Shown here piece by piece: positions 1 through 43,287 of a DNA stretch of 43,287 nucleotides. The stretch is taken from assembly GCA_002308795.1 (NCBI GenBank), contig DBVV01000072.1, forward strand, positions 818-44,104, given 5' to 3'. Numbering within the stretch: position 1 is the stretch's first letter; the number at the start of each line of letters is the position of its first letter. The notes below the pieces were generated by a model. The model was not told the DNA's origin. It ran no database searches and worked only from the letters and a program-made list of their open reading frames with translations. A program made the position numbers and the translations under genes. The stretch is from Mageeibacillus sp. UBA1255 (GTDB lineage Bacteria; Bacillota; Clostridia; UBA1212; UBA1255).

Positions 1-438
1 AGGATGGACAGGGATATCATTTACCAGGGAGCTGTCACGACTCTGCTGGTGCTCACGGCGTACTTTGTCGGAGAATTCCTTGAGACCGGGCAGTGGCACA
101 TAGTAGCGAGCAACGACGGTATAACGATGGCGTTCCTGACGATGTCAATGGCGGAGATATTCCATTCTCTCAATATGCGTTCGCAGAGAAAATCGATCAT
201 CGGCATGGCTGTTAAGGGTAATCATAATAGATTCCTGATCTATTCCACGATCGGTTCGCTCCTGCTCACCACAGCAGTCATCTACGTGCCTTTCCTCAGA
301 GACGCGTTCGGATTCACATCCATCAGTTTCGCTGAATACTCGGTAGCGCTCGGTATAGCGTTCCTGATGATACCGATAGTTGAGATCGTAAAAGCTATCC
401 AGAGAAAACTGGCTAAACGCAGACAGGAAAAACAATAA
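1..438 (+). CDS. P-type cation ATPase, C-terminal fragment (gene begins upstream of the window)
   Basis: The frame is open from base 1. The translation shows the last transmembrane helices typical of Ca2+/cation P-type ATPase C-termini (AFLTMSMAEIFHSLNMRS, LLLTTAVIYVPFLRDAFGF) and a basic tail. Confidence 0.75.
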   Translation, partial: RMDRDIIYQGAVTTLLVLTAYFVGEFLETGQWHIVASNDGITMAFLTMSMAEIFHSLNMRSQRKSIIGMAVKGNHNRFLIYSTIGSLLLTTAVIYVPFLRDAFGFTSISFAEYSVALGIAFLMIPIVEIVKAIQRKLAKRRQEKQ

Positions 439-445
439 GCAAGAA

Positions 446-1048
446 ATGGAACCAAAGGGAAGTCCGAAAAAGCGATCGAAAATTTGGCTGCTAAGAGGCG
501 TTTTAACGCTGCTTTTAGTGAGCGTGGTAATTTTATGCTTCACGTCATGTACGGGCCGCTACGGGCCTCCTGCGCCTCCCACACAGGCGTTTGAGGGCAA
601 TATCTCACCGAAAGCATCTTTTTCCCTGAACGGCTCGACTACAACTGATGATCCTGCTGTCCTCGGGGACGGAAACAGAGCTACTTATATGCGGTTTACC
701 GGAGCAGGCGGACCGGCAGAAATAGTTATTGACCTCGGCGCGCTTTACCGCGTATGCAGACTGGATATTTACCCCGCATCCGACGGCACGTACACCGGAA
801 TGTATTTTCCGAAAACTATTGACGTTTTATGCTCCGCGGACGGGAAAAAATATGCATCCGCAGTATCGTATAAAAACGTTGAAGCGCCAGATTGCGTGCC
901 GGTGCTGGAATTTTCGCCCGTCGATGCGAGATACGTTAAACTCATAATAAACGATTATGACGTTCCGACGTATTCAACGGCATGGGTCGCAGAGATAGCT
1001 GAAATAGAGGTAATAAGCTTTTTCGGAGAGTACCCGTATCCGGTCTGA
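446..1048 (+). CDS. F5/8 type C (discoidin)-domain lipoprotein
   Basis: N-terminal basic stretch, hydrophobic helix and lipobox-like FTSC. The body resembles a discoidin/carbohydrate-binding domain (VLGDGNRATYMRF..., IDLGALYRVCRLDIY, ARYVKLIINDY). It starts 8 nt after the upstream stop. Confidence 0.6.
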   Translation: MEPKGSPKKRSKIWLLRGVLTLLLVSVVILCFTSCTGRYGPPAPPTQAFEGNISPKASFSLNGSTTTDDPAVLGDGNRATYMRFTGAGGPAEIVIDLGALYRVCRLDIYPASDGTYTGMYFPKTIDVLCSADGKKYASAVSYKNVEAPDCVPVLEFSPVDARYVKLIINDYDVPTYSTAWVAEIAEIEVISFFGEYPYPV

Positions 1049-1083
1049 GACCGTGTCGCGGCCAGGCGGCGCTTAACAAAAAC

Positions 1084-1110
1084 AAAAAAACCGGTCTTAA
1101 ACCGGTTTTA
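1084..1110. terminator. Bidirectional rho-independent terminator
   Basis: CCGGT-cttaa-ACCGG hairpin (1091..1105) flanked by an A-run on the left and a T-run on the right. It can terminate both the + strand CDS and the - strand tRNA. Confidence 0.7.
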
Positions 1111-1112
1111 AG

Positions 1113-1186
1113 TGGGGGCGAGGGGGCTCGAACCCATGACCTCTCGGATGTGAACCGAACGCTCTGACCAACTGAGCTACGTCCCC
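1113..1186 (-). tRNA. tRNA-Val (anticodon CAC)
   Basis: The reverse complement folds by hand into a 74-nt cloverleaf. The parts are acceptor GGGGACG, D arm GCTC/AGTTGGTCA/GAGC and anticodon stem TTCGG/CCGAG with loop TTCACAT. The T arm carries a TTCGAGC loop and the discriminator is A. No CCA is encoded. Two stem mismatches are present (see findings). Confidence 0.8.
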
Positions 1187-1249
1187 GAACGGATGGGATT
1201 CTACCACAGGCGTATAATAAAATCAAGAGGAAATATCGAGGGGAAAACT

Positions 1250-2788
1250 ATGAGCGAATCAGAAAAAAACGTAAATAACGAACAGACCGCACCTGCGCTT
1301 CCGGACCTTAACGGCTCAGTGACGCAGGAGGTTTTATGCGAAAACGGCGGCAGCTTCGCAGATATAACGATGTTTCCGGATTTTAAACTAAGCGGCTGCT
1401 TTTCGTCTCATATGGTGATACAGCGCAGGGCTTTCGCGAAAGTATACGGTTTTTCGCGCCATCCCGGGCTTAAAGTGAAAGGAATATGGACCGGAGCCGG
1501 AATATCAGAGTCTGAAACCTTCGTCGGAAACGACGGACGGTTCACGCTCGAATTTGCGCCGAGGGAGGCTGAAAAAGACCCTTCGTGCATGATCATCAGC
1601 TCCGCATACGGCAGCTACGTACTTAGCGATATACTTGTCGGCGACGTATGGATGATCGGCGGTCAATCAAACGCGGAATGTCATCTGGCACAATGCATGA
1701 GCGCCGAGCCTGAGATCCTTCCGGAAATTTCGGCGGATGATAATTTCAGGCTGTTCTTCCAGAGCCAGGCCAGGGCATTCGATTTCAGAGAAGACTGCGC
1801 TTACCCGCGCGATGAAATTATTGACCCGTCATGGCGCTGGACAAGGCCCGGAAAGTACGAGTCGCTTAATTTTTCTGCGATCGGCTACTATTTCGCAAAA
1901 GAACTTACACGCCATACCGACGTTCCTCTGGGCATGGTGATGATATGCGCCGGAGGAGCCTGCCTGCGCGAACTGATGCCGTACGGCCTTTCGGTAGAAA
2001 GAGGTTACACTGTAGGCGCAAATATGCCGGTGGGAGGTTATTACAACACTCTCATAAGCCCGTTCGCACGTTTTCCTTTCTACGGCCAGATCTTTTTCCA
2101 GGGCGAAAGCGAAGGCATCTGGAAAGAAATGGCGTACTCTTACGATGCCGATCTGGCAGCGCTCGTAGAGGACGAACGAAATACGTTTAAGATAGATTTT
2201 CCGTTCTACAACGTACAGCTCAGTTCGTACAGAGAAGAAGGAAAACAATACTTCCCGCACCTGCACGTTGTCCGCATAAGACAGTTTGACGCCGTTTCGG
2301 AGATAAAAGACAGCCACCTTGCCGTATCGATGGACCTAGGCTCGCTTCCTTCAGACAGTGATTTTGCACATTCACCGCACAAAGCCGAGCTTGGGCGCAG
2401 GCTTGCGCTTCAGGCATTTGCATACGAGTATGACGGGGAAAAAGCTATGGAAGATCCTGCAGAATACGAATCTCCCGCGCCGGTATCAGTTGAAAAGGCC
2501 GAAGGCGGTTTTCTGATCAAATTCAAAAATACCGGAAAAGGGCTGAAAACACGTCCCGGGACCGGCAGCGTACCCGCCGGATTCGGTTTCGTACTTAAAG
2601 GAGAGGAAGAAATGCGAAATGCCAAAGCAGAATTCATTTCTCCCGATACGGTGTTTGTGAGCGCTTTTGAGAGCGATGGCGAGATCTCACACGTATGCTA
2701 TGCGTTTTTCCACCTCGCGTATCCGGAGAACGCAAACGTGGTTAATTCATTCGGCCTTCCGCTTCCTGCTTTCAGGCTGAGCGTTTGA
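1250..2788 (+). CDS. Sialate O-acetylesterase-like (SASA-type) carbohydrate esterase
   Basis: VGDVWMIGGQSNAE motif characteristic of SASA/9-O-acetylesterase-type SGNH-like esterases. I chose the ATG at 1250 (GAGGGG SD 8 nt upstream) rather than the ORF-track start at 1193, which abuts the tRNA. Confidence 0.65.
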   Translation: MSESEKNVNNEQTAPALPDLNGSVTQEVLCENGGSFADITMFPDFKLSGCFSSHMVIQRRAFAKVYGFSRHPGLKVKGIWTGAGISESETFVGNDGRFTLEFAPREAEKDPSCMIISSAYGSYVLSDILVGDVWMIGGQSNAECHLAQCMSAEPEILPEISADDNFRLFFQSQARAFDFREDCAYPRDEIIDPSWRWTRPGKYESLNFSAIGYYFAKELTRHTDVPLGMVMICAGGACLRELMPYGLSVERGYTVGANMPVGGYYNTLISPFARFPFYGQIFFQGESEGIWKEMAYSYDADLAALVEDERNTFKIDFPFYNVQLSSYREEGKQYFPHLHVVRIRQFDAVSEIKDSHLAVSMDLGSLPSDSDFAHSPHKAELGRRLALQAFAYEYDGEKAMEDPAEYESPAPVSVEKAEGGFLIKFKNTGKGLKTRPGTGSVPAGFGFVLKGEEEMRNAKAEFISPDTVFVSAFESDGEISHVCYAFFHLAYPENANVVNSFGLPLPAFRLSV

Positions 2789-2821
2789 CGTACCTTCGCC
2801 GCGACCGGCGGCGGTGTTTAT

Positions 2822-4228
2822 ATGCTGAAACGATCTGATATCAATATGACAGAGGGTCCGCTGCTGAAAAACGTGATCCTCTATACGCTTCCGATAATAT
2901 TTACCGGCATACTGCAGCTGCTGTTCAACGCGGCGGATCTGGTGGTAGTAGGCCGGTTCAGGGGAAGCGTATGCGTTGCCGCCGTCGGAAGCACCGGAGC
3001 GCTGATCAATCTCATAATTAATATGTTCATAGGCCTCTCCGTCGGAGCAGGCGTCACGGTCGCGCAGGCGAAAGGCGCAGGAGACGGAAAAGAAATGCAT
3101 AAAGCCGTCCATACCGCGATATTGACCGCCCTCATAGGAGGCGTCATCCTCACGGGGATCGGGATAGCGTTCGCCGGAAATCTTCTGGAAATGATGGACA
3201 CGCCCGACGACGTACTGCCGCTTTCAACGAAATATATGCGAATATACTTCGCCGGAATGCTGTCGTCAATGGTCTATAATTACGGCGCGGCTATCCTGAG
3301 GGCGCTGGGCGATACGCGCGGACCGCTAATGTTTCTCACTATTGCAGGGATAATAAACGTCGTGCTGAATCTGCTGTTCGTGCTGGCAATGGGCATGGAC
3401 GTTGACGGCGTGGCGTGGGCAACGGTCATATCTCAGACTATCGCAGCGCTGCTCGTACTTATGTCGTTGTCCCGCAGGGACGATTCGGCAAAATTCAAGA
3501 TCCACAAGCTTCGCATATACAAAGGATCTCTGGTAAAGATACTGAAGATCGGTCTTCCCGCCGGATTTCAGAGCGTGATGTTCAACATATCCAACGTATT
3601 CATCCAGACGTCTGTCAATTCTTTCAACTCTGTGGCGATCTCTTCCGGGAACTCCGCCGCTGCGAATATCGAAGGCTTCGTATACGTTTCGATGAATGCC
3701 TTCCACCAGACGGCTCTTAATTTCGCAGGCCAGAATATGGGTGCCGGAAACAAGAAGCGCGTTAAAAAGATAATGCTGTGCTGCCTTTGCTGCGTAGGAA
3801 TATTCGGGCTGCTGCTCGGCGTACTCGGGTACGTATTCGGGCGGCCGCTCCTGTCGATATACATCGTTGACTCCGAAGAAGCGATCGGTTACGGTATGAT
3901 CAGGCTCGCGTTCATATGCCTGCCGTACTTCCTGTGCGGACTGATGGACGTTGCCACAGGCGCGATAAGGGGAATGGGATCTTCCTTCACTCCGATGGTC
4001 ATCACCGTCGTGGGAGTTTGCGTGATGAGGATAGTATGGATACTGACCGTCTTTTCGATACCGGAATTCCACACGCTTGAGATCCTTTATATGTCATACA
4101 TAATATCGTGGACGATCTCTTTCGCCGCGCAGATGATAGCGTTCTCGATATTGTATAAACGGCTTGAAAATGTTTCCGGAACGGACGATAATATAGGCAA
4201 CGAATCAAATGCGGAGGTACCGACATGA
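2822..4228 (+). CDS. MATE family efflux transporter
   Basis: 12-TM polytopic protein with a typical MATE N-terminus (GPLLKNVILYTLPIIFTGILQLLFNAADLVVVGRF) and an internal duplication. Confidence 0.85.
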   Translation: MLKRSDINMTEGPLLKNVILYTLPIIFTGILQLLFNAADLVVVGRFRGSVCVAAVGSTGALINLIINMFIGLSVGAGVTVAQAKGAGDGKEMHKAVHTAILTALIGGVILTGIGIAFAGNLLEMMDTPDDVLPLSTKYMRIYFAGMLSSMVYNYGAAILRALGDTRGPLMFLTIAGIINVVLNLLFVLAMGMDVDGVAWATVISQTIAALLVLMSLSRRDDSAKFKIHKLRIYKGSLVKILKIGLPAGFQSVMFNISNVFIQTSVNSFNSVAISSGNSAAANIEGFVYVSMNAFHQTALNFAGQNMGAGNKKRVKKIMLCCLCCVGIFGLLLGVLGYVFGRPLLSIYIVDSEEAIGYGMIRLAFICLPYFLCGLMDVATGAIRGMGSSFTPMVITVVGVCVMRIVWILTVFSIPEFHTLEILYMSYIISWTISFAAQMIAFSILYKRLENVSGTDDNIGNESNAEVPT

Positions 4229-6234
4229 AAAAAATCAGATATATGATCCCTGTGCTAGCGCTTGCTTTTATGGCTGCTCTGCCGGTCGTGATGAGTTCTT
4301 GCGCACGCAGAAACACTCCTTCCCTTATAAAGATGCTTGAAGAGCCGTCAACTTTTCCCGTCTCTTTTAAATACGGGCGGCACAGGTATCACGGCTTCGG
4401 CGACGGGTTTGAGAAAAAATCATATACTGTTACGGACGGCGTTAACGGAAAAGACGTTAACGCGCAGTTTCTCCATACCGAAAGCGGCGTGATATTCACA
4501 GTTGAGGGCAAGGTCTATTCTGATTACGATGCGTGCGAGTGGACGGTCTGGCTCGAAAATCCGGGCAATGCGGCTACTGATAATTTTACCGAATTATACG
4601 CGCTTGACTGGGAGGCAAAAGGGAAGGACCCCGTACTTAAAGGTATGAACGGCGATCTGGGCGACATGTACGCTCCGTACTCATATAAGCTGACAAATAA
4701 TTTCGTAGAAAAAGGGACCGACACAGGGCGCCCGACCCACGTCGATTTTCCGTATTTCAATCTTGAATACGGAAACGGAGGAACGTTCATTGCCGTCGGA
4801 TGGCCGGGAAGCTGGAAGGCATCGTTCAAAGGAGAGGGTAACGGTAAAACTCACGTGACGGCGGGACAGAACCACGTCGATATGTTCCTTGACCCCGGCG
4901 ATAAGATCAGGACTCCGCTCATCGTCATGGTCGGATACAACGGCCGCGACGAGGCAAAAAACATGAACCTCTGGAGACACTGGTTCATCGACTGCAATAT
5001 GAGGCATCCGGACGGAAAGCGGTTTGATCCTGTATTCTGTGCTTCTTCCGGAGCATCCGGGATGACAACGAACCAGTTAAAAAAACTGATAAATACGTAC
5101 AGTGAAAACGGCCTGAAGCTCGATTATCTCTGGATCGACGCAGGCTGGTATCTGAACGCGAAGGGGCAGCCCTGCTCCTGGCCGGAGACCGGAACGCTCG
5201 ACGTGGATACCTCGCGCTTCCCGGACAGATTTTCGGAAGTGTCGCAGCTGATGCACGAAAAAGGCGGAAAGGTGATGCTCTGGTTCGAGGCCGAGGTAAT
5301 GCGCTGCAATAAAGACGATTTCGTTGAGAATATGCCCGGCTTTAAAAAGGAGTGGTTCCTCGGCACCGCCGCGGCAGGTTCGTGGCTTGAAGGACAGCTC
5401 TTCGATCTCGGAAATCCCGACTGCTTGGAGTGGCTGCTCGGACGCATCTACAAGGTGATCGATGACGGAAATATAGATATGTTCCGTTCGGATTTCAACG
5501 TTAATCCAGGCCCGGTATGGCGGACTGCCGATGACTTCTTCAAAGAAGGATTCAAAGAGAATCTTTACGTTCAGGGATATCTCAAGATGTGGGATTCTAT
5601 CCTTGAGAGGTACCCGTCGATGATGATCGATTCCTGCGCTTCGGGCGGAGGGAGGAACGATATCGAGACTATGCGCAGAAGTGTGCCGCTTCACATAAGC
5701 GATTTCTGGGACGGCAATGACGACGGTTTTAACGAGCGTCAGACGTGTGTGCTGGAGTTCTCGCGCTGGATACCGTATTTCAAGCTTGAAGTTCATTCCA
5801 CCGCTCCGGCGACAATGTACAATTACCGGTCGTCAATGGCTCCCTGGTTCATCCTGAGCGTCGATTACACGAATAATAATTCCGACTGGACGAACGCGAA
5901 ACAGGCCGAAACGGAGTGGCGCCAGCTCTCGAAGTATTATTATTCGGATTTCTATCCGCTTACCGAATTCAGCAAATCTCCCGATGCATGGAGGGCGTGG
6001 CAGTATTACGATCCTGAGACGTCGAGCGGTGCCGTCCAGCTGTTCAGAGGTCCTGAGTCGGAAGTCTCCGAAATGACTTTGAAACTCCGCTGCCTGAAAT
6101 CAGGAAGCTACAGAGTCTGGAATGCGGAAGGTACTTTCGACGTCACCGTCAGCGCATCTGCACTGAAGTCCGGGTATAAATTCACACTGCCTGAAAAAGA
6201 ATCCTCCGATATAATATTCTACGAACACAAATAA
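4225..6234 (+). CDS. GH36-like alpha-galactosidase family glycoside hydrolase, predicted lipoprotein
   Basis: Signal peptide plus lipobox (VVMSSC). Melibiase/GH36-like motifs are present: DYLWIDAGWY, FRSDFN and IDSCASGGGRNDIE. The start overlaps the MATE stop (ATGA). Confidence 0.6.
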   Translation: MKKIRYMIPVLALAFMAALPVVMSSCARRNTPSLIKMLEEPSTFPVSFKYGRHRYHGFGDGFEKKSYTVTDGVNGKDVNAQFLHTESGVIFTVEGKVYSDYDACEWTVWLENPGNAATDNFTELYALDWEAKGKDPVLKGMNGDLGDMYAPYSYKLTNNFVEKGTDTGRPTHVDFPYFNLEYGNGGTFIAVGWPGSWKASFKGEGNGKTHVTAGQNHVDMFLDPGDKIRTPLIVMVGYNGRDEAKNMNLWRHWFIDCNMRHPDGKRFDPVFCASSGASGMTTNQLKKLINTYSENGLKLDYLWIDAGWYLNAKGQPCSWPETGTLDVDTSRFPDRFSEVSQLMHEKGGKVMLWFEAEVMRCNKDDFVENMPGFKKEWFLGTAAAGSWLEGQLFDLGNPDCLEWLLGRIYKVIDDGNIDMFRSDFNVNPGPVWRTADDFFKEGFKENLYVQGYLKMWDSILERYPSMMIDSCASGGGRNDIETMRRSVPLHISDFWDGNDDGFNERQTCVLEFSRWIPYFKLEVHSTAPATMYNYRSSMAPWFILSVDYTNNNSDWTNAKQAETEWRQLSKYYYSDFYPLTEFSKSPDAWRAWQYYDPETSSGAVQLFRGPESEVSEMTLKLRCLKSGSYRVWNAEGTFDVTVSASALKSGYKFTLPEKESSDIIFYEHK

Positions 6235-6265
6235 AACACTCTTAAATAACGGAAGCGACCGGATC

Positions 6266-7213
6266 ATGATAGCGTTCTATATTCTCATCTCGGTAATCCT
6301 ACTGCTCCTGCTCGCGGTGCTGTCAGTATCGCTGTGGATATATTTTATTGCCTTCTACAACAAAAAAGACAGGGACGTATCGAGAGAAGTACTCAGGGGA
6401 CCTGATTACGACGAATTCCACGACGAGATGGTCGACATTATTGACCGCGCGATGAAGATACCGTTCGAAGAAGTCCGGATCAGGTCATACGACGGACTGT
6501 CGCTGTACGGAAGGGTGTATTTTCAGAAAGAAGGCGCGCCTTTTCATATACAGTTTAACGGCTATAAGGGCAACGGCATCAGGGATTTCAGCGGCGGATT
6601 GCAGCTCGCACTCGCATCAGGAGGGAACGTGCTGCTCGTTGACCAGAGATCACACGGAAGATCTGACGGGCATACGATATGCTTCGGGGTGAAAGAGCGG
6701 TTCGACGTAAAAAGCTGGACGGAATATGTTATTGACCGCTTCGGCCGTGATACGATCGTTTTTATCGAGGGCGTGTCAATGGGCGCGGCGACCGTGCTTA
6801 TGGCGTCCGATACCGGCCTTCCCGGCAGCGTCCGCGGGATAGTCGCCGATTGTCCGTATTCGTCTCCGTTCGGTATCATCTATGAGGTCGGAAAGAAAAC
6901 GGTCAGATCAGCGCGCCTGATGAAGCCTTTTATATTTGTTTCCGCACTGATATTCGGTCACTTCAACATTTTCAAAAGCAGCGCGGAAAACGCCGTTAAA
7001 AACACTGAAATACCGGTCCTGCTTATACACGGTACCGGGGACCATTTCGTGCCTTATCATATGAGTGAGGCGATATATGCTGCAAATCCCGAAATGATCA
7101 CTTTCGTGAGTGTCGAAGGGGCGCCTCACGGGCTGTCGTGTCTTAAAGATCATAAGAAATACGAAAATGCCGTCAATTCTTTCTGGAATTCCTGCGCAGG
7201 CGTGCAGAGGTGA
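6266..7213 (+). CDS. Membrane-anchored alpha/beta hydrolase
   Basis: N-terminal TM helix, GVSMGA nucleophile elbow (GxSxG) and a late HG.GD/H region typical of the alpha/beta-fold serine hydrolases. Confidence 0.7.
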   Translation: MIAFYILISVILLLLLAVLSVSLWIYFIAFYNKKDRDVSREVLRGPDYDEFHDEMVDIIDRAMKIPFEEVRIRSYDGLSLYGRVYFQKEGAPFHIQFNGYKGNGIRDFSGGLQLALASGGNVLLVDQRSHGRSDGHTICFGVKERFDVKSWTEYVIDRFGRDTIVFIEGVSMGAATVLMASDTGLPGSVRGIVADCPYSSPFGIIYEVGKKTVRSARLMKPFIFVSALIFGHFNIFKSSAENAVKNTEIPVLLIHGTGDHFVPYHMSEAIYAANPEMITFVSVEGAPHGLSCLKDHKKYENAVNSFWNSCAGVQR

Positions 7214-9578
7214 TAAATCTGACGCTGAATATGACTGTCGCGGAGACCAGTACTATACCTGCTAATATCCATATCTGACCGGAACTGATGGGAGTCAGGA
7301 AGAATATTCTGCCGAAGAATGATAACGCAACGGCGAACAGAACACACATTGACGTGAAAACTGCAAGGCGCAGTTTCGTGAACGGGAGGCATACGTTCAG
7401 GAGCATCAAGAGGCCGATAAAACCGGCGGCAACGGTCGCGAGCGTGGAACACGATTCCTGAGACCAGAACGAACTGAGCATCGTTGACAACGCCGCCGCA
7501 GCCGTTACGCAGATACCGCCGGGAAGCGCGCGTGAAATAACGGTTTTAAGGAAATTGCCCTCGACCCTGACCGAATTCGGCTCCAGCGCCAGGAAAAACG
7601 ACGGAATGCCGATCGTAAACGCTGAAATAAGCGTTAACTGGATGGGCTGGAACGGGTAAGGCGCAGGCAGGAAAAGCATTAGCATGCTGAGCAGGAACGA
7701 ATAGATCGTCTTAACAAGGAAAAGAGAGGCGGTCCGGTTTATATTGTTGATCACCCTGCGTCCCTCTGAAACGACCTCGGGCAGGGAAATAAAATTGTTG
7801 TCAAGCAGTATCAGCTGTGCTGAGTGTCTTGCAGCGTCTGCGCCTCCCGCCATCGCGATCGAACAGTCGGCCGTTTTCATTGCGGGGATATCATTAACAC
7901 CGTCGCCCGTCATTGCAACGTTCCGGCCGTTTTCTTTCATTGCCGCGATCAGTTTCTGCTTGCGCTCCGGCGTAACGCGGCCGAAAACTCTGTACTTTTC
8001 CGCCGCTTCCTGCAGTTCGTCTTCGCTCAGCTGCGATACGTCTACGGCACTTTCCGAGCTTCCTTTAAGCCCTGCGGCTTCAGCAATGAACGACACCGTT
8101 TTGGGATCGTCGCCGGAAATAACTTTTATATCCACGTCCTGCTGCCTGAAGTATTCAAGGCATTCGGGCGCTTCCTTTCTGAGCTCATCTTCGATTATGA
8201 TCAGTCCGGGGATCTTTTCGACCGGCGGGATCTCGCCGTTCTCGATAGGTTTTCCGCTCTTAGCGACGCACAGCACGCGGTATCCTTTCGCGGCGTTTTC
8301 TTCGGCAATTTCTCTGATCCTGCCCGAGTAAAGGTTTCCGAGAGTGAATGAAGGGGCTCCGACGGTTACGGTCGTACCGTCGTTAAAAGATACGGCGGCG
8401 TTTTTGCGTGAGGATGAGAACGGGAGGATGACTGCCGGTACAGACGGTGCGGGTGCCACTGCGCGGGCAACGGCGGAGATGGTGGGGGAGGAATTGTCAA
8501 CGCACCCAACGAAACGGGATATCGTCTGTCTGAGTTCTTCTTCGCTTTCGTCGATAGGGATCAGCGTCCGGAGAGACATTGACCCCGTGGTCAGCGTACC
8601 CGTTTTGTCGAGGCACAGCGTATCGATCCTTGCGAGCGTTTCGATACCGTAAAGCTCCTGAACGAGCGTGTTTCTAAGACCTAATTTTACAACGCCCACG
8701 GCTAAAGCGATCGAAGCGAGAAGCATAAGTCCTTCGGGGATCATACCGATCATTGCCGCCACAGTCGAAGGAATCGAATCCTCGAGCGGGAAATGCAGCA
8801 TGAAATACTGCTTGCAGAACAGCAGTATCCCGATCGGGATGAGCATGATGCTGACGAGCCTGACTATCCTTCTGAGGTCGGTCATAAGTGCGGACTTCGG
8901 AGGAACGATCTTTTTAGCGCTCTTGCTGAGCCTGTTGATATAGCTGTTATCGCCTACGTATACCAGCTGGCAGCTGCATTCTCCTGCCGTGAGGAAACTG
9001 CCTGAATAAAGCCAGTCGCCTTCTTTTTTATCTACCGCGTCCTGTTCGCCGGTCAGCAGTGATTCGCTGGCGGAACAGACTCCGGAGCGCATTATGGCGT
9101 CTGCCGGGACCTGATCACCGGCTTTGAGGATTATGATGTCTCCTTTTACGGCTCCGGCTGCGGGAAGCTCGACGGTTTCTCCGTCTCGTTTTATTTTTAT
9201 GGGCGATTCGCTCAGCAGTTTAAGCTTCTGTACAGTTTTGCGCGCTCTTAGTTCCTGGATCGTACCGATAAGCGTGTTGCTGATAACGATACCCATAAAG
9301 AGCATGTTCCTGTACGCTCCTACGATCACGAGAGCAAGCGCCAGAAGCACGTTCAGAAGGTTAAACAGCGTAAAAAGGTTTCCGGAAATGATCTTCAGTA
9401 CGGATTTACCGGGATCGACCGTGGCAGCGTTTCCGAGACCCTGTTCCATCGCTTCGTCTGCTTCGGCGGAGGTAAGACCTGACGCGCGCGTGTAAGCGAG
9501 CCCTTCCGGAATACCGGTCGGCAGAGTAAGCGACTCTTCTTTATTTTTGTTTTTCTGCTTGCTATTGATCAGTTTCAT
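7173..9578 (-). CDS. Cation-translocating P-type ATPase (HAD-IC family)
   Basis: DKTGTLT phosphorylation motif, TGDGVNDIPAMK hinge motif, TGE-type actuator region (LLTGEQ) and about 10 TM segments. Confidence 0.9.
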   Translation of the reverse strand: MKLINSKQKNKNKEESLTLPTGIPEGLAYTRASGLTSAEADEAMEQGLGNAATVDPGKSVLKIISGNLFTLFNLLNVLLALALVIVGAYRNMLFMGIVISNTLIGTIQELRARKTVQKLKLLSESPIKIKRDGETVELPAAGAVKGDIIILKAGDQVPADAIMRSGVCSASESLLTGEQDAVDKKEGDWLYSGSFLTAGECSCQLVYVGDNSYINRLSKSAKKIVPPKSALMTDLRRIVRLVSIMLIPIGILLFCKQYFMLHFPLEDSIPSTVAAMIGMIPEGLMLLASIALAVGVVKLGLRNTLVQELYGIETLARIDTLCLDKTGTLTTGSMSLRTLIPIDESEEELRQTISRFVGCVDNSSPTISAVARAVAPAPSVPAVILPFSSSRKNAAVSFNDGTTVTVGAPSFTLGNLYSGRIREIAEENAAKGYRVLCVAKSGKPIENGEIPPVEKIPGLIIIEDELRKEAPECLEYFRQQDVDIKVISGDDPKTVSFIAEAAGLKGSSESAVDVSQLSEDELQEAAEKYRVFGRVTPERKQKLIAAMKENGRNVAMTGDGVNDIPAMKTADCSIAMAGGADAARHSAQLILLDNNFISLPEVVSEGRRVINNINRTASLFLVKTIYSFLLSMLMLFLPAPYPFQPIQLTLISAFTIGIPSFFLALEPNSVRVEGNFLKTVISRALPGGICVTAAAALSTMLSSFWSQESCSTLATVAAGFIGLLMLLNVCLPFTKLRLAVFTSMCVLFAVALSFFGRIFFLTPISSGQIWILAGIVLVSATVIFSVRFITSARLRRNSRKN

Positions 9579-10474
9579 CGATCGTTTTCCGCACCGCCTG
9601 TGATCTCAAATCCGTCGTCATTCTCTTCGATTTTAAAAAGGCGCGGCCTTTCGTTCGGGTTAACGTTCGTGCTGTGGAGGATAAGATACGTGTTCCCGTC
9701 GAAACCGTCGAATATCATGCCGTGACCTCCGTCGCTGTCGTAGATGAATTTATCCGCGTGGCGCCACGGACCCAGTATGCTTCCGCTGTCGCTGATCGCC
9801 AGCGCCTGTACGTACCAGTATTGCGGCCCGGCGTGAAAACCGGACCATAACATATACAGCTTGCCGTTTCTGCCTTTTCTGAAAAACGGGCCGTCAGTTA
9901 CGTAATTCCGGCTGCTTGGATCGATAAGCGAATAAGCCCATTCCGCGTCACCTGCGCGTAAAATAACTTTTGAAGGTCCGGCCGGGGAGGCAAGGTCGTC
10001 AGTAAGCGGCATAACGTCGATCGTTCCGTCTCCGATCTGCGTCCATTCGTGACAGAAAGCGGTCCAGGGTGTCCCGTTTTCGTCAACGTAGAATGTGGCG
10101 TCAAGGCATGCCCATCCTTCCGGTGTGATCGGTCCGTCAGTGAAGGGAAGGAACGGCCCCATCGGGCTGTCGCTTCTGAGGATCTGCGAACAGCGAAGCC
10201 GCGTCTCGCTCCTGAAGCTTGCAAACATGTAATAAACGCCTTTATATTTGTGTATCTCCGGAGCAAAAAAATCTCTGTCAGCCCAGAAACCGTCCGGCCG
10301 CGTGAAACATTCGTGAGGCTCAGACCATTCGTACAGATCGCGTGAGGTGTAAACGTCGAGCCCTTTCCACGGGATCACTTTTGTCGAAGGCCCTCTGCGG
10401 GTCCCGTAAAGATAATATACCCCGTCTTCTGCAAATATGAACGGATCGCGGATGTGGATCTCATTTAATTTCAT
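9575..10474 (-). CDS. GH43 family glycoside hydrolase
   Basis: IRDPFIFAEDGVYYLYGT and FFAPEIHKYKGVYYMF beta-propeller blade motifs of GH43. The start is taken at the internal ATG 10474, preceded by AGGAGA. The stop overlaps the ATPase start (ATGA). Confidence 0.8.
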   Translation of the reverse strand: MKLNEIHIRDPFIFAEDGVYYLYGTRRGPSTKVIPWKGLDVYTSRDLYEWSEPHECFTRPDGFWADRDFFAPEIHKYKGVYYMFASFRSETRLRCSQILRSDSPMGPFLPFTDGPITPEGWACLDATFYVDENGTPWTAFCHEWTQIGDGTIDVMPLTDDLASPAGPSKVILRAGDAEWAYSLIDPSSRNYVTDGPFFRKGRNGKLYMLWSGFHAGPQYWYVQALAISDSGSILGPWRHADKFIYDSDGGHGMIFDGFDGNTYLILHSTNVNPNERPRLFKIEENDDGFEITGGAENDR

Positions 10475-10590
10475 AGGGTCGTCTCCTGCATTGACTGAAT
10501 TAACGGACCGCCGCATCGCGGTGCCGGGCAACAACGTTGTCCTGCGTATTTTATAATAAAAGCGCGCGATTGTCTATAATAAGTATCTTA

Positions 10591-10620
10591 TTGCAAACAG
10601 CTTACCGGATGCGGTATAAT
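10591..10620 (+). promoter_or_regulatory. Candidate sigma-70 promoter for the lyxose-isomerase gene
   Basis: TTGCAA (10591..10596), 18-nt spacer, TATAAT (10615..10620). Confidence 0.4.
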
Positions 10621-10734
10621 TCAGCCGCGTATAAAAACCGTCAGGGTCATGCGCCCTAACGAAGAAAAACTATCTTCGGCGGCATGGCGAGTCATTGACA
10701 GACGAAAAAACGGCAGCGTAAAAAGGAGAATAAT

Positions 10735-11421
10735 ATGAAACGCAGTGAAATCAACAAGGCATTAAAGGAACTTGAGGAAATGTGCAGAAAGCATTGCTTT
10801 GTTCTTCCTCCTTTCTGCAATTTCACTCCGGAGGAGTGGAAAACAAAAGGCCACGAATACGATGAAGTCAGAGATTGTATGCTTGGCTGGGATATAACGG
10901 ACTTCGGCATCGGTAATTTTGATAAGATCGGTTTTTCGCTCATTACGATCAGAAACGGAAACCGTGCGATGGCGGATAAATACCCGAAAGTGTATGCGGA
11001 GAAACTGCTGTTCCTGAAAGAAGGTCAGTATTCTCTCAATCATTTTCACTGGTTCAAGACCGAAGACATTATAAACAGGGGAGGCGGAAATATTCTTATC
11101 CGCGTTTATAACTCTCACCCTGACGAGTCGATCGACTATGAGTCAGATGTTACTGTCCATACTGACGGGCGCACGTATACTGTACCGGCCGGAACGCAGG
11201 TGAGATTGACCCCCGGAGAAAGCATCTTTATCCAGCAGCGTCTCTACCATGATTTCACCGTTGAAGCAGGCACAGGCGACGTCCTTCTCGGCGAAGTGAG
11301 CCAGTGCAACGACGATAACACCGATAACCACTTTGACCCTCCGGCCGGCCGTTTTCCTTCGATCGAAGAAGACGAACCGCCGTACAGGCTGCTGTGCAAC
11401 GAATATCCCGCTGCCGAATGA
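10735..11421 (+). CDS. D-lyxose/D-mannose family sugar isomerase (cupin)
   Basis: N-terminal LPPFCNFTPEEW... and the GQYSLNHFHW...EDIINRGGG cupin metal-site region match the D-lyxose ketol-isomerase family. Strong AAAGGAG SD. Confidence 0.8.
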   Translation: MKRSEINKALKELEEMCRKHCFVLPPFCNFTPEEWKTKGHEYDEVRDCMLGWDITDFGIGNFDKIGFSLITIRNGNRAMADKYPKVYAEKLLFLKEGQYSLNHFHWFKTEDIINRGGGNILIRVYNSHPDESIDYESDVTVHTDGRTYTVPAGTQVRLTPGESIFIQQRLYHDFTVEAGTGDVLLGEVSQCNDDNTDNHFDPPAGRFPSIEEDEPPYRLLCNEYPAAE

Positions 11422-11426
11422 TCATA

Positions 11427-13553
11427 TCATTCCGACAGCCTGTATTTGTGTTTTTTATCATAACTCATACGGAAATCTATTGAATGAGGCGGGGGACAAT
11501 TTTCTTCCGCCTCTTCGATCAACGTGGCGAGTGTTTCCGCGCCGCACGTTTCCGTATCGATGCCCCTTCGCTTTGCGATTTTCTTGGCGCAGAGTTCGAA
11601 CCACAGGTCTGTGAGACTCGTCTCTCCCTCTCTTATCGTGGCATGAGGCTCCATCAGGATCTTTTCGGCATGATCCAGCTTTCCGAGCTTCACGCCGCAG
11701 ATCGCACTTAGTATCGACACCCGGTCCGCTTCTTTGATGTTATCAGGCATCGATTCATAAAGCGCCCAGGCTTCTGCGTACTCCTTCCGGTCGCAAAGGT
11801 CATCCATATACTCGGCGCAGAAAGCGAAATCAGACTTTGCGGCATCAAGTTCAAACACACGCCTGTAATACTCGTCAGATCCGCCGTAATTATCACGCAG
11901 CATCTCCAGATGCGCCAGATCGCGTCTCGCCCAGACGTTAGGCGTCAGCATATCGGACTCTTTCCATGCTTCTTCGGCGCGGATCTCGTAACGTTTTTTC
12001 TCATCTTCGCTCCATCCGTATGCGACACGGGCCGGAACGTTATCGGGCCAGTATTCGAAAAGCATCGTTCCGTAATGGAGCAGGCTGAACCAGTTTCTTC
12101 CGCCGGGGCGGTCAATGCCTGCTTCCAGCAGTTTCATCCATTTCGGCGATACCATCCATGAAACGGGTATATCATCAGGATCAGGGGGCGTCAATACGCC
12201 TTTTTCGAGCAGTTCGAGCCACGGCTCCTGTTCTTTCCCGAGCGTGCACTCCGGAAAACACATCGACGCGGGCAATTCTTTTTCGTTTTCTGATTTTCTG
12301 CGCTTTTGTTCGAGCGCTCCCCATCCCGATGCGAAATGGACGATATCTTTTTCGCTCATTTCCGTTTCCGCTGCCTCTTTGAACTTCCTGTCAAACTCTA
12401 AAAGATCCGCTTCGCTGATGATATTGTCCATGACGGTGCCCATATATTCGTCTGCCGCCTCGAGACTGACGCCGTGAACTTTTGCAGGGTCAAGCACCGT
12501 CCCGCCGAAACATTGCGTCCATTCAAATACGCCTCCGGCCGGGAACAGTTTGTCGTGTACCTGGCTCTGTGCTATCCCTGCCTGAAGTTCGATATAATCG
12601 CCCTTCCCGGGCACGGACAGATAATCCTGCCAGCGTTTTCCGCCCTTGTGGTTTCCCCAGCAGAACATTTTATGGTACAGGAGCGGCGCCGTAGAGCGGT
12701 CGTAAAAAGCGAACCCGTCTTTATTTACGCTGCTTTCCCATGCTGTTTTCTCATCCTTGCGAGGCTGGAAGAAATAGTCGAAGCTCCGCGTTGCATTGAT
12801 CGGGTAGGAAAGATCTCCGGACATCTCAGAAAGATACGGGAGTTTTTCAAACGTCATCGAGCCGCGGCTGCCCAGAGCGATGACGTCCTGCGAAGAGCAT
12901 AGGACCCTTGTCCCGCCGTCCTCCGGAACTGCGATATTCGTCCACCAGTACGTCGTTGAATCTTCGTCGTTCGGGTTGATCAGTTTAACGTGTGAGAATA
13001 GCCGGCGCGATCCTTCGGGAAGGTGGAAATCCGCCTGCCAGAGGCATTCTTTCGCACGCTCAAACTCATAGATCCGCAGGAAATCATTTCCTTCGGCATC
13101 TTTCAGGATCGCGGCAAAAACGTCTTCGCAGGAGAATACCGTATGACCGAGAGAACCGAAATTCCACTCGATCCCTCCTGAAGTCCAGGCGTTTCTGATA
13201 GCAAGGTTCCGCGGCCTCAGGACAGGATTTGCGAACAGCAGATCTTTTTTATTTTCTTTATCATATAACGACCAGAGCTTTCCGCCGTATCCCGGCGTGA
13301 ATTCAGCTCTTAAAAAGCCGTTTTCCATTACTATCGTCTTCAGCGTGACGTCCGAAAGAACTTCAGGGTATCTGTCCTGCATCATATAAGGGAGCGTCCT
13401 CGTCTCGGCGCCGATATTTTCGGCAGCTTCGGGAGGGAATTCTCCTTTCGGCTTTAAAATGCAGAACCCTGTCTCTCTCCTGAATCTGGGGAGCGGATCT
13501 GTTCCGCAAGGCTCTGCTCCCTTCAGCGTCAATGAACTTACGTACACGGACAT
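11427..13553 (-). CDS. DUF5107-like protein with a C-terminal helical (TPR-like) region
   Basis: GGIEWNFG and YWWTNIAVPE motifs that I associate with the DUF5107 family (recalled from memory, needs an HMM check). The ORF extends to 13646, but the ATG at 13553 (MSVYVSS...) is more plausible. Confidence 0.5.
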   Translation of the reverse strand: MSVYVSSLTLKGAEPCGTDPLPRFRRETGFCILKPKGEFPPEAAENIGAETRTLPYMMQDRYPEVLSDVTLKTIVMENGFLRAEFTPGYGGKLWSLYDKENKKDLLFANPVLRPRNLAIRNAWTSGGIEWNFGSLGHTVFSCEDVFAAILKDAEGNDFLRIYEFERAKECLWQADFHLPEGSRRLFSHVKLINPNDEDSTTYWWTNIAVPEDGGTRVLCSSQDVIALGSRGSMTFEKLPYLSEMSGDLSYPINATRSFDYFFQPRKDEKTAWESSVNKDGFAFYDRSTAPLLYHKMFCWGNHKGGKRWQDYLSVPGKGDYIELQAGIAQSQVHDKLFPAGGVFEWTQCFGGTVLDPAKVHGVSLEAADEYMGTVMDNIISEADLLEFDRKFKEAAETEMSEKDIVHFASGWGALEQKRRKSENEKELPASMCFPECTLGKEQEPWLELLEKGVLTPPDPDDIPVSWMVSPKWMKLLEAGIDRPGGRNWFSLLHYGTMLFEYWPDNVPARVAYGWSEDEKKRYEIRAEEAWKESDMLTPNVWARRDLAHLEMLRDNYGGSDEYYRRVFELDAAKSDFAFCAEYMDDLCDRKEYAEAWALYESMPDNIKEADRVSILSAICGVKLGKLDHAEKILMEPHATIREGETSLTDLWFELCAKKIAKRRGIDTETCGAETLATLIEEAEENCPPPHSIDFRMSYDKKHKYRLSE

Positions 13554-13644
13554 TATTTCGTACCGCCTTTCAGATATGTATCTGCGCACTGAAGCGTACA
13601 CAAAAAAGCGGCCGTTGTCAAGGCTTTTTCGGTTCGCAAGTTTC

Positions 13645-13675
13645 ACTTTAATTTGATACCGCCGTATGCTATAAT
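13645..13675 (+). promoter_or_regulatory. Candidate extended -10 promoter of the dfx operon
   Basis: TGcTATAAT (13667..13675) with a weak TTTAAT-like -35 element 17 nt upstream. Confidence 0.5.
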
Positions 13676-13679
13676 CAAT

Positions 13680-13697
13680 CCGTAATAATTATTACGG
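13680..13697. promoter_or_regulatory. Perfect 18-bp palindrome, candidate repressor operator
   Basis: CCGTAATAATTATTACGG is perfectly self-complementary. It lies between the -10 element and the GGGAGG SD of dfx. Confidence 0.5.
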
Positions 13698-13709
13698 GAG
13701 GTTTGAAAA

Positions 13710-14084
13710 ATGGATATTAAATTTTATCAGTGTGAAAACTGCGGACAGATCATCGCAAAGGTGAACGATACCGGCGTACCGGTCGTCTGCTGCGGAAAAC
13801 CAATGAAAGAGATCGTCGCCGGAACGGTCGAGGCATCTAAAGAAAAACACATTCCTGTTTACAGCGTTGACGGCGGGACCGTCACCGTGAGGATCGGTTC
13901 GATCGATCATCCGATGACCGAAGAACATTATATCGAGTGGGTAGTACTCCAGACCAGAGAAGGGAATCAGAGAAAACTCCTTTCGCCCGGATCCGCTCCC
14001 GAAGTCTGCTTCAGGATCTGCGACTGCGACGAAGTAGTTGCGGTGTATGCATACTGCAATCTCCACGGATTATGGAAAGCGTGA
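13710..14084 (+). CDS. dfx: Desulfoferrodoxin (2Fe superoxide reductase)
   Basis: N-terminal desulforedoxin-like CxxC...CC (YQCENCGQ...VVCCGKPM) plus C-terminal neelaredoxin-type site residues (KHIPV, HPMTEEHYIEW, YCNLHGLW). Confidence 0.9.
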   Translation: MDIKFYQCENCGQIIAKVNDTGVPVVCCGKPMKEIVAGTVEASKEKHIPVYSVDGGTVTVRIGSIDHPMTEEHYIEWVVLQTREGNQRKLLSPGSAPEVCFRICDCDEVVAVYAYCNLHGLWKA

Positions 14085-14088
14085 GAAT

Positions 14089-14289
14089 ATGCATATCACA
14101 TTGAACGAGGACAGCGAAGTAGTGGCTGCAGTGAAGGAAGGGCTCATAAGGACCGGGGGATATTGTCCGTGCAGAATGAAACGCACTCCCGAATACAAAT
14201 GCATGTGCGAAGAATTCAGAAACCAGATAAAAGATCCTGAATTCGAAGGCTACTGCCACTGTATGCTATACTATAAGCATAAGGATTGA
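14089..14289 (+). CDS. Small ferredoxin-thioredoxin-reductase catalytic-subunit-like protein (66 aa)
   Basis: CPC...CMC...CHC cysteine pattern (YCPCRMKRTPEYKCMCEEFRNQIKDPEFEGYCHC). The start is at the internal ATG 14089, 5 nt after the dfx stop. Confidence 0.6.
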   Translation: MHITLNEDSEVVAAVKEGLIRTGGYCPCRMKRTPEYKCMCEEFRNQIKDPEFEGYCHCMLYYKHKD

Positions 14290-14356
14290 CCGCCTGAGGA
14301 GATCTGACGTCTGTCATAAAGTTCATAGATTCTGATCAGAAAGGAGCTGTTTTATT

Positions 14357-14665
14357 ATGGCTGAGATCACTTTAACTAAAAACAATTTTGAAGAGGAAGT
14401 TATTAGATCTGACGTTCCGGTGCTCGTGGATTTCTGGGCGACCTGGTGCGGTCCCTGCCGCATGCTCTCCCCGATCATCGCGGAGATAGAAGAGGAGCGG
14501 AAAGATATAAAAGTCGGTAAGGTTAACGTAGATGATGAGCAGGCTCTGGCCGTTAAGTACGGTATCGACGCCATCCCTTCAATTTTCGTTTTCAAAAACG
14601 GAGAGATAGCCGCCAGATCTGTCGGATACAGATCGAAGGCTGATCTGCTTAAATTGATCGGATGA
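14357..14665 (+). CDS. trxA: Thioredoxin
   Basis: WATWCGPC active site, 102 aa and an AAGGAG SD. Confidence 0.9.
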   Translation: MAEITLTKNNFEEEVIRSDVPVLVDFWATWCGPCRMLSPIIAEIEEERKDIKVGKVNVDDEQALAVKYGIDAIPSIFVFKNGEIAARSVGYRSKADLLKLIG

Positions 14666-14708
14666 GATACAGTACCCGGCATACGCGTTTTAATAAAGGA
14701 GAAATGTA

Positions 14709-16499
14709 ATGTTTATTTCTGACTCAATCAAGTATATCGGTGTAAACGATCATAAGATCGACCTTTTCGAGGGACAGTACGTAGTACCGAACGGCATGGC
14801 GTATAACTCATACGTTATTGTCGACGATAAAGTAGCTGTTTTCGATACTGTCGACAGGAACTATTCTCACGAATGGCTTGATAATCTGAAAAAGGCCCTG
14901 GGGGGCCGGACCCCTGATTATCTGATAGTTTCGCATATGGAACCGGATCATTCCGCGAATATTGCTGCTTTCGCAAACCTTTATCCTCATACGGTGATAG
15001 TGGCTTCGGCTAAAGCGTTTTCCATGATGCAGAACTTCTTCGGCACGGATTTCGCAGACCGCCGCATAACCGTCGGCGAGGGGGATTCTCTTTCTCTTGG
15101 AAAGCATGTCCTGAATTTCCATACTGCGCCTATGGTGCACTGGCCGGAGGTCGTAATGACCTACGAGAGCACGGAGAAGGTGCTGTTTTCCGCCGATGCT
15201 TTCGGTAAATTCGGTGCGCTGGATGCGGATGAGGACTGGGCGTGCGAGGCCAGACGCTATTATTTCGGTATCGTAGGGAAGTACGGCGCTCAGGTGGCTT
15301 CCGTGCTTAAAAAGCTGTCGGCGCTCGAAGTCGCAGTTATATGCCCGCTTCACGGACCTGTGCTGAATGAAAATCTGTCATATTATCTGAATCTTTATTC
15401 TATCTGGTCGTCATACGGCGTAGAGACAGAAGGTATTTTCATCGCGTACACGTCAGTCTACGGTAACACTAAAAAAGCTGTCGACGCACTTGCGGAAAAG
15501 CTTAAAGAAAAGGGCTGCCCGAAGGTGTCCGTGACCGACCTTGCCAGAGACGATATGGCCGAAGCGGTGGAAGACGCGTTCAGATACGGTAAGATCGTAC
15601 TTGCGACCACTACGTATAACGCGGATATCTTTCCTTTCATGCGTACGTTTATCGAGCACCTGACTGAGCGGAACTTCTCTAACAGGACGGTCGCTTTGAT
15701 TGAAAACGGTTCCTGGGCACCTCAGGCCGCTAAGGTCATGAAGGAAATGCTTTCATCCGGAAAGAATATCAAATTCGCCGATAATACGGTGCATATCCGG
15801 TCTGCGCTTAACGAGGAATCCAGGAATCAGATCGACGCGCTCGCCGATGAACTGTGCACGGAATACATAGCACAGCGCGGTGACAGCGCTAATAAAAACG
15901 ATCTGAAGGCACTGTTCAATATCGGTTACGGCCTGTACGTCGTCACTTCGAATGACGGGGAGAGGGACAATGGTCTTATAGTTAATACCGTGACGCAGCT
16001 TACGAGTTCTCCCAACCGTGTCGCGGTGGCGATTAATAAGGATAATTACTCTCACCACATCATCAGACAGACCGGTATTATGAACGTTAACTGTCTGTCT
16101 ACGGAAGCACCTTTCTCCGTATTCCAGAATTACGGATTCAGGAGCGGACGCAACGAGGATAAATTTGAAGGCATCGCGGAGATGCGTTCGGATAATGGCC
16201 TTCGTTTCCTGCCTCAGTACATAAATTCGTTTATGTCTCTTAAAGTCGAGCAATATATCGATATGGGCACCCACGGCCTGTTCGTGTGTTCCGTGACAGA
16301 GGCGCGTGTGATATCGAAAGTTGAAACGATGACGTATACGTATTACCAGAACAACGTTAAACCCAAGCCCGAAACGGAAGGAAAGAAAGGGTTCGTATGT
16401 AAAGTCTGCGGCTACGTGTACGAAGGCGACGAACTCCCCGAAGACTTCGTATGCCCGCTGTGCAAGCACGGAGCGGCTGACTTTGAACCGGTTAAATAG
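14709..16499 (+). CDS. Multidomain flavodiiron protein: metallo-beta-lactamase diiron + flavodoxin + flavin-reductase-like + rubredoxin
   Basis: HMEPDH diiron ligand motif and a flavodoxin-like module (IAYTSVYGNTKK). A flavin-reductase-like module follows (YGLYVVTSNDGERDNGLIVNTV). The C-terminal rubredoxin carries two CxxC pairs (CKVCGYVYEG...CPLCKHG). Confidence 0.85.
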   Translation: MFISDSIKYIGVNDHKIDLFEGQYVVPNGMAYNSYVIVDDKVAVFDTVDRNYSHEWLDNLKKALGGRTPDYLIVSHMEPDHSANIAAFANLYPHTVIVASAKAFSMMQNFFGTDFADRRITVGEGDSLSLGKHVLNFHTAPMVHWPEVVMTYESTEKVLFSADAFGKFGALDADEDWACEARRYYFGIVGKYGAQVASVLKKLSALEVAVICPLHGPVLNENLSYYLNLYSIWSSYGVETEGIFIAYTSVYGNTKKAVDALAEKLKEKGCPKVSVTDLARDDMAEAVEDAFRYGKIVLATTTYNADIFPFMRTFIEHLTERNFSNRTVALIENGSWAPQAAKVMKEMLSSGKNIKFADNTVHIRSALNEESRNQIDALADELCTEYIAQRGDSANKNDLKALFNIGYGLYVVTSNDGERDNGLIVNTVTQLTSSPNRVAVAINKDNYSHHIIRQTGIMNVNCLSTEAPFSVFQNYGFRSGRNEDKFEGIAEMRSDNGLRFLPQYINSFMSLKVEQYIDMGTHGLFVCSVTEARVISKVETMTYTYYQNNVKPKPETEGKKGFVCKVCGYVYEGDELPEDFVCPLCKHGAADFEPVK

Positions 16500-16595
16500 A
16501 ATACGCGCAGCATGACGTATTAAAACGCAAATCAACACACAATTATACACGCAAATAAACGCGCAAAGAAAGCAGCAGAAAGGAGCGCATAAGAG

Positions 16596-16889
16596 ATGAG
16601 AGAAAAAGGAAGCGGATTCGCAGGATTTATCATTTGTTTCCTTGTCAGCCTTTTATACCACGCAGGATGGGCGGTGGCTACGGTCATCGCGCTGATCGTA
16701 CATTATACGGCTTCGTACCCGCTCTGGCCTGTTTTCGCAGGTCTCGGGATATGGGTGCTCAGCGCGCTCATAAGCGCACTTGTGATCACTTTCGGCAATA
16801 AAAACTATGCCGGTCCGATCGTAAAGCAGGATAACATTAATCCGTACTCCAAGTCCAACAGCGATTTCGGAATGGGAGAAAAAAAGTAA
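16596..16889 (+). CDS. Small hypothetical membrane protein (97 aa)
   Basis: Three predicted hydrophobic helices and an AGGAG SD upstream. No recognisable family. Confidence 0.5.
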   Translation: MREKGSGFAGFIICFLVSLLYHAGWAVATVIALIVHYTASYPLWPVFAGLGIWVLSALISALVITFGNKNYAGPIVKQDNINPYSKSNSDFGMGEKK

Positions 16890-16906
16890 TTTAACAGTGT
16901 GGGATC

Positions 16907-18442
16907 ATGTCCGGAAAAGTGTATGTGGCGATAGATCTCAAATCATTCTATGCTTCGGTCGAGTGCGTTGACCGGGGCATAGATTCTCTGTCGTCATATC
17001 TTGTTGTCGCGGACGAGACCAGAACAGAAAAAACTATATGTCTGGCTGTTTCTCCGGCGCTTAAAAGCCACGGTATCCCCGGGCGGCCGAGATTGTTTGA
17101 AGTGATCGCGAGAGTGAACGAGGTCAATGCCGGGCGCCTCGCCGCTATACAGAAGAAGTACGGTAAAGATGCAAAATTTACCGGTACGGCGTTCGACGAC
17201 AGAGTGCTCAGATCTGATGAGACGCTGAAACTGGGTTTTACGGTGGCAAGGCCGCGTATGAGGCGTTATATGGAGATCAGTTCTAAAATTTACGGGATCT
17301 ATCTCCGCTTCGTCTCCCCGGAAGATATGCACGTTTACTCAGTGGACGAAGTGTTCATCGATGCGACTCCGTATCTTGAACTCTACCATTTAGATCCGGA
17401 ACAATTTGCTCGTATGCTCGTTCGCGAGGAGCAGAAGGAGACAGGAATAGCCGCGACGGCCGGTATAGGCACGAATCTGTACCTTGCGAAGATCGCTATG
17501 GATATAGAAGCGAAGCATATGGCGCCGGACGCGGACGGAGTAAGGGTGGCCAGCCTGGACGAGCGCGCTTACAGAGAAAAATACTGGTGCCATACTCCGA
17601 TAACCGATTTCTGGAGAGTCGGAAAGGGTTACGAGCGCAGACTTGAGAGCGCAGGCATGCGGACGATGGGCGATATTGCGAGGATGTCTGTCTACAACGA
17701 AGATAAATTGTACAAATTATTCGGAGTAGCGGCCGAACTGCTTATTGACCACGCATGGGGATGGGAGCCGTGCACTATTAAAGACATACACGGATGCGAG
17801 CCGGAAAACAGAAGCCTGAGCGTAGGGCAGGTATTGTCCGCACCGTACCCGTTCGATAAAGCAAAACTCGTGGCAAGAGAGATGGCGGATTCGCTCGTGC
17901 TTGACCTGGTCGAAAAACGTTTGAAGACTGATCAGCTCGTATTGACGGTAGGATATGATACGGAAAACGTCAGGAGGTCCGAGGCCGGGTACGGGAATGA
18001 GCAGCCGGGAACGGAGATCGACAGATATGGCAGGAAGGTGCCTAAAAGTGCACACGGCTCTCAAAATCTGGGCGGATTTTACGATTCCACGAAAAAAATA
18101 CTGACGGTGCTGAACGAACTGTTCGACAGAATAGTTGACCCCGGCCTGACGGTCAGGAGGATGTACGTTGTCGCAAATCACGTGATATCTGCCGAAACGG
18201 CCGATAAACGGAACAGGGAAAAGACAGCGGTAAAGCAGTTGAGCCTGTTTTCGGACGAAGAAGCTGAAGAACGGGCCGAAAGAGAATCGGAGGATAAACT
18301 CCGGAAGGAACACGATATGCAGAAAGCGGTGCTCGATCTCAGAAGGAGGTTCGGGAAAAACGCTGTCCTGCGGGGAATGAACCTGGAAGAAGGCGCTACC
18401 GCTATCGAGCGCAATTCACAGGTCGGAGGACACAGGGAGTAA
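16907..18442 (+). CDS. Y-family (translesion) DNA polymerase
   Basis: N-terminal VAIDLKSFYASVEC catalytic motif, VYSVDEVFIDATPY and the GIGTNLYLAKIA helix-hairpin-helix region typical of the UmuC/DinB-like family. Confidence 0.85.
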   Translation: MSGKVYVAIDLKSFYASVECVDRGIDSLSSYLVVADETRTEKTICLAVSPALKSHGIPGRPRLFEVIARVNEVNAGRLAAIQKKYGKDAKFTGTAFDDRVLRSDETLKLGFTVARPRMRRYMEISSKIYGIYLRFVSPEDMHVYSVDEVFIDATPYLELYHLDPEQFARMLVREEQKETGIAATAGIGTNLYLAKIAMDIEAKHMAPDADGVRVASLDERAYREKYWCHTPITDFWRVGKGYERRLESAGMRTMGDIARMSVYNEDKLYKLFGVAAELLIDHAWGWEPCTIKDIHGCEPENRSLSVGQVLSAPYPFDKAKLVAREMADSLVLDLVEKRLKTDQLVLTVGYDTENVRRSEAGYGNEQPGTEIDRYGRKVPKSAHGSQNLGGFYDSTKKILTVLNELFDRIVDPGLTVRRMYVVANHVISAETADKRNREKTAVKQLSLFSDEEAEERAERESEDKLRKEHDMQKAVLDLRRRFGKNAVLRGMNLEEGATAIERNSQVGGHRE

Positions 18443-18464
18443 AAAGTTCGGGAGCGGCTGGATA

Positions 18465-18719
18465 ATGGATGCTTTAAAAAAATATGCCGATATAATCGAT
18501 ATGCCGCACCACCGTTCTGCGTCAAGAAATCATATGACGATGAAGGAGCGGGCAATGCAGTTCGCGCCTTTCGCTGCCCTCAGGGGATATGACGAAGAAA
18601 TAGAAGCATCTAATTACGCCGTCGATAATTCGGCATACAGGGACGATCTTTTCGGGGAAGACGGATTTGAACATTCTCTGAACTTCGGAAACGGAGATTT
18701 TTACGATGGGAACAGCTGA
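18465..18719 (+). CDS. YolD-like accessory protein (tentative)
   Basis: Small ORF immediately after the Y-family polymerase, with a RAMQFAPFAALRGY motif resembling YolD-like proteins that accompany such polymerases in Firmicutes. Confidence 0.5.
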   Translation: MDALKKYADIIDMPHHRSASRNHMTMKERAMQFAPFAALRGYDEEIEASNYAVDNSAYRDDLFGEDGFEHSLNFGNGDFYDGNS

Positions 18720-19602
18720 AGATTATAAAGTATTAGGCCTCGAAGAGGGAACTGACAGAGAAACGGTAGAACGAAAGTACGGCGCGATGTTAAGGTCATA
18801 CAAAAGCCGTACCGACGAATACGGCGCGACCGACGAGGATATGGAGTATTACAAAACGATCACGCAGGCATACGACAATATCGTCGGGACCGTGCACGAT
18901 TTTTCTGATCCCAACCCGACTTCTCCGCTGCCGTTCAAATTCCGCAACTTTTTCTATAAATTATCCGCAAGGCTCGATCATTACAAATTCATAATTTTCG
19001 CCGTTCTGATCACAGCCGTGCTCGGAGTACTGATATATTTCCAGGTAAAAGATGCAGGGAAAGACGACCTTTACGTAAAATTCGTAGGCGCATACTACGC
19101 GCTCAATCCCGGCGAGGTAGAATCCGAGCTTGGAGAAAAAAGCAAAGCGGTAAGATCTCCGCAGGTATCTTTCTTCTCAGTTACGGTAAACTCTTCGGAA
19201 AATGACAGCGAGACGGCCAACGGCGCGGTAGCGTTCAGAGCGCAGTTTACTGTAGGATCGATCGATATGATATTTATCGATAAAGACAACTTCGACGTTT
19301 ACCTCGACCAGTACGTGTTCCTTCCGCTTGATGATTTTCTAGCTCAGAACTCGAACGATCCCGCCTTCGCCGACCTTCAGTATTACAGATATGACGGCGA
19401 CAGGATACCGGAAGGAACTTACGGAATTGAATTCACACAAGCCGGTTCCGAATACTTTAAAGACACCTCCGTAATGTGGCTCAATGATGAAATACCGGGC
19501 CAGGAGAGAAGTATGATATTATGCGTGTGCCGCATGAGCAAAAATGCGGAACATACACTCGAATATATCAAAGAACTTGTGGACGGCGCATACGCCGGAT
19601 GA
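18706..19602 (+). CDS. J-domain-like membrane protein
   Basis: The N-terminus YKVLGLEEGTDRETVERKYGAMLRSY resembles J-domain helices I-II, but no HPD tripeptide is present. One TM helix is followed by an extracytoplasmic domain. It overlaps the preceding ORF by 14 nt. Confidence 0.5.
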   Translation: MGTAEDYKVLGLEEGTDRETVERKYGAMLRSYKSRTDEYGATDEDMEYYKTITQAYDNIVGTVHDFSDPNPTSPLPFKFRNFFYKLSARLDHYKFIIFAVLITAVLGVLIYFQVKDAGKDDLYVKFVGAYYALNPGEVESELGEKSKAVRSPQVSFFSVTVNSSENDSETANGAVAFRAQFTVGSIDMIFIDKDNFDVYLDQYVFLPLDDFLAQNSNDPAFADLQYYRYDGDRIPEGTYGIEFTQAGSEYFKDTSVMWLNDEIPGQERSMILCVCRMSKNAEHTLEYIKELVDGAYAG

Positions 19603-19661
19603 CCGGAGCTGATAATACTTTAATACAACTCCGCATTTTCAGCCGTTTGGCTCCGAGACGG

Positions 19662-20699
19662 TTACTTTTCGGAAATAAAATGAATGATGATATTCAGGTA
19701 GCGGATAAGCACCGTGTCTTTACCGAAGAATATCTCGTGTTTGCTGTCTTCAATTCTTGTAAGTGCTCCGTTAGGGATGCGGTCGCAGAAAATCTCGATA
19801 TCTTCCTTGATCACCATATTATCGCCGTCGGCAACGAACAGCATCACCGGTATTTTGATCTTTTCCGGTTCGCCTTTTTTCAAAAGTTTTTTTGTAACTT
19901 TTAGCGACTCGAGCGTCCAGCCGTACGAAGGGCCGTTGTTGGAATATTCCGGTTTGCTTAACTTCACGTCCTGATAGAACTCGAACCGCGCCTCTGAGCT
20001 TGACGCCGATTCATCGTATTTTTCACGCCCTTCGGGAACTTTAGAGAGAAACATCCTCTTTTTCTTTTGACCGAACGCCACAAAAGTACCTGCCATAGCC
20101 TTGGAAAGCCACAGCGGGAAACCGCCGCGTTCCGGAGCTATCATCGGAGAAGAAAGGATCGCCTTTTTGAACGGACAATCAGGATGCTTTTCAAGATAGA
20201 GGCCTGAAACTGCGCCTCCCATCGAATGTGCGAACAGATATAAAGGCTTTACGGCATCTGAAAGCTCAGCCGAAACGACTGCCTCGAGATCACTTACGTA
20301 CGTCTCGAACCGGTCAATGTGAGTGACCATTTTATCCGGTACCTCTCTATACGAAAAACCGTGCCCCCGCTGATCGTAAATTAAGACGCTGAAGCCGAAA
20401 TTCAAAAGATAATAAATAAACTCCCTGTATTTTTCAGTCGACTCCGTAAAACCGTGAACTATCAGCACGGTTCCTTTCGAATCGTCGCTTTTCTGATCAT
20501 ACCGTACGACGTGGAGGTTCCGCGAATCCGGAGCCTCAATATATTTATCCGTCCTGCAACTGTTAAGAAACGGAATGACTTTTTCATCCATAGCAGCAGC
20601 GTATGAATCCTCACGGACAAGGATCTCGCCGATCCGGGTAAGAACAGCGTCATTGACGTCATACGAATCATTTTTGGTATCACGAATCAGATCAAACAT
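19662..20699 (-). CDS. Alpha/beta hydrolase (lysophospholipase / monoacylglycerol-lipase-like)
   Basis: HGFTES oxyanion region, AHSMGG nucleophile elbow and a late D...H typical of this family. Confidence 0.75.
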   Translation of the reverse strand: MFDLIRDTKNDSYDVNDAVLTRIGEILVREDSYAAAMDEKVIPFLNSCRTDKYIEAPDSRNLHVVRYDQKSDDSKGTVLIVHGFTESTEKYREFIYYLLNFGFSVLIYDQRGHGFSYREVPDKMVTHIDRFETYVSDLEAVVSAELSDAVKPLYLFAHSMGGAVSGLYLEKHPDCPFKKAILSSPMIAPERGGFPLWLSKAMAGTFVAFGQKKKRMFLSKVPEGREKYDESASSSEARFEFYQDVKLSKPEYSNNGPSYGWTLESLKVTKKLLKKGEPEKIKIPVMLFVADGDNMVIKEDIEIFCDRIPNGALTRIEDSKHEIFFGKDTVLIRYLNIIIHFISEK

Positions 20700-20814
20700 G
20701 ATAATATTGCCTCCGCATTTATTGATTTGAACGAACAGGTATTGTCAGCTCTGGAATTGATTATATTTTAACAGAAAACGGCACAAAAATCAAAGCAAAT
20801 TACAGCGCAGGATA

Positions 20815-20844
20815 TTGACAACGCCGTCCGGTTTGTTGTAGTAT
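20815..20844 (+). promoter_or_regulatory. Candidate promoter of hisS
   Basis: TTGACA (20815..20820), 18-nt spacer, TAGTAT (20839..20844) preceded by TG. Confidence 0.45.
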
Positions 20845-20885
20845 AGCGTACGTGCTTGAGAAACCATGCATTTTCCGGAGGAAAT

Positions 20886-22235
20886 ATGAGTGAAGATGTT
20901 GAAAATAAAGTCAAAAATATAGTTGAACCGTCTATTCTTGCAGGATTCCAGGAATTTTTGCCTAAAGAACAGATGCTTTTTACAAAAATGCAGGATACGA
21001 TCCGTAATTCTTTTGAGAGTTTCGGATTTATTCCGCTGGATACGCCTGTACTTGAAAAATCGCAGGTGCTTTTAGCAAAAAGCGGAGGGGATACAGCTAA
21101 ACAGGTTTACCGGTTTGAAAAAGGCGATACCGATATGGCTATGCGCTTTGACCTCACCGTTCCGCTCGCCAGATACGTTGCCCAGCACTACGACAGCCTC
21201 GTTTTCCCGTTCAGACGGTATCATATCGGTAAAGTGTACAGGGGAGAGAGACCTCAGAAAGGCAGATTCAGAGAATTCTACCAGTGCGATATCGATATAA
21301 TCGGCAACGAAACGCTAAACCTCCTTAATGACGCGGAACTTGTCAGCGTTATTAATTCCACGTTTGAAAAGCTCGACATCGGCGATTTTACCATAATGCT
21401 GAACAACAGAAAACTGCTCGGGGGGTTCTTTGCGACGCTCGGCATCGGTGATCCTACGGACGCTCTTCGTGCGGTAGATAAACTTGATAAGATCGGCGCG
21501 GAAAACGTAAAAAAAGAGCTTACGGAGCAGGGGATCGGCAGCGAACAGGCCGAAAAGATCATTGCCCTCACGTCAGTGGGAGGTTTTCCTGCAGAAGTAT
21601 TCAAAGCGCTCGATGAGATGGGGATACGCGGGAAGAATGAAATGCTTGACGCAGGATTATCTGAACTTGAGAAAGTTTGCGGATATATTAAAATGTTCGG
21701 CGTGCCTGAAAACAGATACTGCATCGATCTGAAGATCGCCCGCGGACTGGATTACTACACCGGGACGGTATACGAGACGAAATTAAATGATTATCCCGAA
21801 CTCGGATCGATCTGCTCAGGCGGAAGATATGACGATCTTGCGTCGAATTATACAAAAAAGAAGCTGCCGGGCGTAGGTATATCTATCGGATTATCGCGGC
21901 TGTTTTATCAGCTGTGCGCGGCAGGGATAATAAAAGCAGACGGCAGGGCGACGCCTTCCGCCGTTTTGCTGATACCGATGGGAGACACGCTCGACTATAC
22001 GCTTAGCGTGGCGAAAAAGATCAGATCTTCAGGTATCGCGTGCGAAACGTATCTCGGAGAAGGAAAGCTCGGTAAAAAATTCGGTTACGCGGATAAACTG
22101 GGAATACCGTATGCTATCGTTTTGGGCGAAGACGAAATGAATGCCGGAACGATAACGCTTAAAGATATGAGGACCGGAGAGCAGAGATCTCTGGAATCGG
22201 TCGATGAATTTGTTAAAATGATCGCCTTGAGGTGA
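20886..22235 (+). CDS. hisS: Histidine--tRNA ligase
   Basis: Class II aaRS motifs as in HisRS (MRFDLTVPLARY, FRREYQCDIDIIG-like REFYQCDIDIIG, GGRYDDL) and a C-terminal anticodon-binding domain. The start is at ATG 20886, preceded by GGAGG. Confidence 0.9.
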   Translation: MSEDVENKVKNIVEPSILAGFQEFLPKEQMLFTKMQDTIRNSFESFGFIPLDTPVLEKSQVLLAKSGGDTAKQVYRFEKGDTDMAMRFDLTVPLARYVAQHYDSLVFPFRRYHIGKVYRGERPQKGRFREFYQCDIDIIGNETLNLLNDAELVSVINSTFEKLDIGDFTIMLNNRKLLGGFFATLGIGDPTDALRAVDKLDKIGAENVKKELTEQGIGSEQAEKIIALTSVGGFPAEVFKALDEMGIRGKNEMLDAGLSELEKVCGYIKMFGVPENRYCIDLKIARGLDYYTGTVYETKLNDYPELGSICSGGRYDDLASNYTKKKLPGVGISIGLSRLFYQLCAAGIIKADGRATPSAVLLIPMGDTLDYTLSVAKKIRSSGIACETYLGEGKLGKKFGYADKLGIPYAIVLGEDEMNAGTITLKDMRTGEQRSLESVDEFVKMIALR

Positions 22236-22270
22236 TCTTATAAACCGAAACGGAAGGATCGGCGGGACAT

Positions 22271-23230
22271 ATGATAACAGAAACTGGTGAAAAGCGCGGC
22301 AGGGGAAGGCCGAGAAAAAATCCGCCTCCGACGATAGTTGCAAAATCCACTATCGTCAGGAGAACTGTATCATCCGACGTTGACGGCACGGGTACGGAAG
22401 TGCTCCATTCGAGTCTGGACTTCGCCGGTGACAATGTCGTTCCTATCGTCCGAAGTGCAGCTGCCTCCCAGGCACCGGGAGGAGCGAACGATCCCGTTCT
22501 GCCGGCCGCTCCTGCGATCCGGGCGGATGCAGGAACCGCTTTGCAACCTGCTCCCAGAAGAAGAGGCAGACCTCCCAAAAACAAAACACCGCTCCCTGCG
22601 CCGGATGTGACTGGAGATACGGCAGTGCAGGGATCCGTTCAGACAGTTGAAAGGACCGTCGTAAGGCGAGCTGCTAAAACGGAAAACGTTACTGCATCCG
22701 ATGCGACGAGCCCGCAGATCATTGCAGACCGGCAGGCTGAACAAAATTCCGGCAGGATAAAGCCCGTTATCACCGAAGGCGCAAGCCCCGCTGGTTTTAA
22801 AGGTCCCGGAGTAAGGCTCGGAAAAGAAGTACAGATAGGAAATTCCAAGCTGAGCTTTTTCTACATCGTTTTCAAGAACTCGGAACACGACGAACTGCTT
22901 TACCCCGACACGATGCATACTATACAGCACCTGCTGAGCGCAGCATCGAAAGAAGCAGACCTGCCGAATATCGTTAAAATAATGCCGTGCGGAAGCAGGA
23001 TAGCAATGGAAGTGGCGGTCCTGGACGCACATTCGGACTTTGCTAAAAACGAGCTGAGAAAGCTGATGCTCACGGCTGCTTACATGGACAACATCCCGAA
23101 ATATGAGCTTGATCACTGCGCGAATCCCGAATATCAGAATTACGCGGACGCTCACAGAGAAATACGCGAGTTTATATACACGATGTACGGTATCACGCTG
23201 GATACGAGAACGGCAGATTACTCCTGGTAA
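22271..23230 (+). CDS. AT-hook-containing protein with a C-terminal LuxS-like domain
   Basis: Two GRP-core AT-hooks (GRGRPRKNP, RRGRPPKNK) lie in a Pro/Ala/Thr-rich N-terminal half. The C-terminal ~140 aa aligns by eye with S-ribosylhomocysteinase (FYIVF...PDTMHTIQHLL vs FDIRF...[11 protein letters not shown] of B. subtilis LuxS). Confidence 0.6.
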   Translation: MITETGEKRGRGRPRKNPPPTIVAKSTIVRRTVSSDVDGTGTEVLHSSLDFAGDNVVPIVRSAAASQAPGGANDPVLPAAPAIRADAGTALQPAPRRRGRPPKNKTPLPAPDVTGDTAVQGSVQTVERTVVRRAAKTENVTASDATSPQIIADRQAEQNSGRIKPVITEGASPAGFKGPGVRLGKEVQIGNSKLSFFYIVFKNSEHDELLYPDTMHTIQHLLSAASKEADLPNIVKIMPCGSRIAMEVAVLDAHSDFAKNELRKLMLTAAYMDNIPKYELDHCANPEYQNYADAHREIREFIYTMYGITLDTRTADYSW

Positions 23231-23240
23231 CTGTAATTAC

Positions 23241-23298
23241 CCGGCTTCGGTAACGAGCCAAAAGCCGGTTTTCAGCCGGACAATAAAAATTATTGTCC
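23241..23298 (+). terminator. Two tandem hairpins after the LuxS-like gene
   Basis: CCGGCTT...AAGCCGG followed by TTTT (23241..23272), then GGACAATA-aaaat-TATTGTCC (23278..23298). Confidence 0.5.
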
Positions 23299-23304
23299 TA
23301 TCTA

Positions 23305-23333
23305 TTCACAAATCCGTTTTTTTCGGGTATAAT
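23305..23333 (+). promoter_or_regulatory. Candidate sigma-70 promoter
   Basis: TTCACA (23305..23310), 17-nt spacer, TATAAT (23328..23333). Confidence 0.5.
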
Positions 23334-23387
23334 AACAATGCATGAACGTTCCGGAAGCGGACCCGATTGCGCTGGAGGTATAAATAT

Positions 23388-23912
23388 ATGAAAAAAAGGA
23401 AGCTGCTTACAGATATATTCACTGTGGTACTGATGCTGGCGATAGTTGTAGTCGTCCTCGCTTACCTCAACGTTTTTCCGGGTAAGGATGTGAACGAAAA
23501 GGGATCCCTTAACTACGCCATGGTCGCTTACGTGGGTATGCCGCTGGCACTTCTGTCCGTGCTGCTGATAGATCTTATATTCCCTCTGATCGATAACCGT
23601 AAAAGACTGTCTGAACCGGTCTTTATCGTAAAAGTGGTCGCAAAAACTCTGCTGTTCATTGCGGCCGTCGTAGTCGGAGTACTCTTCTTCCTCGTAAACA
23701 TCACTCCTCCGAAGAACGAATTCGTAAAAGTCGGTATCTTCTGCGCCCTTTATTTCGTGCAGTTCCTGATCAACCTCGATCCGCCGCTCAAGAAAAAGCT
23801 TGCCGCCCAGAAAGACAAGCAGGACGATAAAGATTATGAAGATTTCGATGACGATCTGGACGATGACGACGATTTCGACGATGACGATGACGAGAACACG
23901 TCCAAGAAATAA
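23388..23912 (+). CDS. Four-TM membrane protein with a poly-acidic C-terminal tail
   Basis: The start is at ATG 23388, with a GGAGG SD 8 nt upstream. It has four hydrophobic helices. The tail reads DDKDYEDFDDDLDDDDDFDDDDDENTSKK. Confidence 0.6.
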   Translation: MKKRKLLTDIFTVVLMLAIVVVVLAYLNVFPGKDVNEKGSLNYAMVAYVGMPLALLSVLLIDLIFPLIDNRKRLSEPVFIVKVVAKTLLFIAAVVVGVLFFLVNITPPKNEFVKVGIFCALYFVQFLINLDPPLKKKLAAQKDKQDDKDYEDFDDDLDDDDDFDDDDDENTSKK

Positions 23913-23937
23913 CTCCGTTGATAAAATGATATTTTCT

Positions 23938-23967
23938 CCGCCGGTGATCCAGCCGGCGTTTTTTTTT
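23938..23967 (+). terminator. Rho-independent terminator
   Basis: CGCCGG / CCGGCG 6-bp GC stem with an 8-nt loop, followed by nine T residues. Confidence 0.85.
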
Positions 23968-24031
23968 ACCGGCCGCAACGTGAAGAACGGTATAAAAAAA
24001 GAGAAAAAATAACAAAACGCAAAAAAAGTTC

Positions 24032-24060
24032 TTGACTGCCAAATAAAATATTGTTAAAAT
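24032..24060 (+). promoter_or_regulatory. Strong sigma-70 promoter of the aromatic amino-acid operon
   Basis: TTGACT (24032..24037), 17-nt spacer, extended -10 TGtTAAAAT (24052..24060). An A-rich UP-like tract lies upstream (24001..24028). Confidence 0.7.
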
Positions 24061-24106
24061 TCCGTCAATGCAAGTTCCGCCAGGTTCTTACAGGATTACA
24101 TACTGA

Positions 24107-24223
24107 ATGAAGGTGATGTTGATGCTGAATAATGATCTGAACGCAAACGGCCGTTTCACGTTCGTATATTCTGCATTCTATTTTGCCTCATCGGTACGTA
24201 ACTGGCGATGGCGGAAGTTCTGA
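24107..24223 (+). CDS. Candidate leader peptide rich in Phe/Tyr/Trp codons (38 aa, or 33 aa from ATG 24122)
   Basis: I translated it by hand as MKVMLMLNNDLNANGRFTFVYSAFYFASSVRNWRWRKF*. The internal ATG at 24122 has an AAGGTG SD 6 nt upstream. It lies in the 5' leader of the aro operon. Confidence 0.5.
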   Translation: MKVMLMLNNDLNANGRFTFVYSAFYFASSVRNWRWRKF

Positions 24224-24361
24224 TCTATTATTCTTATCCGGCGGAATACCGCCGCGGGTCCTGTTATCCCCGTAAAAATCAATACCTGAAACGAGCGCCG
24301 AAGGGACGGATATTGCCCTCCTGCCGCATTGAACGTATATTACATTAACGAGGGAAAAGAC

Positions 24362-25363
24362 ATGATAGTTGTCCTTAAATCAAACGTAAACGAAAACAGA
24401 CGCAAACAGCTGATAGACTGGCTCGAATCCCAGGAACTCAGAGTGCATATTTCCACCGGAGAATATCAAACGGTCCTGGGACTGATCGGAGACACTTCAA
24501 AGGTCGATATGGAGCTCATCGAGAGCCTCGACATAGTTGAATCGGTAAAGAGAGTTTCGGAAACTTTTAAACGGTGCAACAGAAAATTTCATCCGGACGA
24601 TACTGTCGTTGACGTGGCAGGTGTAAAGATCGGGGGAGGAAATTTCTGCATGATCGCAGGTCCGTGCTCCGTTGAGACCGAGGAACAGATCGTTTCGGTG
24701 GCAAAGGCTGTAAAAGCGTCCGGGGCCAATATTCTGAGAGGCGGAGCGTTTAAACCAAGGACCTCTCCTTACGATTTTCAGGGGCTTAAAGCGACCGGAC
24801 TCGAACTGCTGAAAATTGCAAGGCAGGAGACAGGCCTGCCGATCGTATCAGAGATAATGAGCGCACACGACCTTAAACTGTTCGAAGACGTCGATATCCT
24901 TCAGGTAGGCGCACGCAACATGCAGAACTTCGATCTGCTGATCGAGCTCGGTCACTTCGGAAAACCTGTCCTGTTAAAGCGCGGCCTGGCAAATACGCTG
25001 AAAGAACTGCTCATGAGCGCTGAATATATTATGGCGGGCGGTAACGAGCAGGTCATCCTCTGCGAGCGCGGGATAAGGACGTTCTCGGATTACTACAGAA
25101 ACACTCTTGACGTATCCGCGGTACCGATGCTGCACGAACTGTCGCACCTTCCCGTCATCGTTGACCCCAGCCACGCCACCGGAATAGCGCGGATGGTGCC
25201 TCCGATGGCATTGTCGGCCGTGGCCGCCGGAGCGGACGGACTTATCATCGAAGTCCATAACGATCCGATCCACGCTCTTTGCGACGGAGCTCAGTCTCTG
25301 AGACCGGAAGAATACGACGCGCTGGCCGGAAAGGTCAGGCGCGTAAGGGAGGCAATGCGATGA
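24362..25363 (+). CDS. aroF: 3-deoxy-7-phosphoheptulonate (DAHP) synthase, type I-beta with N-terminal ferredoxin-like regulatory domain
   Basis: KDO8PS/DAHPS-I-beta core motifs (GPCSVE, LRGGAFKPRTSPY, VDPSH). A ~70-aa N-terminal domain is present, as in the Thermotoga-type enzyme. The start is at ATG 24362 with a GAGGG SD. Confidence 0.9.
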   Translation: MIVVLKSNVNENRRKQLIDWLESQELRVHISTGEYQTVLGLIGDTSKVDMELIESLDIVESVKRVSETFKRCNRKFHPDDTVVDVAGVKIGGGNFCMIAGPCSVETEEQIVSVAKAVKASGANILRGGAFKPRTSPYDFQGLKATGLELLKIARQETGLPIVSEIMSAHDLKLFEDVDILQVGARNMQNFDLLIELGHFGKPVLLKRGLANTLKELLMSAEYIMAGGNEQVILCERGIRTFSDYYRNTLDVSAVPMLHELSHLPVIVDPSHATGIARMVPPMALSAVAAGADGLIIEVHNDPIHALCDGAQSLRPEEYDALAGKVRRVREAMR

Positions 25364-26193
25364 CAGCAGGTATCGTCGGGCTCGGACTTATAGGCGGGTC
25401 TTTTGCAAAAGCGTACGCGAAAGAAGGGCACAGAGTGCTGGGGGCAAACAGAAGCCGTCAGGTGCTCGATTTTGCGATCCTTTCAGGAGACGTACACGAC
25501 GAACTTACCGCGGACAATATCTCCGGGTGCGATATCGTTATCATCTGCCTTTACCCGGAAGCGGCTATCTCATACCTCGATAAAATGGGCCGTTTCATTG
25601 GCGATAAGCCCGTCGTGATCGACGCGTGCGGCACGAAGCGTCTGGTAGTCGAAGGCTGCTCGAAACTCGCCGAAAAATACGGTTTTACGTACGTAGGGGG
25701 CCATCCTATGGCCGGGACGCAGTATTCAGGCTACAAATACGCGAAAGCAAATATGTTCTCAGGCGCACCGATGGTGCTCGTACCGAGCGGATCTCCGGAT
25801 ATAGAATTACTATCAAGACTTAAAGAACTGCTCGCTCCGGCCGGATTCGGAAAATATACGGTGACCACCGCCGAAAAGCACGACGAAATGATCGCTTTCA
25901 CATCGCAGCTCGCGCACGTAGTATCGAACGCGTACGTAAAAAGCCCGTCATCAAAGAATCACAAAGGCATTTCCGCAGGCAGCTACAAGGACCTTACGAG
26001 AGTAGCGTGGCTGAACCCGGAGATGTGGGCGGAACTGTTCCTGGAAAATTCGGACAATCTTTCCCGGGAACTCGGCGGTCTTATAGAGGAGCTTAACAAA
26101 TATAAAGCGGCGATAGATTCCGGCGACAGGGAAACGCTGGTAAAACTGCTCGCCGATGGCAGAAGGATGAAAGAGGAGGCTGACGGAAGATGA
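25360..26193 (+). CDS. tyrA: Prephenate dehydrogenase
   Basis: GIVGLGLIGGSFAKA Rossmann motif and GGHPMAG catalytic His region. The start at 25360 overlaps the aroF stop (ATGA) and is preceded by AAGGGAGG. Confidence 0.85.
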   Translation: MTAGIVGLGLIGGSFAKAYAKEGHRVLGANRSRQVLDFAILSGDVHDELTADNISGCDIVIICLYPEAAISYLDKMGRFIGDKPVVIDACGTKRLVVEGCSKLAEKYGFTYVGGHPMAGTQYSGYKYAKANMFSGAPMVLVPSGSPDIELLSRLKELLAPAGFGKYTVTTAEKHDEMIAFTSQLAHVVSNAYVKSPSSKNHKGISAGSYKDLTRVAWLNPEMWAELFLENSDNLSRELGGLIEELNKYKAAIDSGDRETLVKLLADGRRMKEEADGR

Positions 26194-27248
26194 AAAAAAT
26201 ACACGTAAACGTTTCCGCCGGCTACGACGTGATCATCGGCGAAGATCTTTTAAAAGACGCAGGGCAGTATGTAAAAGAGCTTGGCGGGGCCGGAAAAGTA
26301 TTGCTCGTATCGGACGACACAGTATTCGGACTTTATGGAGATATTGTCACCGCGAGCATTGAAAACGCCGGAATCGCTGTCAACGCATTCGTATTCCCGC
26401 ACGGCGAAGGCTCCAAAAATATTGAAACTTATTCGCGCCTGCTCGAAAAGGCGCTATCGGACAATATCAAAAGAAACGACATTTTCGTTGCCCTCGGCGG
26501 AGGTGTAACGGGCGATATCACGGGCTTTGCGGCGGCAACGTTTAAGCGCGGTGTGAGGTTCGTGCAGCTGCCGACGACGCTGCTCGCTGCCGTTGACGCC
26601 TCGGTAGGCGGAAAGACTGCGATCGACCTTCCCGGCGGTAAAAATCAGGTCGGGGCGTTCCACCAGCCTTCGCTCGTGCTGTGCGATACTCTGACTCTCG
26701 CTACGCTTCCTGACGAACAGTACCGCTCCGGAATGGCAGAGGCAATAAAGACCGCAATGATAGCGGACGAAGCGCTTTTTTCAAAGCTCGAGAATTCCGG
26801 ATTCAGGCAGAACGCCGAAGAACTTATCGCCTCATGCGTAGATATAAAACGCAGATTCGTCGAAGCGGATGAGCGCGACACAGGGGCGAGAATGATGCTG
26901 AATTTCGGCCACACGTTCGCACACGCTATCGAAGCCGCATCAGGATATAACGTACTGCACGGCTTTGCAGTGGCTGCCGGGATGGCGGTAATAACGAGAA
27001 GTGCGTGCAACAGGGGATATTGCGGCGATGACGTTCCCGCAAGGCTCGAGCGCGTGCTTTCGGCAAACGGACTGCCGATCGATACTGAGTATTCGGGTGA
27101 CGTGCTGCTGCCGTACATTTACGGTGATAAAAAGGCCGAGACTGACCGCATCAATATAGTGCTCCCGAGAGGGATCGGTGAGTGTGAGATCAGAAAATTC
27201 GGGCTCGAAGAGATCGAAGAACTGATGCCGGACGGAGGAATACGATGA
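26190..27248 (+). CDS. aroB: 3-dehydroquinate synthase
   Basis: GGGVTGDITGFAAATFKRGVRFVQLPTTLLA and DASVGGKT motifs. ATGA overlap with tyrA. Confidence 0.9.
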   Translation: MKKIHVNVSAGYDVIIGEDLLKDAGQYVKELGGAGKVLLVSDDTVFGLYGDIVTASIENAGIAVNAFVFPHGEGSKNIETYSRLLEKALSDNIKRNDIFVALGGGVTGDITGFAAATFKRGVRFVQLPTTLLAAVDASVGGKTAIDLPGGKNQVGAFHQPSLVLCDTLTLATLPDEQYRSGMAEAIKTAMIADEALFSKLENSGFRQNAEELIASCVDIKRRFVEADERDTGARMMLNFGHTFAHAIEAASGYNVLHGFAVAAGMAVITRSACNRGYCGDDVPARLERVLSANGLPIDTEYSGDVLLPYIYGDKKAETDRINIVLPRGIGECEIRKFGLEEIEELMPDGGIR

Positions 27249-28612
27249 ACAAAAAACCGTCTGAAAACGGAATATCGTTCGCAGAAGACGGAAGATCCGT
27301 GACGGTCATGCCCGGATCGCGTTCCGGCACAGCATACGTGCCTTCGTCGAAATCAGTTGCCCACCGCATGCTCATATGCGCGGCACTGTCGGGCAGCAGG
27401 ACGGAGATCACGATACGCGAAAAGTCGAAAGACATTGACGCCACCGTATCCTGCTTAAAAGCGCTCGGTGCAGTAATAACCGAGAGCACTGAAGGAAACG
27501 ATACGCACTTCGTTATTGATCCTATCGGGCGAGGCGGTCAATGCAACAGTGAGCAGGTAAGCCTTAACGTGGGCGAGAGCGGGTCGACTTTAAGATTCCT
27601 TGTCCCAGTCGTGTGCGCGCTCGGAAAAATGGCCGTGTTCACGATGGAAGGCAGGCTTCCTGAAAGACCGATGGACGCTCTACTGGACGCGCTTTCAGGC
27701 GGCGGAGGAACGTTTTCGAGATGCGGCAATGAATTGTTTGTCAGCGGCAGGCTGCGCTCCGGATCATATTCGCTTCCCGGCAATATTTCGTCTCAGTTCA
27801 TCACCGGCATGCTGCTTGCGCTGCCTCTTCTGGAAGGCGTCAGCACGCTTACGATCGAAGGCAAAACAGAGTCGCAGGATTACATAAAACTTACTGAAGA
27901 CGCGCTTAGAAAATCCGGTATCGAATTCAGCTTTGCTGGCGGACAATACACGGTCCCCGGATGTCAGCGCTATTCACTTTCGGGCGGGCATTTTATTGAG
28001 GGCGACTGGTCCGGCGCTGCTTTCCTGCTTTGTGAGGGCGGGGCGTCCGTAAACGGCATCACGGTCTGCGGCCTCAGAGCGGATTCGGCGCAGGGTGATA
28101 AGAGAATTATTGACGTCCTTCGTGCTTTCGGAGCCTCGGTGGAACAGACGGATGACAGTGTGACGGTACGCAAAAAAACACTTCGCGGCATTGACGCAGA
28201 CGCATCCGGAATACCCGACCTTGTCCCTGCCATAGCCGCGCTCGCAGCCGTTTCGGAAGGCATCACACGCATCACCGGCGCCGCGAGACTCAGGCTTAAA
28301 GAATCCGACAGGCTCATTTCGACGGCGTCAATGATAAAATCGATCGGGGGAGAGGCGTTCACACAGCCTGACGGGCTCGTGATAGCAGGCAGAAGCGCAC
28401 TTTCGGGCGGATCCGTCGATTCGTTCGGCGACCACCGGATCGCGATGGCTGCGGCAATATCCGCCGCTCGTGCAAAAGGTCCTGTCGTAATATCCGATCC
28501 GTGCTGCGTCTCTAAATCTTTCCCGGATTTCTGGGACGTACTTAAAAACGATATCACGCTCGAGCGCGGGACAGGCTGCGGGTGCCTGAAGGAGGCCGGA
28601 GAAAATGAATAA
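27245..28612 (+). CDS. aroA: 3-phosphoshikimate 1-carboxyvinyltransferase (EPSP synthase)
   Basis: PSSKSVAHRMLICAAL N-terminal motif, GESGSTLRF loop and DHRIAMAAAI near the C-terminus. ATGA overlap with aroB. Confidence 0.9.
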   Translation: MNKKPSENGISFAEDGRSVTVMPGSRSGTAYVPSSKSVAHRMLICAALSGSRTEITIREKSKDIDATVSCLKALGAVITESTEGNDTHFVIDPIGRGGQCNSEQVSLNVGESGSTLRFLVPVVCALGKMAVFTMEGRLPERPMDALLDALSGGGGTFSRCGNELFVSGRLRSGSYSLPGNISSQFITGMLLALPLLEGVSTLTIEGKTESQDYIKLTEDALRKSGIEFSFAGGQYTVPGCQRYSLSGGHFIEGDWSGAAFLLCEGGASVNGITVCGLRADSAQGDKRIIDVLRAFGASVEQTDDSVTVRKKTLRGIDADASGIPDLVPAIAALAAVSEGITRITGAARLRLKESDRLISTASMIKSIGGEAFTQPDGLVIAGRSALSGGSVDSFGDHRIAMAAAISAARAKGPVVISDPCCVSKSFPDFWDVLKNDITLERGTGCGCLKEAGENE

Positions 28613-29675
28613 TACTTACGGAGAAAATATAAAATTGACGATATTCGGCCAGTCGCATTCAGAAGCGATAGGAATGACGCTCGAAGGCATACCCGCCGGA
28701 CTGGATATTGACGAAACCGAACTTATGCGTTTTATGGAACGCAGGGCGCCCGGAAGAAACAGCTATTCCACGCCGCGCTTCGAGGCAGACAGACCGGAAT
28801 TTCTGAGTGGCATTAAAGACGGAAAAACGTGCGGAGGTCCCATTTCAGCAATCATTCGCAACACAAACACGAGGCCTTCGGATTACGCTAAATTAAAGAA
28901 TGTTCCGAGACCAGGCCACGCTGACTACACCGCGTTCGTTAAATACGGCGGAAAAGCAGATATGTCAGGCGGAGGACAGTTCTCGGGCAGGCTGACTGCC
29001 CCCATGTGCATCGCAGGAGGGATCTGCAAACAGCTTCTGGAAGCGAAGCACATAAGTATCATCTCGCGCATCTGTTCCATCGGCGTCGTTGAAGACGAAG
29101 GCGAACTTTCGGAAGATATCTCCGAAAAAGCATTCCCGACGGTAAGCGATACGGCGGGTCAGATGATGCAGGAAGCGATACTCAAAGCGAAGGCGGAAGG
29201 GGATTCGCTCGGCGGAGTAATAGAATGTACCGTGCTGGGACTCGGAGCAGGGATCGGCGGGCCGCTGTTCGGCGGGATGGAGAGCCGCATATCCTCGATC
29301 GTTTTCGGGATACCGGCGGTCAAGGGAATCGAATTCGGCGCGGGATTCGGTGCTTCGAAGCTCAGGGGCAGCGAGAACAACGACGCATTCTACTATGACA
29401 ACGGCATTGTCCGAACGCGTACGAACAATGCGGGCGGAATACTGGGCGGTATCACAGACGGAATGCCGCTTACGTTCCGCGCAGCATTCAAACCCACGCC
29501 GTCGATAGCGAAGGAGCAGGAAAGCATTGACCTCGAAACACGCACGGGAGCGACGCTGAAAATAGAAGGCAGACACGATCCGTGTATTGTCCCGAGAGCA
29601 CTGGCGTGTGTGGAAGCGGCAGCGGCGATAGCTGTGTACGACGCGCTCGCAGGAGAGGCAAACGACAGGAAATAA
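28605..29675 (+). CDS. aroC: Chorismate synthase
   Basis: FGQSHSEAIG, RPGHADYT and GRHDPCIVPRA signature motifs. 8-nt overlap with aroA. Confidence 0.9.
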   Translation: MNNTYGENIKLTIFGQSHSEAIGMTLEGIPAGLDIDETELMRFMERRAPGRNSYSTPRFEADRPEFLSGIKDGKTCGGPISAIIRNTNTRPSDYAKLKNVPRPGHADYTAFVKYGGKADMSGGGQFSGRLTAPMCIAGGICKQLLEAKHISIISRICSIGVVEDEGELSEDISEKAFPTVSDTAGQMMQEAILKAKAEGDSLGGVIECTVLGLGAGIGGPLFGGMESRISSIVFGIPAVKGIEFGAGFGASKLRGSENNDAFYYDNGIVRTRTNNAGGILGGITDGMPLTFRAAFKPTPSIAKEQESIDLETRTGATLKIEGRHDPCIVPRALACVEAAAAIAVYDALAGEANDRK

Positions 29676-29696
29676 GACCGGAAGGAACGACTCTAA

Positions 29697-30863
29697 ATGG
29701 ATGTTTTGAAAGAAAAAAAGCCGGATATGACCGAATATAGAAAACAGATCGACGAAGTTGACGGCGAGCTCCTCAAACTGTTCGAAAAGCGCATGGAGAT
29801 CGTTAAAAACATCGGCGAATACAAGCGCGAGCACGGGCTCGGAGTTTTTGACGCAAAACGCGAACAGGATAAACTTGCCCGCGCGGTGGAAGGCGTTCCG
29901 GAAGAGCTTAAAGGTCAGTCAGTGCTGCTTTTAAGGCTCATGTTCGAGCTCAGCCGCTCATATCAGCAGAACATTATGGGTCTGTCCGGCGATCTTTGCA
30001 AAAAGATAAGTGGCGCAATAAACGGGAGCGAGAAGTTTTTGCCTGAATTTGCGCCTGTCGCGTGCCAGGGAGTTGAAGGTACCAACTCTCAGTACGCCTG
30101 CCTGAAACTGTTCAAAAACCCGAATATAATGTATTTTTCAAGCTTCGAATCGGTGTTCGGCGCGATCGAAAAAGGGCTCTGCAAATACGGCATTGTCCCG
30201 GTAGAAAACAGCTTCGCCGGAACAGTGAACACGGTGTACGACCTTATGATGAACCATAAGTTTTATATTGTCCGCAGCGCCAGAATGAAGATCTCGCACA
30301 GCCTGCTAGCAAGGCCCGGGACGCGGCTGGAAGATATAAAAGAGGTTTACTCGCATCCTCAGGCGCTGATGCAGTGTTCGGACTTTTTGAATTCGCTCTC
30401 GGGCGTAAGGCAGATCCCGTACGAAAACACGGCGCTCGCGGCGAAACTCGTATCGGAGAGCGGGAGGAACGATATCGCGGCGCTGTCGAATCCGGAATGT
30501 GCGAGATATTACGGGCTCGAATGCTTAAAACAGGCCGCAGAGAACAAGGACAATAACTATACCCGTTTCGTGTGTATTACGCGCCATCTCGAGATCCTTC
30601 CCGGTGCGAACCGCACGAGCCTTATGGTAACGCTTCCTCACGAACAGGGGAGCCTTTACAAACTGCTGTCGAGGTTCTACGCGCTCGGGATCAATCTCCT
30701 GAAACTTGAGAGCCGCCCTATACCTGAACGCGAGTTTGAATTTATGTTCTATTTCGACCTCGACGTTTCGGTGTACGCGCCGGAATTCCTGAAACTGATA
30801 GCCGAATTGCCCTCCGCGTGCGAAAGCTTTACGTACCTGGGCAGCTACAGCGAGGTGGTCTGA
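29697..30863 (+). CDS. pheA: Bifunctional chorismate mutase / prephenate dehydratase (P-protein) with ACT domain
   Basis: AroQ-class CM helix region (YRKQIDEVDGELLKLFEKRMEI), PDT core (GIVPVENSFAGTV, YSHPQAL) and a C-terminal ACT domain (TSLMVTLPHEQGSLYKLL...ESRP). Confidence 0.9.
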   Translation: MDVLKEKKPDMTEYRKQIDEVDGELLKLFEKRMEIVKNIGEYKREHGLGVFDAKREQDKLARAVEGVPEELKGQSVLLLRLMFELSRSYQQNIMGLSGDLCKKISGAINGSEKFLPEFAPVACQGVEGTNSQYACLKLFKNPNIMYFSSFESVFGAIEKGLCKYGIVPVENSFAGTVNTVYDLMMNHKFYIVRSARMKISHSLLARPGTRLEDIKEVYSHPQALMQCSDFLNSLSGVRQIPYENTALAAKLVSESGRNDIAALSNPECARYYGLECLKQAAENKDNNYTRFVCITRHLEILPGANRTSLMVTLPHEQGSLYKLLSRFYALGINLLKLESRPIPEREFEFMFYFDLDVSVYAPEFLKLIAELPSACESFTYLGSYSEVV

Positions 30864-30864
30864 T

Positions 30865-32127
30865 ATGAAACTGAGATGCGGACTGATAGGCGGAAGACTT
30901 GTCCACAGCTACTCGCCCCAGATACACGCCGAACTGGGCGACTACGACTATAAACTGTTCGAACTGAAAGAGAATGAAGTCGGGCCGTTCCTTAAGAGGG
31001 GAGAATTCGACGGACTTAACGTCACTATTCCGTACAAAAAAACGGTACTGCCTTTTATCGACGAGCTTTCGGACAATGCCGCAAGGCTCGGTTCGGTGAA
31101 CACCATAGTAAGGCGCGAGGACGGTACGCTTTTCGGTGACAATACAGATATTTTCGGCACCCGCAAGCTGATCGGTCTTTCAGGGCTCGATATTTCCGGA
31201 AAAAAGGTGATCGTGCTCGGTTCGGGAGGCACCGGCGTGACGTTTATGCAGGCCGTGCGCGATCTGGGCGGGACCGCCGTCAATATCAGCAGAAGTGGGG
31301 AGAACAATTACGGCAATATCGCGAAACATATTGACGCCGTGATGGTGATGAACGCGACGCCTGTGGGGATGTACCCGGATACCGGAAAATCTCCACTTGA
31401 CCTCAGCGCGCTTCCCAATGTAAAATGCGTGCTTGACGCGATCTATAATCCGCAAAAGACCGCGTTGCTGATGCAGGCCGAAAAACTCGGTATGAAGGCG
31501 CTGAATGGTCTTTACATGCTCGTCATGCAGGCAGTTAAGTCTTCGGAACTCTTTACGGGCAATGCGATACCGGAAGAAACGGCCGAAGCGGTATATGAGA
31601 GGATCGCGGCGAAGATGTACACGAGCGAGACAGGCAGCTGGGCGGCTCCCAGCCCGGAGGACAGACTTAAATTACTGGTGATCAACGGACCGAATATCAA
31701 TATGCTCGGCATACGCGAGCCCGATATTTACGGTAAGAACGATTACAAGGCGCTGCTCGGATTTGTTTCGAAAAGCGCGGAAGAAGCGGGGATCTGCGTC
31801 ACGTGCTTCCAGTCGAACCACGAAGGCGCGATAGTTGACGAGATACAGAACGCACTGGGAAAATTCGACGGCATCGTGATCAACCCGGCGGCGTACACCC
31901 ACACCAGCGTGGCGATACTTGACGCTTTGAAAGCGGTCAATATCCCGGCGGTCGAGGTACATATTTCCGACGTATCATCGCGCGAACCGTTCAGGCAGAT
32001 TTCGTACGCAGGAATGGCATGCGTAAAGACGTACACGGGACTCGGCTTCGAAGGATACAGACAGGCGATCCTGTTCCTGAAACAGTATTTAGAAGAAAAA
32101 CACACATATAGCAAACGAAATTCATAA
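30865..32127 (+). CDS. Fusion protein: shikimate dehydrogenase (N-terminal) + type II 3-dehydroquinate dehydratase (C-terminal)
   Basis: The AroE part has HSYSPQIH, NVTIPYKK, NTD and GSGGTG motifs. The AroQ part has LLVINGPNINMLGIREPDIYG, QSNHEG, INPAAYTHTS and EVHISD motifs. It is a single uninterrupted 420-codon frame. Confidence 0.85.
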   Translation: MKLRCGLIGGRLVHSYSPQIHAELGDYDYKLFELKENEVGPFLKRGEFDGLNVTIPYKKTVLPFIDELSDNAARLGSVNTIVRREDGTLFGDNTDIFGTRKLIGLSGLDISGKKVIVLGSGGTGVTFMQAVRDLGGTAVNISRSGENNYGNIAKHIDAVMVMNATPVGMYPDTGKSPLDLSALPNVKCVLDAIYNPQKTALLMQAEKLGMKALNGLYMLVMQAVKSSELFTGNAIPEETAEAVYERIAAKMYTSETGSWAAPSPEDRLKLLVINGPNINMLGIREPDIYGKNDYKALLGFVSKSAEEAGICVTCFQSNHEGAIVDEIQNALGKFDGIVINPAAYTHTSVAILDALKAVNIPAVEVHISDVSSREPFRQISYAGMACVKTYTGLGFEGYRQAILFLKQYLEEKHTYSKRNS

Positions 32128-32156
32128 CCGAAACGAAGAAAGGAAGGATGGTTGTT

Positions 32157-33524
32157 ATGAACGAAATTCCCTACAAAACCTACTTAAACGAAAATGAGAT
32201 CCCGACAGCCTGGTTCAATATCAGATCGGCTATGGTCAATAAACCCGCGCCTCTGCTTAACCCCGGCACACACCAGCCTATGAAGGCGGAAGAACTTGCC
32301 CCCGTGTTCTGTGAAGAACTGATCGCGCAGGAGCTTGACAACGACACCGAGTATTTCCAGATCCCCGACGAAGTGCTTAGTTTCTACAGAATGTACCGTC
32401 CGTCGCCGCTGGTAAGAGCTTATTTCCTTGAAAAAGCGCTCGGTACTCCGGCCCATATCTACTACAAGTTCGAGGGCAATAACACGAGCGGTTCGCATAA
32501 GCTGAACTCTGCTATTGCACAGGCGTATTACGCCAAGAAACAGGGCCTCAAGGGCGTTACGACCGAGACCGGCGCCGGCCAGTGGGGCACAGCGCTGTCA
32601 ATGGCCTGCTCGTATTTCGGCCTTGACTGCAAAGTGTTCATGGTTAAAGTTTCATACGAGCAGAAGCCGTTCAGGCGCGAAGTTATGCGCACGTACGGCG
32701 CGGACGTAACTCCTTCACCTTCGATGTCAACGAACGTCGGCCGCAAGATCCTCGAGGAATTCCCTGGAACTACCGGAAGCCTCGGCTGCGCGATCTCGGA
32801 AGCCGTAGAAGTCGCCGTCGGTACGCCCGGATACAGATACGTGCTCGGCAGCGTGCTTAACCAGGTGCTCCTTCACCAGAGCGTGATCGGCCTTGAGACC
32901 GAAGCGGCGCTTAATAAGATAGGCGTGAAGCCCGACATTATCATCGGCTGCGCAGGCGGCGGATCGAACCTCGGCGGACTTATTGCCCCGTTCATGCGCG
33001 ATAAGATCAAGGGCAAACTTGACGCACGCATCATCGCCGTCGAACCTATGTCCTGCCCGAGCTTTACGAGAGGCGTATACGCATACGATTTCTGTGATAC
33101 CGGTATGGTATGCCCGCTCGCGAAGATGTACACGCTCGGTTCGAGCTTCATCCCCGCACCGAACCACGCCGGCGGACTTCGCTACCACGGCATGAGCTCA
33201 ACGCTTTCACAGCTGTACGCTGACGGTTACATGGAAGCCGTTTCCGTGCCTCAGACCGAAGTGTTCAAGGCTGCCGAGCTGTTTGCGAGAGTTGAAGGCA
33301 CGCTTCCCGCTCCGGAGAGCTCTCACGCGATCAAGGTCGCTATCGACGAGGCGCTCAAGTGCAAAGAGACGGGAGAGGCGAAGAACATCGTGTTCGGCCT
33401 TACCGGAACAGGTTATTTCGACCTTGTGGCATACCAGAAATTCCACGACGGTGTTATGGACGATTATTGCCCGACCGACGAAGACCTCGCTGTTTCTTTG
33501 GCGAAACTTCCGAAGATCGACTGA
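32157..33524 (+). CDS. TrpB2-type tryptophan synthase beta-like PLP enzyme
   Basis: Long-form TrpB (~455 aa) with an N-terminal IPTAWFNI motif, the SGSHKLNSA lysine region and GCAGGGSN. ATG 32157 is preferred over 32148 because of SD spacing (AAGGAAGG). Confidence 0.85.
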   Translation: MNEIPYKTYLNENEIPTAWFNIRSAMVNKPAPLLNPGTHQPMKAEELAPVFCEELIAQELDNDTEYFQIPDEVLSFYRMYRPSPLVRAYFLEKALGTPAHIYYKFEGNNTSGSHKLNSAIAQAYYAKKQGLKGVTTETGAGQWGTALSMACSYFGLDCKVFMVKVSYEQKPFRREVMRTYGADVTPSPSMSTNVGRKILEEFPGTTGSLGCAISEAVEVAVGTPGYRYVLGSVLNQVLLHQSVIGLETEAALNKIGVKPDIIIGCAGGGSNLGGLIAPFMRDKIKGKLDARIIAVEPMSCPSFTRGVYAYDFCDTGMVCPLAKMYTLGSSFIPAPNHAGGLRYHGMSSTLSQLYADGYMEAVSVPQTEVFKAAELFARVEGTLPAPESSHAIKVAIDEALKCKETGEAKNIVFGLTGTGYFDLVAYQKFHDGVMDDYCPTDEDLAVSLAKLPKID

Positions 33525-33560
33525 TATAGTCCGATCTGACGAATTGAACTAAATAAGTTA

Positions 33561-33616
33561 AAGCCGGATAGTCTGAACGCTTTGCGACAGGGCCGTCCGG
33601 CTTGCTTTTTATTTTA
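33561..33616. terminator. Terminator hairpin between convergent trpB2 and peptidase genes
   Basis: AAGCCGGA (33561..33568) pairs with TCCGGCTT (33596..33603), followed by GCTTTTTATTTT. Confidence 0.6.
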
Positions 33617-33649
33617 AATAGTGCCGCAGGTAGGCGGTAGGAAAATATC

Positions 33650-34651
33650 TTATTCTCCGGCGAGCTCGCGTATGGACACGAGTTTGTTCCCGTCTCTTCC
33701 CGTGACCGTTTCCGCTTCAAGCATCGAGCGGACGATTGCCTCTTCAACTGTCTCTACAGCGGCCCTGAGCAGGGGATTCAGCACAGAATCGCTCAGGATC
33801 TCCGGGTGCCGGATCTGTTCCGACATGAGCAGTCTGTTTGCGGTTGTGAATGCGACAACGATCTCGCCGCTGCCTCCGCTCGTGTATCCGCCTGTGCGGG
33901 CAAGGCCGCTCTGTGCTCTCCTCGCGATCCTCGCAAGCTGCCTCGACGACACAGGCGCGTCGGTGGCAATTACCATTATGCACGATCCTTTCGGGTCTTC
34001 TTCTTCGCCGGAAAGGCGCCTGCCTATATGGTCGCCGCAGATCACGAGGTCGGACAATGATCCGAAGTTTGTCAGCACCAGCGCTCCTAAAGTGAATTGA
34101 CGCTCCGCGATCTCAAATATGCGCGAAGCGGAACCGATGCCGCCTTTAAGTCCGTAGCAGATCATTCCGCGCCCCGCGCCTACTGACCCGAGTTCGAAAT
34201 CCTCCTTTGCCGCCGCTATTGCCTCGAACACGTGCTCTTTCTTTACGTGAAGGCCCCTGATGTCGTTAAGGAACGAATCGTTGCACTCGAGAATCACCGG
34301 ATTAACGGATCCTTCGCCCCTGCAGATACCTTCATTCTTTTCGAGCATATACTCAACGCAAGCCGTAAACGCCTCGCCGGCGCTCAGCGTGTTCGTCAAT
34401 ATCAGCGGCGTCTCTATGCTTCCGAGCTCGTTTATCTGGACAAGGCCGGTGCTTTTACCGTAGCCGTTGATCACGTGCGATGCGGCAATGCATTTTTCGT
34501 GATATATGTCTCCCGCGTGCGGCAATATCGCCGTGACACCGGTCTGGACGTTGCCCTCCGATAGCGTGCAGTGGCCGACAAGCACTCCGGGAACGTCTGT
34601 AATCAGGTTTCTCCGGCCTTTTTCCATTGTCCCGAATCTGTATTCTTTCAT
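33650..34651 (-). CDS. DmpA/BapA-type (S58, P1 family) aminopeptidase
   Basis: NLITDVPGVLVGHCT and GVTAILP N-terminal motifs, plus a GxGS/T self-cleavage-type region. The start is taken at the internal ATG 34651. Confidence 0.8.
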   Translation of the reverse strand: MKEYRFGTMEKGRRNLITDVPGVLVGHCTLSEGNVQTGVTAILPHAGDIYHEKCIAASHVINGYGKSTGLVQINELGSIETPLILTNTLSAGEAFTACVEYMLEKNEGICRGEGSVNPVILECNDSFLNDIRGLHVKKEHVFEAIAAAKEDFELGSVGAGRGMICYGLKGGIGSASRIFEIAERQFTLGALVLTNFGSLSDLVICGDHIGRRLSGEEEDPKGSCIMVIATDAPVSSRQLARIARRAQSGLARTGGYTSGGSGEIVVAFTTANRLLMSEQIRHPEILSDSVLNPLLRAAVETVEEAIVRSMLEAETVTGRDGNKLVSIRELAGE

Positions 34652-34786
34652 ATCTTTAACGTCCTTCTTATATGTTGTTTTTCGGGAGAGGATTATATCA
34701 CAAACTGTGAGATAATTAAACATAAATTAAATGCGGGGCGGCTGAAAATCAGATGAAAATCGGGCTGAAACAGGTAAAAAAAGTCC

Positions 34787-34816
34787 TTGACGCACTAAGT
34801 AGCTATGATGTATAAT
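34787..34816 (+). promoter_or_regulatory. Promoter of the rplU-prp-rpmA operon
   Basis: TTGACG (34787..34792), 18-nt spacer ending in TG, TATAAT (34811..34816). Confidence 0.7.
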
Positions 34817-34822
34817 AACCTG

Positions 34823-34960
34823 GTGCCGCTCTTACGGGGCTCCTAAAACGCTCCCGACGGACAGCTGCAAAACAGCGCTCCGGAAGGGAACTGCCCGCGG
34901 AATGCGGTCGCGCACGGACCGCAGCATAGGCGAGATTTTAAATGGAGGTGCAATCAGGGG
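34823..34960 (+). ncRNA. Structured 5' leader, probably the ribosomal protein L21 leader of low-GC Gram-positives
   Basis: A ~140-nt GC-rich untranslated leader lies between the promoter and rplU. It has clear helices, for example GCGGTC (34904..34909) pairing with GACCGC (34917..34922). The position matches the known L21 leader, but I did not verify it against the covariance model. Confidence 0.4.
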
Positions 34961-35272
34961 ATGTATGCAATCATAGCTACAGGCGGAAAGCAGTACAAGG
35001 TCGAAGAAGGCGATTTCGTATTCGTCGAGAAGATCGAGGGCGAAGTTGACGAAGTGGTCACACTTGATAAGGTACTCGCATTGTCAACAGGCGATGAAGT
35101 GAAATTCGGAACTCCTTACGTTGAAGGAGCGACGGTCGAAGCTAAGATCGTTAAGCATGGTAAAGGCGATAAGATCCGCATTATCAAGCATAAAGCTAAA
35201 AAAGGCTACAGGAAAAGACAGGGTCACAGACAGCCGTTCACTCAGCTGTCAGTTGAGAAAATAAACGCGTGA
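34961..35272 (+). CDS. rplU: 50S ribosomal protein L21
   Basis: [18 protein letters not shown]... is the canonical L21 N-terminus. 103 aa with a GGAGG SD. Confidence 0.95.
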
Positions 35273-35279
35273 CGGTCAG

Positions 35280-35639
35280 ATGATAAATATCAAAGTAAGC
35301 CGGTCTGAAGACGGAAGCCTGCGGGGATTTACCGTAAAAGGACATTCCGGATATGCCGAGGCGGGGAGCGACATTATTTGTGCGGCAGTGAGCGCCCTGT
35401 GTTATACGGCGGCAGGATATTTTGAATCGGCGAAGCCTGAAGGAATAAAATACGGCTACGAAGAGAAAGACGGCTATATGATGCTGGATCTTTCGGAAGT
35501 ACCGGAGGGAAAGCTCAAAGTCAGAGCGAAGGCGGTAATGGACGCCTGGCTCATCGGAGTTAAACAGATAAGATATTCCTACGGCGGAAAATACATCAGG
35601 ATCATTGACACAAAAACCGGAGGTAAAGGTTATGCTTAG
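35280..35639 (+). CDS. prp: Ribosomal-processing cysteine protease Prp
   Basis: [20 protein letters not shown] carries the conserved His/Cys pair. It sits in the canonical position between rplU and rpmA. Confidence 0.85.
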
Positions 35640-35910
35640 AATTAATTTACAGCTGTTCGCTCATAAAAAAGGACTGGGCAGCTCAAAGAACGGCAGAGAT
35701 TCAGAATCCAAGCGCCTCGGCGTAAAGAGAGCTGACGGACAGACCGTTCAGGCCGGTACGATACTTGTCAGACAGCGCGGGACGAAGATCCATCCCGGCG
35801 AGAACGTAGGTATCGGCGTTGACTATACCCTTTATGCGAAAGTTGACGGAAAAGTAGCTTACCGCAGACTGGGAAAAGATAAGAAACAGGCGGTCATCGT
35901 TGCTGAATAA
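35632..35910 (+). CDS. rpmA: 50S ribosomal protein L27 with Prp-cleavable N-terminal extension
   Basis: [24 protein letters not shown]... is the Firmicutes-type propeptide followed by the conserved mature N-terminus. The start at 35632 overlaps the prp end. Confidence 0.95.
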
Positions 35911-35940
35911 TTGACGGCACCGCAAATTAAAGCGATCGAG

Positions 35941-35976
35941 GGCTTTCGAAATAATATGTTCCGAAAGCCTTTTTTA
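35941..35976 (+). terminator. Rho-independent terminator after rpmA
   Basis: GGCTTTCG / CGAAAGCC 8-bp stem followed by TTTTTT. Confidence 0.85.
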
Positions 35977-36044
35977 TTTTCGCGAATTAGAGTATAATAA
36001 CGGATGAAGGCCGGAAAGAGTGCGGCTGATTTGCCGCGTGCTGA

Positions 36045-37388
<1,344 letters not shown>

Positions 37389-37426
37389 CCGGGCGGAACG
37401 GAACCGCGCCGATCGGAGGATGAAAG

Positions 37427-37978
37427 ATGCAAAAAACCGGCGGAATGTTTGAAGACGGAACACAGATGACCGCAAACGGAGTGCTTATATTATACGTACT
37501 TGACCTGATGGAAGGACCGCTCCCTGAGGATATTTTAACCGAGCTTATAATGGCGCCCGGGCTTGTTAACTATTTCACGATGTGCCGCTGCCTTTCAGGG
37601 CTTATAAACGAGGGCAGCGTCCTGAGAGAACTTGACAGCATGGGCAAAGCAATGTATGATATAACCGCGTCAGGAAAAGAAACGCTCGCGTCGATGAAAT
37701 ATATGATCAGCGGAGGCCTCGGGGCCGCGTATGAAAGCTACATACGCAATCATAAAGACGATATAAAAAGGCGCACGAGGATCGATGCGAACTGGCTTAG
37801 AGACGCTAAGGGGAATTACTTCGTACACTGTTACGTCAGGGAAGGTCTTAACGCCGACATCGATATCACACTTCCTGCGGCGGACAGGGAAGACGCCGAG
37901 ACGATAGTCGGGAACTGGAAAAATAACGCTTCACGGAAGTATGTCGAAATATTGAAAGTTTTGCTGGACAGGAGCTGA
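37427..37978 (+). CDS. DUF4364-like protein (winged-helix-like N-terminus)
   Basis: ILILYVLDLMEGPLPEDILTELIMAPGLVNYFTMCRCLSGLINEGSV resembles DUF4364 family N-termini (recalled from memory). GGAGGA SD. Confidence 0.55.
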   Translation: MQKTGGMFEDGTQMTANGVLILYVLDLMEGPLPEDILTELIMAPGLVNYFTMCRCLSGLINEGSVLRELDSMGKAMYDITASGKETLASMKYMISGGLGAAYESYIRNHKDDIKRRTRIDANWLRDAKGNYFVHCYVREGLNADIDITLPAADREDAETIVGNWKNNASRKYVEILKVLLDRS

Positions 37979-37983
37979 AAAAA

Positions 37984-38346
37984 ATGACGGACAACGGAAA
38001 AAAACAGTGGCTGATACCTGATGCGTTTTATCCGGAGACGGACAACGGCGCTTACGTCAGCCATGAGGCTGTATGTGTTCTCAACACGGGCGACGAGGAT
38101 GCGCACATAGATATGACGCTTTATTTTGAAGGCCGCGAACCGCGGACCGGATTCCATGCCGTCTGCGGTGCGAGACGCACTCATCACATCAGGCTTGACA
38201 GGTTGAAGGATGACGACGGGAAAGGCATCGAGCGCGGCGTTCCTTATGCGATCCTGGTCGATTCAGACGTACCGGTAGTCGTACAGTACAGCCGCTGCGA
38301 CACCACCCAGAGCGAACTGTCGTTCATGGGACTGCTTGCGTATTGA
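37984..38346 (+). CDS. Sensory rhodopsin transducer (ASRT) family protein
   Basis: It aligns along its full length, by eye, with the Anabaena ASRT as I recall it: SHEAVCVLNTGDEDAH, YFEGREP, ARRTHHIRL, VPVVVQYSRCDTTQSE and a C-terminal AY. Confidence 0.8.
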   Translation: MTDNGKKQWLIPDAFYPETDNGAYVSHEAVCVLNTGDEDAHIDMTLYFEGREPRTGFHAVCGARRTHHIRLDRLKDDDGKGIERGVPYAILVDSDVPVVVQYSRCDTTQSELSFMGLLAY

Positions 38347-38423
38347 TGCTCTGAAGGATCCGTTCCCGAAAAAGAGCGTAACAGGCATTGCAAAGGATAA
38401 AAGACAAAAGGGTAAAATAAAAA

Positions 38424-39827
38424 ATGAGTTTTTCGGATCTGTTTTTTCTGTACGCATTCCTGCCGCTGTGTCTTATCGTTTATTTTATCTCACCGAAGAT
38501 AAAGTATAAAAACACGGTGCTCGTTATATTTTCGCTGATTTTCTACGCCTGGGGCGATATAAAGGCGCTCTTCGTTATCACTATATATGCCCTGATCAAT
38601 TTCGCGCTGGGCAGACTGATCAAAAAGAATATCGGCGAAAAGAAAGCTAAAATATTCGTCACGATCGGGCTTTTCCTCGATCTTGGCATTTTGCTCGTAT
38701 TTAAATATACAGGCTTCGTGCTCGAAAACATCAATGGCATATTCAGAACGTCGATCAGCGTGCCGAACTTCTGGGTGCCTCTGGGCCTCAGTTTCTTTAC
38801 GTTCCGTACGATCTCGTATCTGCTCGACGTTTACTGGGAAAAGATCGAAGCGGAAACGTATTTCCCCGATTTCCTCCTGTTTACGTCGCTGTTCCCGTGC
38901 ACGATCGCAGGCCCGATAGTACGCTATTCATCGATCGGCGCCGAACTGAAGGATCGCACGGTCAACGTCGACGATATGTACCAGGGCTTTACCCGGCTTT
39001 GCGTCGGTCTCGCTAAAAAGGTGCTGATCGCGGACAACCTCATCACGATCGTCAATGCATACTGGTCCGTTGACGCCGGTGCCGTCGCATCGGTGGATAC
39101 GTGGTATGCCGTGATCGTTTATTCGATGTACGTATACTTCGACTTCTCCGGATACTCCGACATGGCCATCGGTATTGCCCGCGTGCTCGGGTTCCATTTC
39201 GAAGAAAACTTCAACTATCCTTTCATGTGTACTTCGATCGCGGAATTCTGGCAGCGCTGGCACATTTCGCTCGGATCGTTCTTCAGAGACTACCTGCTTT
39301 ACGTTCCTATTTTCGGAAAAATGCGCAGATACGGCGGCCTTTTCCTCGTATGGTTCTGCACCGGATTATGGCACGGCGCTTCGTGGAACTACATCATCTG
39401 GGGACTTTATTTCGGACTGTTCATACTGATCGAAACGCTTCTCGGGAAAAAACGGCTCAAGAAGATCCCGCTGGCTGTCAAACATATTTACACCAAGCTT
39501 GTCATAATCATCGGATTCGGTATATTCTACTTCACCGATATGAAACAGCTCGGGTATTTCTTCAGAGGGATCTTTATGTTCTCGAAAGCCGGATTCGTCG
39601 GGGATACCTTCGGCACGTATTTCGTGAACAACATATTCCTTTTCATTGCCGCGCTGATATGCTGCTTCCCGCTCGTGCCGTTTGTGAAGAAAAAACTTGA
39701 ACCGTATAAGACTGCGCAGACGGTCGTAGGTGTGATCTGGGGTGCCTGCTGCGTTGCGATGCTTGTCATTTCGAGCCTGTTCCTTGTGAACGCTACCGAG
39801 CATCCGTTCCTCTACACTAAGTTCTGA
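38424..39827 (+). CDS. MBOAT family O-acyltransferase (AlgI/DltB-like)
   Basis: Polytopic membrane protein with FFTFRTISYLLDVY, FDFSGYSDMAIG, EFWQRWHISL and TGLWHGASW, including the MBOAT catalytic His. Confidence 0.85.
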   Translation: MSFSDLFFLYAFLPLCLIVYFISPKIKYKNTVLVIFSLIFYAWGDIKALFVITIYALINFALGRLIKKNIGEKKAKIFVTIGLFLDLGILLVFKYTGFVLENINGIFRTSISVPNFWVPLGLSFFTFRTISYLLDVYWEKIEAETYFPDFLLFTSLFPCTIAGPIVRYSSIGAELKDRTVNVDDMYQGFTRLCVGLAKKVLIADNLITIVNAYWSVDAGAVASVDTWYAVIVYSMYVYFDFSGYSDMAIGIARVLGFHFEENFNYPFMCTSIAEFWQRWHISLGSFFRDYLLYVPIFGKMRRYGGLFLVWFCTGLWHGASWNYIIWGLYFGLFILIETLLGKKRLKKIPLAVKHIYTKLVIIIGFGIFYFTDMKQLGYFFRGIFMFSKAGFVGDTFGTYFVNNIFLFIAALICCFPLVPFVKKKLEPYKTAQTVVGVIWGACCVAMLVISSLFLVNATEHPFLYTKF

Positions 39828-39841
39828 CGGAGGTGAGAGAT

Positions 39842-41422
39842 TTGAAAAATTATAAGAGTTTTTTGAAATTGTTTTTCGTCGTTCTCGTAGCCGGGACACT
39901 TATCGTCGGAGGCATTTATATGCTGTTTGCAAAACGTCCGACAGAATCAGAAAGTGAAAAGAGAAAACTCACGGAGAAACCGGAAATATCGTTTACATCG
40001 CTGCTTTCCGGCAAGTATTTTTCAGACCTGCAGGCATATTACGATGACACCGTTCCGGGAAGAGAAGATTATAAAGAGATAAGCGCTAATATACTCTCGA
40101 GAATGAAAGGGCTTCCTTTGAACAACCTTGTCATCTATAATCCGGTCATCATAAGAGCGACTGACGAGCCTGATGATCCCGAAGATGAAGGGACGTTCGT
40201 GCCGAGGCAGATAACTACGCCCGTGCCTTTTGAAGATGATGATCCGACTTTGCTTCCAACTAAAGCACCGGAACCGACAGAATTTATAACGGAAGGACCT
40301 ACCGATATTCCGACAAAAGAGACCGACCCGGTCGGAGAGACGCAAACTCCGGATCAGAACACCTCTGAACCGACAGCCACTCCCGAACCTGCCTCGACCG
40401 CGACTCCCGAGCCTACTGCTACCGCTACCAGGGCACCGTCTCCGACTCCTACAAAGGCACCTGCGACACCTACTCCCGGAAAGACCCCTGACCAGCAGGG
40501 AGGAGAACCGGCTATCGTCGAGTATCCGAAAGACGGTGCTATCCTTTACGGAGACCGCGGAATGGAACTGTACGGAGGTTCCAAGAGCGCGATGAAGAGG
40601 TACGTGGCGGCAATGGAATACATTAAAGACCGCTGCCCGGACGTGAACGTATACAGTATGACCGTACCGCTGTCGTCAATGTTCTTCCTTCCGCCTTCTT
40701 ACAAATCTAACGCGACAGAGCAGCTGAACGACCTCAACTACATTGAAGGTCTGTTCTCGAGCAAAGTTAAAGTCGTACGCGTTTACGACACTCTGAAAAG
40801 CCACGTTGACGCAGGAGAGAACATCTACCTTCGCACCGACCACCACTGGACGCACCTCGGAGCATACTACTCGATGAAAAAGTTCGCGGAAGTCGCCGGA
40901 GTACCTTTCGTTGACATCTCGGAATATTCCGAACACACCAGAGAAGGATTCGTCGGATCGTTCTATTCATACTTCGGCATGAAAGAACTGAAATCGAAGC
41001 CTGAAACGTTTACGTATTATATTTCTCCGAGAAACGTGAGCGTAAACTATTACAGCGCAGAAAACTTCAGCAAATACAAAGACGTTTCCGAGGCGTACGA
41101 CGCTTACTGGCTTGACGTGAATACGGCGAACAGCTACAGCATCGCGATGGGATTCGATAACTACCTTACTATTTCAAACACTGACGCAGGAACCGGAAGA
41201 AGACTGCTGATTATCAAGGACAGCTTCGGAAATCCGACACCGTCTTTCCTCTTCGGCAGTTTCGACAGGATCATTATGATCGACCCGAGATACTACACGA
41301 TGGACGTTTACGACCTGATACAGAGCCAGGGGATAACAGACGTGCTCGGGCTGGCCAATATTTTTGACCACACCACTTCCGGATTCGTGAAGCTTTACGA
41401 ATACGTGGCACAGAACAGATAA
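39842..41422 (+). CDS. DHHW-motif protein (AlgX/AlgJ/DltD-like extracytoplasmic acyltransferase partner)
   Basis: N-terminal TM anchor, a ~110-aa Pro/Thr/Glu-rich linker, then YLRTDHHWTHLGAYY (DHHW signature) and IIKDSFGN. A TTG start at 39842 is likely, 6 nt after GGAGGTG. The ORF track begins at 39833. Confidence 0.75.
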   Translation: MKNYKSFLKLFFVVLVAGTLIVGGIYMLFAKRPTESESEKRKLTEKPEISFTSLLSGKYFSDLQAYYDDTVPGREDYKEISANILSRMKGLPLNNLVIYNPVIIRATDEPDDPEDEGTFVPRQITTPVPFEDDDPTLLPTKAPEPTEFITEGPTDIPTKETDPVGETQTPDQNTSEPTATPEPASTATPEPTATATRAPSPTPTKAPATPTPGKTPDQQGGEPAIVEYPKDGAILYGDRGMELYGGSKSAMKRYVAAMEYIKDRCPDVNVYSMTVPLSSMFFLPPSYKSNATEQLNDLNYIEGLFSSKVKVVRVYDTLKSHVDAGENIYLRTDHHWTHLGAYYSMKKFAEVAGVPFVDISEYSEHTREGFVGSFYSYFGMKELKSKPETFTYYISPRNVSVNYYSAENFSKYKDVSEAYDAYWLDVNTANSYSIAMGFDNYLTISNTDAGTGRRLLIIKDSFGNPTPSFLFGSFDRIIMIDPRYYTMDVYDLIQSQGITDVLGLANIFDHTTSGFVKLYEYVAQNR

Positions 41423-41476
41423 TACTGAACAAAATGCGAATAAAAACATAAAATAATCGTTTTAAGGAGCGTAAAA

Positions 41477-43255
41477 ATGAGAGAACTTGAATATCCTTTT
41501 GACAGCGAGATGATCCTGCAGAACAGGAGAAAACTAAGAAAAGCTCTGCTTGCGGACGGATCGGCCAGAATAAAGAAAAACATTGCTGTGCTGGGCGGGT
41601 CAACGACTCACGATATTATCGCCGCGCTGGAACTGTTTCTGCTGAATCACGGGATCGAGCCGTCGTTTTACGAATCCGAATACGCGCAGTATTACCAGGA
41701 TGCAATGTTCGGAAATCCCGAACTTGACGAATTCCATCCGGACATAATTTTCGTTCATACTTCACTGCGCAATATTAACGTAGGGTTTCCGTCAATGTCA
41801 GATTCTCGCGAGCAGGTGAAGGAACTGATCGACAGCCAGGTGAAATATTTCGAGGGCATGTGGGAGAAACTTCGGGCAAAGTTCAACTGCCCGATAATCC
41901 AGAATAACTTCGAAATGCCTTTCTACAGGCTTCTGGGCAATAAAGACGCGCAGGACTACCGCGGCCGCACGAATTTCGTGACGGAGCTCAACCGCCGGTT
42001 TTATCAGTACGCGGATGAGCACAATGATTTCTACATCCACGACATCAATTACATTTCCGCGGCTTACGGTCTCGAACAGTGGTCCGATCCGTTTTACTGG
42101 TATATGTACAAGTACTGCCTGTGCCTCCCGGCCATACCCGAATTCGCGTTCAACCTTTCGAATATCATCAAGTCGATATTCGGTAAAAACAAGAAGGCGC
42201 TCGTGCTCGACCTTGACAACACTCTCTGGTCCGGAGTCGTTGGCGATGACGGTGTGGACGGCATAGACGTGGGTCAGGAAACGTCGGTGGGGCAGGGATT
42301 CTACGAATTCCAGACGTATTTAAAAGCGCACAAACAGCTCGGTATACTGCTGAACGTCGCTTCCAAAAACGATCATGAAAATGCGATCGCGGGGCTGAAC
42401 CATCCGTCCGGAGTGCTGAGACCCGATGATTTCACGATCATCAAGGCAAACTGGGACGCTAAATCCGAGAACCTGAAGAAGATCGCCGCAGAACTGTCGC
42501 TGCTGCCCGAGAGCCTCGTATTCGTTGACGACAATCCCGCCGAGCGCGAGATCGTCCGCGCGTACGTGCCTGGCGTTGCCGTTCCGGAGGTCAATAAAGT
42601 TGAGGAGTACATCCGGAATATTGACCGCGGCGGATATTTCGAAGTGACCACGTTCTCTGCTGACGACGCTTCGAGAGTTGAGATGTACCGCCAGAACATA
42701 ATGCGCGCTCAGGCCCAGGAATTGTTCACCGATTATAACGAGTATCTCTTAAGCCTCGAGATGCACGCCGATATAAAAGATTTCGAGCCGCTCTACCTCG
42801 CAAGGATCACGCAGCTCACTAATAAGAGCAACCAGTTCAACCTGACGACTAAGCGCTTTACCGAATCGGAGATGGAGGCTGTGGCGGCGGATGACAGATA
42901 CGTTAGACTCTACGGCAGGCTCGTCGACAAGTTCGGCGATAACGGTATAGTTTCCGTTGTTATCGGGCGCCAGGAGGACAATATCCTTCATATGGAGCTG
43001 TGGCTGATGAGCTGCCGCGTGCTGAAGCGCGATATGGAGCAGGCAATGCTAGACGAAGTCGTGAGGCAGGCTGCGCTTCGCGGCATCGACGAGATCCGGG
43101 GATATTATTATCCGACGGCAAAGAACAAGATGGTGGAGAAACTTTACGAGACGTTCGGATTCACGCTCTTAAGTTCGGATGACGCGGGCAATACCGTCTG
43201 GTCGCTTAAGACTGAAGGCTATGAGAATCAGAATAAAGTGATCAAAGTGAATTAA
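41477..43255 (+). CDS. FkbH-like HAD-IIIC phosphatase-family protein with C-terminal GNAT-like domain
   Basis: LVLDLDNTLWSGVVGDDG HAD motif I, ASKN motif, FVDDNPAERE motif and a C-terminal acyltransferase-like fold (LWLMSCRVLKRDME). The architecture is that of FkbH-type carrier-protein loading enzymes. Confidence 0.8.
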   Translation: MRELEYPFDSEMILQNRRKLRKALLADGSARIKKNIAVLGGSTTHDIIAALELFLLNHGIEPSFYESEYAQYYQDAMFGNPELDEFHPDIIFVHTSLRNINVGFPSMSDSREQVKELIDSQVKYFEGMWEKLRAKFNCPIIQNNFEMPFYRLLGNKDAQDYRGRTNFVTELNRRFYQYADEHNDFYIHDINYISAAYGLEQWSDPFYWYMYKYCLCLPAIPEFAFNLSNIIKSIFGKNKKALVLDLDNTLWSGVVGDDGVDGIDVGQETSVGQGFYEFQTYLKAHKQLGILLNVASKNDHENAIAGLNHPSGVLRPDDFTIIKANWDAKSENLKKIAAELSLLPESLVFVDDNPAEREIVRAYVPGVAVPEVNKVEEYIRNIDRGGYFEVTTFSADDASRVEMYRQNIMRAQAQELFTDYNEYLLSLEMHADIKDFEPLYLARITQLTNKSNQFNLTTKRFTESEMEAVAADDRYVRLYGRLVDKFGDNGIVSVVIGRQEDNILHMELWLMSCRVLKRDMEQAMLDEVVRQAALRGIDEIRGYYYPTAKNKMVEKLYETFGFTLLSSDDAGNTVWSLKTEGYENQNKVIKVN

Positions 43256-43259
43256 GATA

Positions 43260-43287
43260 ATGGCAAGTGGCAAGTGGCAAGTGGCAA
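43260..43287 (+). CDS. Possible 5' end of a downstream gene (MASGKWQVA...), truncated
   Basis: An ATG at 43260 lies 5 nt after the FkbH-like stop, and the frame stays open to the window end. There is no clear SD and the frame lies entirely within the heptamer repeat. Confidence 0.25.
43261..43287 (+). repeat. Heptanucleotide tandem repeat (TGGCAAG), 3 full copies plus a partial one, cut by the window end
   Basis: Read directly: TGGCAAG TGGCAAG TGGCAAG TGGCAA. Confidence 0.85.

Follow-up and report, generated by a model that had tools for sequence, protein, structure and literature searches.

An AT-hook/LuxS fusion protein from an uncultured rumen genus of Clostridia is most likely a LuxS-family pseudoenzyme with a new architecture

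The 319-residue open reading frame at positions 22271..23230 (+) of the window, the whole 43,287-nucleotide stretch of Mageeibacillus sp. UBA1255 DNA that was analyzed, encodes a protein (P0001) in which an AT-hook-bearing N-terminal half is joined to a C-terminal domain with the fold of LuxS. Judged from its residues and those of its homologue clusters, this protein most likely represents a LuxS-family pseudoenzyme with a new architecture. With a modest lean in its favor, our explanation is that of a LuxS-derived pseudoenzyme tethered to DNA. Homologues of this protein are named S-ribosylhomocysteine lyase at NCBI, and the fusion family is at present mis-annotated under that name.

The C-terminal domain (residues 165–319, 22763..23227 (+)), supported by Pfam, Foldseek, VIA-align and a low dN/dS, is homologous to LuxS and shares its fold. 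The Pfam LuxS model PF02664 matches residues 177–302 with 28.9 bits (E 1.1e-6, cut-off 27) and the fusion protein with 30.8 bits in the genome scan, and in a phmmer search of the PDB the six best of eight matches are LuxS chains (best 1inn, E 0.006). The NCBIfam LuxS equivalog models give 12–24 bits versus cut-offs of 158–267 (best 24.4 versus 208). Two structure models were used, an AlphaFold2 model of the whole protein (model 1) and a model of the short-linker homologue P0005 (model 2). In model 1, the C-terminal domain is confident (pLDDT 70–90) and residues 1–23 and 52–161 are disordered; in model 2, the domain reaches a pLDDT of 85–94, with a mean pLDDT of 64–69 over all five models. The significant Foldseek matches of model 1 to the PDB are all LuxS (1ie0, E 1.4e-7, prob 1.00, TM 0.68–0.72), and VIA-align superimposes this model on LuxS with a Z of 15.9 and an rmsd of 2.3 Å over 135 residues, the next fold being of the M16/PqqF type (Z 6.9). 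A Foldseek-independent search of 48,161 chains with model 2 likewise placed LuxS first (Z 14.8 and 13.2; next 8.0), in a contiguous alignment of model residues 92–232 to chain residues 3–151. The LuxS similarity that the first-pass annotation had seen by eye is thus borne out by the Pfam profile and by the fold of two independent models. A search of the ESM Atlas gave ordinary LuxS clusters only, at 0.85. Five VIA rows for model 1 put residues 44–52 on the LuxS N-terminus, as if the linker were inserted inside the LuxS domain; this idea was dropped, since the more confident model 2 aligns contiguously and the pLDDT of the hairpin involved is about 45. A 1480-residue protein, P0035, was also rejected as a LuxS relative, being a HAMP-repeat protein with a spurious match.

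Active-site residues were mapped by a domain alignment with intact relatives and a HMMER alignment of one such relative to Bacillus subtilis LuxS. The motif HTIQH (residues 216–220, 22916..22930 (+)), the counterpart of LuxS HTLEH, places H216 and H220 at the metal ligands His54 and His58 and Q219 at Glu57. In KIMPCGS (22976..22996 (+)), of which PCGS (residues 239–242) corresponds to LuxS PMGC, K236 stands for Asp78, C240 for Met82 and S242 for Cys84. The third metal ligand, Cys126 in B. subtilis, is C283 (23117..23119 (+)). It had been claimed from the sequence alone that the three metal ligands are retained, that the catalytic Glu is Gln and that the catalytic Cys is out of register, and all of this holds across the fusion family: H216, H220 and C283 are invariant, the Glu57 position is always Gln, and the Cys84 position carries Ser, or Gly in one species (G006), with an invariant Cys240 two residues upstream. 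Three further replacements are also fixed in the family, Lys for Asp78, Val for Arg39 (V200) and Pro for His11 (P173), whereas the change of Arg65 to K227 is conservative (Lys or Arg in the family). About 50 of the 155 domain positions, the metal triad and Cys240 among them, are invariant.

The active site of LuxS is formed by Cys84, Glu57 and the Fe(II) ligands His54, His58 and Cys126 (PMC8233902). The Cys84 thiolate abstracts the C2 proton (PMC3907816), the substrate is bound by Glu57, Arg65 and Asp78, and activity is abolished in both the E57A and the E57Q variant (PMC2656534). Read against these roles, the mapping indicates that the fusion domain retains the putative His-His-Cys metal site and has lost both proton-transfer residues together with most of the substrate contacts, among which we count His11 and Arg39, presumed here to be substrate-binding residues of LuxS. 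The fusion domain has, by these replacements, probably lost catalysis.

The gene lies in a conserved setting. It starts 35 nt after hisS (20856..22235 (+)), a conserved neighbor, with no terminator in the 35-nt gap, and is followed by a gene for a protein with four transmembrane segments (4-TM) and a poly-acidic tail (23367..23912 (+)), the conserved downstream neighbor, which has a promoter-like site of its own. Two hairpins 3' of the fusion stop codon (23241..23298 (+); −24.2 kcal/mol, z −3.8), the first of them followed by UUUU, likely mark the end of the hisS/LuxS-like transcription unit. An Rfam search of 18000–26000 with E up to 0.1 gave no match, and a T-box or other riboswitch before hisS was rejected on this result; a phage origin of the fusion gene was rejected for lack of a PHROGs match. 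The 4-TM protein has no Pfam family and carries the poly-acidic tail in every version examined (three lineages, 13 loci). That this tail co-evolved with the basic hooks was considered and rejected, since the tail and the hisS/4-TM pairing occur order-wide without hooks.

Across the order, the space between hisS and the 4-TM gene preserves three stages of what appears to be one history. The 4-TM gene is found in 38 of 46 genomes, and in the 30 loci that were fetched its match begins about 60–120 nt after the end of hisS (about 290 nt in two) or a LuxS or LuxS-like gene lies between. A LuxS-type gene occupies this space in three lineages only. In two genomes (G029 and G033) it encodes a 150-residue LuxS with SFQVDH, HSIEH and PMGC, the sole LuxS of these genomes. 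In a third (G025; locus L027, contig C127, 2265–2714) it encodes a stand-alone form in which Glu57 is changed to Gln and Cys84 to Ser (hereafter Q/S), and a canonical LuxS lies elsewhere in that genome. In the window's genus (g1), the AT-hook fusion takes this place. The intact LuxS is thus found in one family of the order, the stand-alone Q/S form in a second, and the fusion in a rumen genus. In a maximum-likelihood tree of 135 LuxS domains, the three hisS-linked forms group together with an SH-aLRT support of 97. Within this clade, all fusions form a single lineage (100), set off by a branch of 1.36 substitutions per site, and their sister is the stand-alone Q/S form (93); the canonical LuxS of the window's own genome lies far from the fusion clade. 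Pfam LuxS scores fall along the series from 134 bits to 87 and then to 29–41. The fusion most likely descends from an intact hisS-linked LuxS, and the series is read most simply as an initial loss of the catalytic residues, followed by the addition of the hooks and a remodelling of the pocket. As for the stand-alone Q/S paralogue (P0011 and P0158–P0171; 149–150 residues; 18 member sequences), it keeps His11, Arg39 and Asp78, and its residues suggest an apparently undescribed pseudoenzyme or substrate trap of the LuxS family.

The N-terminal half of the fusion protein contains two GRP cores, G12–P14 in EKRGRGRPRKNPP and G99–P101 in PRRRGRPPKNK. AT-hook 1 spans K8–P19 (KRGRGRPRKNPP; 22292..22327 (+)), with R9, R11–K16 and P18 invariant across the fusion family, and AT-hook 2 is recognized by its motif at R96–K105 (RRRGRPPKNK; 22556..22585 (+)); homologues carry one to four such hooks. 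Both have the R-G-R-P core with basic flanks (KRGRGRPRK and RRRGRPPK). The Pfam AT_hook model (PF02178) scores 11.9 bits versus a cut-off of 17.4, in a 13-residue model for which scores are inherently low. Between the hooks lie a conserved segment (residues 21–53, TIVAKSTIVR...HSSLDFAG; 22331..22429 (+)), predicted to form a β-hairpin, and part of a variable Pro/Ala/Thr-rich linker (residues 54–164, 22430..22762 (+)) that is predicted to be disordered. The hairpin segment is present in the genus and absent from the divergent fusion P0012; model 1 gives it a pLDDT of 61–71, model 2 one of about 45. A search found no relatives of this segment outside the fusion family, and the idea that hook and hairpin form a mobile module carried by other proteins was rejected, as only family members were returned. 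Ala, Arg, Pro and Thr are abundant in the N-terminal 164 residues, whose net charge is +8; the C-terminal 155 residues have a net charge of −6. A stretch in the N-terminal region of the fusion protein and its closest relatives, VVPIVR (residues 56–61, 22436–22453) or AIPVIR, resembles the LuxS motif VAPYVR, which is itself found in its proper place as GPGVR (residues 178–182); the stretch is not conserved across the family and may be due to chance or be the vestige of a partial duplication.

The occurrence and conservation of the hooks are far above chance expectation. Among the 10,746 six-frame open reading frames of at least 80 residues in the window's own genome, RGRP is found at least once in 31 and twice only in the fusion, and every full-length homologue conserves the hooks. 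Elsewhere in this genome (G000), a clear AT-hook is seen only in a 533-residue protein (contig C16, 6637–8253 (−)) with an N-terminal NYN domain (104.9 bits), a long, repetitive Lys/Ala/Glu-rich tail and a C-terminal KAPRRGRPRKKAS. Conservation, the models and the positions of the motifs all agree with the two AT-hook cores in a disordered N-terminal half that the first-pass annotation had described. Its further statement that no in-frame ATG lies between codons 1 and 215 was confirmed, the GTG and TTG codons in frame being at 44, 91, 113 and 119. A Shine-Dalgarno sequence (AGGAGG or AAGGAG) precedes the homologous ATG in three of four relatives examined (G001, G002 and G005), all linker indels between species are in frame, and the dN/dS between the sister species G001 and G002 is 0.10 for residues 1–55, 0.22 for the linker and 0.03 for the LuxS-fold domain. 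All parts of the fusion protein are under purifying selection, and from the Shine-Dalgarno sequences, the low N-terminal dN/dS and the in-frame indels it follows that the hooks belong to the protein, as had been supposed.

The family is small. A search of 5.8 billion proteins yielded the protein's own 99% cluster and eight homologue clusters with 44–71% identity; those with a known source all come from rumen or uncultured Clostridia MAGs, and the named records from MAGs of sheep, yak and water-buffalo rumen or omasum. All seven full-length clusters start with KR(G/T/S)RGRPRK, the eighth (P0006) being partial with its N-terminus missing. In a profile search of 1.84 billion representatives, five clusters fell below 1e-30: three AT-hook fusions, the divergent metagenomic AT-hook fusion P0012 (442 residues, HTLQH and PCGS), and the 150-residue stand-alone P0011 (HSIQH and LMGS). 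Among GTDB genomes, the fusion is present in seven of the eight species of one genus, the window's own genome counted, and was found in no other genus among the 46 genomes of the order; it is known so far from this one uncultured genus and one divergent metagenomic sequence. A broader survey covered 169 aligned LuxS domains, made up of the best representatives and further retrieved sequences. HxxEH, with Glu57, is kept in 145 of them, and all but three of the Glu57 keepers that cover position 84 also keep Cys84. P0056, P0118 and P0105 keep HxxEH but read PMGS, a change of Cys84 to Ser only. Outside the fusion clade and the stand-alone form sister to it, none of the domains has Gln at the Glu57 position, and in the surveyed sequences AT-hooks are confined to this Gln clade, none occurring in a LuxS with intact catalytic residues. 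The author of the first-pass annotation knew of no described AT-hook/LuxS fusion, and a literature search also gave no paper naming LuxS together with an AT-hook.

In the window's own genome, a canonical LuxS (174.8 bits, contig 52) and a Pfs/MtnN (228 bits) are both present, the two genes for which a check of the rest of the genome had been advised; a SAH hydrolase was not found there. Both LuxS types occur in five of the eight genomes of the genus. In G001 and G002 (93% and 97% complete), Pfs and the fusion were found, but canonical LuxS and SAH hydrolase were not, and these species could have lost the recycling of S-ribosylhomocysteine (SRH) or their assemblies could be incomplete. The position of pfs varies: it directly follows canonical luxS in G003 (C11:1-1145, L033) and follows a tadA-like deaminase gene in G000 (C59, L019), G001 (C198, L032) and G002 (C149, L031).

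Taken together, these observations point to a LuxS-derived protein that retains the LuxS fold and the residues of the His-His-Cys metal site in a form that would be non-catalytic. With Glu57 and Cys84 lost and His11 changed to Pro, Arg39 to Val and Asp78 to Lys, it would cleave no SRH and yield no AI-2 precursor, and this task, where it is still done, would fall to a separate canonical LuxS and Pfs. The N-terminal half would serve as a flexible arm with one to four HMGA-type AT-hooks (two here), whose motif makes the minor groove of AT-rich DNA their most likely binding site. If the homodimer of LuxS, which has its active sites at the interface, is kept, each particle would carry four or more hooks, and this multivalency could make it an architectural or regulatory nucleoid protein that bridges or bends DNA; both DNA binding and dimerization are inferred. 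The non-enzymatic reading, first raised from the HTIQH and PCGS motifs, is strengthened by the further pocket changes (H11P, R39V and D78K) and by the same-locus series. Several observations sit less well with a DNA-tethered pseudoenzyme. DNA binding is deduced from a short motif with a Pfam score below the cut-off, and the roughly 50 invariant positions of the domain exceed what a bare dimerization scaffold would need, hinting at a retained pocket function. The gene is dispensable, given its clean absence from G003, of the same genus, where hisS stands directly before the 4-TM gene. The main awkward observation is that canonical LuxS was not found in G001 and G002, which a fusion still able to process SRH would account for more readily. 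Domain conservation, the metal site and the fixed Cys240 leave room for sensing or for new chemistry, both of which we rate below the pseudoenzyme.

As a special case of the pseudoenzyme, the protein could be a regulator that senses a ligand, a metal or the redox state, in which the pocket binds SRH, homocysteine, a DPD-like molecule or Fe(II)/Zn(II) and thereby alters how the hooks engage DNA. The stand-alone Q/S sister, with H11, R39 and D78 in place, resembles a natural E57Q/C84S substrate trap, crystals of the LuxS C84A mutant contain what is presumed to be a bound 2-keto intermediate (PMC3907816; entry 1ycl), and the metal site is retained in the fusion. In the fusion, however, unlike the stand-alone form, the SRH-binding residues are replaced, which makes SRH an unlikely ligand; moreover, the linkage to hisS is older than the change of function. 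We consider this regulator unlikely, although it deserves to be kept in mind. In its boldest form, to which we give rather less credence, a former AI-2 synthase would have become a chromatin protein that is also a one-component sensor: the dead pocket would read a methyl-cycle metabolite, Fe(II) or the redox state and signal to the nucleoid or to transcription through the AT-hook arm, with a His2Cys site to which Cys240 would possibly add a fourth or redox-active ligand, and the stand-alone Q/S form would be a "binding-only" intermediate.

Equally doubtful, in our judgment, is an enzyme with a new chemistry or substrate, in which the metal would act as a Lewis acid and Cys240 as the base, and the hooks would direct this activity to DNA, with a nucleotide or a lesion derived from ribose as a conceivable target. 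From its place two residues ahead of the old Cys84, Cys240 would face the same way as that residue if the segment is a β-strand, as assumed here, and could then replace it as base. The invariance of the metal triad and of Cys240, the domain dN/dS of 0.03 and the many invariant positions fit such an enzyme, as does the lack of another LuxS in G001 and G002. The Glu of HxxEH is the general base in LuxS and in the structurally related M16 metallopeptidases, yet the fusion always has Gln at this position, the SRH-binding residues are gone and no candidate for a replacement carboxylate was found. The E57Q variant of LuxS is, as already stated, inactive (PMC2656534).

The hooks themselves could serve another purpose than DNA binding, namely RNA binding, protein contacts or localization, for example through the poly-acidic tail of the 4-TM protein. 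AT-hook-like motifs can bind RNA, and the immediate downstream neighbor does have a long acidic tail. This tail and the hisS/4-TM linkage are nevertheless found in 38 of 46 genomes, mostly without a LuxS-like gene or hooks, which argues that they did not co-evolve with the hooks, and the first hook of the fusion nearly matches the first AT-hook of human HMGA1. A non-DNA role for the motifs is thus, in our estimation, improbable. That the protein is a functional S-ribosylhomocysteine lyase as annotated, with an insignificant basic tail, is very improbable: the Pfam score above the cut-off, the NCBI name and the lack of another LuxS in G001 and G002 speak for it, but the NCBIfam equivalog scores are far too low and both catalytic and three substrate-binding residues are replaced, when E57Q alone kills activity (PMC2656534).

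LuxS is among the most studied bacterial signalling enzymes, and genomes that contain it are routinely taken to encode AI-2 production. The residues of this family suggest that a "LuxS" recognized by Pfam can lack catalysis and serve another function, in which case annotations of rumen MAGs would over-count AI-2 producers. The locus also offers an unusually clean natural series from enzyme to pseudoenzyme to added module at one conserved position, and few descriptions of bacterial proteins with multiple AT-hooks seem to exist. In practical terms, the hosts are uncultured, the family is small and the host range is narrow.

Among known systems, Myxococcus xanthus CarD and eukaryotic HMGA proteins share with the fusion several RGRP hooks, placed in an unstructured part of the chain that adjoins a globular module without DNA-binding function. 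The hooks of the fusion are N-terminal rather than C-terminal, however, and there is no acidic tract in its chain; relative to CarD, the module is a LuxS fold in place of the RNA-polymerase-binding CarD_CdnL_TRCF domain, with no homology beyond the hooks. CarD, which works with a zinc-bound partner, and its orthologue were described in a 2010 paper as the only prokaryotic HMGA-like proteins known at that time (PMC2919716). A C-terminal LuxS domain in a longer polypeptide is also seen in Pfs-LuxS (P0046, P0062, P0084 and P0134), TIM barrel-LuxS (xylose-isomerase-like, PF01261; P0064, P0109 and P0121) and GIY-YIG-LuxS (P0145) proteins. In contrast to the fusion, these join an enzyme domain to a catalytically intact LuxS that keeps HxxEH and PMGC, and they have no AT-hook. 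With LuxS itself (PF02664; B. subtilis 1ie0/1j98 and Deinococcus radiodurans 1inn/1vgx), the fusion shares the fold (Z 15–16, rmsd 2.3–2.8 over ~135 residues), the His-His-Cys triad at the HxxxH and C-terminal Cys positions, and a clade (97) with the intact hisS-linked LuxS. It differs by Glu57Gln, Cys84Ser/Gly, Asp78Lys, Arg39Val, His11Pro and Met82Cys, by the 164-residue N-terminal extension with its hooks, and by scores far below the NCBIfam cut-offs. Finally, the stand-alone Q/S form (P0011) is set apart from the fusion by its length of ~150 residues, its lack of hooks, its retention of His11, Arg39, Asp78 and Met82, and a Pfam score of 87 versus 29 bits; the two are sister clades (93) at the same locus position, both carry Gln at Glu57 and Ser at Cys84, and both can coexist with a canonical LuxS.

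Follow-up and report, generated by a model that had tools for sequence, protein, structure and literature searches.

The question raised by this locus is what the leader in front of aroF does. The window, meaning the whole 43,287-nucleotide stretch analysed here, contains an operon whose gene order by NCBIfam is aroF, tyrA, aroB, aroA, aroC, CM-pheA, aroE::aroQ and trpB2, as originally read. The original prediction was that a short upstream ORF (uORF) rich in Phe, Tyr and Trp codons encodes a leader peptide controlling this operon by the logic of the enterobacterial pheA and trp leaders. Every coordinate given in that prediction checks out against the sequence. The elements that frame the leader are as follows.

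23939-23958 plus T9: canonical terminator of the preceding gene, the sole one nearby
24032..24060, + strand: promoter, with -35 box TTGACT (24032-24037), 17-nt spacer and extended -10 box TGtTAAAAT (24052-24060)
24110..24124, + strand: ribosome binding site and start of the uORF, AAGGTG (24110-24115) and ATG (24122); GArGGTGAT..GATGCTGAA is kept in all seven members of the clade described below
24122..24223, + strand: leader peptide ORF, 33 codons, MLNNDLNANGRFTFVYSAFYFASSVRNWRWRKF followed by a stop; the ORF-finder listing starts at ATG 24107
24350..24364, + strand: SD and start of aroF, GAGGG (24350-24354) and ATG (24362)

The leader ORF and its signals

The predicted TTGACT-17-TAAAAT promoter was found independently by a promoter scan at 24032..24060, with 10 of 12 matches plus the TG extension. 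In the alignment of close relatives, CTTGAC and the -10 box are kept. From the promoter spacing, the transcript probably starts near 24067. At the other end of the leader, the NCBIfam 3-deoxy-7-phosphoheptulonate synthase model matches residues 1-332 of the protein starting at ATG 24362 (E = 3e-143).

The hand translation of the ORF at 24107..24223 (+) is exact (MKVMLMLNNDLNANGRFTFVYSAFYFASSVRNWRWRKF, then a stop), and nine of its last 23 residues are indeed aromatic (5 Phe, 2 Tyr, 2 Trp). The SD AAGGTG at 24110-24115 is likewise present, spaced 6 nt from ATG 24122. The start has to be moved. The ORF from 24107 exists, but ATG 24107 is missing or out of frame in several close relatives, and the only start in frame across all seven is ATG 24122, giving a peptide of 33 residues. 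Its aromatic codons are F12, F14, Y16, F19, Y20, F21, W28, W30 and F33, and the stop codon occupies 24221-24223, separated from aroF by 138 nt. Six of the ten residues in FTFVYSAFYF are aromatic, and among the 372 ORFs of 20-70 residues in six frames of the whole window, the uORF is the only one to contain at least six aromatic residues in ten.

On balance, a regulatory aromatic leader peptide is the best explanation of what the uORF is, and we give it an even chance of being correct.

Conservation in the close clade

The window belongs to a clade of seven sequences, with AroF 86-100% identical, drawn from about five lineages; the covariation evidence is thin because of this small number. Same-species contigs (L081-L083) are almost identical to the window and hence uninformative, and contig L179 (P0005) ends within the leader. 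With the window leader as query, blastn found no similarity in 80 related loci, so that the leader is alignable within the close clade alone.

Within the clade, the uORF is open at 32-33 codons in all seven sequences, while the other two frames contain 1-3 stops each, and the sole indel in the alignment of the uORF is of 3 nt. Y20, F/Y21 and W30 are invariant, and the SD, start and UGA stop are also kept. The alignment proposed as a check on the original prediction thus shows frame, length and aromatic core retained, with the other, N-terminal codons drifting freely. In L172, aromatic positions 16 and 19 have become Leu and Cys, with the pairing of the start region (described below) retained. 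An RNA constraint therefore accounts for part of the conservation seen in this core. The two most conserved blocks of the clade other than the SD contain the sequences UUCCGCC and GGCGGAA, and conservation is lowest in the 120-185 nt from the uORF to aroF.

A wider family of clostridial aroF leaders

A broader comparison covered 149 related loci carrying aroF, from Oscillospirales/Lachnospirales-like genomes, in which the orthologous aroF is 63-85% identical for the leaders here called classic. A uORF with at least six aromatic residues in ten is present in 115 of the 149, compared with four in the reverse complement and one in shuffled sequences, and a canonical terminator follows the uORF in 109 of those 115. 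At the looser threshold of at least five in ten, the count is 128 of 149, located 100-200 nt upstream of aroF. Altogether there are 104 distinct Phe/Tyr-rich leader peptides. The leader has been lost altogether in L004, L010, L098 and L107.

It was originally suggested that all three aromatic codon types are regulatory. The family gives a different picture: the best 10-residue stretches contain 357 Phe, 375 Tyr and only 10 Trp out of 1040 residues, so that Phe and Tyr are what the family senses. Conservation of the Trp codons in the window clade may represent an RNA constraint rather than sensing, because W28 and W30 lie in a nucleotide-invariant block, resembling region 2, which pairs with the 5' loop.

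In the classic clade nearest to the window, the leader has alternative 1:2, 2:3 and 3:4 helices. The terminator is 92.7% paired with four covarying pairs, and pairing amounts to 91.6% in the 1:2 helix and 83.7% in the antiterminator; for the latter, shifting the partner columns leaves at most 49%. A covariance model of this clade (1:2 helix, region 2 and terminator) recovers held-out classic members with 41-69 bits (E = 4e-13 to 6e-7). Applied to the window it gives 5 bits (E = 0.35), which is not significant, with the terminator deleted from the alignment, and it has no matches in L164-L175.

The family is widespread and apparently uncatalogued. At the gathering score, no T-box or other relevant Rfam family occurs in the window and 17 related loci, and neither Phe_leader, Trp_leader, the leu/phe leader nor other Rfam amino-acid leaders gave a match. 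The search of Rfam called for by the original prediction finds no T-box, with no match up to E 10 in 23900-24450; weak matches at 23914-23973 correspond to the terminator of the upstream gene. No description of such leaders in Clostridia was found in the literature searched.

RNA elements of the window leader

The following elements were identified within the leader.

24068..24093, + strand: 5' hairpin P0, stem 24068-24074 with 24087-24093, five of seven pairs formed in the window
24072-24082 with 24209-24219, + strand: helix B, 10 pairs and one G.G mismatch, including GGCGGAA (24210-24216) with UUCCGCC (24075-24081)
24168..24188, + strand: aromatic core UAUUCUGCAUUCUAUUUUGCC, codons 16-23, also the 3' strand of helix P1
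24182..24215, + strand: local hairpin T, codons 21-25 (24182-24195) with 24201-24215
24202..24223, + strand: conserved block CTGGCGATGGCGGAAGTTCTGA, encoding W28-R-W-R-K-F-UGA
24224..24237, + strand: U/C-rich tract TCTATTATTCTTAT, directly 3' of the stop codon
24239..24254, + strand: GC hairpin P2, CGGCGG-AAUA-CCGCCG
24297..24334, + strand: imperfect GC-rich hairpin GCCGAAGGG..CCCTCCTGC, followed by CGCATTGAACG and containing CCCTC

RNAalifold on the seven clade members gives P0 a stem of seven pairs, four of them with compensatory double changes. Its 12-nt loop (24075-24086) carries the conserved UUCCGCC at 24075-24081, which is present in six of the seven; the longer UUCCGCCnGG is found in five, with UUCCGCCGGA in L175. 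The partner of this loop in helix B lies in the last codons of the uORF. The 22-nt block there is identical in five of seven sequences, with two changes in L175 and four in L172, and its core GGCGGAAGTTCTGA is identical in six. Helix B is present in the minimum free energy (MFE) structure of the window, and has an ensemble pairing probability of 0.77-0.99 in six of the seven. Direct reading shows that L172 has changed both partners, to GCGCUGU with AUGGCGC. A pairing of CGCCAG with CTGGCG was rejected, since it would use loop position 24082, which is free to vary although the partner nucleotide never changes.

A further helix, P1, pairs the aromatic core with the uORF's own SD/AUG region (24111-24130). 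RNAalifold pairs columns 54-59 with 126-131 and 64-73 with 111-120, and by direct reading L172 preserves P1 with both strands changed (AUGCUGAAAAG with CUUUUGGCAU).

Local hairpin T ends at GGCGGA and adjoins the U-rich tract. Its local MFE, -12.4 kcal/mol in the window, ranges from -10.7 to -15.1 among relatives, in which 5' arms and shapes vary and the 3' arm is constant. These energies are only about 0.3-1.7 sd better than those of shuffled sequences, so the folding models support hairpin T weakly. The tract beyond it is richer in U among relatives (for example TTTCTTTTTCTTTC) and is interrupted in the window, where it is unlike the tract of a relative whose AroF is 96% identical. There are 8-12 U within the 16 nt past the last sense codon in all seven sequences, and in the window the tract at 24224..24237 falls outside the criteria of the terminator scan.

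The pairings proposed originally, GGCGG at 24210-24214 and 24240-24244 with CCGCC at 24249-24253 and the 6-bp hairpin at 24239-24254, are present in the window. The pairing of GGCGG (24210) with CCGCC (24249) is not, however, the one that recurs in the clade, which is instead that of helix B, GGCGGAA (24210-24216) with UUCCGCC (24075-24081). Direct reading finds a hairpin at the site of P2 in all seven sequences with differing stems (CCGGC/GCCGG, CCGGCG/CGCCGG, CCGA/UCGG), and no U-run after it.

How the leader might be read out

The comparison with pheA and trp is supported as far as the leader peptide is concerned, since the uORF is conserved and its classic relatives have a terminator and antiterminator. 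It does not extend to a canonical terminator as the read-out. As originally noted, the window scan shows no hairpin plus U-run between uORF and aroF; none occurs there in the clade, and none is consistent in L164, L170 and L175. Absence of the terminator is a derived state shared by all members of the clade.

On the basis of these comparisons, we propose that the 33-codon ORF would be translated, and that progress of the ribosome through F19-Y20-F21 would report the supply of charged aromatic tRNA, with W28, W30 and F33 possibly sensed as well. The ancestor would have been a classic four-region Phe/Tyr transcription attenuator before aroF in Oscillospirales/Lachnospirales-like Clostridia. In the window clade this would have been rebuilt: the old stop codon would have been lost, so that the ORF extends through the former region 2, and the U-run of the old terminator would have gone. 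The contact of the 5' hairpin loop (UUCCGCC/GGCGGAA) and the pairing of the uORF SD/AUG with codons 15-22 would be new, conserved features.

The read-out that we favour, tentatively, lies at the end of the uORF. Here GGCGGAA and codons 21-25 would form a hairpin abutting the U-rich tract 24224-24237, acting as a non-canonical terminator or pause site; in the alternative state, the 5' loop would bind the GGCGGAA block instead. Stalling at F19-F21 would place the ribosome over the local 5' arm, leaving the block to the 5' loop and permitting readthrough into aroF. We regard this read-out as less likely than not. GGCGGAA can pair with either partner, the 5' loop or codons 21-25. With a ribosome masked on the SD/AUG, the block goes to the local hairpin in L169, L171 and L175 (0.69-0.76), and masking a ribosome at Y20 sends it to the 5' loop in six of seven. 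The modelled partner shifts with ribosome position in L169, L171 and L175, and not in the window, L170 and L172. In the equilibrium model of the window, the block stays with the 5' loop wherever the ribosome is placed (0.99), and hence no switch is predicted. A further argument against a read-out at this position is that the stop codon falls inside the proposed terminator. An unstalled, coupled ribosome would also block the hairpin, so that repression under plenty needs extra assumptions about pausing or uncoupling of RNA polymerase.

Another possibility, about which we are similarly doubtful, is a new architecture without a terminator, in which the 5'-end hairpin loop and the last codons close a domain around the uORF and the SD/AUG pairs with the Phe/Tyr codons. 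If true, a long-range 5'-3' contact would read the ribosome position, the Trp codons in the closing helix would supply a third amino-acid input, and the architecture would have evolved within one clade from a textbook four-region attenuator.

The missing terminator, the window model without a switch and the complete loss of the leader in several related lineages could also mean that the attenuator has decayed, with the leader inherited but not regulating, and the operon constitutive or under control at another point, such as feedback inhibition of AroF. Degradation of the U-rich tract relative to that of L164 fits this as well. We consider it unlikely, since a useless leader should drift: the last 22 nt and their core are as invariant as described above, and the conserved loop, covarying 5' stem and fixed-length ORF persist despite largely unalignable flanks. 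A different use of the same stall is known from the ermC and ermA leaders in Bacillus, where it stabilises the mRNA. Here a stalled ribosome and the 5' hairpin would block 5'-to-3' decay, and shortage would raise aro mRNA with no terminator required, matching the scans. Stalling would occur some 110 nt from the predicted 5' end, and the conserved hairpin is at the very 5' end. This leaves unexplained the pairing of the last codons with the 5' loop, the U-rich tract and the P2 hairpin, and it is quite unlikely. Similarly improbable is a nascent-peptide or stop-codon arrest as in tnaC, possibly with Rho, in which WRWRKF-UGA stalls on a free aromatic amino acid and the stalled ribosome controls access to the RNA just downstream. 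W30-R31 and UGA are invariant, WRWRKF occurs in five of seven, and a pyrimidine-rich tract begins right past the stop. However, synonymous sites (CGA, CGG, AAG, TTC) are conserved too, indicating a constraint on RNA and not peptide; L172 ends in RTV and L175 has Leu for W28; and a biosynthetic operon would call for the opposite logic. The Rho-dependent read-out that had been suggested is also not borne out: the 80 nt past the stop contain no C-rich, G-poor rut region in the seven sequences, the C/G counts of 23/17, 19/15, 13/18, 17/20, 18/19, 23/16 and 18/20 showing no consistent excess of C over G.

The original prediction also raised sequestration of the aroF SD, with CCCTC (24316-24320) as the partner; the pyrimidine tract after the uORF is another candidate partner, and translation of the uORF would open the SD. 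In the window, the MFE structure pairs the stop codon and the RNA up to the end of the pyrimidine tract with the aroF SD-AUG region, and accessibility of the aroF AUG rises from 0.02 to 0.62 with a ribosome at the uORF stop; in L175 the pairing of tract and ribosome binding site reaches -19.4 kcal/mol, with 2% of shuffles as good. CCCTC and GAGGG (24350-24354) are in place in the window but CCCTC is not conserved in relatives, and with the ribosome masked at four positions in the seven sequences, mean accessibility of the aroF SD and AUG shows no consistent effect. The pyrimidine tract was rejected as an anti-SD because its duplex with the aroF ribosome binding site is no better than shuffles in six of seven, and nowhere is the leader less conserved than between uORF and aroF. 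We therefore rate sequestration very unlikely. The same low rating applies to a structured RNA that binds a protein, a tRNA or a small ligand, in which the 5' loop and the UGGCGAUGGCGG block are functional and the reading frame is incidental or secondary. Loop and block are invariant at the nucleotide level and L172 keeps pairing where aromatic residues are lost, in line with such a structure; but no Rfam family, T-box included, matches up to E 10, the frame, length, SD and start are all conserved, and the site is homologous to that of unmistakable leader peptides in more than 100 relatives.

Comparison with known systems

The leader peptide reading can be set beside several known systems. With the enterobacterial pheL-pheA and trpL-trp leaders the window shares a short, SD-bearing ORF rich in codons for the end products, in the leader of a biosynthetic operon, and alternative pairings of the RNA overlapping that ORF; the full four-region logic is reproduced by its classic relatives. 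The window differs in having no hairpin plus U-run, in the position of the stop inside the sole terminator-like structure, in the pairing of the ORF end with a 5' hairpin loop and of the SD/AUG with the regulatory codons, and in preceding the common pathway together with tyrA, pheA and trpB2 and not one branch.

A leader peptide directly upstream of aroF, aroR, is described in Corynebacterium glutamicum, with a regulatory Phe-Tyr-Phe according to the account in PMC11802643. Stalling there is reported to raise transcription, via attenuation (Neshat et al., 2014; PMC11802643). On that published description, this motif is the same tripeptide as F19-Y20-F21 in the window. C. glutamicum is of a different phylum, and aroR as described acts by transcription attenuation, whereas the window has no canonical terminator. 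The candidate uORFC-13-1 (Brewer et al., 2021, PMC8632094) has 24 representatives from Acholeplasma or unknown organisms, always upstream of aroF, with a promoter, RBS, start codon, U-rich Phe codons and an adjoining intrinsic terminator (PMC8632094). By description and by its association with aroF it is very like the classic clostridial leaders, and it has no model in Rfam 15. The window variant again differs in having no terminator.

Classic leaders include those of Hominicoprocola fusiformis (L001, MKSIFVFAYYYYFTMDS), Angelakisella massiliensis (L060) and Pseudoflavonifractor sp. (L042). They occupy the same site before the orthologous aroF, and both they and the window have an aromatic run following an Ala (SAFYF in the window, FAYAYYF in classic leaders). 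By eye, GGTACGTAACTGGCGATGGCGGAAG of the window looks like region 2 with its spacer in L090 and L176 (GGTAAGGCGGATTTGTGATGCAGGCGGAAG). The classic leaders differ in having 6-9 aromatic residues in ten, a stop before region 2, and a strong terminator.

In attenuators of the pyrBI type, the leader ORF runs through the terminator and the signal is pausing of RNA polymerase at low UTP. The leader ORF of the window likewise overlaps its sole terminator-like hairpin, and as in pyrBI, the proximity of the ribosome would itself prevent the hairpin. By this analogy the window would differ in its signal, which on our reading would be codon-specific stalling and not pausing at low UTP.

Significance

Firmicutes have been considered to use leader-peptide attenuation only rarely, with T-box and protein control dominant (PMC2965389). 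The more than 100 distinct Phe/Tyr leader peptides before aroF operons come from Clostridia of gut and rumen, cultured isolates among them. It appears that ribosome stalling governs the common aromatic pathway in a major group of gut anaerobes. Such control requires some coordination of transcription and translation in these Clostridia. Whether Firmicutes have such coordination is currently debated. The window clade is a natural experiment, in which an attenuator has been rebuilt within 15% AroF divergence, the canonical terminator having gone and new, strongly conserved RNA contacts having been gained; its read-out, once worked out, would show how attenuators change mechanism. The leaders also flag regulatory uORFs overlooked by gene callers, and a possible use is as sensors of aromatic amino acids in anaerobes.

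Other features of the leader

A second, Tyr-rich ORF at 24208-24348 was considered as the true leader and rejected. It has no SD, and comparison of the window with L164 shows its frame kept only to about codon 9. In L172 the region lacks aromatic codons, and in sister strains one of the Tyr positions is His. This ORF is probably a side effect of the U-rich tract.

It is worth adding that within the imperfect hairpin at 24297..24334, CCTCCTGCCGCATTGAACG resembles by eye the CCTGTGCCGCATTTTTTCG of classic leaders, while the covariance model leaves this hairpin unaligned. The hairpin may be what remains of the ancestral terminator, without its U-run.

The leader and its operon

The short upstream open reading frame (uORF) in the aroF leader is in the ORF-finder list, and its translation, MKVMLMLNNDLNANGRFTFVYSAFYFASSVRNWRWRKF*, is exactly that of the original prediction. 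The promoter proposed for it (TTGACT-17-TAAAAT with a TG extension) was returned by a promoter scan, and the proposed operon was borne out by NCBIfam, which identifies aroF, tyrA, aroB, aroA, aroC, a chorismate mutase-prephenate dehydratase, aroE::aroQ and a TrpB-like enzyme. As had been noted, no hairpin with a U-run lies between uORF and aroF. The preceding gene closes with a canonical terminator, and the leader therefore opens its own transcription unit.

23939-23958 plus T9: canonical terminator of the preceding gene, from a terminator scan
24032-24060: promoter
24107..24223: uORF
24362: aroF start codon, ATG

Across its six frames the window has 372 short ORFs (20-70 aa), and just one of them reaches 6 aromatic residues within 10. 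The Rfam check proposed along with the uORF returned nothing for the leader, either at gathering score or at E up to 10; the sole match in the window at gathering score is a tRNA gene (1113-1186, minus strand).

Directly upstream is a 181-aa ORF (23367-23912, plus strand) that NCBIfam does not match; its C-terminal tail is long, acidic and rich in Asp/Glu/Phe. L164-L171, among the related aroF loci numbered here with L, have a syntenic counterpart of 174-176 aa. The operon includes a fused shikimate dehydrogenase::type II dehydroquinase (aroE::aroQ; 30865-32127, plus strand) and ends with a TrpB-like (TrpB2) enzyme (32148-33524, plus strand) instead of a trp operon. No shikimate kinase is found among the eight operon genes checked. 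The ORF finder starts tyrA at TTG 25279, an 85-nt overlap with aroF (25279-25363), while on L081, an identical contig, TyrA is called at 277 aa, its start (25360) sharing the usual 4 nt with the aroF stop. The latter suggests translational coupling of aroF and tyrA.

Aromatic leader peptides upstream of clostridial aroF

A sample of 160 loci encoding AroF relatives (63-82% identity to the window protein) was taken from genome and metagenome collections. The hosts are mostly Oscillospiraceae, Ruminococcaceae, Acutalibacteraceae, Lachnospiraceae and unclassified Clostridia MAGs, with a few isolates among them. In nucleotide sequence these retrieved loci do not resemble the window leader (blastn, 80 related loci). 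Nearly all have a short uORF dominated by Phe and Tyr 100-200 nt 5' of aroF, for example MKSIFVFAYYYYFTMDS, MKNSYSNASYFYFYYYFTYNR and MKRNIFAAEYFYFYFINKS. Loci with at least 250 nt upstream (149) were counted at a threshold of at least 6 aromatic residues in 10.

Loci passing the threshold
Forward strand: 115 of 149
Reverse complement of the same regions: 4
Shuffled regions: 1

The loci that pass encode 104 distinct peptides, and lowering the threshold to 5 admits 128 of the 149 loci. A hairpin and U-run follow the uORF in 109 of the 115, typically 20-60 nt before aroF. The best 10-residue stretches contain 357 Phe, 375 Tyr and 10 Trp among 1040 residues, and the family is thus a Phe/Tyr sensor in which Trp is rare.

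The nearest clade with this classic type of leader (a Phe/Tyr leader peptide plus canonical terminator) was aligned as A4, with 25 distinct sequences.

Helices of the nearest classic clade
Terminator (3:4): 92.7% of cells paired; 4 covarying pairs
1:2 helix: CUUUACU (Tyr-Tyr-Phe-Thr codons) pairing with AGUAAGG around the stop codon; 91.6% of cells paired
Antiterminator (2:3): UAAUUUGUGAUGC against GCGGCACAGGUUA; 83.7% of cells paired, at most 49% when slid; mostly conserved, not covarying

On this alignment, the clade has the architecture of textbook four-region attenuation. Rfam gave no match to any family for 17 classic-type loci. Classic-type relatives in culture include Hominicoprocola fusiformis, Angelakisella massiliensis and Pseudoflavonifractor sp. 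AF19-9AC.

The leader is lost repeatedly among close aroF orthologues: no Phe/Tyr uORF is found in L004, L010, L013, L098, L107, L136, L149, L155 and others, with AroF up to 80% identical. Of 163 loci, 6 (L010, L109, L051, L005, L023 and L044; 20-70 nt around aroF promoters) have the palindrome AGCGCTTTAAAGCGCT, or a near variant of it, between the promoter hexamers or just 5' of them, and L098 has a similar one at its aroF promoter. L010 and L098 have the palindrome and no leader peptide. A DNA-binding regulator may use it as operator, acting in place of attenuation or in addition to it. The window lacks this palindrome.

Conservation in the window clade

Closer AroF relatives were obtained by protein search and their contigs fetched for comparison of the leaders. 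The window-type leader is found at AroF identities of at least 86%, in L164/L168 (96/95%), L169 (90%), L170/L171 (89%), L172 (87%) and L175 (86%), and the classic type at 85% (L173, L176, L178), which makes the window type a recent derivative. Its uORF occupies the place of the classic attenuators in relatives, and a canonical terminator is absent throughout this clade.

Read from the conserved ATG (24122), the uORF has 32-33 codons in all seven sequences of the clade and always stops at UGA; the other two frames have 1-3 stops each, and the sole indel inside the uORF alignment is of 3 nt. Examples are MLNNDLNANGRFTFVYSAFYFASSVRNWRWRKF (window), MLNNIKTLNAYSANYGSAFYFAPAAFCWRWRKF (L169) and MLKRRIGTGTAYQFRLLACYFTAVSRNWRWRTV (L172). 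The peptides vary freely over their N-terminal half; Y20, F/Y21 and W30 are invariant, and F19, W28 and F33 are kept in 6/7. By its pattern of sequence conservation, the uORF behaves as a translated leader peptide.

The promoter is conserved, and right at the 5' end of the predicted transcript is a hairpin (P0) whose stem covaries, 4 of its 7 pairs having double changes. The P0 loop reads UUCCGCCnGG in 5/7 and UUCCGCCGGA in L175, so that UUCCGCC itself is kept in 6/7. The uORF SD and start (GArGGTGAT..GATGCTGAA) are conserved and are paired by RNAalifold with codons 15-22, ATTCTGCATTCTATTTTGCC, as helix P1. The last 22 nt of the uORF, CTGGCGATGGCGGAAGTTCTGA, are identical in 5/7 including synonymous sites; L175 differs at 2 of them and L172 at 4. 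The core GGCGGAAGTTCTGA is identical in 6/7. Beyond this, a U/C-rich tract of 12-17 nt is conserved, a GC hairpin (P2) is kept with stems differing by lineage, and the remaining 100-170 nt up to aroF are poorly conserved. Such strong, patchy conservation contradicts the idea that the leader has decayed to a non-functional relic.

The element is real, and the comparative evidence supports its reading as a regulatory aromatic leader peptide, as first proposed; we put the chances that the uORF functions as one at about even.

Alternative pairings and proposed read-out

24072-82 with 24209-19: helix B
24182-24215: local hairpin T

UUCCGCC in the P0 loop (24075-81) and GGCGGAA in the uORF end (24210-16) are perfectly complementary. 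With flanking A-U pairs this gives 10 pairs (helix B), closing the entire uORF domain; helix B is present in the window MFE, and its ensemble probability is 0.77-0.99 in 6/7 sequences. The chance of a perfect 7-mer complement between two pre-identified conserved blocks is, by our arithmetic, roughly 6 x 16 / 4^7 = 0.006. L172 alone has a different block (GGCGCAC), and its loop has changed too: GCGCUGU can pair with AUGGCGC. L172 also retains P1 through changes on both strands (AUGCUGAAAAG with CUUUUGGCAU), which swap Tyr16 for Leu and Phe19 for Cys. Conservation of the aromatic core is therefore partly an RNA constraint.

The GGCGGAA block can pair instead with the codons just 5' of it (24182-24195 in the window), forming hairpin T, which adjoins the U-rich tract. 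A T-like hairpin is found in 7/7, but the 5' arms differ and the energies are unremarkable. We propose that hairpin T and the U-rich tract could act as a non-canonical terminator or pause site, with the 5' loop competing for the 3' arm of T. A ribosome stalled at F19-F21 would cover the 5' arm, favouring the loop contact and hence read-through. In an equilibrium model, the local hairpin takes the block in L169, L171 and L175 when a ribosome is masked on the SD/AUG, and the 5' loop takes it in 6/7 when the ribosome is masked at Y20. Against this, the model gives the block to the 5' loop in all ribosome states of the window itself, and the window U-tract is interrupted. The stop codon lies inside T, so an unstalled, closely following ribosome would prevent T as well. 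These three weaknesses are serious and limit our confidence, and this competition is a tentative and rather doubtful account of the read-out.

The original prediction raised sequestration of the aroF SD by CCCTC as one possible read-out; that motif is not conserved, and modelled SD accessibility does not track ribosome position. The pyrimidine tract might sequester the SD in its stead, but its duplex with the RBS is better than shuffles in L175 only, and the evidence is mostly against sequestration by either. Rho-dependent termination is disfavoured, since C is not consistently in excess over G in the 80 nt 3' of the uORF stop. An arrest peptide is possible, given the invariant W30, R31 and UGA, but the synonymous sites of the uORF end are conserved too, which points to RNA constraint rather than arrest. 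Stall-dependent mRNA stabilisation would be a further possible read-out, compatible with the data.

A covariance model of the classic clade recovered held-out classic leaders at E = 4e-13 to 6e-7. Its best score in the window is 5 bits at 24170-24235 (E = 0.35), a weak alignment that places the local hairpin on the classic 1:2 hairpin and deletes the terminator. Homology of the window leader RNA to the classic RNA, judged from position, peptide core and a by-eye match to region 2, is plausible but not demonstrated.

Trp codons

That the leader would read all three aromatic codon types is only partly upheld. One relative, L112 (AroF 72%), has three Trp codons in the regulatory run of its peptide (MMKITSLYWRWFSWSKF) before a canonical terminator, making Trp sensing possible in the family. 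Trp is rare there, and both window Trp codons are inside the block that pairs with the 5' loop. UGG-CGN-UGG...AAG-UUY is common to the L112 leader and this block.

L112:1371-1483 (JAEEGL013134636.1): L112 leader, peptide MMKITSLYWRWFSWSKFAAGHFALL

Relation to known systems

Leader-peptide attenuation is already known, including before aroF. In Corynebacterium glutamicum, aroF is reported to be preceded by aroR, a leader with Phe-Tyr-Phe (PMC11802643), and in Acholeplasma by a 24-member uORF motif (PMC8632094). For Firmicutes, a 2010 survey treated leader peptides as a recent discovery (PMC2965389). These three related cases are all that a search of the accessible literature gave, and none of them is the clostridial aroF leader family, which appears to be undescribed and uncatalogued. 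The window version, terminator-less and with a predicted closure by the 5' loop, is a further departure from the classic family.

A second ORF overlapping the block

24208-24348, plus strand: second ORF, 46 aa; its start codon falls within the invariant block (cgATGgcgg), and its frame is -1 to that of the uORF

This ORF translates to MAEVLIYYSYPAEYRRGSCYPRKNQYLKRAPKGRILPSCRIERILH*, which includes 7 Tyr, and stops 1 nt short of the aroF SD. In its frame the U-rich tract gives Phe/Tyr/Ser codons in 6/7 relatives. It has no SD, the frame is lost past about codon 9 between the window and L164, and one TAT of the window is CAT in sister strains. We take this ORF to be a probable by-product of the U-rich tract.

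One strain-level variant of the block, GGAAGTCCTGA (L167:1342-1363), has a single Logan assembly as its source and may be an error. It turns Phe33 of the uORF into Ser, leaves the amino acids of the overlapping -1 frame unchanged and costs the 5'-loop helix one of its outer pairs.
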